A DNA stretch of 44,418 bases from sequence record PX502252.1; one strand, given 5' to 3'. A program made the translations under genes and the position numbers. Numbering within the stretch: position 1 is the stretch's first letter; each line of letters starts with the position of its first letter. Below the pieces are notes generated by a model. The model had not been told where the DNA came from. It made no database searches and saw only the letters and a list, made by a program, of their open reading frames with translations. This DNA comes from a phage. Shown one piece after another: positions 1-44,418 of this stretch.

Positions 1-88
1 TATCTGACTATTGCTTCGCATAATATTGATAGGCCATTCCTTCGGGAGTGGCCTTTTCTTTTACCTACTACCTGTAACATTTCATTAA
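1..88. repeat. Exact duplicate of window end (1-88 = 44331-44418); circular-permutation or assembly overlap carrying the last 23 nt of the RNAP gene and its terminator
   Basis: Direct comparison of first and last 88 bases of the window: identical. Confidence 0.9.
31..62 (+). terminator. Hairpin terminator downstream of RNA polymerase gene (copy of 44358-44389)
   Basis: AGGCCATTCC-TTCG-GGAGTGGCCT stem (9 bp, one G-U) with tetraloop, followed by TTTTCTTTT. Confidence 0.6.
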
Positions 89-97
89 CATAAACGT

Positions 98-113
98 GTC
101 TCACATGTGAGAC
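98..113. promoter_or_regulatory. 16-bp perfect palindrome GTCTCACATGTGAGAC (site 1 of 7), immediately upstream of a phage promoter
   Basis: Sequence is its own reverse complement; recurs at 281, 2649, 3757, 8492, 24999, 38880 (variants). Confidence 0.7.
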
Positions 114-115
114 TT

Positions 116-138
116 ATTTACCGGACACTATAGGAGAG
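116..138 (+). promoter_or_regulatory. SP6-type phage RNAP promoter (ATTTACCGGACACTATAGGAGAG)
   Basis: Match to SP6-family promoter core GACACTATAG with conserved upstream ATTTAC; position analogous to T7 phi1.1A. Confidence 0.7.
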
Positions 139-280
139 CCGTCGGAGACGGGAAAGAAAGGGAATATAAAGGATATAAAGGAAGTAATAGGTATTAAAGG
201 TTATATAGGATTACCTAGGAATACCTATTACCTTCTTCCTTCCTCTTATTACTAATTAGAGGAAAGGGCAGACTTAGGTT
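139..280. other. AT-rich promoter-flanked element, candidate primary origin of replication
   Basis: Lies between two phage promoters just after the RNAP gene and before a gene-1.1-like ORF (T7 primary-origin architecture); 5' hairpin CCGTCggaGACGG; inverted repeat GTAATAGGTATT / AATACCTATTAC around CCTAGG; shares TATAGGATTACCTAGG with 32218-32345. Confidence 0.45.
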
Positions 281-296
281 GTCTCACATGTGAGAC
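281..296. promoter_or_regulatory. 16-bp perfect palindrome GTCTCACATGTGAGAC (site 2)
   Basis: Exact copy of the palindrome, 5 bp upstream of promoter at 302. Confidence 0.7.
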
Positions 297-301
297 TTCG
301 T

Positions 302-324
302 ATTTACCGGACAGTATAGATAAG
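302..324 (+). promoter_or_regulatory. SP6-type phage promoter, divergent variant (ATTTACCGGACAGTATAGATAAG)
   Basis: Upstream half matches consensus; core CAGTATAGATA differs at 2 positions from CACTATAGAAG. Confidence 0.5.
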
Positions 325-349
325 ACTAACTCACTTTGGAGATTTAACT

Positions 350-478
350 ATGCGTAACTTTGAGAAGATGACCCGTAAAGCTAATCGTTTTGACATGGAA
401 GAAGGGCAGAAGAAAGGCAAGAAGCTGAACAAACCTGTCCGCGACCGTGCATCTAAACGCGCTGCGTGGGAGTTCTAA
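350..478 (+). CDS. Small basic protein (42 aa), resembles T7 gene 1.1 product
   Basis: ATG with GGAG upstream; MRNFEKMTRKANRFDMEEGQKKGKKLNKPVRDRASKRAAWEF; N-terminus and size match my recollection of T7 gp1.1; below ORF-track size cutoff. Confidence 0.6.
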   Translation: MRNFEKMTRKANRFDMEEGQKKGKKLNKPVRDRASKRAAWEF

Positions 479-481
479 GTT

Positions 482-2470
482 ATGGCTATTATTCAGAATG
501 TACCGTGTCCTGCCTGTCAAAAGAATGGACATGATGTTACCGGCAACCATCTCATGATCTTTGATGATGGTGCTGGCTATTGCAACCGTGGTCACTTCCA
601 CGATAACGGAAAGCCATACTACCATAAGCCCGAAGGTGGTATCGAGATAACCGAGTTGCCTATTACTGGCAATATCAAATATACACCTTCTCAGTTCAAA
701 GAGATGGAGAGGGAAGGGAAGATAAGCGACCCTAAGCTACGCGCCATCGCACTAGGTGGTATGCGTATGAAAGACCGTTGGGAGGTTATGAATGAGCAAG
801 AAAGGGCAGACCAAGAAGCAGAGTGGAAACTCGATGTTGAATGGTTCCTCACGCTTAAGCGTAAGAACCTTGTATCCCGACACATTCGCGGTGACATCGC
901 AGCACTATATGATGTGCGAGTGGGCCATGATGAAGATGGAAGAGTCAATCGTCACTATTATCCACGATTCGAGAAGGGTGAGCTAGTAGGCGCTAAGTGC
1001 CGTACATTACCTAAAGATTTTAAGTTTGGTCACTTAGGTAAACTCTTTGGTATGCAAGACCTTTTCGGGATGAATACTTTGTCTCACGTGTTAGACAAGG
1101 GAAGACGAAAGGATTGCTTACTTATCGTAGGCGGTGAACTTGATGCACTAGCAGCACAGCAGATGCTTCTTGATTCTGCCAAGGGTACTAAGTGGGAAGG
1201 CCAGCCTTATCATGTATGGTCTGTCAATAAGGGTGAGTCTTGCCTCGAAGAGATAGTGCAAAACCGTGAGCACATCGCCCAATTCAAGAAGATTATCTGG
1301 GGCTTCGATGGTGATGAGGTAGGGCAGAAGCAGAACCAGCAAGCGGCTCGCCTGTTCCCCGGCAAATCCTATATCCTTGAATACCCTTCTGGTTGCAAAG
1401 ATGCCAACAAGGCATTGATGGCTGGCAAGGCTAAAGAATTTGTGGATGCTTGGTTTAATGCAAAGTCATCTGATGAAGTCTTTGGTAGCCAGATTAAATC
1501 TATCGCATCTCAAAGAGATAAGCTCAAGGCTGCACGTCCAGAACAAGGGCTGTCATGGCCTTGGCCTAAGCTAAACAAGGTAACGCTGGGTATCCGTAAG
1601 AACCAGCTTATCATTATAGGTGCAGGCTCTGGTGTTGGTAAGACAGAGTTTCTCCGTGAAGTAGTTAAGCACCTCATTGAAGAACACGGTGAATCTGTAG
1701 GCATCATTTCTACAGAAGACCCGATGGTCAAGGTGTCCCGTGCTTTTATCGGCAAATGGATTGATAAGCGTATTGAGTTACCGCCGACCAACGACCCGAA
1801 AGAAGATGGATACCGTGAGGTATTCGACTATACAGAGGAAGAGGCTAATGCTGCCATTGATTATGTAGCTGATACAGGGAAGCTATTTGTGGCTGACCTA
1901 GAGGGTGATTATTCAATGGAGAAGGTAGAGCAAACTTGCCTAGAGTTTGAGGCTATGGGTATTTCTAATATCATCATTGATAACTTAACGGGGATTAAAT
2001 TAGATGAGCGTGCTTTTGGTGGGAAGGTTGGTGCACTTGATGAATGCGTCAAGCGGATTGGTACTATCAAAGACCGACACCCAGTTACTATATTCCTTGT
2101 ATCACACCTTACACGTCCTCCGGCAAACCGTACCCAACACGAAGAAGGTGGCGAGGTTATCCTTTCTGACTTCCGAGGCTCAGGAGCTATCGGATTCTGG
2201 GCATCTTACGCCTTGGGGATTGAGCGTAACACAAGAGCTGAAACGCTTGATGAAAGGACTACCACGTACATCTCATGTGTCAAAGATCGTGACCAAGGTA
2301 TCTACACAGGAACCAAAGTCATGCTTAAGGGTGACATTCAAACCGGACGTTTGAGAGAACCACAGGCTAGAACAAGGTCATTTGATACAGGTGAAGCAAG
2401 GCAACAAGAAGTACCGGATTTACCGGACACTATAGAAGAGACAACCTTTGATGATGAACAGGAGTTTTGA
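482..2470 (+). CDS. DNA primase/helicase (T7 gp4-like)
   Basis: N-terminal Cys4 zinc ribbon (CPACQ...CNRGH), helicase Walker A GAGSGVGKTEF, acidic C-terminus ending DDEQEF; 662 aa. Confidence 0.95.
   Translation: MAIIQNVPCPACQKNGHDVTGNHLMIFDDGAGYCNRGHFHDNGKPYYHKPEGGIEITELPITGNIKYTPSQFKEMEREGKISDPKLRAIALGGMRMKDRWEVMNEQERADQEAEWKLDVEWFLTLKRKNLVSRHIRGDIAALYDVRVGHDEDGRVNRHYYPRFEKGELVGAKCRTLPKDFKFGHLGKLFGMQDLFGMNTLSHVLDKGRRKDCLLIVGGELDALAAQQMLLDSAKGTKWEGQPYHVWSVNKGESCLEEIVQNREHIAQFKKIIWGFDGDEVGQKQNQQAARLFPGKSYILEYPSGCKDANKALMAGKAKEFVDAWFNAKSSDEVFGSQIKSIASQRDKLKAARPEQGLSWPWPKLNKVTLGIRKNQLIIIGAGSGVGKTEFLREVVKHLIEEHGESVGIISTEDPMVKVSRAFIGKWIDKRIELPPTNDPKEDGYREVFDYTEEEANAAIDYVADTGKLFVADLEGDYSMEKVEQTCLEFEAMGISNIIIDNLTGIKLDERAFGGKVGALDECVKRIGTIKDRHPVTIFLVSHLTRPPANRTQHEEGGEVILSDFRGSGAIGFWASYALGIERNTRAETLDERTTTYISCVKDRDQGIYTGTKVMLKGDIQTGRLREPQARTRSFDTGEARQQEVPDLPDTIEETTFDDEQEF
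2418..2440 (+). promoter_or_regulatory. SP6-type phage promoter embedded in 3' end of primase/helicase gene (ATTTACCGGACACTATAGAAGAG)
   Basis: Full consensus match; in-frame encodes LPDTIEE. Confidence 0.65.
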
Positions 2471-2631
2471 TGGAAATTATTAAACCAGTATTGAGTATCG
2501 GTATTGACATCCTATTCATGCTTATGATTGCGGACTATGCTGCACGATACGGATTCAAGAAAGCTGTGAAACTTATAGTTGCATCTGGTTTTATTATGTC
2601 AATGTTCTTTATTGTAACACGCCTTATCTAG
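2470..2631 (+). CDS. Small hydrophobic membrane protein (53 aa)
   Basis: ATG overlaps helicase TGA stop (ATGA coupling); MEIIKPVLSIGIDILFMLMIADYAARYGFKKAVKLIVASGFIMSMFFIVTRLI; two hydrophobic segments; below ORF-track cutoff. Confidence 0.45.
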   Translation: MEIIKPVLSIGIDILFMLMIADYAARYGFKKAVKLIVASGFIMSMFFIVTRLI

Positions 2632-2648
2632 TGTATTTATCAGGGCTT

Positions 2649-2664
2649 GTCTCACATGTGAGAC
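2649..2664. promoter_or_regulatory. 16-bp perfect palindrome GTCTCACATGTGAGAC (site 3)
   Basis: Exact copy; intergenic. Confidence 0.7.
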
Positions 2665-2703
2665 AGGCTCTTATTAAGTACATTAAATAACTGGAGGTTG
2701 ACT

Positions 2704-3318
2704 ATGTATAAATTAGTATTGAATGTAGGTGACTCTGTACGCAATATCAAGAAAGGCTCAAGTCGCTACCTTTGCCGTGGTATCGTAACCTTTGTAGGTG
2801 AGAATTTGTACTATGTAGAATATAGTAATGGTGCTAAACAGTATTACCATAAGAAGACAGCACATAACTTTCTTGAGAAGATTGTCGAATCACTCAATGA
2901 CAAAGTATGTAATGCATATATCAGTATTGCTAATAGCGTTACTGGTGGTACACGTACCACACTTAAGAAAGAGCGCCGCAATGTAATCACTGGTAAGACT
3001 CAAAGTGAAATGGTTAAGCAGTGCGGCACTGCATTAGGTGTTACACAGTTTAATACTCGTGCATTGGGTAAATCCACAGGGCAAGCTATGGTAAAGATTG
3101 GCGAAGCCATGATGCATCCAAATGTGCCTGTACGAATCATGGATGTTGACCATGCAATCACAGAACACGGTACGCAACGACGTGTAATTAATAAGCATTT
3201 TGCCGACACTATAGAAGGTATTATTCGTAAGCAAGGGTTGAAGGGTCTTCACATCTTAAATGGTGAAGAATTACTGTACCTGCCTATCGTTACTGAAGAA
3301 ACATACGTGAATATCTAA
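2704..3318 (+). CDS. Hypothetical protein (204 aa)
   Basis: ATG 6 nt after CTGGAGG; ORF-track frame 2698-3318; no motif recognised. Confidence 0.7.
   Translation: MYKLVLNVGDSVRNIKKGSSRYLCRGIVTFVGENLYYVEYSNGAKQYYHKKTAHNFLEKIVESLNDKVCNAYISIANSVTGGTRTTLKKERRNVITGKTQSEMVKQCGTALGVTQFNTRALGKSTGQAMVKIGEAMMHPNVPVRIMDVDHAITEHGTQRRVINKHFADTIEGIIRKQGLKGLHILNGEELLYLPIVTEETYVNI
3197..3219 (+). promoter_or_regulatory. Possible intragenic phage promoter (CATTTTGCCGACACTATAGAAGG)
   Basis: Core GACACTATAGAAGG exact, upstream region partially matching; in-frame encodes ADTIEG. Confidence 0.4.
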
Positions 3319-3328
3319 GGAGTTAATC

Positions 3329-3547
3329 ATGACTAAGGTATTAATTTATATGCGTGGACCTCATAAATGCTATGCAGTTGTAGCACCAAATGGTGTTAAG
3401 CCCTATAGTACTTCAAAAGGATTGGCATTAATAGGCGCTAGTAGTAGTGCAAGTTTCCAAATGGAACTTTTGGGTCGTTGGACTGAATGGCAATTCCGTG
3501 AGCGTTTTAAAGTCATTGGCAGCTTCATGGTGAAACATGCAGAATAA
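3329..3547 (+). CDS. Hypothetical protein (72 aa)
   Basis: ORF with AAGGAG 7 nt upstream of ATG. Confidence 0.55.
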   Translation: MTKVLIYMRGPHKCYAVVAPNGVKPYSTSKGLALIGASSSASFQMELLGRWTEWQFRERFKVIGSFMVKHAE

Positions 3548-3746
3548 ACATAGTCTTAAAATGCTCGATGGTCATGAAGACCTGCAAGCCAAGATTACTA
3601 ACCAAGCCTTCCTGTTCGCACAGTTAACTATGGCTGAGGCCAAGAAGAATAGTCTCACTCGTGAACAGGTTATCAAGGAGGCCACTTGGGAACCACACCA
3701 AGGTAAATACATGGGCCAGAAATTAACTGTAACACGCAGTCGATAA
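3537..3746 (+). CDS. Hypothetical protein (69 aa)
   Basis: ORF overlapping previous stop by 11 nt; weak SD. Confidence 0.45.
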   Translation: MQNKHSLKMLDGHEDLQAKITNQAFLFAQLTMAEAKKNSLTREQVIKEATWEPHQGKYMGQKLTVTRSR

Positions 3747-3755
3747 GTCAAGGGT

Positions 3756-3780
3756 TGTCTCACGCGTGAGACAGCCTTTT
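3756..3780 (+). terminator. Palindrome variant TGTCTCACGCGTGAGACA followed by GCCTTTT (site 4); hairpin plus T-run
   Basis: 18-bp perfect palindrome with centre CGCG instead of ATGT, then T-tract. Confidence 0.5.
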
Positions 3781-3897
3781 ATCATATTGATTGGAGGTGC
3801 ATTATGCCACGTGATTATGATTCTGATTGGGACTACTATGACTCAATGAATCCAAAACCCGAACGTTCAAATGATTACTACGAAACAGAGGCAATGT

Positions 3898-6408
3898 ATG
3901 AAAACTATTGATTGGAAGAAGGAAGCAGAAGGGCGAATCCTAGTGATGGATGCGGAAGCTAAAGGTCTGCTTGATGCTATCCGCTATGGTCATCGTGAAG
4001 ATGTACACATCATTTGCTGCATGGACTTGCTCACCACTGAGGAGTTCCTCTTCTTCGACCCATATGAGATGCGTGACCCTGAAGCAAGGGAACACCTGAA
4101 AGAGTGGGAAGGACATCAAGATGGAACCTTAGTTGACGGTGTTAACTTCCTGAAGCACTGTGAAGCTATTGTGTCGCAGAACTTCCTAGGATATGACGGT
4201 CTTCTCTTTGAGAAAGCATTCCCTGATATCTGGAAAGGCTTTAATTATACCGAGAAGCGCGGCAAGGGCAGACTCCGTGCCGACCTGTGCCCTATCCGTG
4301 TTGTCGACACGCTGGTGATGAGTCGCCTGTTAAACCCCGATAGACGCCTTCCTCCGCAAGCATATGCCAAAGGTATGGGTAACGTCGCCCCTCACTCAAT
4401 TGAGGCGCACGGCATCCGTATAGGTCGCTATAAACCGGAGAACGAGGACTGGTCTAAACTAACTGACCACATGGTTCACCGTGTACGTGAGGACGTGGCG
4501 ATTGGTCGTGACTTGTTCCTCTGGCTCTTTAACGGGGAATGGATGGAGCACAAACGCCGTGGCGTGAACAAACGTACTGGCCTAGGGATTGAGACAGCCT
4601 TCCACATGGAGTCCATTGTGGCGCTGGAGATGAGCCGTCAGGCAGAGCGTGGATTCCGTCTGGATATTGACAAAGCACTAGCGCGATGCGAAGAACTGGA
4701 CGCTAAGATTGATGAGACAGTCGCAGCGTTCCGTCCGCACATGCCTATGCGTATCAAGTCTAAACCTTTTAAACCGGAAGAAAAGAATGAAGTATGCCAA
4801 CGCGCAAATGAGTATGGAGCTAGCAACAATATACCTACTGTCCTGGACCCCTCACACTTTCTTCATGCCGAGAGACGAGGAGATCGCAAGACAGTATGGA
4901 GTGTCACTACTAAGTCTGGTGATTGGTCGGCTAGTGTCAAGAAAGACTTTCCTCACCTTAGAGGAAACCGTAATGACACGCCAAGCATCAAGTGGATTGG
5001 CGCTTACTCGCCTGTTACTTTCGAAGAGATTCCCTTGGGTAACAGGGATGCAGTTAAGCAAGTGCTCTATGATTATGGATGGAAAGGTGTTGAATTTAAC
5101 GATACCGAGCAAGCGCATCTCGATGAGCACGGAGTGTTACCCAAACCTTGGAGTGGTAAGATAAATGAAAAGTCCCTTACTTTATGGCAAGAAAGAGCCG
5201 CACGTGAAGGTAAAACAGTCCCTGATTGGTGCTTGGGTATCGCTGCATGGTACATACTCGTATCCCGTCGTGGTCAGATACTCAACCGGGGTGACGTTGA
5301 AGCCTTCAACGAGAAGGGAACGTGGCCCTCGCAGGCTGGTGTACGAAAGTGTCGCGGCCTTGTACCTGTAGCATTCAACAAGGAGTTAGGAATCAATGCG
5401 CAGCAATACTACGAGAGGTACGGATGCTGGCCTACGTCAGACAAGGATGACGGAGAGTGGCGTGTGCCAGGCAATGCTGTTACTATTGGCACTAATACGT
5501 TCCGTATGCGTCATCGTAACATTGTTAACATTCCTTCCCGTGGGTTGTATCCTTTACGTGATTTATTCATAGCTAGCAAGGGCAAAATGATACTTGGGTG
5601 TGATGGAGCAGGTCTTGAGCTACGCATCTTAGCCCATTTTATGGGTGATCCTGAGTATATTGATATAGTCTTGAATGGTGATATTCACTCGCACAACCAA
5701 GCAAAGGCTGGATTGCCCTTACGTGACACTGCGAAAACATTTATCTACGCTTTTCTCTACGGATCTGGCATACCAAATCTTGCCGCTGTATGTGGCATGA
5801 CTGAAGCACAGATGAAAGAATGTGTTGCTCGCTTTGAAGTAGAGTTACCTCATTTAGCTAAACTTAAGGAAGGGGTGGAATCCGCTGCTTCAACATTTGG
5901 ATATATGCACGCTGTAGATGGACGCTGGGGACGTGTACGCGTTAGTAATGGTGAGATTAAGATTCACACTTGTCTTAACGTACTGCTACAGATGACTGGC
6001 TCCCTCACTATGAAGTACTCAAAAGTGAAGGCTCTCGCTACTATGCGAAAAGAAGGTGTTGCCCTTGATGAGAATGGAAACCCTGCTATGCTTGTAGATT
6101 ATCATGATGAATGGCAGATGGAAGTACCTGAAGATGAAGTCTTAGAGATTCGCTACTCTATTCCTTCTTCCGAATGGAAAGAGGAAGAGAAACGTCAATA
6201 TCGTGATAGCGAAGGGCGCATGTGGTCTGCACCCAAGATTGTGGAAGGCAATCCTAAAGATGACGAAGAGGTAACAGTACGTCGCAGGTATCATCGTGCT
6301 GGTGAAATCTTAGCTGAATCTATTACGTGGGCTGGAGAATATCTCAAGCTACGTATCCGAATGGATGGCGAATATATGCTTGGATATTCATGGGCTGAAA
6401 CACACTGA
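3898..6408 (+). CDS. DNA polymerase, family A (T7 gp5-like)
   Basis: Exo I motif ILVMDAEAKGL; motif A GCDGAGLELRILAHF; motif B RDTAKTFIYAFLYGSG; motif C YHDEWQ. Start placed at ATG 3898 (AGAGG 7 nt upstream); in-frame ATG 3871 lacks SD. Confidence 0.93.
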   Translation: MKTIDWKKEAEGRILVMDAEAKGLLDAIRYGHREDVHIICCMDLLTTEEFLFFDPYEMRDPEAREHLKEWEGHQDGTLVDGVNFLKHCEAIVSQNFLGYDGLLFEKAFPDIWKGFNYTEKRGKGRLRADLCPIRVVDTLVMSRLLNPDRRLPPQAYAKGMGNVAPHSIEAHGIRIGRYKPENEDWSKLTDHMVHRVREDVAIGRDLFLWLFNGEWMEHKRRGVNKRTGLGIETAFHMESIVALEMSRQAERGFRLDIDKALARCEELDAKIDETVAAFRPHMPMRIKSKPFKPEEKNEVCQRANEYGASNNIPTVLDPSHFLHAERRGDRKTVWSVTTKSGDWSASVKKDFPHLRGNRNDTPSIKWIGAYSPVTFEEIPLGNRDAVKQVLYDYGWKGVEFNDTEQAHLDEHGVLPKPWSGKINEKSLTLWQERAAREGKTVPDWCLGIAAWYILVSRRGQILNRGDVEAFNEKGTWPSQAGVRKCRGLVPVAFNKELGINAQQYYERYGCWPTSDKDDGEWRVPGNAVTIGTNTFRMRHRNIVNIPSRGLYPLRDLFIASKGKMILGCDGAGLELRILAHFMGDPEYIDIVLNGDIHSHNQAKAGLPLRDTAKTFIYAFLYGSGIPNLAAVCGMTEAQMKECVARFEVELPHLAKLKEGVESAASTFGYMHAVDGRWGRVRVSNGEIKIHTCLNVLLQMTGSLTMKYSKVKALATMRKEGVALDENGNPAMLVDYHDEWQMEVPEDEVLEIRYSIPSSEWKEEEKRQYRDSEGRMWSAPKIVEGNPKDDEEVTVRRRYHRAGEILAESITWAGEYLKLRIRMDGEYMLGYSWAETH

Positions 6409-6417
6409 GTTATACTA

Positions 6418-6445
6418 AAGGTCACTTACGAGTGGCCTTTATGAA
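6418..6445 (+). terminator. Hairpin downstream of DNA polymerase (AAGGTCACT-TACG-AGTGGCCTT) with weak T-tract
   Basis: 9-bp stem with tetraloop; 3' arm AGTGGCCT resembles RNAP-downstream terminator. Confidence 0.35.
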
Positions 6446-6476
6446 TAACTTACTCCCACCTATTTTGTATAACAGG

Positions 6477-6499
6477 ATTTACTGGACACTATAGAAGGA
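6477..6499 (+). promoter_or_regulatory. SP6-type phage promoter (ATTTACTGGACACTATAGAAGGA)
   Basis: Consensus match, intergenic. Confidence 0.75.
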
Positions 6500-6562
6500 A
6501 AGCCTAGGTAATCTAGTTTATAAGGTAGTATAGGTAATTAAGTAAATATAGGAGGTATAAAT

Positions 6563-6940
6563 ATGTCTATGGTAACTACTCTGGTATTCGTAGCTCAATA
6601 CTTTCGTGGCTTGGCTAACAAGTTCAAGCAGAAAGCCATCAAGCATATTGAGAAACGTATTGCTGCAATTGAAGATGAGCAGGTTCAAGTAGAGGAGCAG
6701 CGTAGCTCTCAGATGGTTGACTTGCACAATCGACTGTATAAAGACCGTGATGAAATGCGTCACCGTCATGCGAAGGAAGTCGAAGACATGCTTAACCGCC
6801 ATGCGGAAGAACAAGCTAAACTGGAAACAACCTTCCATGAGAATAAGCGTAGCATTGCTCTAGTACATCAAGCTGCATCTGACAGTCTGAAGAAAGAGAT
6901 TGTTATGCTGGAAATTGAACTGGACAACCTAACTAAGTAA
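6563..6940 (+). CDS. Hypothetical protein (125 aa), charged helical/coiled-coil-like
   Basis: ATG with GGAGG upstream; K/E/R-rich. Confidence 0.65.
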   Translation: MSMVTTLVFVAQYFRGLANKFKQKAIKHIEKRIAAIEDEQVQVEEQRSSQMVDLHNRLYKDRDEMRHRHAKEVEDMLNRHAEEQAKLETTFHENKRSIALVHQAASDSLKKEIVMLEIELDNLTK

Positions 6941-6946
6941 GGAGCT

Positions 6947-7246
6947 ATGATGGAAGAAGTAATTCAAGCTAAACATGTAGGTATCATCTTTCGTGATTTA
7001 GAGCAGCGTAAAGTTGCAGGTCACACTCGTCTGGCTAAAGAAGAAGACACAGCAATCACTACTGTTGAACAAGCAGATGCCTATCGTGGGCCAGAGTTTA
7101 CTCAAGGTGAAACTTGTCACCAATTGAGCCTGTCGCTTTGTGATACTATTGCTAGTGTGAATGTTCAAGAAGTTGAAGACGGTGAGATTGTTAGTTACGT
7201 CTACCCTCTAGACACTATTGCACGCATTAAAGTAATTCATAAATAA
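6947..7246 (+). CDS. Hypothetical protein (99 aa)
   Basis: TAAGGAG upstream; start 6947 or 6950. Confidence 0.6.
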   Translation: MMEEVIQAKHVGIIFRDLEQRKVAGHTRLAKEEDTAITTVEQADAYRGPEFTQGETCHQLSLSLCDTIASVNVQEVEDGEIVSYVYPLDTIARIKVIHK

Positions 7247-7267
7247 TTACTGGACACTATAGAACAA
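7245..7267 (+). promoter_or_regulatory. SP6-type phage promoter variant (AATTACTGGACACTATAGAACAA) overlapping stop codon of upstream gene
   Basis: Core ACTGGACACTATAGAA conserved; downstream AAGAG replaced by ACAA. Confidence 0.6.
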
Positions 7268-7455
7268 TAGGACGTGGGTTTGTCAGAGACAGTAAATCCA
7301 AGGTGCTCAGTGAGCGTAAAGCCTAAGCACGTCCTATGATTGTAAAGTGTTGAACCTTATTGTGCATCTTGCACAACCCGATATAGTATCGGGCTTTCTA
7401 GTGAGTACATGCTTGTGCTCAGTACAAAGCTAACTGACAATAGGAGACTAAATAA

Positions 7456-8262
7456 ATGGCACGTTCTGAATTTAACTATGGTGCTGATGTAACTAAGACA
7501 GAGGGTAAGGTATTTAAGAACCCTGAAGTAGGTGATCATGAAGCAGTAATCTCTGGCATCATTCATGTTGGTTCCTTCCAAGACATTTTTAAGAAAGGCA
7601 ATACCACTGAAGTCAAGAAGCCAGCAAACTTTGTTCTTGTTAAGATTGTCCTGATGGGCGACGATGATAAGAACGAAGATGACTCTCGCATGGAACAATG
7701 GATGGCTGTGCCTCTGAAGTCTGGTGATAAGGCAACACTAACTAAGTTCCTGAATGCAGTTGACCCTAAAGAGTTGCTGGGTGGCTTCGATGATTTTATC
7801 GGTGAATGTCTGACTGCAACTATGGTTGGCTCTGGCGACAAGAATGATGATGGTACTTTCAAGTATGTTAACTGGAAAGGCTTTGGTGGTATGCCGGATA
7901 AGCTGAAGAAACTTGTCATTGCTCAGGTTGAAGAAGAGGGTCTGTCTATGACAGGTCATATTACCTTCGACAAGCTGACCAAAGAAATCCTTGATGATAT
8001 TCCTGCTAACTTGGTGCGTCAATACTTCCTGAACGAGACGCCTCGTGGCAAGAACCTGTCTGTTGCTGGCTCTCACGTAGAAGCAATCATCAAAGCTGCT
8101 CGTGAAGAAGACCCAGAGTGGAAGAAAGCTAAGAAGAAAGATGAAGAGGATGCCACTCCAGCTAATCGTAGATCTCTGGATACAGACGAGTCTGTTCCAC
8201 AGGAAGTACCTGAAGCGGAGGACAACCCTGCACCTGAAATGGATGAAGACGCGGAATACTAA
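7456..8262 (+). CDS. Hypothetical protein (268 aa) with acidic C-terminal tail ending in Tyr; candidate ssDNA-binding protein
   Basis: TAGGAGA upstream; C-terminus ...EAEDNPAPEMDEDAEY; function inferred only from tail and position among replication genes. Confidence 0.7.
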   Translation: MARSEFNYGADVTKTEGKVFKNPEVGDHEAVISGIIHVGSFQDIFKKGNTTEVKKPANFVLVKIVLMGDDDKNEDDSRMEQWMAVPLKSGDKATLTKFLNAVDPKELLGGFDDFIGECLTATMVGSGDKNDDGTFKYVNWKGFGGMPDKLKKLVIAQVEEEGLSMTGHITFDKLTKEILDDIPANLVRQYFLNETPRGKNLSVAGSHVEAIIKAAREEDPEWKKAKKKDEEDATPANRRSLDTDESVPQEVPEAEDNPAPEMDEDAEY

Positions 8263-8271
8263 GGAGGGCGG

Positions 8272-8490
8272 ATGAAAGTACAAATTGTAACTCTGCATTG
8301 CAAGAAAGGCATCACCACGCTTGGCGGTGGCACTTTCCACTCCTTCTCCGAAGGAGATACATACTCTGACCTGCACTACATCTGGCGCGATGGGCAGCAC
8401 GTGGTGAACTATAGTGACCCGGCTACGGGGAAACGCCACGGCGTATCGCTTCCGGCGCATGACATTGCTCAGGTGAACACAGTTTTATAA
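8272..8490 (+). CDS. Hypothetical protein (72 aa)
   Basis: Strong SD AAGGAGGG 4 nt upstream of ATG. Confidence 0.6.
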   Translation: MKVQIVTLHCKKGITTLGGGTFHSFSEGDTYSDLHYIWRDGQHVVNYSDPATGKRHGVSLPAHDIAQVNTVL

Positions 8491-8491
8491 A

Positions 8492-8507
8492 GTCTCACGT
8501 GTGAGAC
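8492..8507. promoter_or_regulatory. Palindrome variant GTCTCACGTGTGAGAC (site 5), 15 bp upstream of phage promoter
   Basis: Same arms GTCTCAC/GTGAGAC with centre GT. Confidence 0.65.
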
Positions 8508-8522
8508 AAATCGGTGTCCGGT

Positions 8523-8545
8523 ATTTACTGGACACTATAGAAGAG
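8523..8545 (+). promoter_or_regulatory. SP6-type phage promoter (ATTTACTGGACACTATAGAAGAG)
   Basis: Full consensus match. Confidence 0.8.
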
Positions 8546-8595
8546 AAGAATTTTAATCGGCGATAATGCCATAACCAACAAAAGGAGAATTTAAT

Positions 8596-8970
8596 ATGTT
8601 CAAGATTGAAACTATCGTAAACCGTGTTGTCAAAGGTGCTGCTCTGGTATCCGTTGAGTCTTTCATTATCGTCGATGAAGCTGATCAACTGGTAGCTGGT
8701 ACTAAGGCTTACGATACCCGTGAAGAAGCTCAGGCTAAGATTGACAGCATGGGTAACTTCGCTGCTGGTCTGGAGTTCGCTCGTGCTTGCTTCCCTGAGC
8801 AGGCTGACAAAGCTCAGATTGGTAAGGCTAATATCGTAGCTGAATATCTGGATTGGGTTGCTGCTGGTAAACCAGTGAAAGAAGTTAAGGCTGCTGAAGA
8901 AGCTGAAGCTCCAGCAGCAGAAGAAGTAGCTGCACCGGAAACTCCGGTAAGCGAAGAGGAAGAATTTTGA
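8596..8970 (+). CDS. Small acidic protein (124 aa) ending EEEEF; own promoter and terminator, likely abundant
   Basis: AAAGGAGA SD; flanked by promoter 8523 and terminator 9030; codon usage biased to common codons; C-terminal acidic tail with terminal Phe. Confidence 0.8.
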   Translation: MFKIETIVNRVVKGAALVSVESFIIVDEADQLVAGTKAYDTREEAQAKIDSMGNFAAGLEFARACFPEQADKAQIGKANIVAEYLDWVAAGKPVKEVKAAEEAEAPAAEEVAAPETPVSEEEEF

Positions 8971-9029
8971 TAATAGCAGGTGTTGCCTCTGTTAGTCCTG
9001 GTTGACTATCACGCTCACCTCATCTAATG

Positions 9030-9061
9030 CCCTGTCTGCCTTAGTGTAGGCAGGGTCTTTT
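9030..9061 (+). terminator. Stem-loop plus T-run terminator (CCCTGTCTGCC...GGCAGGGTCTTTT)
   Basis: GC-rich inverted repeat followed by TCTTTT; same architecture as terminator at 18121. Confidence 0.65.
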
Positions 9062-9087
9062 GCGTAATAGTTATTGGAGAATGAATT

Positions 9088-9360
9088 ATGCCGACTATTG
9101 AATCTCGAATTGAACTGGACATTAGCTATAATGCAATCACCAGACAATACATTGGGGTGGCCTATGATTACAAAACTGGTGAGAAGCTAGTGGAGGTGAG
9201 ACAATGGGATGACTATTGGTTAAGACAGAACCTCCATGATGCGGTGTCCTCCTTCTTGAAGGAGTGGCCTACATGCGACCAAACTTCGACTTCGGAGCTA
9301 CAGTATCGGAAGACAATAATCTCATCCTGTGGCCAACTGAAGGTAATAGAATCGCTTTAA
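9088..9360 (+). CDS. Hypothetical protein (90 aa); 3' end overlaps exonuclease start in another frame
   Basis: ATG with GGAGA upstream; overlap of about 88 nt with next gene makes extent uncertain. Confidence 0.4.
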   Translation: MPTIESRIELDISYNAITRQYIGVAYDYKTGEKLVEVRQWDDYWLRQNLHDAVSSFLKEWPTCDQTSTSELQYRKTIISSCGQLKVIESL

Positions 9361-10301
9361 TAGATGCTGATATGCTACCTTATATTGTAGGGTACACAAT
9401 CAGTGACATGACTTATGTACGAGCCACAACTCGTGTTAAGTCAGGACAAGTCCCATCAATCAAAGATACACCTGAGTGTAAGCAAGCATGTGACCGTGTG
9501 AACTCCTTGCTTAACTCTTGGGTGTATGCAGCAGAGTGCGATGCAGCTAAGTTATTCATGACGAAATCAGAAGCTAACTTCCGTGTTCGCCTAGCATTCA
9601 CCAAGCCTTACAAAGGTCAACGTAAGACTGAGAAGCCTCCATTCTTCTATGAATTGCGAGAGCATCTCTTAGAGGTTCATGGTGCAATCTTGGCAGATGG
9701 AGAAGAAGCGGATGACCTCATGAGCATCACACAATGGGATAGCCACCGCCGCTTCCAGCAAGATACAGGTAACGAGTTCCCTATCGGTAGTCCAGAGCAT
9801 AAAGCATTCTCTGACACTTGCATCGTTTCCTTGGATAAGGATTTGATGATTGTTCCCGGTTGGCATCTACAGCCGGGAGGTGAGAAGAAATGGGTAGAGC
9901 CTATGGGTTGGCTTGAGCTACGCCGCAAGGCTAATGGTCAAGTGAAAGACCTTAAAGGTGCTGGCCTCATGTTCCATTATGCACAGATGATTATCGGTGA
10001 TGATATTGATAATTACGCTGGCATACCCGGACGTGGTGCTAAATACGCCTATGATCTTCTCAAAGATTGTAAGACAGAGAAAGAGTTGTACATGGCAGTG
10101 CTTGGTGCATATAAGGCTAAGTTCGGACATGGACAAGTTAAGATTAAGAATTACCGAGGTGGTTATCGTATCGGCAAGGCTTTTGATCTCATGCTTGAAT
10201 GTGGTCGCCTAGCTCACATGGCAAGATTCAAAGGTGACATCTGGCGAGCCGATAAGAATGAAATCTTATGGGGAGAAGGTGATGGATGGCTAGTAAACTA
10301 A
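9273..10301 (+). CDS. 5'-3' exonuclease, FEN family (T7 gp6-like)
   Basis: IALIDADMLPYIV (N-terminal Asp cluster), GEEADDLM, SLDKDLM motifs; ATG 9273 with AAGGAG 8 nt upstream (ORF track shows GTG 9264). Confidence 0.85.
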   Translation: MRPNFDFGATVSEDNNLILWPTEGNRIALIDADMLPYIVGYTISDMTYVRATTRVKSGQVPSIKDTPECKQACDRVNSLLNSWVYAAECDAAKLFMTKSEANFRVRLAFTKPYKGQRKTEKPPFFYELREHLLEVHGAILADGEEADDLMSITQWDSHRRFQQDTGNEFPIGSPEHKAFSDTCIVSLDKDLMIVPGWHLQPGGEKKWVEPMGWLELRRKANGQVKDLKGAGLMFHYAQMIIGDDIDNYAGIPGRGAKYAYDLLKDCKTEKELYMAVLGAYKAKFGHGQVKIKNYRGGYRIGKAFDLMLECGRLAHMARFKGDIWRADKNEILWGEGDGWLVN

Positions 10302-10696
10302 AATCTTCAGAGGTGGCAGCTTATAAGAAAGAGCTTATGGAGAAGCAAGGTTGGAAGTGCCCTCTGTGCGGAGGCAGCCTCAAGGCAGTAAGTCCTATCA
10401 ACCGTGTACTTGACCATGATCATGAGACAGGTTTCTGTCGTGCTGTTGTGTGTCGAGGTTGCAACGGTGCAGAAGGAAAGATTAAAGGTGTTATATCTGG
10501 CTACGGAAAGGCAGGTAATAACCGCTACTTCCAACTACAATGGTTAGAACGCCTGTATAACTACTGGAAGCTACATAGTACACCTCAGACAGATAAGTTA
10601 TATCATAATCATAAAACGGAGGCAGAGAAACGAGAGGCTAAGAATCGTAAAGCTCGCCTTGCTTATGCAAGAAAGAAGGAGGTTAAGAGTAGCTAA
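10286..10696 (+). CDS. Endonuclease VII-like Holliday-junction resolvase
   Basis: CPLCG...DHDHETGFCRAVVCRGCN matches T4 endo VII zinc/His motif pattern. Confidence 0.8.
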   Translation: MASKLKSSEVAAYKKELMEKQGWKCPLCGGSLKAVSPINRVLDHDHETGFCRAVVCRGCNGAEGKIKGVISGYGKAGNNRYFQLQWLERLYNYWKLHSTPQTDKLYHNHKTEAEKREAKNRKARLAYARKKEVKSS

Positions 10697-10960
10697 ACTT
10701 CGTAGCCTTTATAAAGACTCCGAGGTGCTTGATGCAATCGAGCAAGCTACCGACGAGAAAGGTAATGTTAACTATAATGAGATGGCGAAGATTCTATCTA
10801 GCCACCCTGTGGGTAAGAAGATCACCGTCAACTTGCTCGCTATTGGCATGGTCAATTCAAGAAGACCAAGAAGAATGGTGATTACTACCAGACTCTTCTG
10901 CAAGAGGATAAGCGTATCAAAGAAGAGCGTAAGCTCAGGACTCCTGACCGCTACGAGGAT

Positions 10961-11695
10961 TTGGCTATTGTACCATTGCCTGACTCGCCTCATCGAAGTG
11001 TACTGGTAATCCCTGATACTCATGCACCTTATGAGCACCCCGATACCTTAGAGTTCCTTGCAGCAGTGGCAGCACGTTATCGACCAGACACAGTGGTACA
11101 TCTTGGAGATGAGGCAGATAAACATGCCCTGTCATTCCATGATTCGGATCCAAATTTGGACAGTGCTGGCATGGAGTTAGAGAAAGCTCGTGTCTTCATG
11201 CACAAGTTGCACAAGATGTTTCCTGTGATGCGCCTGTGTCACTCTAATCACGGCTCTATGCACTTCCGTAAGGCAAGCGCCAAGGGTATTCCAGTGCAAT
11301 ATCTTCGTACCTACCGAGAAGTCTTCTTCCCGCAGGGAGGTGGCGACCAGTGGGATTGGCAGCATACGCATGTACTTGAGTTGCCGAATGGCGAACAGGT
11401 GGCATTCAAGCATCAACCTGCTGGCTCTGTCCTAGCAGATGCAGCGCATGAGCGTATGAATCTTGTGTGTGGTCACTTGCATGGTAAGATGTCTGTGGAG
11501 TACGCACGTAATACACATGAACAGTATTGGGCTGTGCAGGGTGGCTGCTTAATTGATGAGTCATCCCGTGCATTTGCCTATGGGCGTGAGTCTAAATACA
11601 AGCCAGCATTAGGTTGTGTGGTTATTCTGGAAGGTGTGCCTCATATTGTCCCGATGCAAACCAATAGCGACAACCGTTGGATTGGCAAGATTTAG
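10961..11695 (+). CDS. Calcineurin-like metallophosphoesterase; start codon uncertain (TTG at 10961, no in-frame ATG upstream)
   Basis: VLVIPDTHAPYEHPD (DxH), HLGDEAD (GDxxD), NHG, GHLH motifs; frame open from 10817 without ATG/GTG. Confidence 0.7.
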   Translation: MAIVPLPDSPHRSVLVIPDTHAPYEHPDTLEFLAAVAARYRPDTVVHLGDEADKHALSFHDSDPNLDSAGMELEKARVFMHKLHKMFPVMRLCHSNHGSMHFRKASAKGIPVQYLRTYREVFFPQGGGDQWDWQHTHVLELPNGEQVAFKHQPAGSVLADAAHERMNLVCGHLHGKMSVEYARNTHEQYWAVQGGCLIDESSRAFAYGRESKYKPALGCVVILEGVPHIVPMQTNSDNRWIGKI

Positions 11696-11712
11696 TTGAC
11701 ACTATAGAACAA
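11690..11712 (+). promoter_or_regulatory. SP6-type phage promoter variant (ATTTAGTTGACACTATAGAACAA)
   Basis: Core TGACACTATAGAA conserved; upstream ATTTAG as in SP6 itself. Confidence 0.6.
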
Positions 11713-11795
11713 AGGGCTAGGTAAGACTTTATCGGCTGGCGTATCCAAATGATATTGCACTAGCCCTTGATTGTATAGTGAATGGAGGATTCAAT

Positions 11796-12299
11796 ATGTC
11801 ACACTATGAATGTAAGAAGTGTCATAAGCGTTATGATTACTGTACTTGTGGTCAAGAGAAAACATCTTTTAAAGTTGGAGACAAGGTAATTCGTAATGAA
11901 AAAGATTCGATTCCTTGGAATCAATACTGCAAAGAAGCTGGTATTGACCCTGATAGCCCTGTAACCATAGATGATATTGATGGCATTAACTTGTGCTTTC
12001 GTGAGGTGAGGGGTACAGGTTGGGATTCCAAAAAATTCAAACTTGCATCTGATAAGTTAGACAACAATATGGTAACTCAGCCTAAGCACTACGAGTTCTT
12101 TGATGGCGTAGAGGCAATCACTATCATTGCCCGCAGTATGACTGAAAAGCAATTCGCTGGGTACTGCATGGGTAATGCCCTTAAGTATCGCCTGCGTGCA
12201 GGTAAGAAGTTCAATACTGAAGAAGACCTGAAGAAAGCAGACTACTACAAAGAGCTATTCCAGAAGCACCGTCACGAATGTATTGATGAGGATATTTGA
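11796..12299 (+). CDS. DUF3310-like protein with N-terminal Cys-rich zinc ribbon (167 aa)
   Basis: GGAGGA 6 nt upstream of ATG 11796; CKKCHKRYDYCTC; C-terminal HYEFFDGVEAI...GNALKYRLRAGKK...EDLKKADYY resembles DUF3310 signature. Confidence 0.7.
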   Translation: MSHYECKKCHKRYDYCTCGQEKTSFKVGDKVIRNEKDSIPWNQYCKEAGIDPDSPVTIDDIDGINLCFREVRGTGWDSKKFKLASDKLDNNMVTQPKHYEFFDGVEAITIIARSMTEKQFAGYCMGNALKYRLRAGKKFNTEEDLKKADYYKELFQKHRHECIDEDI

Positions 12300-12300
12300 T

Positions 12301-13248
12301 ATGAATATCTTTGAGTTCCTAGGTCTTCCAGAAGACCACCGCAATCACCCATTCATGCTGGTGAAGCATCGCGGTGAAGTTCCTGAGAAGAAATTAACTT
12401 TTCCATGTTATGCACAGGTGAAACGAGATGGTATCTTTTCTGCTGTTGTTGTTCGCACTGATGGTGTCGTTGGCATTTTTGGTCGCACTGGTAAGAAATT
12501 GGCAAACACTGAAGGACTCGAACAAGCCTTTGCTACCTTTCCGGTTGGCATTTATCTTGGTGAGCTTCAGTCTATGGCCATTGATATCTACCTTGAGGCA
12601 ATCTCTGGGGTTGTGAACCCTAATCGTACCGAGCCACTTGATTTCATAGGCCAGCAGATTAAAGACAACCTGTATATCGACTTCTTCGATATGTTAACCA
12701 TTAAGGCATTCCATGATGGATTCACTGATGTTTCTTATCTCAAACGTTACGATGCTTTACATCGTCGCATCGGCACTCATCTTAGCGGGTACAACGCTAT
12801 TCTTCCTATTACTCCTTGCCATAATGAGCGAGAAGTTGAAGCGTTTGCGCAAGAGCAAATAGATGCAGGCCGAGAGGGTGCTGTGTTTAAACTTGACGTG
12901 GAGTATGAAAGTGGGCACAAGGGCTATCGTCAAACGAAGATCGTTCGTATGGTATCTTACGACCTAACCTGTATTGGGTGGGAGGAAGGAAAAGGTAAGT
13001 ATAAAGGTAAAGTAGCTAACCTCATTTTCAAATGGAAAGGAGGCAAGTCTGTTAAGGCTATGCTGGGTCGTGGCTGGTCACATGAGGATGCAGCCCAAAT
13101 GTATCACGATATTAAGCACGGTGGCGAACTGAACGTCATTGGGAAGATCTTCGCTGTCAAGGCGTTGCAGGAATCTAGCAAGGGAGTCCTGAGACTTCCC
13201 AAGGTTTCTGAATTACGCCACGATAAGGAGGTTCCTGATGTTTATTGA
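12301..13248 (+). CDS. ATP-dependent DNA ligase
   Basis: KxDG adenylation motif (AQVKRDGIF); position and size as in T7-like ligases; start ATG 12301 right after upstream stop (alternative 12286). Confidence 0.85.
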   Translation: MNIFEFLGLPEDHRNHPFMLVKHRGEVPEKKLTFPCYAQVKRDGIFSAVVVRTDGVVGIFGRTGKKLANTEGLEQAFATFPVGIYLGELQSMAIDIYLEAISGVVNPNRTEPLDFIGQQIKDNLYIDFFDMLTIKAFHDGFTDVSYLKRYDALHRRIGTHLSGYNAILPITPCHNEREVEAFAQEQIDAGREGAVFKLDVEYESGHKGYRQTKIVRMVSYDLTCIGWEEGKGKYKGKVANLIFKWKGGKSVKAMLGRGWSHEDAAQMYHDIKHGGELNVIGKIFAVKALQESSKGVLRLPKVSELRHDKEVPDVY

Positions 13249-13363
13249 TTTGAACGAAAAACAGCTTGAATTGTTAATAGAAGCCATTGAGCAATACTAT
13301 TACATGTGGGGCTATCAGTCAGAAGAATTAGACTCCTTATATTCACAACTAAAAGGAGGTTAA
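13238..13363 (+). CDS. Small protein (41 aa)
   Basis: Strong SD AAGGAGG 6 nt upstream; MFIDLNEKQLELLIEAIEQYYYMWGYQSEELDSLYSQLKGG; below ORF-track cutoff. Confidence 0.45.
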   Translation: MFIDLNEKQLELLIEAIEQYYYMWGYQSEELDSLYSQLKGG

Positions 13364-13365
13364 TT

Positions 13366-13563
13366 ATGTCTTTTGATTCTATGAAGGCAACTCGTGCTGT
13401 TGAGGTAGCAGAGGCCATCTTCGAAACTCTATCCTGTGGCATGGAAGTGCCATATACTTTACTGGCTGATGCAGAAGAACTTGGTCTTTCTGTAGAAGCT
13501 ATCCAAGAGAAGGTTGAGGAATTATATGGCACAGACGAAGAAGAAACCGACGATTTCATTTGA
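13366..13563 (+). CDS. Small acidic protein (65 aa)
   Basis: AAAGGAGG SD 5 nt upstream of ATG 13366 (ORF track started upstream at 13306). Confidence 0.6.
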   Translation: MSFDSMKATRAVEVAEAIFETLSCGMEVPYTLLADAEELGLSVEAIQEKVEELYGTDEEETDDFI

Positions 13564-13696
13564 AGGGATGGAGATGCTTGAGGTGATCCTCAAGCCTTCC
13601 TCTCCGAAAGTGACTAAGACTCATGAAGAGTTAGTCGTAGATGAAGTGAAGCGTTACATTATGGATTGTGTTAGAGCACAACTGGTGGTTCAATGA
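13526..13696 (+). CDS. Small basic protein (56 aa), overlapping neighbours
   Basis: GAGGAA upstream of ATG 13526; stop overlaps next start (ATGA). Confidence 0.4.
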   Translation: MAQTKKKPTISFEGMEMLEVILKPSSPKVTKTHEELVVDEVKRYIMDCVRAQLVVQ

Positions 13697-14154
13697 TACG
13701 TCCAGCTTCCTTCCTAGATATTCCTGAGATTATTAATCTCGGAGACAAGTATGTAGAAGAAGAAGTCAAGGTAGTGGCACATCATTCTGCGTCGTGGAAT
13801 GCGGAACAAAGTGCAGCTAACCTATGTGCCTCTCTAATCAGAGAGGATTTATTCCTGTGGGTTGCTGTAGATGAAGGGCAGATTGTAGGCTTCCTGTGGG
13901 CTGGTTATCATGACCTAGCACCTTGGACGCCAGTGCGTGTTGCGTCTGATATTCTCTTCTATATTGTACCGGAGAAGCGAGGGACGCTACTTGGTATGCG
14001 ACTAATCAAAGCCTACAAGCAATGGGCTTTTGAGAAAGGGTGTGCTGAGGTACGCATGTCAATAGCCTCTGGTATTAATGAGGAACGTGTTGGACGTATG
14101 TATAGGCGACTAGGCTTTGAGACGTTCGGCACTGTATATAACTTAAAACTTTAA
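13693..14154 (+). CDS. GNAT-family N-acetyltransferase
   Basis: Acetyl-CoA binding-like segment EKRGTLLGMRLIKAY and C-terminal YRRLGFE typical of GNAT fold. Confidence 0.7.
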   Translation: MIRPASFLDIPEIINLGDKYVEEEVKVVAHHSASWNAEQSAANLCASLIREDLFLWVAVDEGQIVGFLWAGYHDLAPWTPVRVASDILFYIVPEKRGTLLGMRLIKAYKQWAFEKGCAEVRMSIASGINEERVGRMYRRLGFETFGTVYNLKL

Positions 14155-14163
14155 GGAGATAAC

Positions 14164-14373
14164 ATGGGTGTCGTGAAGAAGGCATTTAAAGCAATTGGTC
14201 TTGCATCTGATACGCCGAAAATTGAGGCAGCGAAAGTGCCAGCACAACAACTAGAACGTCAGCCTGAGACGGAAGCAGAAGATGTGACGCTGGGTCAGGA
14301 CGAGGACACCACAACCACTTCTCGTGGTAAGCGTGGGTTAGTTCGCCCTGTAGCATCAAGCTTAGGAGTATAA
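14164..14373 (+). CDS. Hypothetical protein (69 aa) upstream of portal
   Basis: AAGGAGA SD; position analogous to small T7 virion genes 6.7/7.3. Confidence 0.6.
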   Translation: MGVVKKAFKAIGLASDTPKIEAAKVPAQQLERQPETEAEDVTLGQDEDTTTTSRGKRGLVRPVASSLGV

Positions 14374-14377
14374 TATA

Positions 14378-15925
14378 ATGCAAGACACCGACCTTGAGTA
14401 CGGTGGTAAGCGGTCGAAGATACCTAAGCTTTGGGAGAAGCTATCTACTAAGCGTAACCCTTTCATGGACAGGGCAAAGCACTATGCGAGGTTGACTTTG
14501 CCTTATCTCATGAATGAGGAGGGAGACAACAATACCTCTCAGAATGGGTGGCAAGGTGTAGGTGCTCAGGCTACTAACCACTTAGCTAACAAGTTAGCGC
14601 AAGTTCTCTTCCCGGCTCAACGCTCTTTCTTCCGAGTAGACTTGACAGCAAAAGGGGAGAAGATATTAAACAACAGAGGTCTTAAGAAGACCAAATTAGC
14701 TACACTGTTTGCTCAAGTAGAGACTGCTGCTATGAAGCAATTAGAGCAACGGCAGTTCCGCCCAGCGGTGGTGGAGTGCTTCAAGCATTTGATTGTTGCT
14801 GGCAACTGTATGTTGTACAAGCCAAGCAAGGGTGCAATCAGTGCTATACCTATGCACCACTATGTAGTTAATAGAGATGCCAATGGTGAACTGCTGGATA
14901 TTATCTTACTGCAAGAGAAGGCTCTCAAGACATTCGACCCTGCAACTCGCATGGCTATTGAAGTAGGCATGAAAGGTAAGAAGTGTAAAGATAGTGATAA
15001 TGTAAAACTTTATACACATGCCAAGTATGAAGGTGAAGGTTTTTGGGAACTAAAGCAATCTGCTGATGATATTCCTGTAGGTAAGGTGAGTAAAATCAAA
15101 TCAGAAAAGCTACCTTTCATTCCACTGACTTGGAAGCGAAGCTATGGTGAGGATTGGGGTCGGCCTCTTGCAGAGGATTATTCTGGAGACTTATTCGTAA
15201 TCCAATTCCTATCCGAAGCAGTTGCCCGTGGCGCTGCTTTGATGGCCGACATTAAATACCTGATTCGTCCAGGTGCTCAGACAGATGTAGACCACTTTGT
15301 TAACTCAGGTACAGGTGAAGTAATTACTGGCGTGGAAGAAGACATCCATATTGTACAGTTAGGTAAGTATGCAGATCTAACACCCATAAGTGCTGTACTA
15401 GAGGTTTATACCCGCCGCATAGGTGTAGTCTTCATGATGGAGACAATGACACGTAGGGATGCAGAACGTGTAACTGCTGTAGAGATACAGAGAGATGCTC
15501 TTGAGATTGAGCAGAACATGGGTGGTGTGTATTCCCTCTTTGCAACTACCATGCAGACGCCCGTGGCTATGTGGGGTTTGCTTGATGCAGGTGACTCTTT
15601 CACTAGTGACCTAGTAGACCCTGTTATCATCACAGGCATTGAAGCGTTAGGTCGCATGGCAGAGTTGGATAAGCTGGCTAACTTTGCTCAGTATATGGCA
15701 TTACCTATGAGTTGGCCTGAGCCGGTACAGGCAGCAGTAAACTGGCCGGATTATATGGATTGGGTTCGGGGTCAGATCTCTGCTGAACTTCCATTCTTAA
15801 AGTCAGAAGAGCAGATGAAGCAAGAACAAGCACAGATGGCACAAGCACAGCAAGAGCAGATGCTTAATGAAGGAGTAGCTAAAGCTGTGCCGGGTGTCAT
15901 TCAACAAGAACTTAAGGAGGCGTAA
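14378..15925 (+). CDS. Portal (head-tail connector) protein, T7 gp8-like
   Basis: 515 aa; position before scaffold and capsid; N-terminal region resembles T7 gp8; acidic/Q-rich C-terminus. Confidence 0.88.
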   Translation: MQDTDLEYGGKRSKIPKLWEKLSTKRNPFMDRAKHYARLTLPYLMNEEGDNNTSQNGWQGVGAQATNHLANKLAQVLFPAQRSFFRVDLTAKGEKILNNRGLKKTKLATLFAQVETAAMKQLEQRQFRPAVVECFKHLIVAGNCMLYKPSKGAISAIPMHHYVVNRDANGELLDIILLQEKALKTFDPATRMAIEVGMKGKKCKDSDNVKLYTHAKYEGEGFWELKQSADDIPVGKVSKIKSEKLPFIPLTWKRSYGEDWGRPLAEDYSGDLFVIQFLSEAVARGAALMADIKYLIRPGAQTDVDHFVNSGTGEVITGVEEDIHIVQLGKYADLTPISAVLEVYTRRIGVVFMMETMTRRDAERVTAVEIQRDALEIEQNMGGVYSLFATTMQTPVAMWGLLDAGDSFTSDLVDPVIITGIEALGRMAELDKLANFAQYMALPMSWPEPVQAAVNWPDYMDWVRGQISAELPFLKSEEQMKQEQAQMAQAQQEQMLNEGVAKAVPGVIQQELKEA

Positions 15926-16824
15926 TGTCTTTTGAAATTATTAATGAACCTGTAAGTCAGTCTGACGTTACTGAATCTAAGGAGGCTGCTGATGTTAATA
16001 CTACCGACAACGATTCTACTGTTGATTCTTCTGGCAGCGATGTACAAGCTGACACAAGCAGTACAGATGTACAAGACACCAGAGGAGAAGATGCTGGAGA
16101 AGATGGAGCGGGAGCAGAGGCTGGTGGACAGGATGATAAATCTGAGCCAAATGACACCACAGATGCGCGGTTCTTCTTCGGTGAACAAGAAGTAGAGATT
16201 GAGATTCCTGATGACGTGTCAACTGCCTTGAAAGAGAAAGGTATTGATGCTATGCAGGTTGCCAAGGAGTTGTATGGCGAAGGTGGTAAATTTGAACTCA
16301 AGGAAGAGACAAAGCAGAAGTTGTATGATGCTTTTGGTAAGTTTGCTGTAGACGCCTACCTGAATGGCCTTAAGGCCTCCAACGAAGCATTCATGCTCAA
16401 AGCTGAGACTCAAGCAAAAGAGGCGGAGGCTGCTGATGCTCAGCGCTTCACTGATATTGCATCTGAGGTTGGAGGGGAAGAAGGTTGGTCACGCCTTGAA
16501 GAGTGGGCGCTTGAAACCCTCTCGGATGAGGAGCTAACCGCGTTTAATGCTGTTATGGCCTCTGGCAACCAGTACCTGCAACAATATGCTGTTCGTGAAC
16601 TGGAAGGTCGCCGTAAGCAAGCGCAAGGGGACGATAAGCCGTCTCTGATTGAGCCATCAGCACCTGCTAAGGCTAATGAGGATAACGGGCCATTAACTCG
16701 CGATCAGTATGTACATGCCATTGCAACTCTGAGCCAGAAGTATGGTAATGACCGTAAGGCTATGGCAGAAGCTCAGGCTAAACTGGATGCCCGTCGCCGT
16801 GCTGGCATGGCTCGCGGTATCTAA
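15925..16824 (+). CDS. Capsid assembly (scaffolding) protein, T7 gp9-like
   Basis: Highly acidic, D/E/A-rich 299 aa protein between portal and major capsid. Confidence 0.85.
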   Translation: MSFEIINEPVSQSDVTESKEAADVNTTDNDSTVDSSGSDVQADTSSTDVQDTRGEDAGEDGAGAEAGGQDDKSEPNDTTDARFFFGEQEVEIEIPDDVSTALKEKGIDAMQVAKELYGEGGKFELKEETKQKLYDAFGKFAVDAYLNGLKASNEAFMLKAETQAKEAEAADAQRFTDIASEVGGEEGWSRLEEWALETLSDEELTAFNAVMASGNQYLQQYAVRELEGRRKQAQGDDKPSLIEPSAPAKANEDNGPLTRDQYVHAIATLSQKYGNDRKAMAEAQAKLDARRRAGMARGI

Positions 16825-16830
16825 TTCAGT

Positions 16831-16853
16831 ATTTACTGGACACTATAGAAGGG
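16831..16853 (+). promoter_or_regulatory. SP6-type phage promoter (ATTTACTGGACACTATAGAAGGG) upstream of major capsid gene
   Basis: Full consensus match. Confidence 0.8.
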
Positions 16854-16903
16854 AGAAAAGTTCTCCCTAGTTATCAATTTGATTTATAAGGAGATTATAA
16901 CAC

Positions 16904-18112
16904 ATGTCTACACCGAATACTCTGACTAACGTTGCTGTATCTGCGTCCGGTGAGGTTGACAGCCTTCTCATTGAGAAGTTTAATGGTAAAGTCAATGAGC
17001 AGTACCTGAAAGGTGAGAACATTCTGTCTTACTTTGATGTACAAACTGTTACTGGCACTAACACAGTGAGCAACAAATATTTGGGCGAGACTGAGTTGCA
17101 GGTGCTGGCACCGGGTCAGTCTCCTAATGCCACCCCTACTCAGGCGGATAAAAACCAGTTGGTAATTGATACCACTGTCATTGCTCGTAACACTGTGGCT
17201 CACATCCACGATGTACAAGGTGACATCGACAGCCTGAAACCTAAACTGGCTATGAACCAAGCCAAGCAACTGAAACGTCTGGAAGACCAGATGGCAATTC
17301 AGCAGATGCTGTTAGGCGGCATTGCTAACACCAAAGCAAAACGTGACAAGCCTCGCGTAAAAGGTCATGGCTTCTCTATCAACGTTAACGTAACTGAAAG
17401 TGAAGCACTGGCTAACCCGCAGTATGTCATGGCTGCGGTAGAATATGCTCTGGAGCAACAGCTTGAGCAGGAAGTGGACATCTCTGATGTAGCTATCATG
17501 ATGCCATGGAAGTTCTTCAATGCTCTGCGTGATGCGGATCGTATTGTAGATAAGACTTACACTATTAGCCAATCTGGTGCAACCATTAACGGTTTCGTTC
17601 TGTCTTCTTACAACTGCCCTGTGATCCCATCTAACCGATTCCCTACCTTTACTCAGGGTCAGGCTCACCACCTGTTGTCTAATGAAGATAATGGCTATCG
17701 TTATGACCCCATCGCAGAGATGAATGGTGCAGTTGCTGTGCTGTTTACTGCCGACGCACTGCTTGTAGGTCGGACTATTGAAGTGACTGGTGACATCTTC
17801 TATGAGAAGAAAGAGAAGACTTACTATATCGATACCTTCATGGCTGAAGGTGCAATCCCTGATCGCTGGGAGGCTGTGTCTGTAGTTACCACTAAACGCA
17901 ACGGAACCTCTGGTGCTGCTCAGGGTGCAGGCGACGACCACGACACTGTACTGGCTCGTGCACAGCGTAAGGCTGTATATGTCAAGACCGCAGGCGCTGC
18001 GGCTGCATTCTCTGCTGCACCCGTAGGTATCCAAGCAGAAGACCTAGTAGCGGCGGTACGTGCTGTAATGGTAAATGACATCAAGCCTACTGCACTGAAA
18101 CCTACTGAGTAA
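16904..18112 (+). CDS. Major capsid protein, T7 gp10-like
   Basis: 402 aa; dedicated promoter and terminator; position after scaffold. Confidence 0.92.
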   Translation: MSTPNTLTNVAVSASGEVDSLLIEKFNGKVNEQYLKGENILSYFDVQTVTGTNTVSNKYLGETELQVLAPGQSPNATPTQADKNQLVIDTTVIARNTVAHIHDVQGDIDSLKPKLAMNQAKQLKRLEDQMAIQQMLLGGIANTKAKRDKPRVKGHGFSINVNVTESEALANPQYVMAAVEYALEQQLEQEVDISDVAIMMPWKFFNALRDADRIVDKTYTISQSGATINGFVLSSYNCPVIPSNRFPTFTQGQAHHLLSNEDNGYRYDPIAEMNGAVAVLFTADALLVGRTIEVTGDIFYEKKEKTYYIDTFMAEGAIPDRWEAVSVVTTKRNGTSGAAQGAGDDHDTVLARAQRKAVYVKTAGAAAAFSAAPVGIQAEDLVAAVRAVMVNDIKPTALKPTE

Positions 18113-18120
18113 TAACCTAT

Positions 18121-18156
18121 GCCCTATCTACCTTGCGTAGGTAGGGTTCTTTTGTT
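18121..18156 (+). terminator. Stem-loop plus T-run terminator after capsid gene (GCCCTATCTACC...GGTAGGGTTCTTTTG)
   Basis: Same architecture as 9030-9061. Confidence 0.7.
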
Positions 18157-18167
18157 TAGGAGGATTC

Positions 18168-18908
18168 ATGCCTTTAATTCAAAATACAAGTGATGTTGGG
18201 CGTATCATGGCTGAGGCTTCCTTCAATATCATTGATAGTAAGCTGGAGGCAGTCAACCTGTGTATGCGAGCTATTGGTCGTGAGGGTGTGGATTCCCTTG
18301 ACTCTGGCGACTTAGATGCTGAAGATGCTAACAAGATTATTGATATTGTCTCACAACGCTTCCAATACAACAAGGGTGGTGGTTGGTGGTTTAACAGAGA
18401 ACCTAATTGGCTACTTAAACCTGACACAAATGGTGAAGTGAACATGCCTAACAATTGTCTTGCTGTTCTCCAATGTTATGCTCTAGGTGAACGTAAAGTA
18501 CCTATGACTATACGCGCAGGCAAGTTGTACTCTGTTTGGAATCACACTTTCGATATGTCAAAGTATGTGAATCAGGATGGGCGTATTAGGTTGACTCTGG
18601 TAACATTACTGCCTTTCGAGCATCTACCTGCAAGTGTAATGCAGGCCATTGCCTATCAGGCTGCCGTAGAGTTTATTGTGTCTAAAGATGCAGATAAGAC
18701 TAAACTACAAGCACACCAGCAGATTGCAGCACAATTGATGATTGATGTTCAGTCAGAGCAGTCTTCTCAGAAGAGACTTAATATGCTTGTACATAACCCC
18801 ACTCAGCGCAACTTTGGCATCATGGCAGGTGGATCTCAGAATGTACCAGCGTTCTCCTATTCACCTTATGACACTTACCCTGTAAGGCCGTGGGAGGTTG
18901 ATAGATAA
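18168..18908 (+). CDS. Tail tubular protein A, T7 gp11-like
   Basis: 246 aa; synteny after capsid. Confidence 0.85.
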   Translation: MPLIQNTSDVGRIMAEASFNIIDSKLEAVNLCMRAIGREGVDSLDSGDLDAEDANKIIDIVSQRFQYNKGGGWWFNREPNWLLKPDTNGEVNMPNNCLAVLQCYALGERKVPMTIRAGKLYSVWNHTFDMSKYVNQDGRIRLTLVTLLPFEHLPASVMQAIAYQAAVEFIVSKDADKTKLQAHQQIAAQLMIDVQSEQSSQKRLNMLVHNPTQRNFGIMAGGSQNVPAFSYSPYDTYPVRPWEVDR

Positions 18909-21313
18909 TGGAAGTACAAGGTTCTTTAGGTCGTCAGATTCAAGGTATTAGCCAACAACCAGCAGCAGTACGGTTAGACGGTCAATGTACTGATATGGTT
19001 AATATGGTTCCAGATGTAGTCAACGGTACACAATCCCGCATGGGTAGCACTCATATTGCAAAGCTAATGGAAGCAGGCAGTGACAATATGGCAACACATC
19101 ACTATAGAAGAGGGGATGGGGTAGAAGAGTATTTCTTTGTCATGAAGAAAGGTAGCGTGCCAGAAATATTTGACAAAGAAGGGCGTAAATGCACTGTGAT
19201 CTCTCAGGATGCACCTATGGCTTATCTTGCTGAGGTTGTGAACCCGAGAGAAGACGTGCAGTTCATGACTATTGCTGATGTAACATTTATGCTTAACAGG
19301 CGTAAAGTAGTGAAAGCTCGTAGTGATAAGTCTCCAAGTGTGGGAAACAAGGCTATTGTGTTTTCTGCCTACGGGCAGTATGGCACTTCGTACACTATCT
19401 CTATTAACGGCGAGCAAGCGGCGACCTTCAAAACTCCAGATGGAAGTGACCCTAGTCATGTAGAACAGATTCGCACTGAGTACCTAGCCACTAAGCTATA
19501 TGAGAGTTTACAGACATGGAGTAAAGCGTCACAGTACACCTTGCAAAGAGAAGGCACTAGTATCTACATTGAAACTAAAGATGGTAGTGATTTCACTATT
19601 ACTACCACAGATGGGGCCAAGGGTAAGGACTTGGTTGCCATAAAGAACCGAGTGTCATCTACAGACTTACTTCCCTCAAGAGCACCAGAAGGGTACAAGG
19701 TACAGGTGTGGCCTACAGGGAGTAAACCAGAATCTAGGTATTGGCTAGAGGCTGTACCTAAAGAAGGAGGTAACTTAGTTGCTTGGCAAGAAACTATTGC
19801 AGCAGATGTGTTACTTGGATTTGATAAAGATACTATGCCCTATATTATAGAGCGTACAGGTATTGTAGGAGGTGTGGCGCAGTTTAAGATAAGGCACGGT
19901 GATTGGGAAGATCGTAAGGTAGGAGATGACCTGACTAACCCTATGCCTTCTTTTATTGATGAAGATGTACCACAGGCGATTGGCGGTATGTTCATGGTGC
20001 AGAACCGTCTTTGTGTTACAGCAGGCGAAGCCGTCATAGCAACTAGGACTTCTCACTTCTTTGACTTCTTTCGTTTCTCCGCAGTATCTGCTGTGGCAAC
20101 AGACCCTTTCGATATTTTCTCAGATGCAAGTGAGGTATACCAGCTTAAACATGCAGTAACCCTAGATGGGGCAACAGTATTATTCGCAGATACATCTCAG
20201 TTCATACTTCCGGGGGATAAAGTATTAGAGAAATCTAATGTCATACTCAAGCCTGCTACAACTTTCGAAGTTGACAACAGGGTGCCACCTGTGGCAACTG
20301 GTGAGTCCGTGATGTTTGCTACAAGTGAGGGTGCTTACTCTGGTGTGCGTGAGTTTTATACCGATTCTTACAGCGACACTAAGAAGGCGCAGGCTGTTAC
20401 TAGTCATGTTAACAAGTTGATAGAAGGTAATATCACTCATATGGTAGCGAGCACTAATATCAACAGATTACTTGTAGTAACAGACAAAGACCCTAATATT
20501 GTCTATTGCTACGACTGGTTGTGGCAAGGGACAGATCGTGTACAGTCTGCATGGCATAAGTGGGTGTGGCCTAAAGATACTTTGATTCGCTCTATGGTCT
20601 ATTCCTCAGAGATGTTATATCTCATTGTAGAACGAGGTAATACTGGTTTGTATCTAGAGGTTATGGATATGGGTGATGCTCTTACTTATGGTTTAGTTGA
20701 CAGAATTAGACTGGATAGGCAAGCAGAGTTGATCTTCACCTATGATGCTAATACAGACCAGTGGGTTTCTAATGAGTTGCCTTGGAAGCCTACTGACCCA
20801 GCCTTACTTGAGTGTGTGATAATTCAAGGGTGGCCTGCTTATATTGGTGGTTCTTTTCATTTTGAATATGATGAAGCCAGTAATAAGCTAATTACAACTT
20901 TTGATTTATCAGAAGAAGGCACTAATGCTATAGCTGTCGTAGGGCAGTTGTATCAGCAGGAGTTTGAGCCAACACAGGTCGTTATTCGAGATAACCAAGA
21001 TAGAGTGTCCTACATAGATGTGCCAGTGGTAGGCCTGGTTCACCTTAACTTGGATAAATACCCTGACTTTGAAGTTCATATCAAGAACTTAAAGAGTGGC
21101 AAATTAAGAAAGGCTTTGGCATCTAACAGGAAAGGCGGGGCACTTAATAATGTTGTTGGTTATGTCAAGCCAGAAGAGGGGTCATTCAAATTTCCACTAA
21201 GATCCCTTAGTACAGATACTGTTTATCGTATCATTGTTAACTCCCCTCATACATTCCAACTCAGGGATATTGAGTGGGAAGGTTCGTATAACCCAACTAA
21301 GAGGAGGGTATAA
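18908..21313 (+). CDS. Tail tubular protein B, T7 gp12-like
   Basis: 801 aa; synteny. Confidence 0.88.
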   Translation: MEVQGSLGRQIQGISQQPAAVRLDGQCTDMVNMVPDVVNGTQSRMGSTHIAKLMEAGSDNMATHHYRRGDGVEEYFFVMKKGSVPEIFDKEGRKCTVISQDAPMAYLAEVVNPREDVQFMTIADVTFMLNRRKVVKARSDKSPSVGNKAIVFSAYGQYGTSYTISINGEQAATFKTPDGSDPSHVEQIRTEYLATKLYESLQTWSKASQYTLQREGTSIYIETKDGSDFTITTTDGAKGKDLVAIKNRVSSTDLLPSRAPEGYKVQVWPTGSKPESRYWLEAVPKEGGNLVAWQETIAADVLLGFDKDTMPYIIERTGIVGGVAQFKIRHGDWEDRKVGDDLTNPMPSFIDEDVPQAIGGMFMVQNRLCVTAGEAVIATRTSHFFDFFRFSAVSAVATDPFDIFSDASEVYQLKHAVTLDGATVLFADTSQFILPGDKVLEKSNVILKPATTFEVDNRVPPVATGESVMFATSEGAYSGVREFYTDSYSDTKKAQAVTSHVNKLIEGNITHMVASTNINRLLVVTDKDPNIVYCYDWLWQGTDRVQSAWHKWVWPKDTLIRSMVYSSEMLYLIVERGNTGLYLEVMDMGDALTYGLVDRIRLDRQAELIFTYDANTDQWVSNELPWKPTDPALLECVIIQGWPAYIGGSFHFEYDEASNKLITTFDLSEEGTNAIAVVGQLYQQEFEPTQVVIRDNQDRVSYIDVPVVGLVHLNLDKYPDFEVHIKNLKSGKLRKALASNRKGGALNNVVGYVKPEEGSFKFPLRSLSTDTVYRIIVNSPHTFQLRDIEWEGSYNPTKRRV

Positions 21314-22038
21314 TGGCAGTAATGGCAACAGTAGGATCAAGCCTAGCCAGTATGTTCTCCAGTAGTGCAGGTGCTGCGGCTGCTAGTAGTGCTGCTGGTA
21401 GTGCCGCCGCTGGGAGTGGGGGTGTGCTTGGCTCTGTCGGAAGTTTCTTAGGTGGAAGCTCTGCTGGCTTTTCTAATGCAGGTTTGTTGTCTGCTGGACT
21501 ACAAGGCTTAAACTTACTAGGCGGCCTATTCGGTGGACGAGATACCGCTAAGGCTATGCAGAAAGCACAAGAAGAAGAGTGGAGACAAAGGCTAGAAGCC
21601 ACACGTGAAGCCTATTCTTCTGTGGCAAATGCAGAACGGTCTGCTGCAAAGCAATATCATTCTGACTTCCTTAATAATCAAATTTCACTGATGCAGCAAC
21701 GAGCGCAAGTTGCAGTAATGGCAGGTGCTACTGGAACAGGTGGTAGCTCCATCACATCCATGCTCAATGATTTGACGGCAGAAGGTGGTCGTAATCAGTC
21801 AACCATTATAGATAATTATGAGAATCAGCAAATCAACTTTGCCAACCAGTTGAAGTCTATTCAACGCAGTGGACAGATGCAGATGCGAACGTTTGACAAA
21901 CCTTCCGCTTTGGGTACTTTGGTGAAAGGTATACCAAGCCTTGCATCTTCCTATGTCACCGGAAGTAAAGCAGGTATGGCGCTTGGCAAGGCTATCACTG
22001 AGTCTCGTACTTATTCATCAGGAACTAGAGGAGTTTAA
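21313..22038 (+). CDS. Internal virion protein (Gly/Ala/Ser-rich N-terminus)
   Basis: 241 aa; low-complexity AAAASSAAGSAAAGSGG region; position of T7 gp13/14. Confidence 0.75.
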   Translation: MAVMATVGSSLASMFSSSAGAAAASSAAGSAAAGSGGVLGSVGSFLGGSSAGFSNAGLLSAGLQGLNLLGGLFGGRDTAKAMQKAQEEEWRQRLEATREAYSSVANAERSAAKQYHSDFLNNQISLMQQRAQVAVMAGATGTGGSSITSMLNDLTAEGGRNQSTIIDNYENQQINFANQLKSIQRSGQMQMRTFDKPSALGTLVKGIPSLASSYVTGSKAGMALGKAITESRTYSSGTRGV

Positions 22039-24981
22039 ATGGCAATTGAACGTCAAGCTGTACAAGGTTTAGAAAGAGTACAGTCAAGGGGCGCGCCAAC
22101 ACCTATGTCTTTCACACCACGACAAGTGAGTATCTCAGGGGGCGCTGATGCCTCCGGTAGTAGATTTTTGGAAGACTTAGTAAACGCCGCAAGTAGTGTG
22201 GCTGATGTCACTACTGCTATCCTTAATCAGCAAGTAGAAGACGATAAGGTTCGCCAGATGGATAGGGCTTTGTCTGGCATGATGCCTTCTGAGGATGCCA
22301 CGGTAGGCGGTGCTCGTGCTCATATGCTGGTTAGTTTACAAAATGATGTAATCGCACAGACAACTGCGCTACAAGCAGAAGCACAGCGATTTCAAGGTAG
22401 TGACGAGGATTGGGAAAACTATGTAGTTCAATCTCGTAATGAGGTACAAAATAGATTATGGCAAAGTTATCCAGAGCTTCGTGGTGACAAAGATTCTATG
22501 AGGCTTGTCACTAACGCGTTCATGGAGCAGCAACCTAGAATTACTGCAACTAGAGCAGAGGCTAAACTTCGTCAAGAAGAAGAAGCACGAATGCAATCTA
22601 TGCAGTCTCGTATTATCATGGCTACAAGGGACGTAGCGCCAGATGCCACTGGTGCAGCTCTTATCCAGCTACAAAAAGAAGCACTGGCGATGGGTCTTAG
22701 TAAACCTGAGTTTGATCAAATGGTTGCTAAGATTGCATCTGAAAGAGCGGCAGTAGGAGATGATAGTCTTATTCAGGGAACCAAGGCATTGGTGGATGAT
22801 AAGGGTGTCTCTTTGTATGACCGTGTTGGTGCTTTGCAAACTGGAGAAATTCAAGCTAACAGAACTTGGGCTGCTCAGAATCAGGTTGCCCTCTTCGAGA
22901 AGAAAGATGCAGCTATAAAGGCATTCGATGCAGGGCAACTTACTCGCGAAGAGTTACTTCAGGTAATGCAGAATCACAATGAATTGACTGGTGGCACTGC
23001 TTGGTCTGATAGCGAGATCAAGGCTATCTTCGATAGGCAAGCTAAGGTTAATGCAGAGAAAGCAAAGCTCGAAGATCTTATTGCACGAGGTGAATCTGGG
23101 TCGCCTTTAGGCTTACAGGACATTAGTAAGGATGACAGAAAGACATATGCTGAAGCCTTAGTTAGTACCTACACTAAGCTGGCAGAAGATGAAATTGCTC
23201 GTACTGGTGCAACGGGAGAACAGGCTGAAGCTATTCGCGGTAGGTATGAGCAGATGCGTTATCTTAAATTGGGTCAACAGCTTATTGAAGACCCGATCAT
23301 TAAGGAAAGGTATTCGTCGCTTATGCAGCTATCCTCTGCCAACCTCAAGGATATGAATGTTGAACCTGAAGCACTGCAAACTATCATGCGAGCACGTGAT
23401 TCTATTCCAGAGGATGCACGTCGTGCTGTTATGGGAGACAAAGAATATGCCTTTGTTGAGAACTATGACTTAGCAACTCGCATGGGATATAACACAGGTC
23501 AAGCTATTGAGTTTGCACAGAATGCCTCTCGCGGCGAGAAATTACAAGGTTCTGTGCTCAAAGAACTTAATGATGATGTAGATGGAGTAGTTAGTGACAT
23601 TGCAGGAGGTAGCTGGCTCACTTTTGGTGATAACATGAGTGAAATGGGACGTGACATTATGATGGAGGAGGCAAGTACAATTGCTAGAGCAATGAAGGTT
23701 GCAGGCCATAATAATGACACTATTAAGCGTCACCTTAAATCCTATCTTACAAGCCAGTATACACAATTGTCAGAAGGTTTCTTTACTCAAGGTGTTCTTG
23801 TAAAAGGAGACATTCGTACATTAGGGGACACTATAGGAGTAAACCAAGGAGACGTCCCAATGGCTCTCCGTCAGTACCTAGATAATAACAAACAAGCTCT
23901 ACTAGATGCATCAGGTGGGTTAGAGGAAGGCGACCTGTATTTTGATGTAGATGCGCAGCGTGGCCTCTTTACTATACGTGCAGGCTCTGGTCGTGTGCCT
24001 GTTACACAGGCAATGCCTTTGTCTGAAATCAAAGGTCAATCCTTGCTTAAGCAACGGTATGATGCAGAGGTTAAAGCACGTGATGAAGGGCGTAAGAATT
24101 TTGAAGCACAACAAATGCGAATGTGGGGTGCAGGTGGATATCAAGCACAGCCACCTGCAAAGACTACAGCCAAAACTGTAGGCTCACGTGGTATTGCTGA
24201 CTTCTTAATGTCTCCCGCCTTTGCATCAGGTGAAAGATTGCCAGCAAACTTTGAGTTTGGCTATAAGAGGAATAATATGGACTTTTATAACTATGTGGCT
24301 AAGACTGAGAATAGCGCCAATGTAGGGTTCGACCGAGTAGCGGGAGTTTATACACCATACAAAGATGCACATGGTCAGTCTGTAGGTTATGGTCACTTCC
24401 TTACTGCTGAAGAGAAGAAGAACGGATACATTATGATTGGTACAGAGAAAGTGCCATTCACTCCGGGGCAATCTCAATTAACACCAGAACGTGCCATGCG
24501 CCTCCTACAGCAAGACTTGAAGAGCCATGTGCCAAGCACTTCAGGGTGGGCTGTTCCCTTCGAAGAGATGCACCCAGGTGTTCAGCGTGGCCTTATGGAT
24601 TTGTCCTATAACTTAGGTAAAGGAGGCATCCAGAATGCTCCTAAGGCATATGCTGCGTTTAAGGCTGGCAAGTTTACTGATGGCTTTATCGAGATGTTAT
24701 CTACTGCATCTACTGAAGGTAAACGTAGCACTGGGTTGTTGGTTCGTAGGGCAGAAGCATATAATCTTGCCCAGAGCGGAGGTGCTGTTCCTAAGATTAG
24801 TGAAGTAGAGACACGAGCAGATGGGTCCATGTATGTGAAGTTTGCAGGTCAGATGTCAGAGGCTTTCGTAAGTAAATCAATCTATAATCAGATTGGTAAG
24901 GATGGGTGGATGCAAGTGTACCCTCCAAAACAAGGTGCGCTTGCACCTAACACTCAGGTTGGTAGAATCAAACTAAGCTAG
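22039..24981 (+). CDS. Internal virion protein with C-terminal T4-lysozyme-like (GH24) muramidase domain
   Basis: 980 aa; segment E...YTPYKDAHGQSVGYGHFLT matches the E/D/T catalytic region pattern of T4 lysozyme (YKDTEGYYTIGIGHLLT). Confidence 0.8.
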   Translation: MAIERQAVQGLERVQSRGAPTPMSFTPRQVSISGGADASGSRFLEDLVNAASSVADVTTAILNQQVEDDKVRQMDRALSGMMPSEDATVGGARAHMLVSLQNDVIAQTTALQAEAQRFQGSDEDWENYVVQSRNEVQNRLWQSYPELRGDKDSMRLVTNAFMEQQPRITATRAEAKLRQEEEARMQSMQSRIIMATRDVAPDATGAALIQLQKEALAMGLSKPEFDQMVAKIASERAAVGDDSLIQGTKALVDDKGVSLYDRVGALQTGEIQANRTWAAQNQVALFEKKDAAIKAFDAGQLTREELLQVMQNHNELTGGTAWSDSEIKAIFDRQAKVNAEKAKLEDLIARGESGSPLGLQDISKDDRKTYAEALVSTYTKLAEDEIARTGATGEQAEAIRGRYEQMRYLKLGQQLIEDPIIKERYSSLMQLSSANLKDMNVEPEALQTIMRARDSIPEDARRAVMGDKEYAFVENYDLATRMGYNTGQAIEFAQNASRGEKLQGSVLKELNDDVDGVVSDIAGGSWLTFGDNMSEMGRDIMMEEASTIARAMKVAGHNNDTIKRHLKSYLTSQYTQLSEGFFTQGVLVKGDIRTLGDTIGVNQGDVPMALRQYLDNNKQALLDASGGLEEGDLYFDVDAQRGLFTIRAGSGRVPVTQAMPLSEIKGQSLLKQRYDAEVKARDEGRKNFEAQQMRMWGAGGYQAQPPAKTTAKTVGSRGIADFLMSPAFASGERLPANFEFGYKRNNMDFYNYVAKTENSANVGFDRVAGVYTPYKDAHGQSVGYGHFLTAEEKKNGYIMIGTEKVPFTPGQSQLTPERAMRLLQQDLKSHVPSTSGWAVPFEEMHPGVQRGLMDLSYNLGKGGIQNAPKAYAAFKAGKFTDGFIEMLSTASTEGKRSTGLLVRRAEAYNLAQSGGAVPKISEVETRADGSMYVKFAGQMSEAFVSKSIYNQIGKDGWMQVYPPKQGALAPNTQVGRIKLS

Positions 24982-24998
24982 TGTTATACTCAAGGTTT

Positions 24999-25014
24999 GT
25001 CTCACATGTGAGAC
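24999..25014. promoter_or_regulatory. 16-bp perfect palindrome GTCTCACATGTGAGAC (site 6), between internal virion protein genes
   Basis: Exact copy, flanked by T/A extending palindrome to 18 bp. Confidence 0.7.
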
Positions 25015-25048
25015 ATGCCTTTATGAATGACACTAACTAGGAGGTAAC

Positions 25049-28000
25049 ATGGTTGATAGTATTAACCAAAACTGGGTGGCGGTGACTCAACGCAAGTTAC
25101 CGCCTACCTTCTCTCAAGTTGCTGAAGCCGAACGTAGGGTAGAAGACCAGAGAGCTAAGGATAAAGTATTTCAAACAGCAATAGAAAGTGAGTGGGCTTT
25201 GTACGGTGGACAACGTGCCTATGAACGCCACACTACAGAGTTTACTGAACAAGAAGGTTATGAAGTACCTGAATCAACTAAGGATGAACTATCCAAGTTG
25301 TATGGGTATGAAATAGCGCAAGACATAGTTAAGAATGTGAAGTCTCCAGAAGAGTTGCAATTCCGTATGTCTAATGCTGCTGCTGATAAAGACAGAGCAG
25401 ACATCTTAGCACGTAATGGTTTCACAGGTTTTAGCGCACAGATTGCTGCTGGCATTCTTGACCCTGTAGGTTGGGCGGCTTCTCTAGTAGCTGCACCTGT
25501 AGCTGGTGCTGTCAAAGTAGGTCGTCTAGGTAGGATTATCAAGACGGCTGCCTTATCTGGTGCTGAAAATGCTGCATTAGAAGCTGTGCTTGCACAAGGT
25601 GATTACCAACGAGGTGTCGATGATGTACTGGCTGCTGCCGGGTTTGGTATGATTATGGGCGGTACTATTGGCGCTGCAACTAGGGAACGCATAGCCAGTG
25701 CTGGTTCTCGTACAGCGGCAGAGAGAGCAGAGGTTGTATTTGATGACTTGGACACCGTAGTAAAAGGTGCTGATGAGTTTGACTCGTCTGCTGCTCGTGC
25801 TGTACGTGAGGCCATGGAGTATGACGCGTATATGGCAGCACGTAATTATGAACCACTTCGTGCAAGAGAGGTGGATGCAGATATGGCAATTCTATCTCAC
25901 ACAGACAACTTGAAAGCCAATGCGTCGGTAAGGATGAGTGCTAGTGAGAAAGGACTACTGAAGAAACAGATACGCCAACTGGAAGCAGAAGCAGCCACAC
26001 TTAAGGGGAAGAAGATAGATGCTGTAGCAGAGGCTGCCGCCGCTAAGGGTGCACCTAAATCTGCTGCGGACAGATTGGATTTAGATGTTCAGAAGAAAGC
26101 ACTGGCACGTAGATTCGATGAACCACTTGCTGATTTACAAGCGCGTCTAGATGAGTTGAATGCCAAGTTATCTCGTGCGAACAATGTAGGTAAGGCTAAG
26201 GAGGAGCTTAAGAGATTCTCATCGCTGTCCCGTGAAGATCAAATAAAGGAACTAGGTTTAGACGCACCAATGCGTAAGGTGGAGATGACCCGTGCTGTAC
26301 GCGATGCAGTAGCTGCAATCCGTGCCGAACGTAAGAAGACACCTACCGAAATACATGCTGGACAAGTTGCAGAAGAGGCAATCAAACAAAAGGCAGATGA
26401 CTCTATTGGTGCTAAACGTGTTGAAGGTTCAGAGATTGCAGGCGAGCAGTTTGACTTATCTAAAAACATGGAAGAGCTTATGGACGACTTGGCACGAGAA
26501 GCATATCAGTCAGATGTGCGGCCTATTAATCTTAAGGGTCTAGGTTCGGTGTCTTCTGTGATTCTTAACTCAGAGAACCCTGTGTTCCGAGGTCTAGGCC
26601 TTCGTCTGCTTGAAAATGCTCAGGGTGGTGCATATCAAGGTAAGACAGCTTCTATCTTATCAGATGTGTATGGCAACCTTATTCGTCATGCAGAACGTAA
26701 CAGGTACAATGATGGTTTCTCTCAATTCATCAAAGATAACAACCTGCGTGCAGTAGATTATCTTAATCCTGCAACGACACGGGATTTCAATAATCAGATT
26801 TATACAGCAATTGTTCGTGGCATACCAGAAGATACACCTCGTGGTGTTAAACTGGCAGCCGAAGGTATTGCTGATAAACTCAAGAAAGCACTTGAGATTC
26901 GTAAGCAAGCAGGAGAGCATGGATTCGAGGATGTACAATCTGCTAAGGATTACATCCCTGTTATCTATGACGGTATCAAAATCACAGAGGCAGTTAACAA
27001 GCTAGGTAGCAGTGAAGCTGTCATACACTTGCTGTCTAAAGGTTATCAGACAGGCAAGTACAAGCTTGGCAAGAAAGCTGCTGATGCACTAGCCAAAGTC
27101 CAGTATATTCGCGCATCTGACTCTACCCTCTCTAGTCGTGTTGCATTCGATAGAGTGGTATCCCAGCAGCAGCAGGTTCAGTTGATTGAGGATCTGAAGA
27201 AAGCAGGAGTACCAGATCGTATCATTGATAATTTCATTGAAGGTACGGAATTAGCAGAAATGGCTGAATCGGTATCCAATCGAGCTAAAGCCAGTATGGG
27301 TATTAATACGCAAGCCGAATACGGTGGTTTGAAGGTGCAGGATTTGCTTAATACCAACGTAGGTGAGCTAACTGAGAACTACGGCAAAGAGGCAGCGGGT
27401 GGTGCTGCATTAGCTGCTATGGGTTTCCCTACTCGCCAATCTGTGCTGAACGCAATAGATGCCGCAGAACGCGCAGGCCGCAATATGGCGGGGTCAAATG
27501 CTAAGGCAATCAAACAGCTTAGGTCTGAGGCAGAAATGCTAAGAGATGCCGTTAAGCTTATTTACGGCAACACTATAGACGCCGACCCTAACTCTGGAAT
27601 TGTCAGGGGCACTAGACGTGTCCGCGAGATTACAGGCTTGTTACGATTAGGCCAAATGGGCTTCGCTCAGATACCCGAACTGGCACGTGCAATCTCTAAG
27701 ATGGGGCTAGGGACTGTGCTGAAGTCTGTACCTGCCACTAAGTTCTTACGTTCGAGAGCGGCTCGTAAAGGTGGCACGGCTCAGGGTGAGCTGCTTGAAC
27801 CTGAACTGCGGGAAATGGAGGAACTCTTAGGCTATATCGGGGAAGATAACTGGCTTACAGGGTGGAACGTCCGTCATGATGAGTTCGGAGAAACTGCTGA
27901 TAACCTAGGTAAGCTGTCCGCTATTATTGATAATGGCTTGGCTATGGGTAGTAGAATCAACACAATTCTCTCTGGTTTTAAAGCAGTACAAGGTGGTTCA

Positions 28001-28852
28001 GAGAAAATTGTAGCTCGCTCTATCAATAAGAGACTAAAGCAACATTTGATGGGTGAGCGACAGCTACCCAAAGCAGACCTTGAAGAAGTTGGCCTAAGTG
28101 AAGATGTCATGAAGAGACTTAAACGTCACTTTGATGATAACCCAATGTACGCTGATTACAACGGTGAAAAAGTTCGTATGATGAACTTTGATGCTATGGA
28201 GCCAGATCTGAGAGAAACAGTAGGTGTTGCTGTGCGAAGAATGTCAGGCCGTCTTATTCAACGTAACTTCATTGGTGATGAAGGTATCTGGATGAACAAA
28301 TGGTGGGGTAAAGCATTAACTCAGTTTAAGTCATTCTCTATCGTCTCTATTGAGAAACAGTTAATCCATGATTTACGAGGTGATAAGATTCAGGCTGCAC
28401 AGATACTTGCATGGTCTACTTTACTAGGTTATGCATCTTATTCACTACAGATGCAGCTGCAAGCGATTGGTAGGGAAGATAGAGACAAGTTCTTGAGGGA
28501 TAAGTTTGACACACAGAACATCGCTATGGGTGTCTTTAATAAACTCCCACAAGTTGCAGGCTTCGGTCTTGCTGGTGATGCTTTGGCAACCTTTGGCCTA
28601 ATGCCAGACTCCATGATGCAAGCACCGGGACGTATGGGCTTCCGTCAGCAAGGATTTGGTGATTTGGTAGCAGGTGCTGGTGTAATCAGTGATACAGTTA
28701 ATTTGTCACAAGCACTGGTTAAGTATGCCAGTGGGGATGATGATGTCTCTACTAGGCAGTTGGTGGACAAGGTGCGTCGCCTTGTTCCTTTGGCAAATAC
28801 TATTGGTGTAGGTCAGATGACTAAAGCCAGTGTAGACTTATTGGAGGATTGA
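25049..28852 (+). CDS. Internal virion (core/ejection) protein, T7 gp16-like
   Basis: 1267 aa; size and position. Confidence 0.85.
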   Translation: MVDSINQNWVAVTQRKLPPTFSQVAEAERRVEDQRAKDKVFQTAIESEWALYGGQRAYERHTTEFTEQEGYEVPESTKDELSKLYGYEIAQDIVKNVKSPEELQFRMSNAAADKDRADILARNGFTGFSAQIAAGILDPVGWAASLVAAPVAGAVKVGRLGRIIKTAALSGAENAALEAVLAQGDYQRGVDDVLAAAGFGMIMGGTIGAATRERIASAGSRTAAERAEVVFDDLDTVVKGADEFDSSAARAVREAMEYDAYMAARNYEPLRAREVDADMAILSHTDNLKANASVRMSASEKGLLKKQIRQLEAEAATLKGKKIDAVAEAAAAKGAPKSAADRLDLDVQKKALARRFDEPLADLQARLDELNAKLSRANNVGKAKEELKRFSSLSREDQIKELGLDAPMRKVEMTRAVRDAVAAIRAERKKTPTEIHAGQVAEEAIKQKADDSIGAKRVEGSEIAGEQFDLSKNMEELMDDLAREAYQSDVRPINLKGLGSVSSVILNSENPVFRGLGLRLLENAQGGAYQGKTASILSDVYGNLIRHAERNRYNDGFSQFIKDNNLRAVDYLNPATTRDFNNQIYTAIVRGIPEDTPRGVKLAAEGIADKLKKALEIRKQAGEHGFEDVQSAKDYIPVIYDGIKITEAVNKLGSSEAVIHLLSKGYQTGKYKLGKKAADALAKVQYIRASDSTLSSRVAFDRVVSQQQQVQLIEDLKKAGVPDRIIDNFIEGTELAEMAESVSNRAKASMGINTQAEYGGLKVQDLLNTNVGELTENYGKEAAGGAALAAMGFPTRQSVLNAIDAAERAGRNMAGSNAKAIKQLRSEAEMLRDAVKLIYGNTIDADPNSGIVRGTRRVREITGLLRLGQMGFAQIPELARAISKMGLGTVLKSVPATKFLRSRAARKGGTAQGELLEPELREMEELLGYIGEDNWLTGWNVRHDEFGETADNLGKLSAIIDNGLAMGSRINTILSGFKAVQGGSEKIVARSINKRLKQHLMGERQLPKADLEEVGLSEDVMKRLKRHFDDNPMYADYNGEKVRMMNFDAMEPDLRETVGVAVRRMSGRLIQRNFIGDEGIWMNKWWGKALTQFKSFSIVSIEKQLIHDLRGDKIQAAQILAWSTLLGYASYSLQMQLQAIGREDRDKFLRDKFDTQNIAMGVFNKLPQVAGFGLAGDALATFGLMPDSMMQAPGRMGFRQQGFGDLVAGAGVISDTVNLSQALVKYASGDDDVSTRQLVDKVRRLVPLANTIGVGQMTKASVDLLED

Positions 28853-29811
28853 TGAGTTACACATTCACTGAACATACAGCGAATGGCACTCAAACTACTT
28901 TCCCCTTCCGGTTCGCTGGGAGGGACAAGGGGTACTTGAGGGCTTCTGATATTTTAGTTGAAGTAAGAAATGATGGTGTATGGAACACGGTAAGCGGTTG
29001 GACACTTACAGGCACTAACCAGATAACCTTTAATGTACCACCAGCGGCAAATACAAAACTTCGCATCAGGCGCGTTGTAGAGAAAGAAGAGCCTTATGCA
29101 GAGTTTGACCGTGGTGTGACCTTAGATATGAAATCTCTCAATAACTCCTTTATACACCTTTTGGAAGTATCTCAGGAGCTACTGGATGGTTTCTATCCAG
29201 ATGGTTACTTTGTAAAGCAAGATACATCTTGGGGTGGACATAAGATTACTGATTTGGCTGATGGCACAAATCCGGGAGATGCAGTAAATAAAGGACAGCT
29301 TGATGCCATCGACAAGAAGCATACAGATTGGAACGCCAAACAGGACATTGAGATTGCTGGCCTTAAAGCAGGTATGACTTCTGGTATTGCGCACAGAACT
29401 GTCCCTTGGTATACGATCGCACAAGGAGGTGAGATTTCCGTAAAGCCTCCTTATGAATTTCAAGATGCACTAGTTTTCCTTAATGGGGTATTACAACACC
29501 AAATCGTAGGCGCATACTCTATAAGCAACAACACTATTACTTTCGCAGAGCCACTTGTGGCTGGCACAGAGGTGTACGTGTTGGTGGGGAGTCGTGTGGC
29601 TACATCTGAACCTAATATTCAGTTAGAGCTGAACTTTGACTTAGTAGAAGGTCAACAAGTAGTAAAGATTGGCTCTGCATTTAAGTATATTGAGGTTTAT
29701 CTTGATGGACTATTACAACCTAAACTTGCTTATCAGGTAGATGGTGACATTGTTACTTTCTCAGAGGGAGTACCAGAATGTCGGATGACTGCTAAGATTA
29801 TCACAGCATAA
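28852..29811 (+). CDS. Tail fibre adaptor protein (T7 gp17 N-terminal domain-like)
   Basis: N-terminus FTEHTANGTQTTFPFRF...TKLRIRR resembles tail-attachment domain of T7 gp17; 320 aa. Confidence 0.7.
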   Translation: MSYTFTEHTANGTQTTFPFRFAGRDKGYLRASDILVEVRNDGVWNTVSGWTLTGTNQITFNVPPAANTKLRIRRVVEKEEPYAEFDRGVTLDMKSLNNSFIHLLEVSQELLDGFYPDGYFVKQDTSWGGHKITDLADGTNPGDAVNKGQLDAIDKKHTDWNAKQDIEIAGLKAGMTSGIAHRTVPWYTIAQGGEISVKPPYEFQDALVFLNGVLQHQIVGAYSISNNTITFAEPLVAGTEVYVLVGSRVATSEPNIQLELNFDLVEGQQVVKIGSAFKYIEVYLDGLLQPKLAYQVDGDIVTFSEGVPECRMTAKIITA

Positions 29812-29820
29812 GGAGGTGGG

Positions 29821-30015
29821 ATGATAAACTCCGAACTGGTAGACAATGGTGTGAAGCTAGCGCCACCTGCATTAGTCTCAGGTGGGTACTTCCTCGGTAT
29901 CAGTTGGGACAATTGGGTACTGATAGCAACATTCATTTATACAGTGTTGCAGATTGGCGATTGGTTCTATACTAAATATACAATATGGAGGAAGAAGCGT
30001 GAGCGTGCACAATAA
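29821..30015 (+). CDS. Holin-like small membrane protein (64 aa)
   Basis: AGGAGG SD; hydrophobic segment WVLIATFIYTVLQIG and basic C-terminus RKKRERAQ; position equals T7 gene 17.5. Confidence 0.6.
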   Translation: MINSELVDNGVKLAPPALVSGGYFLGISWDNWVLIATFIYTVLQIGDWFYTKYTIWRKKRERAQ

Positions 30016-30298
30016 ACATGCAGCCACAGAGGATGAAGTAGGCATCCTGCATGGCGCTATTACGAAGATGTTTAATAAGAAAGCAAAGGCTATACTGGAC
30101 ACTATAGAAGCAGACCCTGATTCTGCTATGCACCTAGTGTCAGGTAAAGATATTGGAGCCATGTGTAAATGGGTTTTAGATAATGGCATTACTGCCACCC
30201 CTGCTGCACAGCAGGAGGAGTCCAAGTTATCTAAGCGCCTCAAGGCTATCCGAGAGGCGTCCAGTGGCAAGATCATTCAGTTCACTAAGGAGGATTGA
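29999..30298 (+). CDS. Terminase small subunit (start uncertain)
   Basis: Immediately upstream of large terminase with stop/start overlap; GTG 29999 has GGAGGA 6 nt upstream; ORF track extends to 29954. Confidence 0.55.
   Translation: MSVHNKHAATEDEVGILHGAITKMFNKKAKAILDTIEADPDSAMHLVSGKDIGAMCKWVLDNGITATPAAQQEESKLSKRLKAIREASSGKIIQFTKED
30091..30113 (+). promoter_or_regulatory. SP6-type phage promoter embedded in small terminase gene (TATACTGGACACTATAGAAGCAG)
   Basis: Core ACTGGACACTATAGAAG exact; in-frame encodes ILDTIEA. Confidence 0.55.
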
Positions 30299-32193
30299 TG
30301 GCTAAGGCAAGAGAATCACAAGCGGAGGCTCTTGCCAGATGGGAGATGCTACACGAGTTACAGCAGACCTTCCCTTATACCGCAGAAGGTTTGCTTCTCT
30401 TTGCTGATACAGTTATTCATAATTTAATTGCAGGTAGCCCTCATCTGATTCGTATGCAGGCAGACATCTTGAAATTCCTATTCTATGGACACAAGTATCG
30501 CCTCATCGAAGCGCCCCGTGGTATCGCTAAAACTACGCTGGCAGCAATCTATACGGTATTCCGTATCATTCATGAACCTCATAAGCGTATCATGGTTGTA
30601 TCACAAAACGCCAAGCGAGCAGAGGAAATCGCAGGTTGGGTTGTCAAAATCTTCCGAGGATTGGACTTCCTAGAGTTTATGCTGCCAGACATTTACGCTG
30701 GCGACCGTGCATCAGTTAAGGCATTCGAGATTCACTATACACTGCGTGGAAGCGACAAGTCTCCTTCTGTATCCTGCTACTCTATTGAAGCAGGTATGCA
30801 GGGTGCTCGTGCAGACATCATTCTAGCAGATGACGTTGAATCTATGCAGAATGCGCGTACCGCAGCAGGTCGTGCATTGCTTGAGGAATTAACCAAGGAG
30901 TTTGAATCTATCAACCAGTTTGGTGATATTATCTACCTTGGTACACCACAGAATGTGAACTCTATTTACAACAACCTTCCTGCACGCGGTTATTCTGTTC
31001 GTATCTGGACTGCTCGTTACCCTTCGGTAGAGCAAGAGCAATGTTATGGTGACTTCCTTGCACCTATGATCGTGCAGGATATGAAGGACAACCCAGCATT
31101 GCGAACAGGTTATGGTTTGGATGGCAACAGTGGCGCTCCTTGTGCACCTGAAATGTATGATGATGATGTCTTGATTGAGAAGGAAATCTCACAAGGTGCT
31201 GCTAAGTTCCAACTTCAGTTCATGCTTAACACTCGCATGATGGATGCTGACAGATACCCATTACGCCTGAACACTCTAATCTTCACCTCGTTTGGTACAG
31301 AGGAAGTCCCTGTGATGCCTACGTGGAGCAATGATTCCATAAACATCATTGGTGATGCACCTAAGTATGGTAACAAGCCTACAGATTTCATGTACAGACC
31401 TGTGGCACGTCCATACGAATGGGGTGCTGTTACACGCAAGATTATGTATATCGACCCAGCTGGTGGCGGTAAGAACGGGGATGAGACTGGCGTAGCCATC
31501 GTATTCCTGCACGGCACATTCATTTATGTATATCAGTGCTTTGGTGTGCCGGGCGGATACCGAGAATCGTCCCTGAATCGCATTGTGCAGGCCGCAAAGC
31601 AGGCGGGTGTTAAAGAGGTATTCATTGAGAAAAACTTTGGTCATGGTGCGTTTGAGGCTGTTATAAAGCCATACTTTGAAAGGGAGTGGCCTGTGACTAT
31701 CGAAGAAGACTACGCCACTGGTCAAAAAGAACTCCGTATCATCGAGACATTAGAGCCGCTGATGACCGCGCATAGACTTATCTTCAATGCTGAGATGGTC
31801 AAGTCGGATTTCGCTTCAGTACAGAATTACCCTCTGGAATTGCGGATGTCTTATAGTTTGTTCCACCAAATGTCGAACATCACTATTGAGAAGAACAGCC
31901 TCCGGCATGATGACCGCTTAGACGCTCTGTATGGCGCTGTGCGTCAATTAACTTCTCAGATAGACTATGACGAGGTTACTCGTATTAATCGCCTCAGAGC
32001 GCAGGAGATGCGCGATTATATACAGGCGATGAACACACCTAAACTTCGTCGGGCTATGCTGTACGGAGACTATGGTGATGAGCGAAGAACAACCAACACA
32101 TCCTTGGCAATGCAGCAGAGAGTTTACGGGCAGAATTGGAGGAACCGCTCAGGCTCTAGAAATACACTTTCCTCAAGGATTTCAAGGATTTAG
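30298..32193 (+). CDS. Terminase large subunit, T7 gp19-like
   Basis: Walker A-like PRGIAKTT, Walker B ADIILADDVE; 632 aa. Confidence 0.92.
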   Translation: MAKARESQAEALARWEMLHELQQTFPYTAEGLLLFADTVIHNLIAGSPHLIRMQADILKFLFYGHKYRLIEAPRGIAKTTLAAIYTVFRIIHEPHKRIMVVSQNAKRAEEIAGWVVKIFRGLDFLEFMLPDIYAGDRASVKAFEIHYTLRGSDKSPSVSCYSIEAGMQGARADIILADDVESMQNARTAAGRALLEELTKEFESINQFGDIIYLGTPQNVNSIYNNLPARGYSVRIWTARYPSVEQEQCYGDFLAPMIVQDMKDNPALRTGYGLDGNSGAPCAPEMYDDDVLIEKEISQGAAKFQLQFMLNTRMMDADRYPLRLNTLIFTSFGTEEVPVMPTWSNDSINIIGDAPKYGNKPTDFMYRPVARPYEWGAVTRKIMYIDPAGGGKNGDETGVAIVFLHGTFIYVYQCFGVPGGYRESSLNRIVQAAKQAGVKEVFIEKNFGHGAFEAVIKPYFEREWPVTIEEDYATGQKELRIIETLEPLMTAHRLIFNAEMVKSDFASVQNYPLELRMSYSLFHQMSNITIEKNSLRHDDRLDALYGAVRQLTSQIDYDEVTRINRLRAQEMRDYIQAMNTPKLRRAMLYGDYGDERRTTNTSLAMQQRVYGQNWRNRSGSRNTLSSRISRI

Positions 32194-32194
32194 T

Positions 32195-32217
32195 ATTTAC
32201 TGGACACTATAGGAGGA
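32195..32217 (+). promoter_or_regulatory. SP6-type phage promoter (ATTTACTGGACACTATAGGAGGA)
   Basis: Consensus match directly after terminase stop. Confidence 0.75.
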
Positions 32218-32345
32218 AGACCAAGAGAATAAAGGAGTATTATAGGATAATATAGGATTACCTAGGTTATATAGGTATGCCTTAGTATGGGTGTACTCCT
32301 GTACACCTATTCCTACTTACTATTTACTTATACATATAAGGAGTG
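32218..32345. other. AT-rich promoter-proximal element sharing TATAGGATTACCTAGG with region 139-280; candidate secondary origin
   Basis: 16-bp identical core and similar AT-rich TAGG-containing flanks. Confidence 0.4.
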
Positions 32346-32349
32346 TTAG

Positions 32350-32631
32350 ATGGCTAATGATTATAGTAATCAGCCTTTAACTGGTCGTTATGACCGTAAA
32401 CAGATTACACCAACTAGTGAAGCATTAATGCTCCCTGTTGTTACAGAGGAGTCTATTAAGAAGAAAGCCAATGTTATCAATGATGCAACCAAATCTGGTA
32501 AACAGAAAGCAGCAATGGTATGTCGTCCTGTAGGTGGCACTCTTGAGATTGCCATTGCTACTGGTAGCAAAGAGGATGCAGACTGGTTGTCTGTTAAAAT
32601 GGATGGCGTTGGCCTTATTACACCAGCTTAA
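32350..32631 (+). CDS. Paralog-family small protein 1 (93 aa)
   Basis: AAGGAG SD; shares IN...SGKQKAAMV...IAIATGS...W core with next two ORFs. Confidence 0.7.
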   Translation: MANDYSNQPLTGRYDRKQITPTSEALMLPVVTEESIKKKANVINDATKSGKQKAAMVCRPVGGTLEIAIATGSKEDADWLSVKMDGVGLITPA

Positions 32632-32648
32632 TAAAAGGAGAAGATAAT

Positions 32649-32936
32649 ATGTCTAAGTATGGCGATGCAGGTACTACTACTGGTCAGGCTTTTCGTGTAA
32701 AAGCAGTACAAACTATTGCAACTGCAATCCCTATGCCTATCGTGGCAGAAGCTGACCTTAAAAAGAAAGATCATCCAATTAATATTGAACACCTATCTGG
32801 TAAGCAGAAAGGTGCTATGGTGGTTGTAGATAAGGGAGATAATAGCCTTTATATTGCTATTGCACGTGGTTCTGCACCAACTGACCAGTGGGATGTAACT
32901 ACTATGGAAGCTGTACCTGTAACACCAGGAGCTTAA
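32649..32936 (+). CDS. Paralog-family small protein 2 (95 aa)
   Basis: AAGGAGAAG SD; INIEHLSGKQKGAMVVV...IAIARGSAPTDQW. Confidence 0.7.
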   Translation: MSKYGDAGTTTGQAFRVKAVQTIATAIPMPIVAEADLKKKDHPINIEHLSGKQKGAMVVVDKGDNSLYIAIARGSAPTDQWDVTTMEAVPVTPGA

Positions 32937-32937
32937 T

Positions 32938-33627
32938 ATGCTGGGAGTAACAGGACAACGCAATAAGAATGTAGCCACCAAAGTAGTGGCTGATTTAGCT
33001 ACTGCTGCTACTGTCGAGGAATTACGAGATCAACATAGCTCTATTAACCGTGCTGACCTTTCTGGTAAACAAGAAGGTTCCGCTGTTATTGTTAAGAAAG
33101 AAGATGGGAATTATTCTATCTTTGTAGCAACAGGAAGCAAGCCGACTGATGTGTGGAAAGAGTTGTCTCCAACAATACCAGAGCAAGAGATGCCTGCTGA
33201 ATATATTGATATGATTGATGTTCAAATTCATCAAGATTCTGCAAGCAACTTACGCATAGACTCTTCTCGCACTAGTTTAATACAAACACCAATGTGGGAT
33301 ACTGAAGGTGAGTTGTTATTCCGTAATACACTAAGTGCAACATGTTCTTGTACTATTCTTGTTGATGGTGCGTCTGGTGTTCGTCAGGATTTTACTTTTA
33401 AGATTAATGGACTTTTAGAGCAGGAAGAGCAGTATTATGATATTGACACACTTATGTGCTCTATTCACTCTGCAACAGCAACTAATGGCCTTACCTTGTG
33501 TATGCCAGATGCTAAAAGTGCAAAGACTAATAAAATGGTAGTTAAGATCGACACTATGCAGTCATTAGCTATGAGCTTTGATCTTAACTTCCTTGTAGAA
33601 TGGACGTCACCAACGAGGTTACTATAA
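32938..33627 (+). CDS. Paralog-family protein 3 (229 aa), conserved N-terminal domain plus C-terminal extension
   Basis: INRADLSGKQEGSAVIV...IFVATGSKPTDVW then about 140 aa unique region. Confidence 0.7.
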   Translation: MLGVTGQRNKNVATKVVADLATAATVEELRDQHSSINRADLSGKQEGSAVIVKKEDGNYSIFVATGSKPTDVWKELSPTIPEQEMPAEYIDMIDVQIHQDSASNLRIDSSRTSLIQTPMWDTEGELLFRNTLSATCSCTILVDGASGVRQDFTFKINGLLEQEEQYYDIDTLMCSIHSATATNGLTLCMPDAKSAKTNKMVVKIDTMQSLAMSFDLNFLVEWTSPTRLL

Positions 33628-33971
33628 TGCTAAATCAATACTTCAAGCGTAAAGAGTTTGCTTGCCGTTGTGGGTGCGGCACATCTACTGTTGATGCTGA
33701 GTTACTACAGGTAATCACAGATGTGCGTGAGCACTTTGGTTCTCCTGTAGTTATCACTTCTGGGCATCGCTGTGCTAAGCACAATGCTAATGTAGGGGGA
33801 GCTAAAAACTCCATGCATCTTACTGGTAAGGCTGCTGACATTAAGGTACGAGGCATCTTACCATCTGAAGTGCATAAGTATCTTACTGATAAGTACCAAG
33901 GCAAATATGGGATTGGTAAGTACAACTCCTTCACCCATATTGATGTACGGGATGGGTGTGCACGATGGTAG
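33627..33971 (+). CDS. Endolysin, zinc peptidase M15 family (L-alanyl-D-glutamate / D-Ala-D-Ala peptidase type)
   Basis: SGHRCAKHNANVGGAKNSMHLTGKAADI and FTHIDVR motifs (His/Asp zinc ligands of M15); start ATG 33627 with GAGG upstream (alternative 33600). Confidence 0.8.
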   Translation: MLNQYFKRKEFACRCGCGTSTVDAELLQVITDVREHFGSPVVITSGHRCAKHNANVGGAKNSMHLTGKAADIKVRGILPSEVHKYLTDKYQGKYGIGKYNSFTHIDVRDGCARW

Positions 33972-34079
33972 GTTGTGTTGCATGGTGTGAACGCATGGTT
34001 GCTAAGGCTTCAGAGGAAGGTAACTATGAAGATTGGCAGAACTACTCAACTTTATTAGCTCAATGGAAAGGGAGATGCA

Positions 34080-34229
34080 ATGAAAAAGCTGTTCAAGTCT
34101 AAGAAGGTTGTAGGTGCACTAGTTGCATTGGCAATTGCTCTTGTTTCTGTAGGTCTTGGCGTAGACCTTGGCTCTGGCACGGAATCCTCTGTGACAGATG
34201 TGGTCTGCCAAGTGATCACCTGTGAATAA
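34080..34229 (+). CDS. Small membrane protein (49 aa), lysis-cassette associated
   Basis: AGGGAG SD; N-terminal basic then hydrophobic VVGALVALAIALVSVGLGV; below ORF-track cutoff. Confidence 0.4.
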   Translation: MKKLFKSKKVVGALVALAIALVSVGLGVDLGSGTESSVTDVVCQVITCE

Positions 34230-34443
34230 GTTTCTAGAAGTGCTGGCAGGTATTATTGGCCTGCTTGTATCTGCTAAGAAGAAACAAGAAGAGAAGGAGG
34301 CACAAAGTGAAGCGAATCATGCTAGCGACAATCCTGCTGATTGGTTCGCTGATAATTTCCGGGTGTCAGCAGGCGCTACAAGAGAAGAAAGGTGTGAAGC
34401 CGCTGAAGCCGACGCTGACGGCAGTTTACGAAATGGACGGTAA
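34222..34443 (+). CDS. Putative i-spanin (Rz-like), GTG start
   Basis: N-terminal TM FLEVLAGIIGLLVSA followed by charged helical region; contains overlapping o-spanin in +1 frame. Confidence 0.45.
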   Translation: MNKFLEVLAGIIGLLVSAKKKQEEKEAQSEANHASDNPADWFADNFRVSAGATREERCEAAEADADGSLRNGR

Positions 34444-34516
34444 GGTCTGCTTCAGTAAGCCTGACGCTACACAATTAGGTTTGTATATTCTTTCACTAGA
34501 GCGTGGATATAATTAA
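34307..34516 (+). CDS. Putative o-spanin (Rz1-like) outer-membrane lipoprotein, overlapping i-spanin
   Basis: Lipoprotein signal peptide KRIMLATILLIGSLIISG|C with lipobox ISGC; AAGGAGG 5 nt upstream of GTG 34307 (ATG 34319 alternative). Confidence 0.6.
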   Translation: MKRIMLATILLIGSLIISGCQQALQEKKGVKPLKPTLTAVYEMDGKVCFSKPDATQLGLYILSLERGYN

Positions 34517-34545
34517 TACATAGCTTTATGTATCAGTGTCTTACG

Positions 34546-34568
34546 ATTTACTGGACACTATAGAAGAG
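34546..34568 (+). promoter_or_regulatory. SP6-type phage promoter (ATTTACTGGACACTATAGAAGAG) upstream of receptor-binding protein genes
   Basis: Full consensus match; ORF track's 34536 start runs through it, so true CDS start is downstream. Confidence 0.8.
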
Positions 34569-34646
34569 ATAAATAGTGCCGTTCATTTGAGCGGCCTATT
34601 ACTAGCCAATCTTCATAGGGAGGGTTGGAAAGTAATAGGAGACAAT

Positions 34647-35714
34647 ATGGCTAAACTTACTAAAGTCTTCCAAGGCAGGGATGGTAAAGGTCAAGAGGAC
34701 TTTTATACCGGAGGTGGATGGAGCGGAGCCGATGGTGAGTCCGGTAGTATTTATAAAACTGTAGGCTCTCCACAAGAGAGTGCATCTAGGTGGAGATTTT
34801 CATTAAAAGAAAATGAACTAGTAGAAGAGCCTACCATCTGGTTAAATAAACGAACCAAAGTGTCTAGAAGTGATGGCATTAAAAGGTGGGATGCTGGCAA
34901 TTTATATTGCGGCCTAGATAAGATAGAAGGAGATGCATATGCTGCATCTTTAACTGGTGCAGCAAGACACCTAGGTGGGGAAGGGGATGTGATAGGTGTG
35001 CACGGAAGAGGTTGTGCCTATCATGGAAAAGCAAAAGTATGGGGTGGGTGGTTTTACGCTGCATCCAGAGTAGATAGCGAAGTTGTTGCAGGAGAAGCAC
35101 CTATTGATATGATAGGTGTTGAAATAAACTTAAACCATAAAAGAGAGGACATCTCTTGGACACCAGCAGAGGGTAAAGGCTTATACCGAGGCCTTGTAGT
35201 CACTACGGCAGATGGTGGAAAAAGATGCCATATAGGTATAGATGTTGGAGCACAAACCAGTAATAAATCAGAACCTTGGTATGTAGGGCTACGCATAAGA
35301 AAGGACAGCATAGTTCCTTTCAATGATGAAAGAGAAGGTAATGCGGCATCTGCAATATTAATAGAAGGCTCTACTCTACAATCCAAGGCGTATGGTGGTT
35401 TATCATTTAAGAATGGAACCCTAGCATATGGTATAGATTTTACAGGTATAGCTTTGATTGACAACCAAGCTGCATTGGTAATGAAAGATGACCATAGGAT
35501 CCGTTGGGGTTCAAGGGTGTCATCTAGATACATCTCAGGCAACAGTGTAACTGGTCAAGTAAATTTCAATAACTATGCAATTGCAGTAAATGGCAATAAA
35601 GTTATTGGAGAGCAACAACAAGCCATAAGTAATGCATCACAAGGTACAGAGGTTGATACTATAAATAATATCTTAGAAGCCCTAAGATCTCACGGACTAA
35701 TTAAGAGAGGTTAA
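34647..35714 (+). CDS. Putative tail fibre / receptor-binding protein 1 (355 aa), function unassigned
   Basis: TAGGAGA SD before ATG 34647; Gly-rich; located in the tailspike module; no confident domain call. Confidence 0.55.
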   Translation: MAKLTKVFQGRDGKGQEDFYTGGGWSGADGESGSIYKTVGSPQESASRWRFSLKENELVEEPTIWLNKRTKVSRSDGIKRWDAGNLYCGLDKIEGDAYAASLTGAARHLGGEGDVIGVHGRGCAYHGKAKVWGGWFYAASRVDSEVVAGEAPIDMIGVEINLNHKREDISWTPAEGKGLYRGLVVTTADGGKRCHIGIDVGAQTSNKSEPWYVGLRIRKDSIVPFNDEREGNAASAILIEGSTLQSKAYGGLSFKNGTLAYGIDFTGIALIDNQAALVMKDDHRIRWGSRVSSRYISGNSVTGQVNFNNYAIAVNGNKVIGEQQQAISNASQGTEVDTINNILEALRSHGLIKRG

Positions 35715-35718
35715 TATT

Positions 35719-35862
35719 ATGAAGGAAGAAGTTATTAAAAATATCTTAAAGTTTATGAGTCGAGTTGAATTACATGGGTATGAAGTTCCTGCTTTTGTTA
35801 TTTGTATGGACTCGCTTGAAGCTATGCTTCTATCAAGCAATGAAGACAAAGCGGATGTTTAA
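35719..35862 (+). CDS. Small protein (47 aa) between the two receptor-binding genes
   Basis: ATG 4 nt after upstream stop, GAGAGG upstream; followed by hairpin terminator; below ORF-track cutoff. Confidence 0.35.
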   Translation: MKEEVIKNILKFMSRVELHGYEVPAFVICMDSLEAMLLSSNEDKADV

Positions 35863-35868
35863 ACAGTG

Positions 35869-35890
35869 GCAGTGCGTAAGCACTGCTTTT
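35869..35890 (+). terminator. Hairpin GCAGTGC-GTAA-GCACTGC followed by TTTT
   Basis: Perfect 7-bp stem, GNRA-like tetraloop, T-tract. Confidence 0.55.
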
Positions 35891-35946
35891 CACGCAACTT
35901 TTCTTAAAGGTTATCATGGTGGTAGCCTTTCAGAAAAGGAGGGTAC

Positions 35947-37605
35947 ATGCTGCAACGATTAAGTGCTTCCTTAGTGAAGTACAAGAGCAAGCTCATAGGA
36001 GCTACCTATAGGTTGCTTGGTGATAAACTTTTAGAGCTAAATAGTGTATCAGATTTTGGTGCAATACCTAATCTTGAAACAGATAGTACTAACTCCATTC
36101 AAGCTGCAATTGATGCGACCCCGTCTGGTGGTACTCTAGGCTTCTATGGTGGGCCTTATAGATTTGGTACTGTTACAGTGGATAAACCAATTACACTAGT
36201 TGGAGATGCAGATTTGCAGTTTGAGTGCATTCGTATCAAGACAAGTAAGTTTCGTAGTTTCTTGACAGGAACACTAACTGCTGCAAGATACGACAGTGCA
36301 TGTCGTGCATTTCAAATCTTAGCCTATGAAGATGGGGAAGATTATGAGGACATCAAGGTACATGGTGCACGTTTCGAGGGTTTCTTCTATAACACAGACT
36401 TCCGAGGCCGTTCTTACGATGCGTCAGAAAGTGATCCCGCTAACAGAGTGGTTCGGGATACCTCCATTATGGGTTGTACTTCAGTTCAACCTAAAGATGG
36501 TAAAGACAGAGGGCACTTTCAACACGTAGGTGTTACCAATGCCAAGTGCATAGGTAACTCAACGTATGGTGGTAAGAATGCTACTTCTTATAACTTCATT
36601 AATGGTAATGGCTCTTTGGTGGTTATTGGTAATTATGACCATGACAATGAATACGGCTCCTTAGAGATTGAGAATAACAAGATAAGCTATGGTGTGGTTA
36701 CTGGTAATATCTTCCATAAACAACTATGGATAGATGATACTAGCAATATTAATGTAATAGGTAACACCTGTACAGATAGGATTTACATTACTGCACAATC
36801 TAACAACTCTGAGAACGTATCAGTAGTGGGGAATAATGTACCACGCATCTACGTCAGTAAGTTTGGTCAAAGCCCAACAGGGCGTCACCGTAACTTGACT
36901 ATACGTGGTAATCATATCACTGGCAAGGATGTTCCTAACTGTATCTTCTTAGATGATTCTGTTGATTCCGCTTCTATTGAAGGTAATGATTGTTATGGTG
37001 TGTCTGGTGTTAAAGGCATAGCCATTACTCGTCATGCAGATGCTAACCATACAGTGCGTCATAATAACTTACATGGCACTAACTTACTCTTTAGTGGTTC
37101 GGGCGGAAAAGTTTATAGTTATGACAACTTTGATGTTGGAGTTGATGAATCCCCTGTGGCAGACAGAACTGACGCAGTGCACATTGACAACCTTCTTCGT
37201 GTAAATGATGAGTACCTTGATTTGCCAGGAAAGTACCTATACAAATCTAAGTATACAAGAGACATTACACAAGGTGGCTCAACCACTATTGAGTTACCTG
37301 TAACCACAAGTGGTTCTTTGGCTTTTCGTGGTATTAGTTTATGGGTTCTTATCCGTAACACTTCTACGGGGAACTTGTCTTCTTATCGTGTAGATGGAAG
37401 ACATGCAGTAAGTGGTTCTTCTGTGACTGTTAGCTTTGGAGAGAAGTATGGGGTATTAGGAGTGAATACTGGTGATGTTACTGTTAGTAATGATGCCTCT
37501 ACGACTACTCTTATTCGTATCAAGGTAAGCAATGAGCATGTAAGTCAGACAATGCAGGTTACAGTTGTACCAGAGGTAACAAGCAGATTAGGGACTGAAG
37601 AGTAA
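35947..37605 (+). CDS. Tailspike with pectate-lyase-like right-handed beta-helix (polysaccharide depolymerase)
   Basis: AAAGGAGGG SD; N-terminal VSDFGAIPN...TDSTNSIQAAIDATPSGGTL...TLVGD typical of beta-helix depolymerase start; repeated GN-containing rungs (VIGNYD, VIGNTC, VVGNNV, IRGNHI, IEGNDC). Confidence 0.8.
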   Translation: MLQRLSASLVKYKSKLIGATYRLLGDKLLELNSVSDFGAIPNLETDSTNSIQAAIDATPSGGTLGFYGGPYRFGTVTVDKPITLVGDADLQFECIRIKTSKFRSFLTGTLTAARYDSACRAFQILAYEDGEDYEDIKVHGARFEGFFYNTDFRGRSYDASESDPANRVVRDTSIMGCTSVQPKDGKDRGHFQHVGVTNAKCIGNSTYGGKNATSYNFINGNGSLVVIGNYDHDNEYGSLEIENNKISYGVVTGNIFHKQLWIDDTSNINVIGNTCTDRIYITAQSNNSENVSVVGNNVPRIYVSKFGQSPTGRHRNLTIRGNHITGKDVPNCIFLDDSVDSASIEGNDCYGVSGVKGIAITRHADANHTVRHNNLHGTNLLFSGSGGKVYSYDNFDVGVDESPVADRTDAVHIDNLLRVNDEYLDLPGKYLYKSKYTRDITQGGSTTIELPVTTSGSLAFRGISLWVLIRNTSTGNLSSYRVDGRHAVSGSSVTVSFGEKYGVLGVNTGDVTVSNDASTTTLIRIKVSNEHVSQTMQVTVVPEVTSRLGTEE

Positions 37606-37754
37606 TGCCATTAATCAAATCAGTTAAGCAAAGTGCTGTACGCCAGAACACAGAAGAACTTATTCAATCAGGACGTGACCCTAAGCAGGCTTATGCCATT
37701 GCCAAGGATGTACAACGTCGTGCAATGAAGAAACCTTCTGCATCTTCTGCGTAA
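37605..37754 (+). CDS. Small basic protein (49 aa), translationally coupled to tailspike
   Basis: ATG overlaps tailspike TAA (TAATG); MPLIKSVKQSAVRQNTEELIQSGRDPKQAYAIAKDVQRRAMKKPSASSA. Confidence 0.4.
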   Translation: MPLIKSVKQSAVRQNTEELIQSGRDPKQAYAIAKDVQRRAMKKPSASSA

Positions 37755-37893
37755 GCAGGTTAATATCTTAGTTTACACAAGGACAGACCTATGATAGCTC
37801 ACAGCACACCCCTGAGTGCCGCTCTGGATTCTATGAATTGTTCCCTGACTATCTAGGTTTGCTCTTAGTGTATTCCAAAGGAGGTCACATGTA

Positions 37894-38154
37894 ATGTTGG
37901 TTGTATCTAGTAAGAAGAAGCAGAGTGAAATGGATAAGATAGTTCAGACTGGCCTTGCTGCTAAGTCTGGTCAACCTCTTAATACTGGAACTGGTTCAAT
38001 TGACAAGATTGTTGAAACAGGCAAACAGGCCATGTCTGTTGGGTTGGACAAGAGTGAAAGGAAGCAGGCTGAGTTCAATAAGATCATTGAGTTCGGTAAG
38101 GAAGCTAAGAGGAAGTTCTTAAGGCCGTCTGCGGTAGAACCAGTAAGACACTAG
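37894..38154 (+). CDS. Small protein (86 aa) with three internal [DN]KI[VI][QE]xG repeats
   Basis: AAGGAGG SD; repeats DKIVQTG, DKIVETG, NKIIEFG; last gene before repeat-dense terminal region. Confidence 0.5.
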   Translation: MLVVSSKKKQSEMDKIVQTGLAAKSGQPLNTGTGSIDKIVETGKQAMSVGLDKSERKQAEFNKIIEFGKEAKRKFLRPSAVEPVRH

Positions 38155-38159
38155 GAAAC

Positions 38160-38900
38160 ATCTTAGTGTTGTACAAGGAATAACCAAAGTCAAAATTTTG
38201 ATGTAGGCGTGTGTGAGGTGTCTCGCCCTCGCCCTCGCCGGGATGTCCCCATAGGGTGGCCTGAGGGAATCCGTCTCCGACGGGCAGGGCTGATGCACTC
38301 CTTGTACTAGCTTAGTAGTACACAAGGGATGACCGTACTAGTTAGCTGGTACAGCCTAGTCTTTGCTCATGTACTAGCAAGGTGGAACGCCGGAGAACGC
38401 CTAGGACGGCCTAGGGATGGCTTAGTGGTGGACAAGGTGATTGCCTTAGTGAAGCCTCTTAGTGCATTCCTGAGGCTATTCAGGGCCATTCCTGAGCGTT
38501 TGACAGGGTGGGCGTGGGTGGGCTATCTGTTCGTTTCGTCGCTGGCGCTCCTCACTTCGTTTCGCCTAGCGCTCCACTCACAAGCCTGACGTGTACCTTA
38601 GTCACTACCTTAGGTTGTTCCTTGATGGATAGCTTAGGTTAACCTTAGTGGATTGCCTTAGTTAAAGCCTTAGTGCTTCACTTAGTATCAGCTTAGTAGT
38701 GTACCTTAGTCAGTCTTAGTGTTAGACCTTAGTGACTACATAGCTACGCTATAAGATGCAAATAGGTCGCGGTCGGTAGACCGCTAATAAGAAGTAATAG
38801 TAATAAGATGCAGTAGGAGGAACACCAGAAACCTAGTCAGCCTAGCCTATCCTAGCTCTGTATCTATTGCGTTTCCTTAGTCTCACATGTTAGACAACCT
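38160..38900. repeat. Non-coding, repeat-dense genome-terminus region (GC-rich block then array of about 11 CTTAGT/CCTTAGT units); probable site of terminal repeat/concatemer junction
   Basis: CTCGCC x3, TACTAG x3, ATTCCTGAG x2, TTCGTTTCG x2, then CTTAGT repeats every 10-14 bp (38590-38750); no SD-led ORFs; analogous to T7 terminal-repeat heptamer arrays. Confidence 0.6.
38880..38895. promoter_or_regulatory. Palindrome variant GTCTCACATGTTAGAC (site 7, one mismatch)
   Basis: 15/16 match to the recurrent palindrome. Confidence 0.5.
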
Positions 38901-38962
38901 AGGTTTATCATAGTAGTTGTGACATGTATCACATAAATAATCTATCTTAGTGAAACTTAGTG

Positions 38963-38991
38963 TTGACACAGGCAATCAACAGGTATACATT
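38963..38991 (+). promoter_or_regulatory. Candidate host sigma70 early promoter (TTGACA - 17 bp - TACATT)
   Basis: Perfect -35 hexamer, 17-bp spacer, -10 with 3/6 match; positioned at start of early region. Confidence 0.4.
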
Positions 38992-39212
38992 AGCAATCAC
39001 TGAGGCGGACCTAGCAAGCTGCCTCAGGTTATAAGCAGGAGAATTGATGCGTAAGCCGTAGCTAGCGGATGTAGTCGCATGAAGGCTTGAGTAAGGGGCC
39101 GTTTAATACCTTCTTCTTCTGGAGACAAAGCTTATAATACCGCTCTTTAACAATTTGCTTAGTGTAACCTATGTATGCCGTGGTTAATTACTTATTGAAT
39201 GAGGTATTAACT

Positions 39213-39290
39213 ATGGGTAAGTTCCTTGCTGGTTTCATCCTTGCCACTGCTATCTTTGATAATGCAGCATTGGCTCTGGGTTTGTATTAA
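39213..39290 (+). CDS. Tiny hydrophobic peptide (25 aa)
   Basis: GAGG 8 nt upstream; MGKFLAGFILATAIFDNAALALGLY. Confidence 0.3.
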   Translation: MGKFLAGFILATAIFDNAALALGLY

Positions 39291-39311
39291 TAGACACAAG
39301 AGGGATTAACT

Positions 39312-39422
39312 ATGAGTTTAGCGACAACGAGTTACGAAGAATTATATGAAACCTACTACAACGCATTGGATGAAGGAGAAGAAGCATTATCCTTTGCTGA
39401 GTTTATGGAGGCTTTATCATGA
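39312..39422 (+). CDS. Small acidic early protein (36 aa)
   Basis: AGAGGGA SD; stop overlaps next start (ATGA). Confidence 0.4.
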   Translation: MSLATTSYEELYETYYNALDEGEEALSFAEFMEALS

Positions 39423-39601
39423 TTCTGAATAACCGTGAACTATCCGTTCTCTTCACCTTGTTATGCTATCTGATATATAGAAATGAGTCACTCAGTGATG
39501 ATGAGTTGTCTTTGTATCACCGCTTTCTTAACGATGGTTGGGTGGATACATTAAACCAGAAACGTGACTTGATGAAGGAGCTAACCAATGTATCAGCATG
39601 A
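39419..39601 (+). CDS. Early hypothetical protein (60 aa)
   Basis: ATGA-coupled to upstream ORF. Confidence 0.5.
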   Translation: MILNNRELSVLFTLLCYLIYRNESLSDDELSLYHRFLNDGWVDTLNQKRDLMKELTNVSA

Positions 39602-39812
39602 AGTTTTCTTTGAATCAGCCAGCGAAGCTATTCGCTTCTTTGAGGACATGCTGCGAAATGGTGTAGGTGTGCATGTACATAGCTTTCTACTAGATTATGA
39701 CACTGAATATCACCGCGTTACCTTGGTGTCTGAGTACGACCATCAAACGATTACCGAGTATCTAGGTAGCGAAGATTATGATTACGACCAAGTAATCACA
39801 ACAAACCTATAA
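39588..39812 (+). CDS. Early acidic hypothetical protein (74 aa)
   Basis: GAAGGAG 7 nt upstream of ATG. Confidence 0.6.
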   Translation: MYQHEVFFESASEAIRFFEDMLRNGVGVHVHSFLLDYDTEYHRVTLVSEYDHQTITEYLGSEDYDYDQVITTNL

Positions 39813-39991
39813 ATTAACTATTGACAGCCACGGCATACAAGGTTACATTAAGCATCAAGACGGCGACGTCTTTAAACATCCCGCTCTTTAACAATTTGGA
39901 TAGTCGCTTCTTAGTCTGGATAGGTTAAACCTAGGAGATTCTCTTGAGTCTCCTATAATGTAACCTAACTAACTAAATGAGGATTAATAAC

Positions 39992-40345
39992 ATGGCTATG
40001 TCTAATATGACTTACTCTCAGGTTTACAACACCGCTCACGCTGCATTAGTTGAACGTATCTGGGATGATGCTATTGATTGTATTGATAACGCACATGATG
40101 CAATCCATGAGGCGGCGGATAGGGCTGTACCAATCTATTATGCTGACATCTTCTCGGTGATGGCGAGTGAAGGCATTGATCATTTCTTCGAAGACTCCGG
40201 CCTGATGCCAGACGCTAAGGATGTAACGGTAGTATTGCAAGCCCGTATCTATGAGCAACTCACAATTGATCTGTGGGAACGTGTTCAGGATATGATTGAT
40301 GCATACATCGACTCCGCCGAAGATTTAGAAGAAGAGGAAGAATAA
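39992..40345 (+). CDS. ocr: Ocr-like DNA-mimic anti-restriction protein (T7 gene 0.3 homologue)
   Basis: 117 aa starting MAMSNMTY; shares HDAIH...[33 protein letters not shown]...[15 protein letters not shown] and acidic C-terminus with T7 Ocr as I recall it. Confidence 0.75.
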
Positions 40346-40346
40346 G

Positions 40347-40460
40347 ATGGAAAAACAATACAATTTCATCTTTTCAGACGGTGTGACCTTAAAATGTTCC
40401 TTGCGATTCGCACAGATTCGCGAGGAAGTGCTAGGAACTACATACAAACTATTTAGCTGA
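40347..40460 (+). CDS. Small early protein (37 aa)
   Basis: ATG 2 nt after ocr stop, GAGGAAG upstream; 3' end overlaps phage promoter. Confidence 0.35.
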   Translation: MEKQYNFIFSDGVTLKCSLRFAQIREEVLGTTYKLFS

Positions 40461-40473
40461 CACTATAAGAGAG
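40451..40473 (+). promoter_or_regulatory. SP6-type phage promoter variant (ATTTAGCTGACACTATAAGAGAG)
   Basis: Core TGACACTATA conserved; +1 region AAGAGAG shifted by one. Confidence 0.55.
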
Positions 40474-40533
40474 GGTTTAACAGGGTGCTCTTGCGAGAGT
40501 GCCCGATTAAATCAACTTAACGAGGTGTTAAAT

Positions 40534-40710
40534 ATGAAATACATACTGATTGCTATGTTTTCTGGCTTCATTGGCTATGCTGGTGCTTCTTATGACAACT
40601 ACAGAAGTAAGCAATTGGCTGCTGAAAAGTGGGATAAAACCTACTTTGCTTGTATGAAACAAGGTAATTTGATGCAAGATTGCATACTTAAAGCGCACAG
40701 CGAAGAGTGA
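40534..40710 (+). CDS. Small early protein with N-terminal hydrophobic signal/TM segment (58 aa)
   Basis: GAGG 8 nt upstream; MKYILIAMFSGFIGYAGA...; three Cys. Confidence 0.55.
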   Translation: MKYILIAMFSGFIGYAGASYDNYRSKQLAAEKWDKTYFACMKQGNLMQDCILKAHSEE

Positions 40711-40774
40711 TGAGCCTATAGCCTACTTAAGTGGGCTATGTGAACATCATTCATTAACTCAAAAGGTGACTATT

Positions 40775-41659
40775 ATGACTACTGAAAACACCCTCCTGTC
40801 TGTTCGTGAAGCTGCAACCGCTGAGATCAAGCAACACTTAGACAATATCGGCACTTCTTACATCAAAGTTGGCGCTTGTCTTAATGAGTTACGCGGTGAC
40901 TTTGAAGGTCAAAAAGACTTTTTGGCTTATGTAGAAGCAGAAATTGGAATCAAGAAAGCACAATGTTACAAGCTGATGAGTGTAGCCCGTGTCTTTGAAG
41001 GCGATGATCGCTTTAAAGGCGTGGCGATGCGTGTAATGCTGGCACTTATTCCTTTCGCTGATGAAAATATCATCATGGAGAAAGCCGCAGAACTTGCCGC
41101 AGCGGGCAAGCTGGACACTAACGCCGTGAACGCCCTGATTGAGCCTAAGAAAGAGCCAAAGTCTGAGACGGTACAACCCAAGGCTGAGCCTGTAAAACCG
41201 CAGGAGAACGCGACTGCGTCCGCAGAATCACAGGAAACGCAAGCGCCGCAGGAAGTGCCGCCAGCAAGTGAGTCTGATGACGACGAATCAGCACCGTGGG
41301 AAGAGGAAAGCAAGCCGGAAGCGCCTAAGGCCGCGCCACTGGATAACACGGCTAACACTGAGAACGCCGCCATGTCTGGCCTGCTGGCACAAATTAAGTC
41401 ACTGACTGAGCAATTACAGGCAGCTAACGACCGCATCGCCGCCCTAACCAGTGCACGCGAAAGCAAGAAAGCCGCCGCTCCTATGCTCCCGCAATTCAAA
41501 TCTTCTTGCTTTTACGCTCGCTTAGGATTGAGCGCTGAGGAGGCAACGAAGAAAACAGCGGTGAACAAGGCACGCCGCGAACTGGTTAAGCTGGGATATG
41601 GTGAAGGCCATGAGGCATGGGCTTTAATCTCTGAGGCAGTAGAAGAATTAACTAAGTAA
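40775..41659 (+). CDS. Early protein (294 aa), two domains joined by acidic P/E/A/K-rich low-complexity linker; function unknown
   Basis: Position of T7 gene 0.7 but no kinase motifs recognised; ATG 40775 preferred over GTG 40766. Confidence 0.7.
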   Translation: MTTENTLLSVREAATAEIKQHLDNIGTSYIKVGACLNELRGDFEGQKDFLAYVEAEIGIKKAQCYKLMSVARVFEGDDRFKGVAMRVMLALIPFADENIIMEKAAELAAAGKLDTNAVNALIEPKKEPKSETVQPKAEPVKPQENATASAESQETQAPQEVPPASESDDDESAPWEEESKPEAPKAAPLDNTANTENAAMSGLLAQIKSLTEQLQAANDRIAALTSARESKKAAAPMLPQFKSSCFYARLGLSAEEATKKTAVNKARRELVKLGYGEGHEAWALISEAVEELTK

Positions 41660-41722
41660 CCTTATCGGTGGCATCTTCTTAGGTGTCACCTATTAAGGTT
41701 TCTTTCACTAGGAGTAAACAAG

Positions 41723-44350
41723 ATGCAAGATTTACACGCTATCCAGCTTCAGCTTGAAGAGGAAATGTTTAACGGCGGTATTCGTCGCTTTGAAGCAGAC
41801 CAACAACGCCAGATTGCATCAGGTAATGAATCCGATACGGCATGGAATCGTCGCCTATTGTCGGAACTTATCGCACCTATGGCTGAAGGTATTCAGGCTT
41901 ATAAGGAAACCTACGAAGGCAAGAAAGGACGCGCACCGCGTGCACTGGCTTTCATTAACTGCGTAGAGAACGAAGTGGCAGCATATATCACGATGAAGAT
42001 CGTAATGGATATGCTTAACACTGATGTAACCTTGCAAGCCATAGCAATGAATGTAGCTGATCGCATCGAAGACCAAGTACGCTTCAGCAAGCTGGAAGGT
42101 CACGCCGCCAAATACTTTGAGAAAGTAAAGAAGTCGCTTAAGGCAAGTAAGACTAAATCATATCGCCATGCGCACAACGTAGCGGTGGTGGCTGAGAAGT
42201 CAGTAGCTGACCGTGACTCTGATTTCTCTCGCTGGGAAGCATGGCCTAAAGATACCTTGCTACAAATCGGTATGACCTTGCTAGAAATACTGGAGAATAG
42301 TGTATTCTTCAATGGTCATCCTGTTTTCCTCCGCACCTTGCGCACTAATGGTGGTAAGCATGGTGTTTACTACTTACAGACCAGTGAACATGTAGGGAAA
42401 TGGATTACAGCATTCAAAGAACATGTAGCGCAACTAAGCCCAGCGTATGCACCTTGCGTTATACCTCCACGTCCGTGGGTTTCTCCTTTTAATGGTGGAT
42501 TTCACACTGAGAAGGTGGCAAGCCGCATCCGTCTAGTTAAAGGAAACCGCGAGCACGTCCGCAAGTTAACCAAAAAGCAGATGCCAGCGGTTTACAAGGC
42601 TGTTAACGCTTTGCAGGAGACTAAATGGCAGGTTAATAAAGAAGTCTTGCAGGTAGTAGAAGACGTTATCCGTCTCGACCTTGGCTATGGTGTACCTTCA
42701 TTTAAACCACTCATCGACCGCGAGAATAAGCCAGCTAACCCAGTGCCGTTAGAATTCCAGCACTTGCGAGGCCGTGAGTTGAAAGAAATGTTAACGCCGG
42801 AACAATGGCAAGCCTTCATTAACTGGAAAGGTGAATGTACCAAGCTGTATACCGCAGAGACTAAGCGCGGCAGCAAGTCGGCGGCAACCGTTCGCATGGT
42901 AGGGCAGGCCCGTAAATACAGCCAGTTTGACGCTATTTATTTTGTATATGCACTGGATAGCCGTTCACGCGTTTATGCGCAATCTAGCACGCTCTCACCG
43001 CAATCAAACGACTTAGGCAAGGCGCTCCTACGGTTTACCGAAGGGCAGACTATAAACAGCGCTGAGGCGCTTAAGTGGTTTTTGGTGAACGGGGCGAATA
43101 ACTGGGGTTGGGATAAGAAAACCTTTGACGTGCGCACCGCTAACGTGTTGGATGGTGAATTCCAAGACATGTGCCGCGATATTGCAGCCGACCCGCTGAC
43201 CTTTACTCAATGGGTAAATGCTGATTCTCCTTACGGTTTCCTTGCATGGTGCTTTGAATACGCGCGTTATCTAGATGCGCTGGATGAAGGCACGCAAGAC
43301 CAATTCATGACGCACCTACCAGTACACCAAGATGGTAGCTGTTCCGGCATCCAGCACTACAGCGCTATGCTACGCGACGAAGTCGGTGCTAAGGCGGTAA
43401 ACCTTAAACCATCCAACGAGCCGCAAGACATTTATGGCGCGGTTGCTCAGGTTGTTATCCAGAAGAATTACGCCTACATGAATGCAGATGATGCGGAAAC
43501 TTTCACATCTGGAAGTGTAACCCTTACAGGTGCAGAACTGCGCAGCATGGCTAACGCGTGGGATATGATTGGGATCACTCGCGGCCTGACCAAGAAACCC
43601 GTTATGACCCTGCCATACGGCTCCACACGCTTAACCTGCCGTGAATCGGTGATTGATTATATCGTTGATTTGGAAGAAAAAGAGGCACAACGAGCTATCG
43701 CCGAAGGGCGGACGGCGAATCCTGTGCACCCTTTTGATAATGACCGTAAAGACTACCTGACACCGGGCGCGGCATATAACTATATGACTGCTCTCATCTG
43801 GCCTTCCATCTCTGAGGTTGTGAAAGCTCCGATAGTTGCCATGAAAATGATTCGCCAGCTTGCACGTTTCGCAGCTAAGAGGAACGAAGGATTAGAATAC
43901 CCCTTACCGACTGGCTTCATCTTGCAACAAAAGATAATGGCAACCGATATGCTTCGCGTATCCACTTGCTTGATGGGTGAAATCAAGATGAGTCTCCAGA
44001 TTGAAACAGATGTAGTTGATGAAACGGCAATGATGGGTGCGGCTGCTCCTAACTTCGTGCACGGTCATGATGCTAGCCACCTGATTCTGACTGTATGTGA
44101 CCTAGTGGATAAAGGTATTACATCCATTGCAGTCATCCATGATTCTTTCGGCACTCATGCAGGACGTACCGCAGACCTGCGGGATAGCTTAAGGGCAGAA
44201 ATGGTTAAGATGTATCAAGACCATAATGCCTTGCAAAACCTGCTGGATGTGCACGAAGAACGTTGGTTAGTAGATACCGGAATCCAAGTACCAGAGCAAG
44301 GAGAGTTTGACCTTAACGAAATCTTAGTATCTGACTATTGCTTCGCATAA
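41723..44350 (+). CDS. Single-subunit DNA-directed RNA polymerase, SP6-type
   Basis: 875 aa; N-terminus [32 protein letters not shown] and long stretches match SP6 RNAP as I recall it; motifs [14 protein letters not shown] and VHDSFGTH; cognate promoters throughout genome. Confidence 0.97.
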
Positions 44351-44357
44351 TATTGAT

Positions 44358-44389
44358 AGGCCATTCCTTCGGGAGTGGCCTTTTCTTTT
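44358..44389 (+). terminator. Hairpin terminator immediately downstream of RNAP stop
   Basis: AGGCCATTCC-TTCG-GGAGTGGCCT followed by TTTTCTTTT; same as 31-62. Confidence 0.65.
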
Positions 44390-44418
44390 ACCTACTACCT
44401 GTAACATTTCATTAACAT

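What the first reader, a model, noticed from the sequence alone, without database searches (positions are those of the whole stretch)
29821..34516. Split lysis module: holin before terminase, M15 endolysin and overlapping spanins after it
The holin-like gene sits at the T7 gene 17.5 position, whereas the endolysin is a zinc M15 peptidase (not a T7-type amidase) located 3.6 kb downstream with an i-spanin/o-spanin pair in overlapping frames (o-spanin lipobox LIISGC). An extra 49-aa membrane ORF (34080-34229) precedes the spanins and could be a second holin/antiholin or the true N-terminus of the i-spanin via frame change.
Basis: partly seen in the sequence, partly recalled or inferred. Interest (0 to 1): 0.5.

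Follow-up and report, generated by a model that had tools for sequence, protein, structure and literature searches.

The report
Known SP6-type phage lysis genes
This is the ordinary, already catalogued lysis gene set of a K1-5/SP6-like coliphage, but databases disagree on which of two tiny genes is the inner-membrane partner of its outer-membrane lipoprotein, and that question is worth a bench test.

Summary
The window is a Vectrevirus (K1-5/K1E/SP6-like) genome, 92-96% identical to published phages here.

- **Secure calls:** a T7-family holin (29821-30015), a cytoplasmic M15 zinc-peptidase endolysin (33627-33971) and an outer-membrane lipoprotein (34307-34516, lipobox IISG|C).
- **The overlapping 73-aa ORF (34222-34443) is a real gene.** It has no stops in 20 relatives. 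pN/pS is 0.41 in its own frame against 1.2-2.8 in the other frames. It overlaps the lipoprotein gene in the +1 frame in all 41 related loci examined.
- **It is a poor i-spanin.** Its N-terminal helix is a weak membrane anchor, and is plainly amphipathic in 8 of 20 lineages.
- **The 49-aa ORF (34080-34229) is not an extra.** SpaninDB and the LL11 and SP6 GenBank records call it the i-spanin, while RefSeq calls it a holin. It resembles T7 gp19.5, a lysis-timing membrane protein. Other small membrane proteins replace it in distant relatives.
- **The frameshift idea fails.** The relative frame of the two ORFs differs between lineages (+1, -1, 0), and each has its own start codon at the upstream stop.

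Verdict: a known arrangement with an unresolved partner assignment, of modest interest.

The parts
29821..30015 (+). Holin of the T7 gp17.5 family, between the tail-fibre-like gene and terS
   Evidence: PF10746, E 3.2e-28, 97.7 bits against a cut-off of 25.4. phrog_920 'holin', E 6e-27. tblastn with T7 gp17.5 gives 35% identity, E 1e-6. Annotated as a class II holin in relatives.
29999..32193 (+). Context: small terminase (29999-30298, GTG start as in relatives) and large terminase (30295-32193), which separate the holin from the other lysis genes
   Evidence: PF11123 and phrog_891; annotations of relatives.
32202..32215 (+). SP6-type phage promoter core. No further match lies before 34553, so 32350-34516 reads as one transcription unit.
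   Evidence: GGACACTATAGGAG, 1 mismatch to the core. There are 18 matches in the window against 3.9 expected.
33627..33971 (+). Endolysin: M15_3 (LAS-type) zinc peptidase with no signal or SAR sequence, so it depends on a holin
   Evidence: PF08291, E 5.7e-33. phrog_894 'endolysin'. Active-site stretch aligns to zinc D-Ala-D-Ala carboxypeptidase 1LBU. The motifs SMHLTGKAAD (H-x6-D) and FTHID are visible in the translation.
33965..34102 (+). orf45: conserved small Cys/Trp-rich protein of unknown role. It overlaps the endolysin by 7 nt and the next gene by 23 nt.
   Evidence: phrog_1312, E 4e-18. Conserved in SP6-like, Proteus, Klebsiella, Pantoea, Aeromonas and Edwardsiella phages.
34080..34229 (+). 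tm49: 49-aa type II inner-membrane protein (basic N-terminus, one TMD, about 21-aa periplasmic tail ending in an invariant C-x4-C). Probable T7 gp19.5 homologue and lysis-timing or holin-like accessory. SpaninDB lists it as the i-spanin.
   Evidence: TMD of 19 uncharged residues, dG -0.7 to -2.1 in 7 lineages. Invariant C43 and C48. phrog_4712 'holin'. SpaninDB note 'Too small?'. hhalign to the gp19.5 family: 72%, E 3e-5. hhalign to 2-TMD holin-like proteins: 88.7%. pN/pS 0.33.
34222..34443 (+). orf73: 73-aa protein whose GTG start overlaps the tm49 stop (TGTGAATAA). It has an N-terminal hydrophobic or amphipathic helix, a charged helix, an NPxDWFxxHF motif and a disordered acidic tail. Best candidate for the inner partner of the lipoprotein.
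   Evidence: In 34231-34306 there are 0 stops in 20 sequences, and pN/pS is 0.41 against 1.18 and 2.83 in the other frames. phrog_9219. 42 clusters of 49-132 aa (37 of them 58-83 aa) among 1.84 billion representative proteins, plus one unrelated 2546-aa hit. Overlaps the lipoprotein gene in all 41 related loci. AF2 model: helix 2-36, helix 38-46, tail disordered.
34246..34264 (+). Conserved small hairpin inside the 5' part of orf73 (GCAGGTaTTATTGGCCTGC); role unknown
   Evidence: 91.5% of cells paired across 21 sequences, 3 pairs with changes on both sides, 2 of 500 shuffles as high. It could also be a by-product of the conserved AGLIGLL codons.
34307..34516 (+). Outer-membrane lipoprotein (o-spanin type), 69 aa, GTG start with an AAGGAGG Shine-Dalgarno sequence. 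Lipobox IISG|C, Gln at +2. In the +1 frame relative to orf73, with a 137-nt overlap.
   Evidence: phrog_8971 'Rz-like spanin', E 3e-36. UniRef name 'O-spanin'. Invariant lipobox Cys, P-x-K/R-P and Y-I-x-x-L-E. pN/pS 0.13 in the non-overlapping part. AF2 model: signal helix, linker, beta-hairpin 39-49, helix 51-65, block-mean pLDDT 90-96 over residues 31-60.
34553..34566 (+). SP6-type promoter for the tailspike gene, marking the end of the lysis unit
   Evidence: Exact match to GGACACTATAGAAG. Annotated as a promoter in the K1E and K5 fragments X78310 and Y10025.

Best explanation
This is the normal late lysis equipment of an SP6/K1-5-like podophage. The holin gene keeps its T7 position (17.5, before the terminase genes). 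The other lysis genes lie after the large terminase gene, in one transcription unit that ends with five mutually overlapping genes: endolysin, orf45, tm49, orf73 and the lipoprotein.

Proposed order of events (inferred unless marked as shown):
1. The T7-type holin permeabilises the inner membrane. tm49, a 49-aa membrane protein that looks like T7 gp19.5, probably assists or times this step.
2. The cytoplasmic M15 zinc peptidase, which has no export signal (shown by sequence), reaches the cell wall and cuts it.
3. The outer membrane is breached by a spanin-like pair. The lipoprotein sits in the outer membrane: its lipobox is present and residue +2 is not Asp (shown). Its inner partner is orf73, whose gene overlaps the lipoprotein gene in the +1 frame exactly as Rz1 overlaps Rz (shown).
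4. orf73 is held at the inner membrane by its N-terminal hydrophobic helix. This is the weakest link in the model.
5. orf73 is translated by coupling to tm49. Its start codon sits at the tm49 stop (shown).
For: **Identity of the region**
- 92-96% DNA identity to Vectrevirus genomes with the same gene order.
- Holin, endolysin and lipoprotein family matches.

**orf73 is coding and under purifying selection**
-.

**orf73 and the lipoprotein travel together**
- They co-occur with a +1 overlap in 27 GenBank loci from at least 10 host genera, 8 IMG/VR loci and 6 metagenome loci.
- The gene upstream of orf73 is not constant. It is tm49 in Autographiviridae. It is a 2-TMD holin-like protein in L029-L036, L038, L040 and L041. 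It is a third type in L042, L043 and L045.
- In L037 the same 2-TMD protein is followed by a canonical 170-aa Rz with an embedded Rz1. So orf73 plus the lipoprotein occupy the Rz/Rz1 slot.
- SpaninDB itself lists the orf73 homologue as the overlapped i-spanin of UAB_Phi78.

**tm49 resembles T7 gp19.5**
- Both are 49 aa, both lie after terL, and both end in VVCxxxTC. The best tblastn hit of gp19.5 in the whole window is tm49. hhalign gives 72%.
- T7 keeps gp19.5 as well as its own Rz/Rz1 pair. Mutations in gp19.5 compensate for loss of the holin (PMC2680503; PMC8365609).

**Transcription**
- No phage promoter lies between 32202 and 34553.
Against: - orf73 has no robust TMD. Its longest uncharged run is 5-15 residues. 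dG over 19 residues is +1.7 to +12.4. Eight of 20 lineages have a clearly amphipathic helix (muH 0.58-0.68), and lysines follow the helix.
- Without a TMD or signal peptide, how orf73 would reach the periplasm is unexplained.
- orf73 shows no homology to T7 gp18.5 (hhalign 0.1%) and has no conserved periplasmic Cys.
- Co-inheritance of orf73 and the lipoprotein is partly forced by their physical overlap.
- The tm49-gp19.5 link is only moderate. Pfam PF17553 does not hit tm49. hhalign gives 57-72%.
- Curators from the lysis field chose tm49 as the i-spanin for K1-5, K1E, SP6 and LL11.
- No experiment on any of these three genes was found in the searchable literature.
Confidence: 0.5

Rival explanations
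1. tm49 is the i-spanin and the lipoprotein is a 'separated' o-spanin, as in SpaninDB and the LL11 and SP6 GenBank records. orf73 has some other job, for example a cytoplasmic regulator of the small membrane protein to which it is translationally coupled.
For: - tm49 has the required N-in/C-out topology with a real TMD.
- Its two periplasmic Cys are invariant, and the lipoprotein keeps a periplasmic Cys in most lineages.
- It lies next to the lipoprotein gene.
- Expert curation supports it: SpaninDB, the LL11 CPT annotation and SP6 record AY288927.2.
- orf73 lacks a TMD in many lineages.
Against: - Only about 21 periplasmic residues. The SpaninDB curators themselves flagged it 'Too small?'.
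- Together with the 49-residue mature lipoprotein this gives about 70 residues, near the shortest total on record (62).
- In 14 loci with a lipoprotein homologue, tm49 is replaced by other membrane proteins. Among them the 2-TMD type has only an 11-residue periplasmic loop and cannot be an i-spanin.
- The lipoprotein Cys is kept where tm49 and its Cys residues are absent.
- The likely homologue T7 gp19.5 coexists with a complete Rz/Rz1 pair.
Confidence: 0.2
2. The system has three parts. A small inner-membrane protein (tm49 here), orf73 and the lipoprotein act together. The membrane protein supplies or assists the anchor, or the export, for the weakly hydrophobic orf73, which in turn binds the lipoprotein.
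For: - In every locus examined a small membrane protein lies immediately upstream of orf73, with start and stop codons overlapping or adjacent (8, 4, 1 or 0 nt). This holds even where separate holins exist (L038: PF16083; L042: PF16080/82; this window: PF10746).
- The three proteins in series could span the periplasm, whereas no two of them comfortably do (an inference from lengths and the AF2 models).
Against: - The upstream protein belongs to at least three different types, which fits a generic role better than a specific binding partner.
- There is no direct evidence of any interaction.
- A precedent with a simpler reading exists: P2 K-lysA-lysB-lysC, where lysA is a membrane protein that affects timing (from my own knowledge).
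Confidence: 0.2
3. tm49 and orf73 are joined by programmed frameshifting into one roughly 120-aa i-spanin.
For: - A fusion would have textbook i-spanin topology and size.
- One metagenome protein (P0077, 95 aa) does join a tm49-like TMD to an orf73 domain.
Against: - The frame of orf73 relative to the upstream gene is +1 here and in the SP6-like, Proteus, Klebsiella and Aeromonas Tola phages. It is -1 in JSF38, ECBP5, the Edwardsiella and Erwinia phages and marine loci such as L029. It is 0 in Nufs112.
- Every lineage has its own GTG or ATG at the stop codon.
- In the window the +1 frame is closed by a TGA two codons before the GTG, and there is no slippery run.
- The closest relatives of P0077 carry two separate genes, so P0077 is a deletion or an assembly join.
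Confidence: 0.03
4. orf73 is not a gene but an accidental open frame over the 5' part of the lipoprotein gene.
For: Many annotations omit it (K1-5, K1E, LL11, PSK8). It is short and starts with GTG.
Against: - It is open in all relatives despite up to about 35% DNA divergence.
- Variability peaks at the third codon position in its own frame.
- pN/pS is 0.41, while the two other frames contain stops and give pN/pS above 1.
- Distant homologues have ATG starts.
- The family has 42 clusters.
Confidence: 0.02

Closest known systems
Lysis genes of phages K1-5, K1E and SP6 (K1-5 genes 37, 43, 44, 45), as in RefSeq and SpaninDB (Kongari et al. 2018, PMC6139136)
   Same: Same genes in the same order, with 84-98% protein identity to K1-5. 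The layout is holin before terS, M15 endolysin after terL, then the 49-aa membrane protein and the 69-aa lipoprotein.
   Different: Nothing material. The window carries an extra 229-aa paralogue (32938-33627) before the endolysin that K1-5 lacks. The public records disagree on names: the 49-aa protein is 'holin' in RefSeq and 'i-spanin' in SpaninDB, LL11 and SP6. The 73-aa ORF is unannotated, 'hypothetical', or mislabelled 'o-spanin' in SP6.
Phage T7 lysis system (gp17.5 holin, gp3.5 amidase, gp18.5/18.7 spanins, gp19.5)
   Same: Holin family and holin position match. A 49-aa membrane protein ending in VVCxxxTC lies downstream of terL (gp19.5 and tm49). The outer-membrane lipoprotein gene lies in the +1 frame of its partner gene.
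   Different: - The endolysin is an M15 peptidase placed late, not an early amidase that also regulates the RNA polymerase. No gp3.5 homologue was found.
- No spanin genes lie between terS and terL.
- orf73 and the lipoprotein show no detectable homology to gp18.5 or gp18.7.
- They are overlapped rather than embedded, and much shorter (73 and 69 aa against 143 and 83 aa).
Lambda Rz/Rz1 and the overlapped P2 lysB/lysC two-component spanins, with P2 lysA upstream
   Same: An outer-membrane lipoprotein gene starts inside, and in the +1 frame of, the upstream gene. The most constrained part of one protein lies over the least constrained part of the other. As in P2, a small membrane protein gene sits between the endolysin gene and the pair (P2 order recalled from my own knowledge).
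   Different: Rz and LysB have a clear N-terminal TMD and a 100-130-aa coiled-coil periplasmic domain. orf73 has a weak or amphipathic N-terminal helix, about 30 further helical residues and a disordered tail. There is no sequence homology.

Membership tests
T7-type holin (Pfam PF10746, holin superfamily II) | Profile match above the curated cut-off | tested here: met
   97.7 bits against a cut-off of 25.4, E 3.2e-28. phrog_920, E 6e-27.
T7-type holin (Pfam PF10746, holin superfamily II) | Small protein with hydrophobic segment(s) and a highly charged C-terminus, encoded between the tail-fibre gene and terS | tested here: met
   64 aa, with WVLIATFIYTVLQIGDWF and the C-terminus RKKRERAQ. Same position as in T7 and in relatives.
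T7-type holin (Pfam PF10746, holin superfamily II) | Timed lethal permeabilisation of the inner membrane that releases the endolysin | not testable with these tools
   Needs expression or complementation experiments.
M15 (LAS-type) zinc peptidase endolysin | Profile match, with the zinc-binding H-x6-D and the C-terminal His motif intact | tested here: met
   PF08291, 113.7 bits against a cut-off of 23.2. SMHLTGKAAD and FTHID are in the translation. Alignment to 1LBU covers the SGxR...H-x6-D stretch.
M15 (LAS-type) zinc peptidase endolysin | No signal peptide or SAR domain, meaning a canonical holin-dependent endolysin | tested here: met
   The N-terminus MLNQYFKRKEFACRCGCGTSTVD has no hydrophobic stretch.
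o-spanin (outer-membrane spanin subunit) | N-terminal lipoprotein signal with lipobox and Cys, and no Asp at +2 | tested here: met
   MKRIMLATILLIGSLIIS-G-C-Q. The Cys is invariant in 18 diverse homologues and none has Asp at +2.
o-spanin (outer-membrane spanin subunit) | Short periplasmic domain, encoded next to or overlapping an inner-membrane partner gene in the lysis cassette | tested here: met
   49-aa mature part. The gene overlaps orf73 by 137 nt in the +1 frame and lies 77 nt after tm49. phrog_8971 'Rz-like spanin'. Listed in SpaninDB.
o-spanin (outer-membrane spanin subunit) | Required for outer-membrane disruption; binds the i-spanin | not testable with these tools
   No experiment was found for this family.
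i-spanin, candidate orf73 | N-terminal transmembrane domain, N-in and C-out | tested here: inconclusive
   In the window the uncharged run is 12 residues and dG(19) is +8.3, against +4.7 for T7 gp18.5 and -2.5 for lambda Rz. Across 20 lineages dG(19) ranges from +1.7 to +12.4, and 8 lineages are amphipathic with muH of at least 0.58. SpaninDB nevertheless lists the UAB_Phi78 homologue as an overlapped i-spanin with 48 periplasmic residues.
i-spanin, candidate orf73 | Gene that contains or overlaps the o-spanin start, with the o-spanin in the +1 frame; constant co-occurrence | tested here: met
   +1 frame in every locus checked. Co-occurs in all 41 related loci.
i-spanin, candidate orf73 | Helical periplasmic domain; homology to a known i-spanin family | tested here: not met
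   Helices 2-36 and 38-46 are predicted. There is no match to Rz-type Pfam or PHROG families or to T7 gp18.5 (hhalign 0.1%).
i-spanin, candidate tm49 | N-terminal transmembrane domain, N-in and C-out | tested here: met
   Basic N-terminus MKKLFKSKK, 19-residue TMD, dG -0.7 to -2.1 in 7 lineages.
i-spanin, candidate tm49 | Periplasmic domain able, together with the o-spanin, to bridge the periplasm; constant partner of the o-spanin family | tested here: not met
   About 21 periplasmic residues, flagged 'Too small?' in SpaninDB. Replaced by unrelated or 2-TMD membrane proteins in 14 loci that keep the lipoprotein.
T7 gp19.5 family (PF17553, phrog_2193) | Profile match | tested here: inconclusive
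   No PF17553 hit for tm49 at E up to 1. gp19.5 hits tm49's family phrog_4712 as its second-best family, E 0.032. hhalign of the two family alignments: 72%, E 3.3e-5, 31 columns. The best tblastn hit of gp19.5 in all six frames of the window is tm49, E 0.06.
T7 gp19.5 family (PF17553, phrog_2193) | 49-aa protein encoded downstream of terL, with one TMD and a C-terminal C-x4-C | tested here: met
   gp19.5 ends ...LESVVCSILTCSD and tm49 ends ...VTDVVCQVITCE. Both are 49 aa.
Programmed ribosomal frameshift joining tm49 and orf73 | Slippery site and a conserved frame relation between the two ORFs | tested here: not met
   The frame relation is +1, -1 or 0 depending on lineage. There is no slippery run. 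An independent start codon is present in every lineage.

The most novel reading that the evidence does not exclude
orf73 plus the lipoprotein would be a distinct, widespread class of outer-membrane disruption system, found from enterobacterial Autographiviridae to marine phages. In it the inner partner has no true transmembrane anchor. orf73 would be a small helical protein with an amphipathic N-terminus. It would either be tethered through the variable small membrane protein it is translationally coupled to (tm49 here), or stay cytoplasmic until the holin fires and then complete a short lipoprotein-bound complex. Spanin assembly would then be gated by the holin. As a corollary, the '49-aa i-spanins' of K1-5, K1E and SP6 in SpaninDB are gp19.5-like lysis-timing proteins, not spanins.
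Probability: 0.2. Interest if true: 0.65.

Novelty: already known. Interest (0 to 1): 0.3.

Why it matters
The layout itself is textbook for SP6-like phages and adds nothing new. The small residual value concerns annotation and function.

- **Inconsistent records.** Public resources contradict each other on these three tiny genes. The names used are holin, i-spanin and hypothetical. The SP6 record even labels the wrong reading frame 'o-spanin'.
- **Propagation.** K1-5/K1E-type phages are used in therapy work and engineering, so wrong labels spread.
- **What the comparison here shows.** The overlooked 73-aa ORF is a conserved gene that always accompanies the lipoprotein. The 49-aa protein looks like T7 gp19.5, the unexplained 'second lysis-timing factor' of T7.
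- **What that enables.** The vague 'Too small?' flag in SpaninDB becomes a clean two- or three-plasmid complementation experiment. It also offers a route to the function of T7 gp19.5.

Tried and rejected
1. **Frameshift fusion of tm49 and orf73.** Rejected. The frame relation differs between lineages and each has its own start codon.
2. **P0077 as a 'Rosetta-stone' fusion.** At first it looked like proof that tm49 plus orf73 is a split i-spanin. Its closest IMG/VR relatives have two separate genes, a 64-aa 2-TMD protein and orf73. So it is a deletion or an assembly join and was not used as evidence.
3. **Homology of orf73 and the lipoprotein to T7 gp18.5 and gp18.7.** None beyond the signal peptide and lipobox.
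4. **Pfam and NCBIfam for tm49, orf73, the lipoprotein and orf45.** Nothing significant. DUF2489 at E 0.006 is below its cut-off.
5. **Rfam scan of 29000-36000.** No match.
6. **Sigma-70 promoter and intrinsic terminator scan.** Not above the shuffled expectation.
7. **Foldseek of the lipoprotein model against BFVD.** Only family members. T4-type PseT.2 appears at E 0.94, not significant.
8. **Cys co-conservation as a link between tm49 and the lipoprotein.** Rejected. The lipoprotein keeps its Cys where tm49 is absent.
10. **Literature searches for experiments on SP6-like lysis genes.** Nothing beyond genome descriptions.
11. **A T7-type amidase elsewhere in the window.** None found by tblastn or in 10 middle-region ORFs.

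Full report
**What the window is**

A megablast of 29500-35000 finds 128 phage records. The best are Escherichia Vectrevirus genomes (EEc2, vB_EcoP-101117UKE2, K1-5, LL11, CrRp3) at 87-96% identity with the same gene order. The window is therefore a K1-5/K1E/SP6-like podophage genome. Eighteen matches to the SP6-type promoter core GGACACTATAGAAG, against 3.9 expected, confirm the type.

**Checking the observation**

Three details need correction.
- The endolysin probably starts at ATG 33627 (114 aa), as annotated in K1-5, CrRp3 and EEc2.
- The lipoprotein probably starts at GTG 34307. AAGGAGG lies 6 nt upstream. This codon is ATG in SP6 and BP12B, and SP6 has lost the internal ATG.
- A further 45-aa gene (33965-34102, phrog_1312) overlaps both the endolysin and the 49-aa ORF.

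So five genes in a row overlap each other. They lie in one transcription unit bounded by promoters at 32202 and 34553.

**The secure assignments**

- *Holin.* 29821-30015 matches the T7 holin family (PF10746, E 3e-28; phrog_920) and aligns with T7 gp17.5. It sits between the tail-fibre-like gene and terS, as in T7.
- *Endolysin.* 33627-33971 is a Peptidase_M15_3 protein (E 6e-33) with H-x6-D and H-I-D motifs. Its active-site stretch aligns to the zinc D-Ala-D-Ala carboxypeptidase 1LBU. It has no N-terminal hydrophobic segment, so it needs a holin.
- *No T7-type amidase.* tblastn with a T7 gp3.5 sequence recalled from memory found nothing.
- *Lipoprotein.* 34307-34516 has a canonical lipobox (IISG|C, then Gln at +2) and matches phrog_8971 'Rz-like spanin'. 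UniRef names it O-spanin and SpaninDB lists it.
- *Lipoprotein model.* AF2 gives a signal helix, a 20-residue linker, then a confident beta-hairpin plus helix.

This 'split' layout is the published norm for the group.

**The 73-aa overlapping ORF is a real gene**

- In an alignment of 20 relatives, up to about 35% diverged, the stretch unique to this ORF (34231-34306) has no stop codon in its frame.
- Variability there is highest at third codon positions of that frame.
- pN/pS is 0.41, while the two other frames have 27 and 13 stops and pN/pS of 2.83 and 1.18.
- In the overlap with the lipoprotein gene both frames give about 0.6.
- A profile search of 1.84 billion representative proteins finds 42 clusters. 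Thirty-seven are 58-83 aa long. They share an N-terminal hydrophobic or amphipathic helix, a charged helix with a conserved Ala-Gln, an (N/D)PxxWFxxHF motif and a polar tail.
- AF2 predicts helices 2-36 and 38-46 and a disordered tail.

**The trio is conserved, but only two members are constant**

tm49, orf73 and the lipoprotein occur together in all 27 GenBank loci examined. These cover Vectrevirus, Zindervirus, Acadevirus and Gajwadongvirus, plus Klebsiella, Pantoea, Vibrio, Aeromonas, Edwardsiella and Erwinia phages. This holds even where the endolysin is a different enzyme, as in Aeromonas phage Tola.

In 14 more distant IMG/VR and metagenome loci, orf73 and the lipoprotein are again present and overlapped in the +1 frame. 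The gene immediately upstream differs.
- It is a 64-aa two-TMD holin-like protein in L029-L036, L038, L040 and L041.
- It is a TMD-plus-amphipathic-helix protein in L042, L043 and L045.

Profile comparison suggests tm49 is related to the N-terminal two-thirds of the two-TMD type (hhalign 88.7%). In L037 that same two-TMD protein precedes a canonical 170-aa Rz with an embedded Rz1. So orf73 plus the lipoprotein occupy the Rz/Rz1 slot.

**Which one is the i-spanin?**

Public sources conflict.
- SpaninDB lists the 49-aa protein as a 'separated' i-spanin for K1-5, K1E and SP6, with the curators' note 'Too small? ... only 20 pp residues'. For UAB_Phi78 it lists the orf73 homologue as an 'overlapped' i-spanin.
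- LL11 and the updated SP6 record call tm49 the i-spanin. The SP6 record labels the orf73-frame ORF 'o-spanin'.
- RefSeq calls tm49 'holin'.

Each candidate fails one criterion.
- *tm49* has a true TMD (dG -0.7 to -2.1) and an invariant periplasmic C-x4-C. But its tail is about 21 residues, and it is not a constant partner of the lipoprotein family.
- *orf73* is the constant, overlapped partner. But its N-terminal helix is marginal as a TMD in the SP6-like phages: the uncharged run is 12 residues, against 15 in the proven i-spanin T7 gp18.5. It is frankly amphipathic in 8 of 20 lineages.
- orf73 shows no homology to T7 gp18.5.

**tm49 looks like T7 gp19.5**

- T7 gp19.5 is also 49 aa, also encoded after terL, and also has a basic N-terminus and one hydrophobic segment. 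It ends ...LESVVCSILTCSD, against ...VTDVVCQVITCE in tm49.
- It is the best tblastn hit of gp19.5 in all six frames of the window.
- gp19.5 hits tm49's family phrog_4712 as its second-best family (E 0.032).
- The two family alignments give hhalign 72%, E 3e-5.
- Pfam PF17553 does not detect tm49, so the link is likely rather than proven.

**The frameshift suggestion**

- In the window the orf73 GTG (34222) lies inside TGTGAATAA, overlapping the tm49 stop by 8 nt. The +1 frame is closed by a TGA two codons upstream, and there is no slippery run.
- The GTG is kept in all 20 SP6-like, Proteus, Klebsiella and Aeromonas sequences.
- Other lineages use ATGA or TAATG overlaps (frame -1) or an ATG directly after the stop (frame 0).
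- A recoding signal cannot be conserved across three different frame relations. Translational coupling explains all of them.
- One apparent natural fusion, P0077, turned out to be a deletion or an assembly join.

**Verdict**

The finding is real but ordinary: a known, annotated lysis gene arrangement. My best model, at about 0.5, has three parts.
- The T7-type holin, helped or timed by the gp19.5-like tm49, releases the M15 endolysin.
- orf73 plus the lipoprotein act as an overlapped spanin-like pair.
- How a protein with so weak an anchor works on the inner-membrane side is unexplained. That gap leaves room for the SpaninDB reading (about 0.2) and for a three-part system (about 0.2).

None of this can be settled in silico. 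The complementation test listed under next steps would settle it.

Noticed in passing
window 33965-34102: A 45-aa gene (phrog_1312, motif C-x-x-W-C...GNYxDWQNY...W) is wedged between the endolysin and tm49 and overlaps both. Homologues sit at the same place in SP6-like, Proteus, Klebsiella, Pantoea, Aeromonas and Edwardsiella phages. They are absent from the marine loci. It has no TMD and its function is unknown.
   Followed up: partly
window 32350-32631, 32649-32936, 32938-33627: Three tandem paralogues share an N-terminal domain of about 90 aa (phrog_2725 and phrog_32357). Relatives label them 'acetyl-CoA acetyltransferase', but no Pfam family supports that name. K1-5 and LL11 have only two copies. 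One Klebsiella record calls the equivalent a 'minor capsid protein with Ig-domain'.
   Followed up: no
window 34246-34264: A small hairpin (GCAGGTaTTATTGGCCTGC) lies 24 nt into orf73. It is conserved at the nucleotide level across genera, with a few compensatory changes such as GCAGC...GCTGC in Klebsiella phage K13PH07C1S. It may affect translation of orf73 or the lipoprotein, or it may simply reflect the conserved AGLIGLL codons.
   Followed up: partly
L020 (SP6, AY288927.2) 1064-1261: The updated SP6 GenBank record labels gene 48 'o-spanin'. That CDS is in the orf73 frame. The lipobox-bearing ORF (L020 1128-1337) is in another frame and is not annotated. This looks like an annotation slip.
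   Followed up: yes
L028 (TARA scaffold) 329-616, compared with L029 1043-1443: A marine metagenome scaffold, seen in two samples, carries an in-frame join between the first TMD of a 2-TMD holin-like gene and the orf73 homologue. The nearly identical IMG/VR contig has two separate genes. It is either a natural deletion variant or an assembly artefact.
   Followed up: partly
L037 2001-2706: The same 2-TMD holin-like protein that precedes orf73 and the lipoprotein in marine phages is here followed by a canonical 170-aa Rz-like protein with an embedded proline-rich Rz1-like lipoprotein. This is an example of module exchange at the spanin slot.
   Followed up: no
window 34518-34535 and 34547-34569: An AT-rich inverted repeat (ATACATAgcttTATGTAT) directly after the lipoprotein stop codon is conserved in the SP6-like relatives. 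It is followed by an SP6-type promoter (ATTTACTGGACACTATAGAAGAG) for the tailspike gene. Another promoter core lies inside the terS gene at 30097-30110.
   Followed up: no
whole window: The window starts at an arbitrary point of the genome relative to the K1-5 reference, with an 875-aa ORF at the far end (41723-44350). One Logan contig carrying an 83%-identical lipoprotein (P0105) has exactly the window's length, 44418 bases. Several close relatives carry an HNH homing endonuclease in this region that the window lacks.
   Followed up: no

What the first reader, a model, noticed from the sequence alone, without database searches (positions are those of the whole stretch)
32218..32345. Second copy of the TATAGGATTACCTAGG AT-rich element downstream of terminase
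The 16-bp core is identical to that in 139-280 and again follows a phage promoter, suggesting a duplicated functional module (origin or transcript leader) rather than chance.
Basis: seen in the sequence. Interest (0 to 1): 0.5.

Follow-up and report, generated by a model that had tools for sequence, protein, structure and literature searches.

The report
Promoter-linked TAGG repeat arrays, SP6-like phage
The repeated 16-mer is real: it belongs to a family of short 10-base "TAGG" repeat arrays that sit just after three phage promoters in all SP6/K1-5-like phages, two of them where phage T7 has its replication origins, so they are most likely the easily opened part of such origins, though this is untested.

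Summary
The window is a circularly permuted genome of a K1E/K1-5-like (Vectrevirus, SP6-like) coliphage.

**Observation confirmed.** ATATAGGATTACCTAGG occurs exactly twice, at 203-219 and 32250-32266. Each copy lies 40-70 nt after a phage RNA polymerase promoter. About 4e-6 such matches are expected by chance.

**What it is.** The 17-mer is two adjacent units of a tandem array with period 9-10 nt and consensus wwwTAGGTA.
- The genome has three such arrays, each just after a phage promoter: 158-219, about 6500-6553 and 32232-32275.
- All three are C-poor (5-8% C) and AT-rich.
- All are kept at the same positions in K1-5 and SP6; the first two are kept in about 15 lineages.
- The exact 16-mer is not conserved; the module is.
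- Promoter-plus-TAGGTA arrays also follow the terminase gene in distant T7-like phages.

**Positions.** Copy 1 lies between two promoters, after the RNA polymerase gene and before a T7 gp1.1 homologue. This is the place of T7's phi1.1A/R1.1/phi1.1B primary origin. Copy 2 matches T7's phiOR secondary origin.

**Best reading (about 0.4).** The array is the unwinding and priming part of T7-type, transcription-activated origins.

**Main rival (about 0.3).** It is an RNA leader or processing element. Conserved hairpins support this for copy 1, less so for copy 2. The strict periodicity remains unexplained.

The parts
32195..32215 (+). Phage RNA polymerase promoter directly after the large terminase stop codon (+1 = G at 32212). 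It is the positional counterpart of T7 phiOR.
   Evidence: It matches the 14-member promoter family of the window. It is conserved after the terminase gene in all relatives.
32232..32275 (+). TAGG array 2: five units spaced 9-11 nt. It contains the exact 17-mer at 32250-32266. This is the finding.
   Evidence: Regex and cluster scans, unit spacing, conservation in relatives and the profile hit at E = 6e-17.
32276..32288 (+). Conserved box TATGCCTTAGTAT (GCCTTAGT), the same motif as the repeats near the genome ends.
   Evidence: It is nearly invariant in the alignments. Compare the CTTAGT array at 38.4-38.75 kb.
32289..32307 (+). 8-bp G+C hairpin GGGTGTAC-TCCT-GTACACC.
   Evidence: Across 20 distinct relatives 90.6% of cells are paired and 5 of 8 pairs show compensatory changes; no shuffle of 500 reached the observed covariation score. 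It is not a canonical intrinsic terminator.
32308..32349 (+). CCT/CU-rich tract followed by the ribosome-binding site (TAAGGAG, 32337-32343) of gp41, which starts at 32350.
116..133 (+). Promoter A after the RNA polymerase gene (+1 = 133), the counterpart of T7 phi1.1A.
   Evidence: An intrinsic terminator at 31-62 precedes it.
139..151 (+). Mini hairpin CCGTC-GGA-GACGG at the 5' end of the promoter A transcript.
   Evidence: Covariation across 19 sequences at the central pair: GC 12, AU 4, UA 2.
158..219 (+). TAGG array 1: seven units, with the 17-mer at 203-219. A convergent array on the minus strand (250 to 206) meets it at CCTAGG 214-219.
178..237 (+). Predicted 21-bp irregular hairpin (5 + 12 + 4 bp). 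The 16-mer forms its apical part. It occupies the position of the T7 R1.1 RNase III site.
   Evidence: Every lineage folds into a 20-25 bp hairpin here, with z from -1.7 to -5.5 and a mean of -2.9.
238..267 (+). Second hairpin, CCTTCCTCT...AGAGGAAAGG.
302..319 (+). Promoter B (ATTTACCGGACAGTATAG), the counterpart of T7 phi1.1B. It is followed by gp8 (350-478), a T7 gp1.1 homologue.
   Evidence: gp8 against T7 gp1.1: 56% identity, E = 1e-12.
6477..6553 (+). Third promoter (+1 = 6494) followed by TAGG array 3, which runs into the ribosome-binding site of gene 15.
   Evidence: It is conserved in K1-5 and SP6. Profile hits have E from 0.007 to 0.14.

Best explanation
The element is one of three paralogous 'promoter + TAGG array' modules of SP6-like phages. 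The most likely role is as the downstream half of a T7-type, transcription-activated replication origin. The proposed steps are as follows. The phage RNA polymerase starts at the adjacent promoter. It transcribes into 50-70 bp of A+T-rich, C-depleted DNA that is easily unwound and carries a GG every 9-10 nt on the non-template strand. The resulting purine-rich, C-poor RNA stays annealed or is handed to the phage DNA polymerase as a primer. The displaced strand lets the primase-helicase load. Copy 1 (158-219) would be the primary origin, the counterpart of T7 phi1.1A/B. Copy 2 (32232-32275, the finding) would be a secondary origin, the counterpart of T7 phiOR. The exact 17-mer identity is a by-product: it is two adjacent units of arrays built from the same unit type, one base substitution away from the state seen in relatives. 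What is shown: the arrays, their promoters, their conservation, their composition and their synteny with T7. What is inferred: that they act in replication, and the priming mechanism.
For: (1) Synteny. Copy 1 lies between two phage promoters, after the RNA polymerase gene and before a gp1.1 homologue with 56% identity to T7 gp1.1. T7 replication starts at phi1.1A/phi1.1B, and phiOR and phi6.5 serve as secondary origins (PMC8373140). Copy 2 follows the promoter just after the terminase gene, as phiOR does in T7. (2) Composition. Of 14 window promoters, only the three with arrays have 5-8% C and a GC skew of +0.5 to +0.7 in the first 80 transcribed nt; the others have 14-27% C. As a T7 control, of the four origin-associated promoters (OL, 1.1B, 6.5, OR), OL, 1.1B and OR have the lowest downstream C content of 17 promoters. 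All four have the four least stable downstream duplexes. In the window the arrays at 6494 and 32212 have the two least stable downstream duplexes. The three array promoters give the three most hybrid-favouring RNA:DNA minus DNA:DNA energies: -15.5, -12.2 and -8.8 kcal/mol. (3) Conservation. Both loci persist in all SP6-like lineages, down to 55% primase identity. Locus 1 is 90-97% identical in 76 Vectrevirus records. (4) One family. A profile built from locus 2 alone finds loci 1 and 3 and nothing else. (5) Wider distribution. A promoter plus TAGGTA array lies 100-520 nt after the terminase gene in 13 distant T7-like contigs whose TerL is 34-42% identical.
Against: No replication data exist for any SP6-like phage in the literature I could reach. 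T7's own origin regions have no TAGG array, and a plain unwinding element needs neither an invariant AGG nor a strict 9-10 nt period. In my calculation T7 phi1.1B, phiOL and phi6.5 are not hybrid-favouring; only phiOR is. So 'R-loop-prone' is not a shared property of T7 origins, whereas low duplex stability is. The nearest-neighbour parameters were recalled from memory. The SP6 primase site 5'-GCA-3' (PMC2034472) is absent from arrays 2 and 3 on the displaced strand. Locus 1 also folds into a conserved 20-25 bp hairpin, and locus 2 has a covarying hairpin. RNA-level selection could therefore explain part of the conservation.
Confidence: 0.4

Rival explanations
1. RNA-level leader or processing module. 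The arrays and their CCT-rich partners act in the transcript, forming long irregular hairpins cut by host RNase III (as at T7 R1.1) or stabilising 5'/3' hairpins that set mRNA ends, stability or translation of genes 8, 15 and 41.
For: Copy 1 sits where T7 has R1.1 (own knowledge of the T7 map; the T7 sequence folds with z = -2.8). Every lineage forms a 20-25 bp hairpin at locus 1 with a different stem sequence, mean z = -2.9. About 22 bp is the size RNase III needs (PMC1540722). The 5' mini hairpin and the locus 2 GC hairpin show clear compensatory changes. The sense strand folds 2-4 kcal/mol better than the antisense strand in 14 of 18 cases at each locus. The arrays always lie in a 5' untranslated region, and their units resemble truncated Shine-Dalgarno sequences.
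Against: The part shared by the copies is the array, and it is not what pairs. Array 3 has no complementary arm. The first 3-4 units of array 1 are unpaired. Locus 2 as a whole is barely more structured than shuffles (mean z = -1.7) and has only an 8-bp hairpin, too short for RNase III. Pairing does not explain the 9-10 nt period or the invariant AGG. G-U pairs are few, so a DNA-level inverted repeat fits equally well. No Rfam family matches.
Confidence: 0.3
2. Sequence-specific protein-binding array on DNA, related to the short-repeat arrays next to the terminal repeats of T7-like phages. A phage protein (for example small terminase or another DNA-binding factor) binds cooperatively to the TAGGTA units, for packaging, end formation or regulation.
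For: The period is strict and the core invariant. Lineage-specific unit variants are shared by loci 1 and 2 of the same genome: 37 nt at 92% in one lineage, and an odd CATTATGTCT unit in another. The same core recurs in the CTTAGT/CTTAGGT arrays at the genome ends. It also recurs in T7 SRL/SRR, where CCTAAAG equals CTTTAGG on the other strand. TAGGTA arrays after the terminase gene, near the right end, are common in distant T7-like phages.
Against: No binding protein is known. In this phage loci 1-3 are 6-12 kb from the physical ends. A period of 9.6 bp is out of phase with B-DNA, so sites would rotate around the helix. Shared oddities can come from recombination between the loci rather than from a co-evolving factor. 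The motif kinship is short (TAGG/AGGT) and may be superficial.
Confidence: 0.15
3. Chance similarity, or neutral slippage-generated A+T-rich repeats with no function.
For: Tandem 10-nt repeats arise easily by slippage. Unit number varies slightly among relatives. The exact 17-mer identity itself needs only one substitution relative to CrRp3.
Against: The probability of a shared 17-mer is about 4e-6. The arrays are kept at three syntenic sites from K1-5 to SP6, and loci 1 and 2 in about 15 further lineages. Locus 1 is as conserved as the flanking genes. Only about 0.09 arrays are expected in a shuffled genome.
Confidence: 0.03

Closest known systems
T7 primary replication origin region (phi1.1A, RNase III site R1.1, phi1.1B, A+T-rich segment, gene 1.1)
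   Same: The gene order is the same: RNA polymerase gene, two tandem phage promoters with a structured element between them, then a gp1.1 homologue. The downstream DNA is A+T-rich and C-poor. The hairpin is of comparable size and z-score. The 10-mer ACCTTCTTCC occurs in the 3' arm of both.
   Different: In T7 the A+T-rich segment follows the second promoter; here it lies between the promoters. T7 has no 9-10 nt TAGG array, only loose TTAAG repeats. The helicase-primase gene follows gp8 directly here. No origin has been mapped in SP6-like phages.
T7 phiOR secondary origin (promoter after gene 19)
   Same: A phage promoter lies within about 100 nt of the terminase stop. It is followed by A+T-rich, C-poor, G-skewed DNA, then a hairpin and a small gene. 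Both are the most hybrid-favouring or nearly so in their genomes.
   Different: T7 phiOR is about 550 bp from the right terminal repeat. Here about 6.3 kb of genes (41-49, including tailspikes) lie between the module and the end. The T7 sequence is only loosely periodic (about 11 nt) and lacks the TAGG core.
T7 SRL/SRR short-repeat arrays beside the terminal repeat (function unknown, own knowledge)
   Same: A short core is repeated every 10-13 bp. The core is related: CCTAAAG equals CTTTAGG on the other strand. In distant T7-like phages TAGGTA/CTTTAGGT arrays lie between the terminase gene and the right end.
   Different: The arrays of the finding are internal, promoter-proximal and more A+T-rich. 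The window has a separate CTTAGT array at its ends (38.4-38.75 kb).
Promoter plus DNA-unwinding-element origins that use a persistent transcript as primer (T4 oriF/oriG, ColE1 RNA II; own knowledge)
   Same: A promoter is followed by an easily unwound segment with a G-rich non-template strand. The predicted RNA:DNA hybrid is more stable than the duplex.
   Different: The phage lineage and polymerases differ. Those origins carry no periodic repeat.
Iteron-type plasmid and phage origins
   Same: Directly repeated short units lie next to an A+T-rich region.
   Different: The units here are 9-10 bp rather than 17-22 bp. No Rep-type initiator gene lies nearby. The arrays are always transcribed from a phage promoter.

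Membership tests
T7-type transcription-activated replication origin | A promoter for the phage's own RNA polymerase | tested here: met
   Promoter family members lie at 116-133, 6477-6493 and 32195-32215.
T7-type transcription-activated replication origin | An A+T-rich, easily unwound segment immediately downstream of the promoter | tested here: met
   A+T is 64-71% against 55% for the genome, and C is 5-8%. The arrays at 6494 and 32212 have the two least stable downstream duplexes of the 14 promoters. T7's four origin-associated promoters behave the same way among 17.
T7-type transcription-activated replication origin | Same genomic position as the mapped T7 origins | tested here: met
   One module lies after the RNA polymerase gene and before the gp1.1 homologue. 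Another lies after the terminase gene (PMC8373140).
T7-type transcription-activated replication origin | A primase recognition site on the displaced strand | tested here: inconclusive
   The SP6 primase site is 5'-GCA-3' (PMC2034472). One GCA lies at 268 beside array 1, and none in arrays 2 or 3 on the + strand. A trinucleotide carries little information.
T7-type transcription-activated replication origin | DNA synthesis actually initiates there | not testable with these tools
   This needs origin mapping or a plasmid amplification assay.
RNase III processing site of T7-like phages (R1.1 type) | An irregular hairpin of about two helical turns (about 20-22 bp) in an intergenic transcript | tested here: met
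   This holds for copy 1 only: 21 bp at 178-237, and 20-25 bp in every lineage.
RNase III processing site of T7-like phages (R1.1 type) | The same hairpin feature in the copy that is the finding (32218-32345) | tested here: not met
   There is only an 8-bp hairpin at 32289-32307, and the region folds no better than shuffles (z = -0.85).
RNase III processing site of T7-like phages (R1.1 type) | Cleavage by RNase III, and absence of antideterminant base pairs in the proximal and distal boxes | not tested
   The cleavage site is unknown, so the boxes cannot be placed.
Terminal short-repeat arrays (T7 SRL/SRR type) | A short core repeated every 10-13 bp | tested here: met
   Spacing is 9 nt (42 times), 10 nt (51 times) and 11 nt (9 times).
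Terminal short-repeat arrays (T7 SRL/SRR type) | Directly adjacent to the terminal repeat | tested here: not met
   The arrays at 0.2, 6.5 and 32.2 kb are 6-12 kb from the ends, which lie at about 38.3-38.6 kb by comparison with K1-5.
Intrinsic or class I phage terminator | A G+C hairpin followed by a U run | tested here: not met
   The scan finds none in 32000-32500. The hairpin is followed by UAUUCCUAC.
Any Rfam family | Reaches the gathering score | tested here: not met
   There are no hits at gathering threshold. Only weak miRNA-precursor-like hairpin matches appear at locus 1, at 21-23 bits against 75-85 required, and none at locus 2.

The most novel reading that the evidence does not exclude
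The TAGGTA arrays are a supergroup-wide class of cis elements of T7-like phages, read by an as yet unknown sequence-specific factor. On DNA this could be a phage protein that links transcription from particular promoters to replication initiation, end formation or packaging, which would tie origin-type promoters to the enigmatic terminal short repeats. On RNA it could be an abundant roughly 90-nt transcript carrying 5-7 UAGGU repeats that titrates a host RNA-binding factor. The strict 9-10 nt period, the invariant AGG, the lineage-specific variants shared between loci of one genome, and the recurrence after the terminase gene in phages with only 35% TerL identity would then all reflect recognition by that factor.
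Probability: 0.15. Interest if true: 0.7.

Novelty: new variant of a known kind. Interest (0 to 1): 0.45.

Why it matters
SP6, K1-5 and K1E are widely used phages: the SP6 polymerase is a standard reagent, and the K1 phages are therapy candidates. Their replication origins have not, to my knowledge, been mapped. None of 76 related GenBank records annotates this element. The arrays give three precise, testable candidate origins. They would also guide the engineering of phagemids or orthogonal replication systems like those built from the T7 origin. In addition, they suggest a possible link between origin-type promoters and the unexplained short-repeat arrays near the ends of T7-like genomes.

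Tried and rejected
- **Rfam.** The whole window at gathering threshold gave nothing. Both loci at E <= 1 gave only sub-threshold miRNA-like hairpin matches at locus 1.
- **Sigma-70 promoters and intrinsic terminators.** None were found in the elements. The locus 2 hairpin is not a canonical terminator, although one GenBank record labels it so.
- **MAFFT plus RNAalifold on locus 1.** This recovered only the mini hairpin, because the repeats misalign the 3' arms. I fell back on per-sequence folds and z-scores.
- **Strict concerted evolution.** The intra-genome locus 1 against locus 2 score is only modestly above the inter-genome score (16.8 against 14.4). Only some lineages show long private matches. 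The evidence suggests occasional exchange, not constant homogenisation.
- **Units as copies of the promoter's specificity region.** Rejected: the TAGGTA core stays the same while promoters differ.
- **CsrA-type GGA sites.** Rejected: SP6 units are mostly AGGU.
- **Iteron/Rep origin.** Rejected: the units are too short and there is no initiator gene.
- **Proteins downstream.** PHROG scans of gp8, gp15 and gp41-42 gave no functional clue.
- **Literature.** Searches for SP6-like origins, RNase III sites or T7 SRL/SRR found nothing usable. The SP6 and K1-5 genome papers are not in the library.
- **Pattern scan.** The variable-gap pattern scan of IMG/VR failed twice. A fixed-gap pattern worked.

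Full report
**What the window is.** Positions 1-91 repeat exactly at 44328-44418, so the contig is a circularly closed assembly of about 44.3 kb. It is 83-96% identical to K1E/K1-5-like coliphages of the genus Vectrevirus, in the SP6-like subfamily Molineuxvirinae. The RNA polymerase gene is at 41723-44350, so window position 1 lies just after it. Next come a 42-aa gene (350-478) and the primase-helicase gene (482-2470). The large terminase gene is at 30295-32193 and gp41 starts at 32350. By comparison with K1-5, the physical ends lie near 38.3-38.6 kb.

**Check of the observation.** TATAGGATTACCTAGG occurs exactly at 204-219 and 32251-32266, and the identity runs to 17 nt. Given the base composition of the two regions, 4e-6 shared 17-mers are expected. 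Shuffled versions share at most 11 nt. Both copies follow a promoter of the phage's own RNA polymerase, at 116-133 and 32195-32215. These belong to a family of 14 promoters in the window.

**What the 16-mer is part of.** It is two adjacent units of a tandem array.
- On the + strand the window has only two runs of at least four NAGG units spaced 9-12 nt: 158-219 (7 units) and 32232-32275 (5 units). A shuffled genome gives 0.085.
- A looser scan adds a third array at about 6500-6553, again right after a phage promoter.
- Across 27 array sequences from 15 lineages, successive AGGs are 9 nt apart 42 times, 10 nt 51 times and 11 nt 9 times. Doubled spacings mark a missing unit. The unit consensus is wwwTAGGTA.
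- The arrays are nearly free of C: 2 of 67 nt in array 1.
- The first 80 transcribed nt after the three array promoters have 5-8% C and a GC skew of +0.5 to +0.7. The other 11 promoters have 14-27% C and a skew of -0.2 to +0.3.

**Conservation in relatives.** I fetched the terminase-downstream and primase-upstream regions of 27 and 29 related contigs, plus the whole K1-5 and SP6 genomes.
- Every lineage has 'promoter, TAGG array, CCT-rich tract' after the terminase gene.
- Every lineage that retains the region has 'promoter A, mini hairpin, TAGG array, CCT-rich tract, palindrome, promoter B, gp8' after the RNA polymerase gene. This includes a relative with only 55% primase identity.
- Array 3 is nearly identical in K1-5 and SP6.
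- Locus 1 is 90-97% identical in 76 Vectrevirus records, none of which annotates it.
- The exact 16-mer is not conserved. K1-5 has TATAGGTTATCTAGG at locus 1 and TATAGGTTAACCTAGG at locus 2. CrRp3 and R4596 have the window's 16-mer at locus 2, but CrRp3's locus 1 differs by one base.
- A sequence-only profile built from locus 2 of 11 lineages was searched against the window, K1-5, SP6 and T7. It finds locus 2 at E about 1e-17. It then finds only locus 1, on both strands (E = 6e-5 and 2e-3), and locus 3 (E = 0.007-0.14). It finds nothing in T7.

The three loci are therefore one family, and the finding is a real paralogous module. The minus-strand hit shows that locus 1 is a convergent pair of arrays meeting at CCTAGG 214-219.

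**Exchange between loci.** Some lineages share private features between their own loci 1 and 2: 37 nt at 92% in one, and a non-consensus CATTATGTCT unit in another. On average the intra-genome score is only modestly higher than the inter-genome score (16.8 against 14.4). This fits occasional sequence exchange, or a co-evolving factor. The data do not separate the two.

**Structure.**
- At locus 1 the transcript from promoter A begins with a 5-bp mini hairpin that covaries (GC 12, AU 4, UA 2 at the central pair).
- The last units of array 1 pair with the CCT-rich tract to give a 21-bp irregular hairpin at 178-237. The 16-mer forms its apex.
- Every lineage forms a 20-25 bp hairpin here with a different stem sequence. 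The z-scores run from -1.7 to -5.5, with a mean of -2.9.
- At locus 2 the only robust structure is an 8-bp G+C hairpin at 32289-32307. In 20 distinct relatives 90.6% of cells are paired and 5 of 8 pairs show compensatory changes, beyond all 500 shuffles.
- Locus 2 as a whole is weakly structured: z = -0.85 in the window and a mean of -1.7 across lineages.
- Array 3 has no complementary arm.
- The sense strand folds 2-4 kcal/mol better than the antisense strand in 14 of 18 cases at each locus. This is mild evidence for selection on the RNA.

What the copies share is the array, not a fold.

**Comparison with T7.**
- gp8 is a homologue of T7 gp1.1 (56% identity, E = 1e-12).
- The order 'RNA polymerase gene, promoter, structured element, promoter, gp1.1' is that of T7 phi1.1A, R1.1, phi1.1B and gene 1.1. 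The R1.1 position is from my own knowledge of the T7 map.
- T7 replication starts at phi1.1A/phi1.1B. phiOR and phi6.5 act as secondary origins, and every T7 origin needs a T7 promoter (PMC8373140).
- T7 phiOR lies about 100 nt after the terminase gene, like the promoter of the finding.
- As a control I applied the same measures to all 17 T7 promoters. Of the four origin-associated promoters (OL, 1.1B, 6.5, OR), OL, 1.1B and OR have the lowest downstream C content (about 10-11%; phi6.5 has 16%). All four have the four least stable downstream duplexes.
- In the window the arrays at 6494 and 32212 have the two least stable downstream duplexes.
- The three array promoters have the three most hybrid-favouring RNA:DNA minus DNA:DNA energies (-15.5, -12.2 and -8.8 kcal/mol). 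The parameters were recalled from memory. In T7 only phiOR shares that last property.

**Beyond SP6-like phages.** A fixed-gap pattern (TAGGTA N4 TAGGTA N4 TAGG) hit 105 stretches among the 2.9 million IMG/VR contigs.
- 26 of the 102 loci analysed carry a T7-type large terminase gene in the fetched stretch.
- Six of these are SP6-like.
- In 13 distant ones (TerL 34-42% identical) the array lies 98-520 nt downstream of the terminase gene.
- In several it comes right after a T7-type promoter. One example is ...GCACTATAGGAAAG... followed by TATAGGTAAC four times.
- In those phages the array is close to the right genome end, like T7's SRR repeats.
- T7's SRL/SRR unit CCTAAAG reads CTTTAGG on the other strand.
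- The window's own ends carry a dense CTTAGT/CTTAGGT array.
- The box GCCTTAGT also sits between array 2 and its hairpin.

This motif kinship is a lead, not a demonstrated homology.

**Interpretation.** Three readings survive.
1. Origin module (about 0.4). It is favoured by synteny with both mapped T7 origins, by the T7-validated compositional signature and by deep conservation. It does not explain the strict period or the invariant AGG.
2. RNA leader or RNase III-type processing (about 0.3). This is well supported for the hairpin at locus 1 and the small hairpin at locus 2. It does not account for what the copies share, and it fails the size criterion at the finding itself.
3. Array binding a sequence-specific protein, akin to the terminal repeats (about 0.15). 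It explains the periodicity and the lineage-specific co-variation, but no binder is known.

The readings are not exclusive. In T7 the R1.1 site and the primary origin also overlap. Chance or neutral slippage is very unlikely (about 0.03).

**Verdict.** The 16-mer itself is incidental. The element is an unannotated, conserved variant of the T7-type promoter-associated origin/leader region, distinguished by a periodic TAGG array. It is of moderate interest: it gives concrete, testable origin candidates for SP6-like phages and raises a possible link to the unexplained terminal short repeats of T7-like genomes.

Noticed in passing
window 1-91 and 44328-44418: An exact 91-bp duplication at the two ends of the window. 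It is an assembly overlap of a circularly closed contig, so the real genome is about 44,327 bp and permuted relative to K1-5.
   Followed up: partly
window 6477-6553 (K1-5 L003 12580-12656; SP6 L063 12545-12618): A third promoter-proximal TAGG array runs into the ribosome-binding site of gene 15. It is nearly identical in K1-5 and SP6.
   Followed up: partly
window 97-115, 280-298, 1080-1098, 2648-2666, 3756-3774, 8491-8509, 24998-25016, 38879-38897: Eight copies of an 18-19 bp palindrome, TGTCTCACATGTGAGACA. Several lie 3-15 nt upstream of phage promoters, and two flank array 1. SP6-like relatives carry a covarying version (GTCCAACGTGTTGGAC). It may be an operator for a dimeric protein or a weak terminator/insulator hairpin.
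   Followed up: no
window 38380-38740 (K1-5 L003 100-420): A dense array of CCTAGG and C(C/T)TTAGT(G) motifs every 10-13 bp spans the terminal repeat and the DNA just inside the left end. It is analogous to T7 SRL/SRR. 17 of the 31 CTTAGT sites in the genome lie between 38.1 and 39.2 kb.
   Followed up: partly
window 31-62: A strong intrinsic terminator (10-bp stem plus T run) lies directly after the RNA polymerase gene. It is probably the stop for early host-polymerase transcription.
   Followed up: no
window 139-151: The 5'-terminal mini hairpin of the promoter A transcript (CCNTC-GGA-GANGG) shows clean compensatory changes across lineages.
   Followed up: yes
loci L113, L087, L098, L099, L135, L084, L124, L112, L132, L067, L105, L127, L102: Distant T7-like phages (TerL 34-42% identical) carry perfect or near-perfect 10-bp TAGGTA-type tandem arrays 100-520 nt after the terminase gene, often just after a T7-type promoter. 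L132-type contigs even contain TAGGATTACCTAGG.
   Followed up: partly
loci L037, L039, L044, L049, L051 (between gp8 and the primase-helicase gene); K1E L001 2186-2719: Some relatives have an extra endonuclease-type ORF (RefSeq labels the VEc3 one HNH endonuclease) inserted between gp8 and the primase-helicase gene. In K1E the terminase gene is split by a homing endonuclease.
   Followed up: no
T7 locus L169 405-480, 5923-6005, 18545-18600, 39229-39330: In T7 the origin-associated promoters (OL, 1.1B, 6.5, OR) are followed by loosely periodic CTTAAG/CTTTAAG (OL, 1.1B, 6.5) or roughly 11-nt units (OR). They have the four least stable downstream duplexes of all 17 promoters.
   Followed up: partly

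What the first reader, a model, noticed from the sequence alone, without database searches (positions are those of the whole stretch)
32350..33627. Tandem triplet of paralogous genes between terminase and endolysin
Three consecutive ORFs (93, 95 and 229 aa) share an approximately 60-aa core (IN..LSGKQ.GA.V.V...G...IaiAtGS.ptD.W), each with its own strong SD; the third carries a unique 140-aa C-terminal extension. I do not recognise this family. Tandem paralog expansion in a compact podophage genome is unusual and suggests diversification under selection (for example virion decoration, receptor-binding accessory or anti-defence roles).
Basis: seen in the sequence. Interest (0 to 1): 0.75.

Follow-up and report, generated by a model that had tools for sequence, protein, structure and literature searches.

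The report
Three paralogous minor virion protein genes
Three neighbouring genes of this SP6/K1E-like coliphage are real, ancient copies of one small domain; their homologues were found in purified particles of a related Klebsiella phage, and in other phages the three copies are fused into one protein, so they most likely form a three-part accessory unit on the phage particle rather than a recent gene expansion.

Summary
The ORFs 32350-32631 (93 aa), 32649-32936 (95 aa) and 32938-33627 (229 aa) are significant paralogues (BLASTP E 4e-12, 8e-12, 2e-6). Each has a Shine-Dalgarno site, and the group follows a canonical phage-RNAP promoter.

The window is a Vectrevirus genome, and the genes are the K1-5/K1E gp41/gp42 family. 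Databases label this family 'acetyl-CoA acetyltransferase'; nothing supports that label.

The triplet is not a recent expansion:
- Ten of 13 surveyed SP6-like genomes carry three copies at the same place, right after the large terminase gene.
- Gene 1 and gene 2 are orthologous across genera.
- dN/dS is 0.12 or less.
- In other T7-like phages the same position holds one gene with three fused copies of the domain, never more than three, sometimes followed by a C-terminal domain.

In Klebsiella phage Kp7 the syntenic homologues gp45, gp46 and gp47 were detected by mass spectrometry in purified virions and called minor capsid proteins. Kp7 gp47 carries an Ig-like domain where ORF3 carries a beta-sandwich.

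Best reading: a virion-surface accessory unit of three anchor domains, the third carrying an exchangeable display domain. The binding site and stoichiometry are unknown, and the domain has no Pfam family or solved structure. I rate it a new member of a known kind, of moderate interest.

The parts
32195..32215 (+). Phage (SP6-type) RNA polymerase promoter ATTTACTGGACACTATAGGAG, directly upstream of the three genes
   Evidence: The core GACACTATAGGAG is at 32203. There are 15 matches with up to 2 mismatches in the window, 14 of them on the + strand, against 1.3 expected by chance. The aligned instances share ATTTACTG-GACACTATAGAAG.
32287..32310 (+). 10-bp hairpin (AUGGGUGUAC-UCCU-GUACACCUAU) between the promoter and ORF1. 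The equivalent site is annotated as a terminator in phage R4596. Its function is not established; it could be a partial terminator or an RNA-processing or stabilising hairpin.
   Evidence: It is present in the RNA fold of 32216-32349, but the whole leader does not fold better than shuffles (z = -0.99). ARNOLD terminator annotation in MK373771.
32350..32631 (+). Gene 1 (93 aa, 9.9 kDa): a single copy of the anchor domain. Orthologue of K1-5/K1E gp41 and Kp7 gp45.
   Evidence: phrog_2725 E 1.9e-37. The best hit is gene 1 in all 10 other split-gene genomes. dN/dS 0.05-0.11.
32649..32936 (+). Gene 2 (95 aa, 10.0 kDa): a single copy of the anchor domain. Orthologue of K1-5/K1E gp42 and Kp7 gp46. 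This is the most conserved of the three.
   Evidence: phrog_2725 E 7.4e-45. 103 close homologue clusters. The best hit is gene 2 in 8 of 10 genomes. dN/dS 0-0.09.
32938..33627 (+). Gene 3 (229 aa, 25.2 kDa): anchor domain (about aa 1-80, 32938-33177) plus an acidic C-terminal beta-sandwich (about aa 90-229). Counterpart of Kp7 gp47, which has an Ig-like domain instead.
   Evidence: phrog_32357 E 6.5e-122. AF2 model pLDDT 75 with 8 strands at aa 94-224. The N-domain is nearly invariant while the C-domain diverges among homologues. The stop codon overlaps the endolysin start codon (TAATG at 33625-33629).
33627..33971 (+). Context: Peptidase_M15_3 endolysin. Its start codon overlaps the stop codon of gene 3, so the genes lie in one late transcription unit. 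This gene is not part of the paralogue set.
   Evidence: PF08291 E 5.7e-33. The start position is taken from the R4596 and CrRp3 annotation.

Best explanation
The three genes encode accessory (minor) proteins of the phage particle. Each begins with the same anchor domain of about 80-90 aa. That domain has a conserved N-terminal arm, predicted to be unstructured in isolation, followed by a small beta-sheet core. I infer that the domain works in sets of three, meaning a trimer-like unit attached to the virion surface, most likely the capsid. Genes 1 and 2 would supply bare anchor domains. Gene 3 would supply an anchor domain plus an outward-facing, exchangeable beta-sandwich that could bind a surface or a glycan. 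Expression is late, from a dedicated phage-RNAP promoter and with strong ribosome-binding sites, in one unit with the lysis genes.

Shown directly:
- paralogy of the three genes;
- purifying selection on them;
- conserved position right after the terminase gene;
- the three-copy fusion proteins;
- the modular C-terminal domains;
- detection of the Kp7 homologues in virions (from a paper).

Inferred:
- that the proteins of this phage are also in the virion;
- that the three copies form one unit;
- that the site is on the capsid;
- that the C-domain binds something.
For: 1. Homology and synteny with Kp7. After its large terminase gene, Kp7 has gp45 (88 aa), gp46 (88 aa) and gp47 (178 aa), followed by the endolysin. 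These align with ORF1-3 and share the invariant motifs. They score E 4e-23 to 1e-21 with the family HMM.

2. Virion detection. The Kp7 preprint (doi 10.1101/2024.05.19.594906) reports gp32, gp45, gp46 and gp47 among gel bands of purified virions identified by mass spectrometry, and names them minor capsid proteins. The window's major capsid protein is closely related to that of Kp7 (E 4.5e-182 to PDB 7y3t, which is 100% identical to Kp7 gp35).

3. Fusion evidence.
- An HMM search of 1.84 billion representative proteins found 211 hits.
- Of the 150 listed hits plus the fused, window and Kp7 proteins, 41 have three tandem copies in one chain; three to four of these also have a C-terminal domain of about 120 aa.
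- Five apparent two-copy proteins carry a degenerate third copy.
- None has more than three copies.
- Three fused genes whose context could be read all lie directly after a T7-type large terminase gene.
- The best inter-protein hit falls at the same repeat position in 113 of 123 cases.

4. Anchor-plus-display architecture. The N-domain of ORF3 homologues is nearly invariant while the C-domain drops to roughly 40% identity. Elsewhere the C-domain is replaced by an Ig-like domain (Kp7 gp47; it matches the Ig domain of the T5 decoration protein pb10, 5lxk, at E 2.8e-16). It can also be absent (Pectobacterium PP1) or replaced by other extensions.

5. Conserved arm. Residues 1-23 have pLDDT below 50, yet they hold invariant T11, G12, R16 and K18. 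A conserved arm that is disordered alone suggests it becomes ordered on a partner. From my own knowledge, the N-terminus of lambda gpD behaves this way on the capsid.

6. Expression signals. Canonical promoter and SD sequences.
Against: - No virion proteomics or structure exists for this phage or any Vectrevirus in what I could search.
- PDB 7y3t (the Kp7 capsid) matched only through its major capsid protein sequence. No chain in the PDB copy matches Kp7 gp32, gp45 or gp46, or the N-domain of gp47. So these proteins may not be icosahedrally ordered, may be sub-stoichiometric, or may sit elsewhere, such as at a vertex or the neck.
- K1E, K1-5 and Proteus PM93 have only two genes, so a strict 1:1:1 unit is not universal.
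- The window's three domains do not map one-to-one onto the three positions of the fused proteins.
- A weak alanine-zipper hit in one long form (E 0.0076, below the Pfam cut-off) hints at homotrimers rather than heterotrimers.
- AF2 confidence for the short protein is low (pLDDT 60).
- No structural analogue was found.
Confidence: 0.6

Rival explanations
1. The proteins are in the virion, but on the neck, portal vertex or tail as small whiskers or fibres, not on the capsid shell. The anchor domain would trimerise and dock on the adaptor or collar, and the C-domain of gene 3 would act as an accessory adhesin.
For: - The pattern of a conserved N-terminus with a variable C-terminus is typical of fibres.
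- The weak best fold matches of the C-domain are a pyocin fibre foot and a tailspike (probability 0.8-0.92, E at or above 0.01).
- A homologue in Marinomonas phage CPP1m is annotated 'tail fiber protein'.
- The Ig domain of Kp7 gp47 also matches a neck-whisker protein (9occ, E 1.8e-11) and tail proteins.
- PDB 7y3t matched only through its major capsid protein sequence.
Against: - The Kp7 authors, who solved that capsid, call these proteins minor capsid proteins and list the tail proteins separately.
- There is no T7-tail-fibre N-terminal domain or any other tail family hit.
- The fold matches are not significant.
Confidence: 0.2
2. The proteins are non-structural late proteins, for example an assembly chaperone, a lysis regulator or an anti-defence factor. 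They would appear in virion preparations only as contaminants.
For: - The genes share a transcription unit with the endolysin, and gene 3 overlaps it.
- Small abundant proteins can contaminate phage preparations.
- There is no direct localisation data.
Against: - Three separate homologues were recovered from gel bands of purified Kp7.
- Ig-like and beta-sandwich display domains are typical of surface proteins.
- There are no transmembrane segments.
- There are no defence-related hits.
- In metagenomic relatives the fused gene keeps its position after the terminase gene; whether its downstream neighbours are lysis genes was not determined.
Confidence: 0.12
3. They are acetyl-CoA acetyltransferases (thiolases), as annotated in RefSeq and PHROGs.
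For: Only the propagated label on phrog_2725 and many GenBank records, which seems to go back to the K1E annotation.
Against: The proteins are 93-95 aa, whereas thiolases are about 390 aa (my own knowledge). There is no match to any Pfam or NCBIfam family, thiolase domains included.
Confidence: 0.01

Closest known systems
Klebsiella phage Kp7 gp45, gp46 and gp47 ('minor capsid proteins'; gp47 'with Ig-domain'), GenBank ON148527 and bioRxiv 10.1101/2024.05.19.594906
   Same: Same domain family, same number of genes, same order (short, short, long), and same position between the large terminase and the endolysin. The major capsid protein is closely related.
   Different: The proteins share about 34-51% identity. 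The third protein carries an Ig-like domain in Kp7 but an unrelated beta-sandwich of about 140 aa here. The window's ORF3 N-domain does not hit gp47 as its best Kp7 match.
K1-5 / K1E gp41 and gp42 (PHROG 2725, mislabelled 'acetyl-CoA acetyltransferase')
   Same: Direct orthologues of genes 1 and 2: 61-68% and 75-83% identity respectively.
   Different: K1-5 and K1E lack the third, long gene. No function has been published for them in what I could search.
Three-copy fusion proteins of uncultured T7-like phages (for example P0126, P0272, P0273, P0274)
   Same: The same domain occurs three times, encoded directly after the T7-type large terminase gene. A few carry a C-terminal extra domain after the third copy, as the window's gene set does.
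   Different: They are one polypeptide instead of three genes. The window's genes do not map one-to-one onto the fused positions.
T5 pb10 and T4 Hoc (capsid anchor domain plus Ig-like display domain)
   Same: The logic is the same: a small capsid-binding N-domain plus an exposed, non-essential adhesion-type domain. The Ig domain of Kp7 gp47 is homologous to that of pb10.
   Different: The anchor domains show no sequence match. From my own knowledge, pb10 and Hoc bind as monomers at hexamer centres. Here there are three paralogous anchors.
Lambda gpD, T4 Soc and phage L Dec (trimeric cementing or decoration proteins)
   Same: They are small (about 9-15 kDa) and act in threes. From my own knowledge, gpD has an N-terminal arm that becomes ordered only on the capsid.
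   Different: There is no sequence or fold match. Those are homotrimers from one gene. Binding at three-fold sites has not been shown here.
[quoted passage not shown]
   Same: An Autographiviridae phage with paralogous decoration proteins, one bare and one carrying an extra protruding domain.
   Different: Those are alpha-helical homodimers at two-fold sites and are unrelated in sequence. The family here is beta-rich and comes in threes.

Membership tests
K1-5 gp41/gp42 family (PHROG 2725 / 32357) | Significant profile match over the whole domain | tested here: met
   phrog_2725 at E 1.9e-37 (ORF1), 7.4e-45 (ORF2) and 1.2e-18 (ORF3). phrog_32357 at E 6.5e-122 (ORF3).
K1-5 gp41/gp42 family (PHROG 2725 / 32357) | Position directly downstream of the large terminase gene, upstream of the M15 endolysin | tested here: met
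Kp7-type minor capsid proteins (gp45-47) | Homology to Kp7 gp45, gp46 and gp47 | tested here: met
   Alignment A5 with shared invariant motifs. Window ORF1 against Kp7 gp45: 42% identity, 57 bits. ORF2 against gp46: 51% identity, 64 bits.
Kp7-type minor capsid proteins (gp45-47) | Physical presence in purified virions | not testable with these tools
   Reported for Kp7 only. I found no proteome for this phage or for other Vectrevirus phages.
Kp7-type minor capsid proteins (gp45-47) | Defined binding site on the capsid lattice | not testable with these tools
   PDB 7y3t matched only through its major capsid protein sequence, and no chain in the PDB copy matches the family.
Acetyl-CoA acetyltransferase (thiolase) | Thiolase N- and C-terminal domains in a protein of about 390 aa with catalytic Cys and His | tested here: not met
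   The proteins are 93-95 aa, with no Pfam or NCBIfam hit at E up to 0.1.
Known decoration-protein families (lambda gpD, T4 Soc, T4 Hoc, T5 pb10, L Dec) | Sequence or fold similarity of the capsid-binding part | tested here: not met
   No Pfam hit. No PDB sequence hit, single sequence or profile. No significant Foldseek hit. The ORF2 model has low confidence, so the fold test is weak.
Known decoration-protein families (lambda gpD, T4 Soc, T4 Hoc, T5 pb10, L Dec) | Ig-like display domain (Hoc / pb10 type) | tested here: not met
   The window's ORF3 C-domain has no Ig hit. Kp7 gp47 does have one.
T7-type tail fibre / tailspike | N-terminal Phage_T7_tail (PF03906) adaptor-binding domain or a tail PHROG | tested here: not met
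   Neither was found in ORF1-3. Both are present in the window's adaptor gene at 28849-29811.
Trimer-forming unit (functional claim, not a named family) | Three copies per unit | tested here: inconclusive
   Fused proteins always hold three copies, and 10 of 13 split genomes hold three genes. Three genomes have only two genes, and no multimer prediction or experiment was possible.

The most novel reading that the evidence does not exclude
The domain is a previously undescribed capsid-anchoring fold that assembles as a pseudo-three-fold unit built from three ancient paralogues, or from one three-domain chain. Because only one of the three carries a display domain, each site would expose exactly one exchangeable ligand-binding module. 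This would be a heterotrimeric decoration protein, unlike the homotrimeric gpD, Soc and Dec types. Its symmetry mismatch would also explain why it is missing from the icosahedral Kp7 capsid model.
Probability: 0.3. Interest if true: 0.6.

Novelty: new member of a known kind. Interest (0 to 1): 0.4.

Why it matters
If the reading is right, a widely distributed, mis-annotated gene set of SP6/K1E-like therapeutic phages is a virion-surface module.

- About 100 phage records in the collection searched match the family, and many of them carry the label 'acetyl-CoA acetyltransferase'.
- Its third subunit carries a swappable domain. That matters for phage engineering as a natural display site, for particle stability, and possibly for adherence to mucus or capsule.
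- The fission/fusion series (three genes versus one three-domain gene) gives a clean and testable prediction of a three-part assembly.
- The domain has no Pfam family and no solved structure, so a structure would define a new decoration or anchor fold.
- Correcting the thiolase label would also remove a spurious 'metabolic gene' from safety assessments of therapeutic phages.

Tried and rejected
- **Sequence families.** Pfam, NCBIfam and PADLOC scans of the three proteins and of the fused and long relatives gave nothing, apart from Ig domains in Kp7 gp47.
- **PDB by sequence.** The ORF3 sequence, the family profile, and Kp7 gp45, gp47 and gp32 gave no hit to the anchor domain.
- **Context of fused proteins in IMG/VR.** Three scans with single fused proteins found nothing, and the alignment was too divergent to search with. 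This was solved through the search for homologous proteins plus look-up of encoding contigs.
- **One-to-one mapping of ORF1/2/3 onto fused positions 1/2/3.** Inconclusive, because all single-domain proteins resemble positions 2 or 3 best.
- **Literature.** I found no function for K1-5, K1E or SP6 gp41/gp42, no Vectrevirus virion proteome, and no paper for PDB 7y3t. The PhiXacm4-11 and PhiM1 decoration proteins are unrelated folds.
- **Recent diversifying selection.** Rejected, since dN/dS is 0.12 or less.
- **Leader hairpin as a clearly significant structure.** The whole-leader fold is not better than shuffles (z = -0.99).

Full report
**1. What is there**

The window is a complete or near-complete, permuted genome of an SP6/K1E-like podophage (Autographiviridae, Molineuxvirinae, Vectrevirus). 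The region 32200-33700 is 98.3% identical to Escherichia phage vB_EcoP-101117UKE2 and 92-97% identical to EEc4, R4596 and Citrobacter phage CrRp3.

Three ORFs lie on the + strand downstream of the large terminase gene (30295-32193):
- 32350-32631 (93 aa);
- 32649-32936 (95 aa);
- 32938-33627 (229 aa).

A Peptidase_M15_3 endolysin follows. Its start codon overlaps the stop codon of the third ORF (TAATG). All three ORFs have Shine-Dalgarno sequences 6-8 nt upstream.

A canonical phage-polymerase promoter, ATTTACTGGACACTATAGGAG, sits at 32195-32215. It is one of about 13 such sites on the + strand, against 1.3 expected by chance. A 10-bp hairpin follows at 32287-32310. The equivalent site is annotated as a terminator in R4596.

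**2.

- BLASTP gives E 4e-12 (ORF1/ORF2), 8e-12 (ORF2/ORF3) and 2e-6 (ORF1/ORF3), at 37-41% identity.
- The shared domain spans about 70-80 residues and has invariant T-G, N, S-G-K-Q, A, G-S and W positions.
- Nei-Gojobori dN/dS against R4596 and CrRp3 is 0.05-0.11 for ORF1, 0-0.09 for ORF2 and 0.09-0.12 for ORF3. The terminase gives 0.01 and the endolysin 0.16-0.18.

These are therefore expressed, constrained genes, with no sign of recent diversifying selection.

**3. Which family**

- ORF1 and ORF2 hit phrog_2725 (E 1.9e-37 and 7.4e-45).
- ORF3 hits phrog_32357 (E 6.5e-122) and, through its N-domain, also phrog_2725.

They are the orthologues of K1-5/K1E genes 41 and 42.

PHROGs and RefSeq attach the label 'acetyl-CoA acetyltransferase' to this family. 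The label seems to go back to the K1E annotation, and nothing supports it. The proteins are a quarter of the size of a thiolase and match no Pfam or NCBIfam model. No Pfam, NCBIfam or PADLOC family covers the domain. No PDB chain matches it by sequence or by profile.

**4. The triplet is old and conserved, not a local expansion**

I built an HMM of the domain and scanned the ORFs between the terminase and endolysin genes in 13 split-gene genomes.

| Copies | Genomes |
|---|---|
| Three genes | this phage, R4596, CrRp3, Raoultella P3a, NTNC80A, Klebsiella K44PH129C1, Klebsiella Kp7, Salmonella Kenya-K32 (Zindervirus), Pectobacterium PP1 (Axomammavirus; all three short), Vibrio phiVP140 (one short, two long) |
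| Two genes | K1E, K1-5, Proteus PM93 |

- Gene 1 finds gene 1 as its best hit in other genomes in 96 of 110 comparisons.
- Gene 2 finds gene 2 in 89 of 110 comparisons.
- The window's ORF3 finds gene 3 in NTNC80A, P3a, K44PH129C1 and Kenya-K32.

The paralogues therefore predate the divergence of these genera.

**5. Fusion evidence**

A profile search of 1.84 billion representative proteins gave 211 hits at E up to 1e-3. A census of the 150 listed hits plus the fused, window and Kp7 proteins gave the following:

| Architecture | Count |
|---|---|
| One domain only | 95 |
| One domain plus a C-terminal extension of 50-345 aa | 16 |
| Three tandem domains in one chain | 41 (three to four also carry a C-terminal domain of about 120 aa) |
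| Apparently two domains | 7 |

In five of the seven apparent two-domain proteins, the 'extension' is a degenerate third copy. No protein has more than three copies.

Within the three-domain proteins, the best hit in another protein falls at the same repeat position in 113 of 123 cases. The triplication is therefore ancient, and each position is distinct.

The three fused genes whose genomic context could be recovered (P0273, P0272, P0274) all lie immediately after a T7-type large terminase gene. One of them is on a 44.8-kb contig that also encodes a T7-type RNA polymerase. So the same genomic slot holds either three genes or one three-domain gene. Such a gene fission/fusion relationship argues that the three products work together as a unit.

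The window's set (domain, domain, domain plus C-domain) mirrors fused proteins such as P0204 and P0221 (three domains plus C-domain). One caveat applies: the window's genes do not map one-to-one onto the fused positions, because all single-domain proteins resemble positions 2 or 3 best.

**6. Evidence for a virion role**

Klebsiella phage Kp7 (Molineuxvirinae) has the same arrangement: terminase, gp45 (88 aa), gp46 (88 aa), gp47 (178 aa), endolysin. In GenBank these are annotated as 'minor capsid protein' for gp45 and gp46, and 'minor capsid protein with Ig-domain' for gp47. They align with ORF1-3.

The accompanying preprint states that gel bands of purified Kp7 virions were identified by mass spectrometry. 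Among them were 'minor capsid proteins (gp32, gp45, gp46, and gp47)'. It also states that phages Kp9 and Kp11 lack these proteins.

The window's major capsid protein is closely related to that of Kp7. It matches PDB 7y3t at E 4.5e-182, and 7y3t is 100% identical to Kp7 gp35. The window also encodes a homologue of Kp7 gp32 at 14164-14373.

**7. Anchor plus display**

Among ORF3 homologues the first 75 or so residues are almost invariant, while the C-terminal 140 or so residues fall to roughly 40% identity. tblastn finds full-length but only 27-34% identical third genes in many Molineuxvirinae phages.

The C-terminal domain varies between phages:
- In Kp7 it is an Ig-like (I-set) domain homologous to the Ig domain of the T5 decoration protein pb10. 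It matches 5lxk at E 2.8e-16 and 8zvi at E 6e-17, and also matches neck-whisker and tail Ig domains.
- In PP1 the third gene has no extension.
- Other relatives carry unrelated extensions of up to 345 aa.

AlphaFold2 predicts a small beta-sheet N-domain for ORF3 (pLDDT 83-89) and an eight-stranded beta-sandwich at residues 94-224 (mean pLDDT 75). Foldseek finds no significant solved analogue. BFVD returns only uncharacterised family members from Klebsiella, Proteus, Vibrio, Pseudomonas, Erwinia, Aeromonas and Marinomonas phages.

The N-terminal 20 or so residues of the domain are conserved but are predicted to be disordered. I read this as an arm that becomes ordered on a partner.

**8. Most likely mechanism**

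The proteins are made late and at high level. They attach to the particle surface through the shared anchor domain, acting in threes. The third subunit exposes one exchangeable domain, which may serve adhesion or stabilisation.

My confidence is about 0.6 that this is a virion accessory module. It is lower, about 0.3, for the specific heterotrimer-on-capsid model.

The main counter-evidence is as follows:
- PDB 7y3t matched only through its major capsid protein sequence, and no chain in the PDB copy matches the family.
- Two-gene phages exist.
- There is no proteome for this genus.
- One long form shows a weak hint of homotrimeric coiled coils.

The rival explanations are a neck or tail whisker location (0.2), a non-structural late protein (0.12) and a thiolase (about 0.01).

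**9. Novelty**

The genes are new members of an already sequenced family, for which one preprint reports a structural role.

I did not find the following points in the literature I could search:
- the domain-level picture: three ancient paralogues, three-copy fusions at the same locus, and a modular display domain;
- the fact that the thiolase label is spurious;
- any solved structure or Pfam family for the anchor domain.

I rate the interest at 0.4.

Noticed in passing
window 14164-14373 (+): A 69-aa ORF between the acetyltransferase-like gene (13693-14154) and the portal gene (14378-15925). It is a clear homologue of Kp7 gp32, the fourth 'minor capsid protein' found by mass spectrometry in Kp7 virions. 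The C-terminus LVRPVASSLGV is identical.
   Followed up: partly
window 16904-18112 (+): The major capsid protein ORF is 402 aa, but it aligns to the 363-aa Kp7 capsid protein (PDB 7y3t) only over residues 1-362. So it carries a C-terminal extension of about 40 aa of unknown meaning, which I speculate could be a surface-exposed tail like that of T7 10B.
   Followed up: no
window 32195-32310 (+): A canonical phage promoter is followed, about 70 nt later and before the first gene, by a 10-bp GC-rich hairpin that relatives annotate as a terminator. A promoter placed before a terminator is an odd order. The hairpin may instead be a processing or stabilising element, or a leaky terminator for upstream transcripts.
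   Followed up: partly
protein P0103 (metagenomic, 95 aa), alignment A3: Its N-terminal half resembles gene 1 (MSNSYSTQPLTGKSARKQIQPVSEA...) and its C-terminal half resembles gene 2. This suggests recombination between the tandem paralogues.
   Followed up: no
window 34536-35714 (+): A 392-aa ORF downstream of the lysis genes, in the position where relatives encode a tailspike, has no PHROG or Pfam hit. A phage promoter core at 34554 lies inside its predicted 5' end, so the true start codon is probably further downstream.
   Followed up: no
L006 12141-12410 and 17498-17902 (metagenomic T7-like contig ERZ27260067 k141_13829): The relative that carries the fused three-domain gene also encodes a Tad2-like protein (PF11195, an anti-Thoeris family) and an S-adenosylmethionine lyase.
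   Followed up: no
L015 2153-4254 (Vibrio phage phiVP140): Here the three-gene set is one short gene plus two long genes (238 and 373 aa by ORF scan; 235 and 366 aa as annotated), so two subunits carry C-terminal extensions. The longest has a weak alanine-zipper (trimeric coiled-coil) hit, E 0.0076, below the Pfam cut-off.
   Followed up: partly
RefSeq / PHROG annotation of phrog_2725: The label 'acetyl-CoA acetyltransferase' has spread to dozens of phage records for these proteins of about 90 aa, with no supporting domain.
   Followed up: yes

What the first reader, a model, noticed from the sequence alone, without database searches (positions are those of the whole stretch)
34647..37754. Two-component receptor-binding module with small coupled ORFs
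A 355-aa Gly-rich protein of unknown fold and a 552-aa beta-helix depolymerase follow their own promoter. Each is followed by a tiny ORF (47 and 49 aa; the second overlaps TAATG) that could be a chaperone or assembly factor, and a perfect hairpin terminator sits between the two large genes. The short N-terminal anchors imply attachment through the separate adaptor protein at 28852, as in K1-5-like phages, so this module is the likely host-range determinant.
Basis: partly seen in the sequence, partly recalled or inferred. Interest (0 to 1): 0.6.

Follow-up and report, generated by a model that had tools for sequence, protein, structure and literature searches.

The report
Dual tailspike module of a Vectrevirus
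This is the familiar two-tailspike host-recognition cassette of a K1E/K1-5-like coliphage, but its first tailspike belongs to an uncharacterised family that nearly always travels with a ~50-residue partner gene, which is probably a dedicated assembly helper.

Summary
An exact phage-RNAP promoter (34546-34568) drives ORF-A (355 aa), ORF-a (47 aa), a hairpin, ORF-B (552 aa) and ORF-b (49 aa, TAATG overlap).

The window is a circularly permuted Vectrevirus genome. The module is the known K1-5/K1E/SP6 arrangement. ORF-A starts MAKLTKV and ORF-B starts MLQRLSASLVK, matching the published docking peptides MAKLTKP and MIQRLGSSLVK. The adaptor at 28852-29811 is 63% identical to K1E gp37.

New details:
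- **ORF-A:** its core has no Pfam, PHROG or PDB match. In other phages the same core is fused to P22, T7, G7C and P2-type anchors. Its fold is unresolved: AlphaFold2 failed twice.
- **ORF-a:** it is a real gene. HMM-detectable homologues lie 4-33 nt downstream of ORF-A-family genes in podo-, sipho- and myoviruses and in prophages, so the pair moves as one cassette. A cognate assembly partner is the best guess.
- **ORF-b:** it is a backbone gene (SP6 gp51 family). It is interrupted in K1E and deleted in a relative, so it is not a tailspike-specific chaperone.
- **ORF-B:** it is 88% identical to the head of gp66 in the N4-like phage St11Ph5.
- **Hairpin:** it covaries, but must be leaky because ORF-B has no promoter of its own. 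A second conserved hairpin was missed.

Verdict: a new member of a known kind, of moderate interest.

The parts
28852..29811 (+). Adaptor protein (K1E/K1-5 gp37 homologue, 319 aa). It lies outside the finding but is the docking platform for both tailspikes.
   Evidence: PF03906 Phage_T7_tail matches residues 3-152, E = 7e-13. phrog_2710 matches at E = 2e-143. It is 63% identical to K1E gp37 over 317 aa.
34546..34568 (+). Phage-RNAP (SP6/K1E-type) promoter that drives the module.
   Evidence: Exact match to ATTTACTGGACACTATAGAAGAG. There are 8 copies in the window against 0 expected. It is conserved in T205P5 and L009.
34569..34646 (+). Conserved 5' leader with two predicted stem-loops and the RBS (AGGAG at 34637-34641).
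   Evidence: It is nearly invariant in three Vectrevirus-type loci. RNAfold gives -33.1 kcal/mol.
34647..35714 (+). ORF-A, the slot-1 receptor-binding protein (355 aa). It has a 6-7 residue docking peptide (MAKLTKV), an uncharacterised conserved core, and a short gp26-like C-terminal helix module.
   Evidence: - No Pfam, PHROG or NCBIfam match.
- Family members carry many different N-terminal anchors.
- The full HMMER search finds 134 representatives at E <= 1e-30.
- The family profile's C-terminal module matches the C-terminus of the P22 tail needle gp26.
- Homology to other Vectreviruses ends after codon 6.
35719..35862 (+). ORF-a, a 47-aa acidic partner protein (pI 4.6). Family consensus: MDKQxIQNIMQFMxRVxLxGxEVPAFxxxMxALQAE followed by an acidic tail.
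   Evidence: - At least 260 clusters, all unnamed or 'hypothetical protein', with no Pfam domain.
- Invariant F12, R15, V16, L18, G20, E22, M30 and L33.
- It lies directly downstream of ORF-A-family genes in at least 11 independent contexts and in 11 of 13 IMG/VR loci.
35868..35890 (+). Hairpin H1 (8-bp stem, GUAA loop) plus a short U-run. It marks the first base where homology with other Vectreviruses resumes.
   Evidence: - Fold of the surrounding 46 nt: -14.6 kcal/mol.
- Covariation: 4 of 8 pairs compensatory, 0 of 500 shuffles reach the score.
- The LL11 record annotates it as a 'terminator'.
- The terminator scan does not call it.
35898..35938 (+). Hairpin H2 (7 + 11 bp with single-nucleotide bulges), ending at the ORF-B RBS (GAGGG at 35939-35943).
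   Evidence: RNAfold predicts it in window, T205P5, L009, K1E and LL11, and a slightly shorter version in SP6. It is absent in K44PH129C1. The stem sequence is invariant and only loop bases vary.
35947..37605 (+). ORF-B, the slot-2 tailspike (552 aa). It has a docking peptide (MLQRLSASLVK...) and a probable right-handed beta-helix head.
   Evidence: - phrog_20231 'tail protein', E = 1.5e-282.
- PF12708 matches residues 33-91 at 23 bits, below the 27-bit cutoff.
- [IV]xGN motifs recur every 23-26 residues between 270 and 370.
- 88% identical to St11Ph5 gp66 residues 400-945.
- 99% identical to T205P5.
37605..37754 (+). ORF-b, a 49-aa basic protein (pI 10.4) of the SP6 gp51 family. It is a backbone gene and is translationally overlapped with ORF-B (TAATG).
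   Evidence: - phrog_2423, E = 1.3e-23.
- Found in 116 phage records regardless of tailspike type.
- Stop codon in the K1E reference.
- Only a 3' remnant in L009.
- dN/dS against St11Ph5 is 0.26, from just 14 changes.
37755..37878 (+). Conserved non-coding stretch after ORF-b. It was co-transferred to St11Ph5.
   Evidence: It is 95% identical to St11Ph5, whereas dS of the adjacent ORF-B body is 0.39. No Rfam family matches, and the fold z-score is -1.1.

Best explanation
The region is the late host-recognition operon of a Vectrevirus (a K1E/K1-5-like podovirus).

**Transcription.** One phage-RNAP promoter transcribes all four genes.

**Attachment (inferred from homology).** ORF-A and ORF-B are two different trimeric receptor-binding proteins. 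They dock non-covalently, through their 7- and 11-residue N-terminal peptides, on two sites of the gp37-type adaptor encoded at 28852. The virion therefore carries two specificities.

**ORF-A plus ORF-a.** ORF-A is a minimal version of a widespread but uncharacterised tailspike head: docking peptide, conserved core, and a gp26-like C-terminal trimerisation helix. ORF-A and ORF-a form one mobile cassette. It is exchanged between the docking-peptide codons and hairpin H1.

**Role of ORF-a (inferred).** The most likely role is a cognate partner of the ORF-A head. It could be a small folding or trimerisation helper, or a subunit retained at the distal tip. I put this at about 0.5.

**ORF-B.** It is probably a beta-helix polysaccharide-degrading tailspike. 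The same head is used by the N4-like phage St11Ph5.

**ORF-b.** It is a dispensable backbone gene that merely sits next to slot 2.

**Hairpins (inferred).** H1 and H2 form a conserved linker that serves as the recombination joint between slots. They probably act in partial termination, RNA processing or RNA stability.
For: - **Identity of the phage and module:**
- **Docking peptides versus literature:**
- **Cassette boundaries:** homology to T205P5 and L009 stops after codon 6 of ORF-A and resumes at H1.
- **ORF-A is full-length for its family:** it covers HMM positions 94-457 of 459.
- **Interchangeable anchors:** the family core is fused to PF09008, PF03906, PF18668 and PF12571 anchors and to both Vectrevirus slots.
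- **Conserved polar residues:** K68 and E159 are invariant across 39 sequences. H119, N161 and D189 are at least 90% conserved.
- **ORF-a linkage, from the RBP side:** 11 of 14 ORF-A-family genes examined have an HMM-positive ORF-a immediately downstream.
- **ORF-a linkage, from the ORF-a side:** 4 of 4 look-ups and 11 of 13 IMG/VR loci have an ORF-A-family gene ending 12-33 nt upstream.
- **Cognate pairing:** L009 has family members in both slots, each with its own diverged ORF-a.
- **ORF-b as a backbone gene:**
- **ORF-B shared with St11Ph5:**
- **H1 covariation:**
Against: - There is no experimental data on virion content, enzymatic activity or ORF-a function.
- ORF-A's docking peptide has V instead of P at position 7.
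- ORF-a resembles no known chaperone. Pfam, NCBIfam, PADLOC and PDB searches gave nothing relevant.
- Three ORF-A-family genes (L025, L026 and the second RBP of L019) are followed by small ORFs with no detectable similarity to ORF-a.
- ORF-a-like genes also follow unrelated fibres (L045, AVP1).
- Tight adjacency alone would make the two genes co-transfer even without any functional link.
- The beta-helix assignment of ORF-B rests on weak profile hits, and no solved relative was found by sequence.
Confidence: 0.8

Rival explanations
1. ORF-a is not an assembly factor. It is an unrelated small accessory ('moron'-type) gene, for example a host-takeover, exclusion or regulatory peptide. It co-transfers with the tailspike only because it lies inside the exchanged segment.
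For: - It has no similarity to any chaperone family.
- In P22-like prophages it occupies the position downstream of the tailspike gene where accessory genes usually sit (my own knowledge; locus layout).
- Further small genes of unknown function follow it in many loci.
- ORF-a-like genes occur after unrelated fibres.
Against: - The linkage survives transfer between virulent podo-, sipho- and myoviruses and temperate phages with different lifestyles and hosts, including Aeromonas.
- The gap to the RBP stop is always 4-33 nt.
- L009 keeps two diverged copies, one per RBP. That is hard to explain for a generic accessory function.
Confidence: 0.2
2. ORF-a is a permanent structural subunit. It would be a small helical cap bound to the gp26-like C-terminal coiled coil at the distal tip of the ORF-A spike, rather than a transient chaperone.
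For: - Aeromonas phage AsC4_1 has a GDSL-type RBP that shares only the C-terminal ~110 residues with the ORF-A family, yet it still has an ORF-a-like gene downstream.
- The family profile's C-terminal module matches the trimeric C-terminus of P22 gp26.
- ORF-a's sequence reads as a two-helix hairpin with an acidic tail (structural reading is an inference).
Against: - AS2 and pYD21-A share the short C-terminal motif but have no ORF-a.
- No multimer modelling or proteomic data are available.
Confidence: 0.2
3. ORF-b (49 aa) is the dedicated chaperone or assembly factor of the slot-2 tailspike.
For: - It always lies immediately after the slot-2 gene, and here it is translationally overlapped with it.
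- It was carried intact into St11Ph5 together with the tailspike head. dN/dS is 0.26, based on only 14 changes.
Against: - The same protein, 80-100% identical, follows endosialidases, other tailspike heads and the SP6 tail fibre gene alike.
- It carries an in-frame stop in the K1E reference genome.
- It is deleted to a 24-nt remnant in L009.
- It is basic and has no tailspike-specific variation.
Confidence: 0.08
4. ORF-A is a decayed, non-functional slot-1 remnant like K1E gp46 (111 aa). Under this reading the phage is effectively mono-specific through ORF-B.
For: - ORF-A is short for a tailspike.
- K1E shows that slot 1 can hold a truncated protein.
- The C-terminal motif is about 17 residues shorter than the family consensus.
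Against: - ORF-A spans the whole conserved core, HMM positions 94-457 of 459, and keeps all invariant residues.
- The short C-terminal variant recurs intact in L009, AS2 and pYD21-A.
- A 99% identical copy exists in a sibling contig.
- The partner gene is intact.
Confidence: 0.05

Closest known systems
K1-5 / K1E / SP6 dual-tailspike system (adaptor gp37 plus gp46 and gp47; Leiman et al. 2007, as summarised in PMC6872550)
   Same: - The genus backbone and the promoter.
- The adaptor, 63% identical to K1E gp37.
- Docking peptides MAKLTK(V/P) and M(L/I)QRL..SLVK.
- The ~85-nt two-hairpin linker.
- The trailing gp51-like ORF.

   Different: - Neither head domain is the K5 lyase, the endosialidase or the P22-like endorhamnosidase.
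- Slot 1 holds a 355-aa protein of an uncharacterised family plus an extra 47-aa gene. K1-5, K1E, SP6, LL11 and T205P5 all lack that gene.
Gamaleyavirus St11Ph5 gp66 (the branched G7C-type adhesin of an N4-like phage)
   Same: The head domain is 88% identical at the protein level and about 90% at the nucleotide level. The shared segment includes ORF-b and 124 nt of downstream non-coding DNA.
   Different: In St11Ph5 the head is fused to a ~400-residue gp66 anchor and branching domain. Here it carries only an 11-residue docking peptide. The host of St11Ph5 is UPEC up11 (O5ab). Its receptor is unresolved, because resistant mutants kept their LPS profile (PMC5764931, PMC6393563).
Tail-fibre assembly chaperones encoded downstream of fibre genes (lambda/Mu/P2 Tfa-type, T4 gp38 and gp57A) and the C-terminal intramolecular chaperone of endosialidases
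   Same: A small gene sits immediately 3' of the receptor-binding gene and is exchanged together with it. Copies are cognate to each RBP. The comparison with these chaperones rests on my general knowledge of them.
   Different: ORF-a is only 44-65 residues long. It shows no sequence similarity to any of these families. It is associated with a tailspike-type head rather than a fibre tip. Chaperone activity is untested.
C-terminal domain of the P22 tail needle gp26 (PDB 2POH, 3C9I, 4LIN)
   Same: The motif ...NG.KVVG.RQTGW...TGTA...F... at the C-terminus of the ORF-A family matches gp26 residues ~159-232, E about 2e-5.
   Different: The match was made with the family profile, not with ORF-A alone. 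ORF-A carries a shortened variant (GEQQQAISNASQGTEVDTINNILEALRSHGLI). The rest of the protein is unrelated to gp26.

Membership tests
K1-5/K1E/SP6-type adaptor-mediated dual tailspike system | A separate ~300-aa adaptor with a T7 gp17-like N-terminal domain and no receptor-binding head. | tested here: met
   The 28852-29811 product is 319 aa. PF03906 matches at E = 7e-13. It is 63% identical to K1E gp37 along its full length.
K1-5/K1E/SP6-type adaptor-mediated dual tailspike system | The slot-1 protein begins with the heptapeptide MAKLTKP. | tested here: met
   ORF-A begins MAKLTKV, 6 of 7 identical. DNA homology with relatives ends exactly after codon 6.
K1-5/K1E/SP6-type adaptor-mediated dual tailspike system | The slot-2 protein begins with the undecapeptide MIQRLGSSLVK. 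| tested here: met
   ORF-B begins MLQRLSASLVK, 8 of 11 identical. About 35 N-terminal residues are conserved with T205P5, and more loosely with L009 and K1E gp47.
K1-5/K1E/SP6-type adaptor-mediated dual tailspike system | Both proteins are physically present on the virion, bound to the adaptor. | not testable with these tools
   This needs virion proteomics or cryo-EM.
Right-handed beta-helix (pectate-lyase-like) polysaccharide depolymerase: ORF-B | A significant match to a beta-helix or pectate-lyase profile, or to a solved beta-helix tailspike. | tested here: inconclusive
   - PF12708 scores 23 bits against a 27-bit cutoff, and only over residues 33-91.
- Among 6 homologues, 2 hit PF12708 (best E = 3.5e-5) and 1 hits PF13229 (E = 0.011).
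- The family profile finds no PDB relative.
- Only the N-terminal 60 residues match the Kp7 depolymerase 7Y5S, E = 0.003.
- The [IV]xGN periodicity of 23-26 residues is consistent with a beta-helix.
Right-handed beta-helix (pectate-lyase-like) polysaccharide depolymerase: ORF-A | A predicted or solved beta-helix fold. | tested here: inconclusive
   - Two AlphaFold2 runs gave pLDDT 53.8 and 60.8.
- There is no Pfam or PDB match for the core.
- Some distant family members carry the PF12708 start motif just before the core.
- hhalign against the ORF-B family gives probability 2.6%.
Polysaccharide depolymerase (either protein) | Enzymatic cleavage or modification of capsule or O-antigen. | not testable with these tools
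   This needs spot or halo assays and product analysis.
Tail-fibre assembly chaperone families (Tfa-type, gp57A and similar): ORF-a | Sequence membership in a known chaperone family. | tested here: not met
   There is no relevant hit in Pfam, NCBIfam, PADLOC or PDB. The only match is a weak one to phrog_18977, of unknown function.
Tail-fibre assembly chaperone families (Tfa-type, gp57A and similar): ORF-a | The gene lies immediately downstream of its cognate receptor-binding gene and is co-inherited with it. | tested here: met
   
SP6 gp51 / phrog_2423 backbone protein: ORF-b | A sequence match, and a position after the last tailspike gene near the right genome end. | tested here: met
   phrog_2423 matches at E = 1.3e-23. 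ORF-b is 89% identical to SP6 gp51, and 116 records carry it in the same position.
Intrinsic (hairpin plus U-run) terminator: H1 | A G+C-rich hairpin followed by a U-run of at least 5, and transcripts that end there. | tested here: inconclusive
   The stem is present and covaries. The U-run is only 3-4 residues and is not conserved in L009, and the scan does not call it. ORF-B has no promoter of its own, so read-through is required. Transcript ends cannot be tested here.

The most novel reading that the evidence does not exclude
ORF-a would define a new class of minimal (~50-residue) cognate partner proteins for receptor-binding proteins. It would be either a dedicated trimerisation chaperone or a retained distal cap, and the Pfam-less ORF-A tailspike family would need it. 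The functional, transferable host-range unit would then be a two-gene cassette rather than a single tailspike gene. In that case, engineering or recombinant production of these tailspikes would fail without the small gene.
Probability: 0.45. Interest if true: 0.6.

Novelty: new member of a known kind. Interest (0 to 1): 0.38.

Why it matters
The overall architecture is textbook for K1-5-like phages, so it teaches nothing new about how two tailspikes are mounted. Two smaller points have practical value.

- **A two-gene host-range unit.** A widespread tailspike head family has no characterised member, yet it is swapped between P22-, T7-, N4-, P2-, lambda- and rV5-type phages. It almost always carries a tiny partner gene. 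If that gene is needed for folding or forms part of the spike, phage host-range engineering and recombinant depolymerase production must move both genes together.
- **Recent exchange between unrelated podovirus families.** The ORF-B segment is shared with St11Ph5. It shows a recent exchange of a complete tailspike head between Autographiviridae and Schitoviridae. The backbone-derived ORF-b points to the direction of transfer.

Tried and rejected
- **AlphaFold2 of ORF-A.** I ran it with 29-sequence and 39-sequence alignments. Both models were poor (pLDDT 53.8 and 60.8).
- **Profile searches of the ORF-A core.** PDB and Pfam found only the gp26-like C-terminal motif and the variable anchors.
- **hhalign of the ORF-A family against the ORF-B family.** Probability 2.6%.
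- **ORF-B family profile against PDB.** No hit.
- **ORF-a and ORF-b against Pfam, NCBIfam, PADLOC and PDB.** Nothing.
- **Rfam and tRNA scans of the whole window.** Nothing.
- **Fold of the conserved non-coding stretch after ORF-b.** Not significant, z = -1.1.
- **Family size from the word-indexed protein search.** It suggested that the ORF-A family is tiny (29-41 clusters). The exhaustive HMMER search showed this to be an artefact of the prefilter: 134 representatives at E <= 1e-30.
- **Literature searches for a described small tailspike chaperone.** Nothing relevant in the held library.
- **Link between cysteines in ORF-a helix 2 and the short C-terminal variant of ORF-A.** Dropped after P0033 broke the pattern.
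- **A suspected repeated CTTAGTGTACACAAGG motif near the genome end.** It did not hold up.

Full report
**What is there.**
The + strand between 34546 and 37878 carries these elements in order:
- an exact copy of the phage-RNAP promoter ATTTACTGGACACTATAGAAGAG (34546-34568; one of 8 in the window, 0 expected by chance);
- a conserved leader;
- ORF-A (34647-35714, 355 aa, 13.8% Gly);
- ORF-a (35719-35862, 47 aa, pI 4.6);
- an 84-nt linker with two hairpins;
- ORF-B (35947-37605, 552 aa);
- ORF-b (37605-37754, 49 aa, pI 10.4, TAATG overlap);
- a conserved non-coding tail.

**Whose genome.**
Megablast places the window in Vectrevirus (Autographiviridae, Molineuxvirinae; the K1E/K1-5 group). Most relatives match only 13-14% of the 3.3-kb query, at 93-96% identity. 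Those matches cover the promoter and leader, the inter-gene linker with the first ~100 nt of ORF-B, and ORF-b, while the bodies of the two large genes are replaced. The window is circularly permuted: the RNA polymerase gene lies at 41723-44350.

**How the two proteins attach.**
Leiman et al. 2007, as summarised in PMC6872550, report that K1-5 gp46 and gp47 bind the adaptor gp37 through the N-terminal peptides MAKLTKP and MIQRLGSSLVK. ORF-A starts MAKLTKV and ORF-B starts MLQRLSASLVK. The 28852-29811 product has the T7-tail N-terminal domain and is 63% identical to K1E gp37. Homology with T205P5 and L009 ends exactly after codon 6 of ORF-A and resumes at the first hairpin. The adaptor-mediated reading is therefore supported by homology. 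Physical attachment remains inferred.

**ORF-A.**
- It has no Pfam, PHROG or NCBIfam match, and nothing above 32% identity among 50,697 phage records. A 99% identical copy exists on a 45-kb assembled contig.
- Word-indexed searches found only 29-41 clusters. The exhaustive HMMER search found 134 representatives at E <= 1e-30.
- The ~330-residue core is fused to many anchors:
  - P22 head-binding domains;
  - T7 tail domains;
  - TSP1/gp66 N-terminal domains;
  - P2-type tail-collar domains;
  - both the slot-1 and the slot-2 peptide of Vectreviruses.
- ORF-A covers HMM positions 94-457 of 459, so it is a minimal but complete member and not a remnant.
- K68 and E159 are invariant across 39 sequences. 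H119, N161 and D189 are at least 90% conserved. This is compatible with an active site but does not prove one.
- The family's C-terminal module matches the C-terminus of the P22 tail needle gp26, E about 2e-5. ORF-A has a shortened variant that is also seen in L009, Aeromonas phage AS2 and Vibrio phage pYD21-A.

**ORF-a.**
This is the most informative result.
- Homologues have the consensus MDKQxIQNIMQFMxRVxLxGxEVPAFxxxMxALQAE followed by an acidic tail. F12, R15, V16, L18, G20, E22, M30 and L33 are invariant.
- They lie 4-33 nt after ORF-A-family genes in all of the following:
  - Kagunavirus LM02P1, a siphovirus;
  - Phapecoctavirus nieznany, a myovirus;
  - a T7-like contig;
  - two types of P22-like E. 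coli prophage;
  - a G7C-like contig;
  - an Aeromonas P2-like prophage;
  - a contig where the RBP gene follows a lambda gpJ-like gene;
  - both slots of the Vectrevirus-like contig L009.
- Counted from the RBP side, 11 of 14 family genes have an HMM-positive ORF-a. The other three are followed by unrelated small ORFs of similar size.
- Counted from the ORF-a side, 4 of 4 look-ups and 11 of 13 IMG/VR loci have a family RBP directly upstream.
- The ORF-a family has at least 260 clusters. All are unnamed or called hypothetical protein, and none has a Pfam domain. PDB, NCBIfam and PADLOC searches also found nothing.
- L009 keeps one diverged copy per RBP, which argues for cognate pairing.
- ORF-a-like genes also follow a GDSL-type RBP that shares only the C-terminal ~110 residues (AsC4_1), and they follow unrelated fibres (AVP1, L045). 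The association may therefore be with the distal end of RBPs more generally.
- I conclude that ORF-a is a real gene and that ORF-A plus ORF-a is one mobile cassette. A chaperone or cap function is the best inference (about 0.5) but is untested.

**ORF-B.**
- It matches phrog_20231 'tail protein' at E = 1.5e-282.
- It is 99% identical to T205P5 and 88% identical to St11Ph5 gp66 residues 400-945.
- More distant relatives are tail proteins of Aeromonas and Arthrobacter phages. One of them is annotated as a pectin-lyase-like hydrolase.
- Evidence for a beta-helix is weak but consistent:
  - PF12708 at 23 bits, below the 27-bit cutoff;
  - hits to PF12708 or Beta_helix in 3 of 6 homologues;
  - [IV]xGN motifs every 23-26 residues.
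- No solved relative was found by sequence, apart from the N-terminal 60 residues matching the Klebsiella phage Kp7 depolymerase 7Y5S.
- St11Ph5 was isolated on UPEC up11 (O5ab). Resistant mutants kept their LPS profile, so the receptor of this head is open.

**ORF-b.**
- It belongs to the SP6 gp51 / phrog_2423 family. It occurs in 116 phage records behind endosialidases and other tailspike heads, and behind the gene annotated as tail fiber protein in SP6.
- It has an in-frame stop in the K1E reference. In L009 only its last ~24 nt survive.
- It is therefore a dispensable backbone gene, not a tailspike-specific factor.
- Among G7C-like phages it appears only in St11Ph5 and its near-identical relative ShWW44. 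There the homology runs from window 36042 to 37878 and includes 124 nt of Vectrevirus non-coding DNA. This points to transfer from a Vectrevirus into the N4-like phage.
- dN/dS is 0.12 for the ORF-B body and 0.26 for ORF-b.

**The linker.**
- H1 (35868-35887) covaries across five distinct versions: 95% of cells pair, 4 of 8 pairs are compensatory, and 0 of 500 shuffles reach the score. The LL11 record annotates it as a terminator.
- Its U-run is only 3-4 residues and is not conserved in L009. The scan does not call it, and ORF-B has no promoter of its own. At most it can be a partial terminator or an RNA-stability element.
It is a longer stem ending at the ORF-B RBS, with invariant stem sequence in the Vectrevirus-type loci and SP6. 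It may be a processing or translation-control element. That is speculation.

**Verdict.**
The module is a new member of the known K1-5-type dual tailspike system. The adaptor reading and the host-range reading are supported by homology. The coupling of the 47-aa ORF is strongly supported by synteny, but its function is open. The chaperone idea for the 49-aa ORF is not supported. Interest is moderate: the ORF-A/ORF-a cassette is an undescribed, testable feature of practical relevance for tailspike engineering.

Noticed in passing
window 35898-35938: A second conserved stem-loop (7 + 11 bp with bulges) ends at the ORF-B ribosome-binding site. Its stem sequence is invariant in window, T205P5, L009, K1E, LL11 and SP6, and only loop bases vary. 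It could be an RNase III site or a translational control element.
   Followed up: partly
window 36042-37878; L004 (St11Ph5) 4992-6828: A 1.84-kb segment is about 90% identical between this Vectrevirus and the N4-like Gamaleyavirus St11Ph5. It comprises the tailspike head, ORF-b and 124 nt of non-coding DNA. The backbone-derived ORF-b suggests transfer from a Vectrevirus into St11Ph5.
   Followed up: yes
window 37755-37878: The non-coding stretch after ORF-b is 95% identical to St11Ph5, although synonymous divergence of the adjacent tailspike gene is 0.39. It has no Rfam match and no significant fold, so the cause of the conservation is unknown.
   Followed up: partly
L023 (K1E reference) ~14635-14784; L009 ~5480-5505: The ORF-b homologue has an in-frame TAA in the K1E reference genome. 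In the Vectrevirus-like contig L009 it is reduced to a ~24-nt 3' remnant. The gene is therefore dispensable.
   Followed up: yes
L009 2701-5455: A Vectrevirus-like 44.6-kb contig has ORF-A-family proteins in both tailspike slots (357 aa and 431 aa). Each is followed by its own diverged ORF-a paralogue (44 aa and 49 aa).
   Followed up: yes
L010 4731-4976; L011 4596-4838; L028 3822-4299; L019 3661-3933; L003 5149-5421; L027 4158-4430; L007 1705-1977: Two further small gene families often follow ORF-a. One is 80-90 aa with '..LYIRVELPR...CY.H.K....IDC'. The other is 74-94 aa with 'FTAVGV.ILEVRGDGWSAGFYLKP'. Neither is present in the window, and neither matches NCBIfam or PADLOC.
   Followed up: partly
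L045 240-3120; L005 1895-3809; L006 1373-3653: ORF-a-like small proteins (core motif R.xLxGxEVPA[FY]) also follow receptor-binding genes outside the ORF-A family. These are an 895-aa fibre, a GDSL esterase-type RBP that shares only the C-terminal ~110 residues, and an Aeromonas jumbo-phage tailspike.
   Followed up: partly
window 34569-34646: The leader between the promoter and ORF-A folds into two stem-loops (-33 kcal/mol). It is nearly invariant in T205P5 and L009.
   Followed up: no
window 38200-38300 and 41723-44350: The window is a circularly permuted whole genome. A G+C-rich stretch (ctcgccctcgccctcgcc) that resembles a terminal repeat lies just downstream of the module. The RNA polymerase gene is at the far right.
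   Followed up: no
The word-indexed protein search returned only 29-41 clusters for the ORF-A family. The exhaustive HMMER search found 134 representatives at E <= 1e-30. The apparent rarity was a prefilter artefact.
   Followed up: yes

What the first reader, a model, noticed from the sequence alone, without database searches (positions are those of the whole stretch)
37894..38154. Last gene before the terminus encodes a protein with three tandem [DN]KI[VI][QE]xG repeats
DKIVQTG, DKIVETG and NKIIEFG recur at roughly 24-aa spacing in an 86-aa protein. Internal repeats in a terminal small protein are unusual and may indicate a nucleic-acid or protein-binding module.
Basis: seen in the sequence. 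Interest (0 to 1): 0.4.

Follow-up and report, generated by a model that had tools for sequence, protein, structure and literature searches.

The report
Small repeat protein, phage accessory gene
The last gene before the end of this K1-5-like phage genome is real and encodes an 86-residue basic protein made of three similar helices; it occurs in only a few close relatives, matches nothing known, and looks like an ordinary optional phage gene of unknown role.

Summary
ORF 37894-38154 (+) encodes 86 aa with DKIVQTG, DKIVETG and NKIIEFG at residues 14, 37 and 62. None of 5000 shuffles reaches this repeat score, and profile comparison extends the unit to about 17 aa.

The window is a permuted Vectrevirus genome (K1-5/SP6 group). 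K1-5's left end maps to 38223, so this is the last gene before the terminal repeat.

The gene is real:
- dN/dS is 0.11-0.36 at dS 0.36-0.70.
- Every copy has a Shine-Dalgarno site.
- The repeat cores and the C-terminal tail RPSAVEPVRH are invariant or nearly so (at least 90% conserved) in 21 intact orthologues.

It is also optional. It is present in 3 of 146 related phage records, 22 clusters among 5.8 billion proteins, and no bacterial genome. It sits in a slot that other phages fill with different small genes. It has no match in Pfam, PHROGs, NCBIfam, PADLOC or PDB.

AlphaFold predicts three helices, one repeat each, with no confident packing.

Function is not established. My best guess, at low confidence, is a late, non-enzymatic binder of another protein. 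Interest is low.

The parts
37864..37891 (+). Shared leader CTCTTAGTGTATTCCAAAGGAGGTCACATG, with the Shine-Dalgarno GGAGG at 37880-37884. The same leader precedes K1-5 gene 49 and the 51-aa gene of CrRp3, so it marks the left joint of the cassette.
   Evidence: K1-5 1686-1723 aligns to window 37854-37891 at 92% and similarity stops at the ATG. Leaders are compared.
37889..37894 (+). One-codon ORF ATG TAA, left from the leader's original start codon. Its last A is the first base of the real ATG (ATGTAATG).
   Evidence: Read directly from the sequence.
37894..38154 (+). Coding sequence of the 86-aa protein: 9.4 kDa, pI 9.9, net charge +7, no Cys, Trp or Tyr, no membrane-spanning segment.
   Evidence: ORF list. 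dN/dS 0.11-0.36 over 21 pairs. Variable sites by codon position 24/19/46. Composition. 21 intact orthologues.
37927..37965 (+). Repeat 1 (aa 12-24, EMDKIVQTGLAAK), in the middle of predicted helix 1 (aa 6-24).
   Evidence: repeat; helices; K15, V17, Q18, T19, G20, L21 invariant.
37996..38034 (+). Repeat 2 (aa 35-47, SIDKIVETGKQAM), in predicted helix 2 (aa 33/36-48).
   Evidence: I39, V40, E41, T42, G43, Q45 invariant.
38071..38109 (+). Repeat 3 (aa 60-72, EFNKIIEFGKEAK), in predicted helix 3 (aa 55-75). This is the most amphipathic and best-predicted segment.
   Evidence: hydrophobic moment 0.69 at aa 61-78; N62-G68 invariant.
38116..38151 (+). C-terminal tail FLRPSAVEPVRH (aa 75-86). It is invariant or nearly so (at least 90% conserved), contains prolines and is mostly predicted non-helical (its first residue, F75, ends helix 3). 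It is a candidate docking peptide.
   Evidence: Conservation. Synonymous changes inside it. Non-helical from aa 76 in both models, and pLDDT below 50 at aa 79-83 in the alignment-based model.
38170..38222 (.). Conserved non-coding block between the gene and the terminal repeat, containing the palindrome TCAAAATTTTGA (38190-38201). It marks the right joint of the cassette and is a probable cis element for genome-end processing. It is not part of the protein.
   Evidence: K1-5 1836-1975 aligns to window 38170-38310. The same block follows the gene in NIC06P3 and L006, and follows the 51-aa gene in CrRp3.

Best explanation
The ORF is a genuine but optional late gene of a K1-5-like phage (genus Vectrevirus). 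It sits in a swappable cassette slot between the last tailspike gene and the terminal repeat.

Its product is a small basic protein with no recognisable catalytic domain. It consists of three similar amphipathic helices joined by flexible Gly/Ser/Thr/Pro linkers. Each helix carries the unit [KR]KQxE[MF][DN]KI[VI][QE]xG[KL]xA[KM]. The protein ends in a tail, RPSAVEPVRH, that is invariant or nearly so.

In a helix, the conserved I, V/I, G and A residues (positions i, i+1, i+4, i+7) fall on one face. That face is small and hydrophobic, which suits tight helix-to-helix packing.

I infer that the protein acts by stoichiometric binding to another protein, of the phage or of the host. The helices would fold on, or pack against, the partner, and the C-terminal tail would act as a docking peptide. 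Three repeats would give multivalent contact, for example with an oligomeric target.

Shown: the gene is real, the repeats are selected, it is positioned to be transcribed late with the tailspike genes (inferred from promoter positions), it is dispensable across the genus, and it is helical. Inferred: that it binds a protein, and how.
For: Real gene:
- dN/dS is 0.11-0.36 with dS 0.36-0.70 in all 21 pairs of 7 sequences, and third codon positions vary most.
- A GGAGG site lies 5-9 nt upstream of the start in every copy, even though the leaders differ.
- The length is kept at 83-87 aa in 21 clusters.

Repeats are protein-level modules:
- The repeat cores are invariant across orthologues.
- The DNA of the three units differs mostly at third codon positions: only 4-8 of 16 third positions are identical.

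Helical, with no stable fold predicted:
- Both AlphaFold runs give the same three helices, with pTM 0.27-0.30.
- The model matches its own CrRp3 orthologue at only TM 0.31.
- 62% of residues are disorder-promoting types (my tally from the composition).

Conserved non-helical tail with synonymous changes inside it.

No enzyme, DNA-binding or defence-related family matches.

Late expression: the last phage-type promoter (TTACTGGACACTATAG) on the + strand is at 34548, upstream of the tailspike genes. No closer one and no terminator were found.

Optional cassette:
- The gene is present in 3 of 146 related records.
- The slot holds K1-5 gp49 (42 aa, with a hydrophobic C-terminal stretch), a 51-aa protein or an HNH endonuclease in other phages.
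- The gene occurs next to at least three different tailspike types.
Against: There is no direct evidence for any partner or any binding. Net charge +7 and conserved Lys/Arg fit nucleic-acid binding equally well. AlphaFold confidence is low (pLDDT 58-67), so even the helix boundaries are provisional. The family is shallow (at least 78% identity), so conservation discriminates weakly between positions. One copy is frameshifted (P0022), which fits a dispensable or even decaying gene.
Confidence: 0.4

Rival explanations
1. It is a nucleic-acid-binding protein. The basic helices bind DNA or RNA without sequence specificity, or bind the nearby genome end or concatemer junction, and so assist end processing or packaging, or protect the ends.
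For: pI 9.9 and net charge +7. Lys/Arg residues K7, K15, R56, K57, K63, R73 and R85 are invariant. The gene lies 68 nt from the terminal repeat and next to a conserved palindrome. It is positioned for late expression, when packaging happens.
Against: No match to any DNA- or RNA-binding family, including helix-hairpin-helix models, at E up to 1. 143 of 146 related phages have homologous ends but lack the gene, so it cannot be needed for end processing. Proximity to the end is explained by the cassette slot.
Confidence: 0.2
2. It is a minor virion-associated or ejected protein. It would resemble the small basic T7 proteins gp6.7 and gp7.3 (recalled from the literature, not tested here), or be an accessory bound to the trimeric tailspikes encoded just upstream.
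For: It lies in the same late transcription unit as the two tailspike genes. It is small, basic and flexible. Three repeats could match a threefold partner (inference only).
Against: It occurs with unrelated tailspike types (Peptidase_S74-type, GDSL-type, beta-helix) and is absent from most phages with the same virion architecture. No virion proteome data were found.
Confidence: 0.12
3. It is a peripheral membrane protein. The amphipathic helices would lie on the inner membrane and modulate lysis timing or superinfection exclusion, as the neighbouring small late genes might.
For: Helices 2 and 3 are amphipathic, with hydrophobic moment up to 0.69. The alternative occupant of the slot, K1-5 gp49, has a long hydrophobic C-terminal stretch and looks like a membrane protein. 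The lysis genes lie a few kb upstream.
Against: Helix 1 has almost no hydrophobic moment (0.06-0.27). The hydrophobic faces are narrow and rich in Gly and Ala. The protein has no Trp or Tyr and is strongly hydrophilic overall (GRAVY -0.61).
Confidence: 0.1
4. It is not a functional protein. The ORF would be incidental, with the amino-acid repeats reflecting DNA repeats that have a cis role near the genome end, or a gene in another frame.
For: The terminal region is full of short DNA repeats (CTTAGT). The +1 frame stays open for about 55 codons in most copies. One copy is frameshifted.
Against: dN/dS is well below 1 with substantial dS. The most variable position is the third of the annotated frame, which is the second position of the +1 frame. 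The +1 frame is interrupted in L012. The three units are poorly conserved at the DNA level (22-30 of 48 nt). Rfam finds nothing.
Confidence: 0.03

Closest known systems
Citrobacter phage vB_CroP_CrRp3 cds8 (AUV59370.1, UniProt A0A2K9VAW9), annotated 'hypothetical protein'
   Same: Orthologue: 78% identity over the full length, all three repeats and the C-terminal tail present, same slot after the last tailspike gene.
   Different: 84 aa, with a GTG start and its own leader. It is followed by a 51-aa gene before the terminal repeat. No function is assigned in the record, and searches of the paper's text for relevant terms found no functional information on it.
K1-5 gene 49 and the widespread 51-aa last gene (CC1 FCJLANJD_00031, CrRp3 cds7)
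   Same: They occupy the same slot between gene 48 or the tailspike gene and the terminal repeat. They are small, have no assigned function and share the same leader sequence.
   Different: There is no sequence similarity. K1-5 gp49 is 42 aa with a hydrophobic C-terminal stretch. The 51-aa protein is found in 480 phage records. Neither has internal repeats.
Designed helical repeat protein RPB_PLP3_R6 (PDB 7ue2)
   Same: It is the only PDB sequence hit (E = 5e-4, 23 bits, six weak stretches). It shares Lys/Glu-rich helices containing D-x-I-V-E.
   Different: It is an artificial protein. The match reflects composition and periodicity, with each stretch scoring 11 bits or less. Foldseek against the PDB returns nothing. 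It is not a relative.
Helix-hairpin-helix (HhH) DNA-binding motif
   Same: It is superficially similar: a hydrophobic pair, then Gly, then Ala a few residues later, within a unit of about 20 aa that can be repeated (my recollection of the consensus hxxhxGhGxxxAxxhh).
   Different: The second glycine of the G-h-G hairpin is missing in all three units, and no Pfam HhH model matches at E up to 1.

Membership tests
The 86-aa Vectrevirus family itself (CrRp3 cds8-like; unnamed) | Full-length similarity with the three repeat cores and the RPSAVEPVRH tail | tested here: met
   21 intact members at 78-99% identity, E from 1e-32 to 1e-45.
The 86-aa Vectrevirus family itself (CrRp3 cds8-like; unnamed) | Location after the last tailspike gene and before the terminal repeat of a ~44-kb K1-5-like genome | tested here: met
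   Same position in the window, NIC06P3, CrRp3 and the four protein look-ups that returned loci L006-L013.
Any Pfam, PHROG, NCBIfam or PADLOC family | Profile match above the curated or usual threshold | tested here: not met
   No Pfam or PHROG hit at E up to 1. The only NCBIfam hit is HrpD6 at 13.7 bits against a cut-off of 100. No PADLOC hit.
Helix-hairpin-helix motif proteins | G-h-G hairpin between two helices, and a match to the HhH profiles | tested here: not met
   The motifs read TGL, TGK and FGK, each with one Gly. No Pfam hit.
T7-group last-gene family (the 51-aa protein) | Sequence similarity to the 51-aa protein | tested here: not met
   The two genes sit side by side as distinct genes in CrRp3 and L008. 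The tblastn hit sets do not coincide: 3 records against 480.
Solved or predicted structural families | Significant fold match | tested here: inconclusive
   Foldseek gives no hit in the PDB, and only the protein's own orthologue in BFVD. The model is of low confidence (pLDDT 58), so a negative result is weak.

The most novel reading that the evidence does not exclude
The protein is a single-chain, three-repeat binder, with one helix per subunit, for a homotrimeric partner. That partner could be the conserved N-terminal part of the tailspikes encoded just upstream, or a trimeric host protein. A second reading is that it is a young gene born inside this phage lineage by triplication of a roughly 24-aa helix-coding unit in the recombination-prone terminal region. 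Both readings fit the absence of any relative in 5.8 billion proteins and 185,579 bacterial and archaeal genomes.
Probability: 0.08. Interest if true: 0.5.

Novelty: new member of a known kind. Interest (0 to 1): 0.2.

Why it matters
The practical value is modest. The work turns an unannotated ORF into a defined, selected protein family that is restricted to one lineage, with a clear repeat architecture and a candidate docking tail. It also shows that the right end of K1-5-like genomes is a cassette slot with shared joints.

These phages are used against capsulated E. coli, Klebsiella, Salmonella and Citrobacter. Optional late genes in this slot could affect host range or yield. If a partner were found, the 17-aa unit would be a compact new binding motif. 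As it stands, this is one more small phage protein of unknown function.

Tried and rejected
- **Family searches.** Pfam, PHROGs, NCBIfam and PADLOC gave nothing usable.
- **Exhaustive phmmer over 1.84 billion representatives.** The only hits outside the family's own members (P0003, P0022) was P0023 (381 aa, E = 9e-4). It is a long helical repeat protein and I judge it a compositional match.
- **Profile search with 22 orthologues.** It added no new member at E up to 1 among 3827 candidates.
- **Collection scans.** IMG/VR gave 3 loci, one of them CrRp3 itself. The scan of 185,579 bacterial and archaeal genomes gave none, so a host origin is not detectable.
- **PDB profile search.** It returned only a designed repeat protein, interferon gamma and uL15 at weak scores.
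- **Foldseek.** It found nothing beyond the protein's own orthologue.
- **Paralogue or donor inside the window.** None was found.
- **Rfam on 37000-39600.** No match.
- **A promoter directly upstream, like T7's right-end promoter.** None was found within 3 mismatches of the phage consensus.
- **The 32-aa ORF after the gene in L010 and L012 as a remnant of the Sem1 HNH endonuclease.** No similarity.
- **Overlapping +1-frame ORF (37955-38122).** Rejected on its substitution pattern and its interruption in L012.
- **Composition.** GC content is ordinary: 0.433 against 0.448 for the genome.
- **Literature.** The CrRp3 paper says nothing on this gene, and a second search was uninformative.
- **Exact-sequence look-up of the window protein.** It is not on record.

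Full report
**What the window is.** The 875-aa ORF at 41723-44350 is a single-subunit RNA polymerase (the equivalent gene in related loci carries Pfam RPOL_N and RNA_pol). The region around the finding matches 146 phage records, mostly Escherichia, Klebsiella and Salmonella phages. The best matches are classified in the genus Vectrevirus (K1-5 group, Molineuxvirinae). The window is one permuted genome length. Base 1 of the K1-5 record aligns to window 38223, and K1-5's 234-bp direct terminal repeat aligns to about 38223-38525, with about 85 extra bp at 38311-38394.

The gene order before the finding is as follows:
- large terminase (30295-32193)
- endolysin (33600-33971)
- small membrane and lysis-type ORFs
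- two tailspike genes (34536-35714 and 35947-37605)
- a 49-aa protein (37605-37754, PHROG 2423, K1-5 gene 48)
- the ORF in question

**The observation.** ORF 37894-38154 (+) encodes 86 aa. DKIVQTG, DKIVETG and NKIIEFG start at residues 14, 37 and 62. No shuffle of 5000 reaches the observed pair or triple similarity for word lengths 7, 10 or 13. Profiles of the three units, built from 22 orthologues, align to each other with E = 1.8e-6, 2.1e-5 and 3.7e-4. Units 1 and 3 match over 17 columns (KKQSEMDKIVQTGLAAK against RKQAEFNKIIEFGKEAK). The motif occurs nowhere else in the six-frame translation of the window. The stop codon is 68 nt before the inferred start of the terminal repeat, so 'last gene before the terminus' is right.

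**Is it a gene?** Yes, on four grounds.
- The 5.8-billion-protein collection holds 22 clusters. 21 are intact, 83-86 aa long and 78-99% identical, and most are represented on contigs of roughly genome length (about 42-46 kb).
- Codon alignments of seven copies give dN/dS of 0.11-0.36 with dS of 0.36-0.70 in every pair. Variable sites by codon position are 24, 19 and 46.
- Synonymous changes run through the repeat cores and through the conserved C-terminal tail. The constraint is therefore on the protein, not on the DNA near the genome end.
- Each copy has a GGAGG-type ribosome-binding site 5-9 nt before its start, although the leaders differ.

The +1-frame ORF nested inside it (37955-38122) is a by-product. 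Its second codon position would be the most variable one, and the frame is interrupted in L012. Rfam finds nothing in 37000-39600. GC content is ordinary.

**Where it sits and how it got there.** Only 3 of the 146 related phage records encode it: Vectrevirus NIC06P3 and the two records of Citrobacter phage CrRp3, where it is cds8, 'hypothetical protein'. IMG/VR holds 3 loci. A scan of one genome for each of 185,579 bacterial and archaeal species finds none.

Wherever I could look, the gene lies after the last tailspike gene and before the terminal repeat. It sits next to tailspikes of at least three unrelated types, and the 49-aa gene 48 may or may not lie between them. In other phages the same slot holds other genes:
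- K1-5 gene 49, 42 aa with a hydrophobic C-terminal stretch, found in 19 records
- a 51-aa protein found in 480 records
- an HNH endonuclease in the Sem phages
- a further 32-aa ORF downstream of the gene in L010 and L012

In CrRp3 and L008 the 84/86-aa gene and the 51-aa gene sit side by side.

Similarity to K1-5 stops exactly at the ATG of the shared leader (window 37854-37891) and resumes at 38170. The gene is therefore a cassette with defined joints. At the left joint the inherited start codon is followed by TAA, and the real ATG overlaps that stop (ATGTAATG, 37889-37896). Leaders of the form CTTAGTGT...AAGGAGGT precede the different cassettes, and CTTAGT is strongly concentrated around the genome end. 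I read these as likely recombination joints; this is an inference.

**Expression.** Phage-type promoters (consensus TTACTGGACACTATAG) are found at 16 or so places on the + strand. The last one before the gene is at 34548, and no closer match exists within three mismatches. No intrinsic terminator-like site lies in 35500-39600. The gene is therefore most likely co-transcribed late with the tailspike genes. This is inferred from the sequence and not measured. In T7-type phages the right end enters the cell last (established knowledge of T7), which argues against an early anti-restriction role.

**The protein.** It is 9.4 kDa with pI 9.9 and 17 Lys+Arg against 10 Asp+Glu. It has no Cys, Trp or Tyr, GRAVY is -0.61, and there is no membrane-spanning segment. 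Two AlphaFold runs, one with the 23-sequence alignment and one with the single sequence, give the same three helices (6-24, 33/36-48, 55-75), each centred on one repeat. Mean pLDDT is 58 and 67 and pTM is 0.27-0.30, so the helices are plausible but no packing is predicted. The model superposes on the BFVD model of its own orthologue at only TM 0.31.

Invariant columns cluster in the repeat cores (K15, V17-L21; I39-G43; N62-G68) and in the tail (P78, A80, E82-H86). The linkers (aa 24-36 and 48-55) vary. In a helix the conserved I, V/I, G and A of each unit fall on one face (i, i+1, i+4, i+7). This small hydrophobic stripe is typical of close helix-helix contacts (inference from helix geometry). 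Helix 3 is clearly amphipathic (moment 0.69), helix 2 moderately so, and helix 1 hardly at all.

**Comparison with what is known.** Nothing matches.
- No Pfam or PHROG family hits at E up to 1.
- The only NCBIfam hit is HrpD6 at 13.7 bits against a cut-off of 100.
- PADLOC gives no hit.
- The exhaustive phmmer search finds, apart from the family's own members, one marginal long helical repeat protein.
- The profile search adds nothing.
- The PDB profile search finds a designed repeat protein at 23 bits.
- Foldseek gives no PDB hit.
- A helix-hairpin-helix reading fails because the second glycine is missing and no profile matches.

The closest known things are its own unannotated orthologue in CrRp3 and the positional analogues K1-5 gene 49 and the 51-aa last gene. 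None has a known function.

**Most likely mechanism.** With high confidence (about 0.9), this is a real, selected but dispensable late accessory gene encoding a three-helix repeat protein. With low confidence (about 0.4), I favour a binding protein without catalytic activity of its own. Its repeated helices would pack on a protein partner, and its conserved proline-containing tail would dock it. Four features point that way: conserved hydrophobic faces, variable flexible linkers, a conserved non-helical terminus, and no recognisable catalytic domain.

The rivals are nucleic-acid binding (0.2), a minor virion or tailspike-associated protein (0.12) and peripheral membrane action (0.1).
- Nucleic-acid binding is favoured by the charge and the location. 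It is weakened because almost all relatives with the same genome ends lack the gene.
- A non-functional ORF is essentially excluded (0.03).

**Verdict.** The gene is a rare cassette in a variable slot and belongs to the very large class of small phage proteins of unknown function. It is a new, undescribed family with an unremarkable profile, so interest is low. It would rise only if a partner or a phenotype were found.

Noticed in passing
window 37767-39158: 22 of the 32 + strand copies of CTTAGT in the whole 44.4-kb window lie in this 1.4-kb stretch around the terminal repeat, many in tandem-like arrays (38597-38735). A longer form, CTTAGTGT...ACAAGGA or ...AAGGAGGT, precedes each small right-end gene and is shared between unrelated cassettes. 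This is probably this group's counterpart of the short repeat arrays near T7 genome ends, and a likely recombination joint.
   Followed up: partly
window 38170-38222 (palindrome 38190-38201): A non-coding block ending just before the terminal repeat contains the perfect palindrome TCAAAATTTTGA. The block is conserved in K1-5, CrRp3, NIC06P3 and a metagenomic relative, whatever gene lies upstream. It is a candidate cis element for concatemer processing or packaging.
   Followed up: partly
window 37889-37896: ATGTAATG: the start codon inherited with the shared leader is followed at once by TAA, and the real start of the 86-aa gene overlaps that stop. This marks a recombination joint placed exactly at a start codon.
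   Followed up: partly
window 38311-38394: About 85 bp inside the region homologous to K1-5's 234-bp terminal repeat have no counterpart in K1-5. Part of it is shared with CrRp3. The terminal repeat of this phage is therefore probably longer (about 300 bp) or differently bounded.
   Followed up: no
protein P0022 (contig of 44,832 bp, the same length as the Raoultella phage vB_Ro_P3a record): This is a frameshifted copy of the gene. It is identical in sense up to about residue 45 and then continues in the +1 frame, giving 75 aa. It is either a sequencing error or decay of a dispensable gene.
   Followed up: no
L003 1788-1943 (CrRp3 cds7); L001 2785-2940 (CC1): The 51-aa protein that follows the gene in CrRp3 and L008, and replaces it in CC1, is found in 480 phage records across Escherichia, Klebsiella, Salmonella, Citrobacter and other phages. 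It is missing from the window, although its leader is retained.
   Followed up: partly
window 34536-34563: The last phage-type promoter (TTACTGGACACTATAG, 34548-34563) lies inside the mechanically called GTG start region of the first tailspike ORF. The true start of that gene is probably further downstream.
   Followed up: no
L014 1356-1730 (Escherichia phage vB_Eco_Sem1): A 124-aa HNH homing endonuclease occupies the same post-gene-48 slot in the Sem phages. A mobile endonuclease may therefore contribute to turnover of this region.
   Followed up: partly
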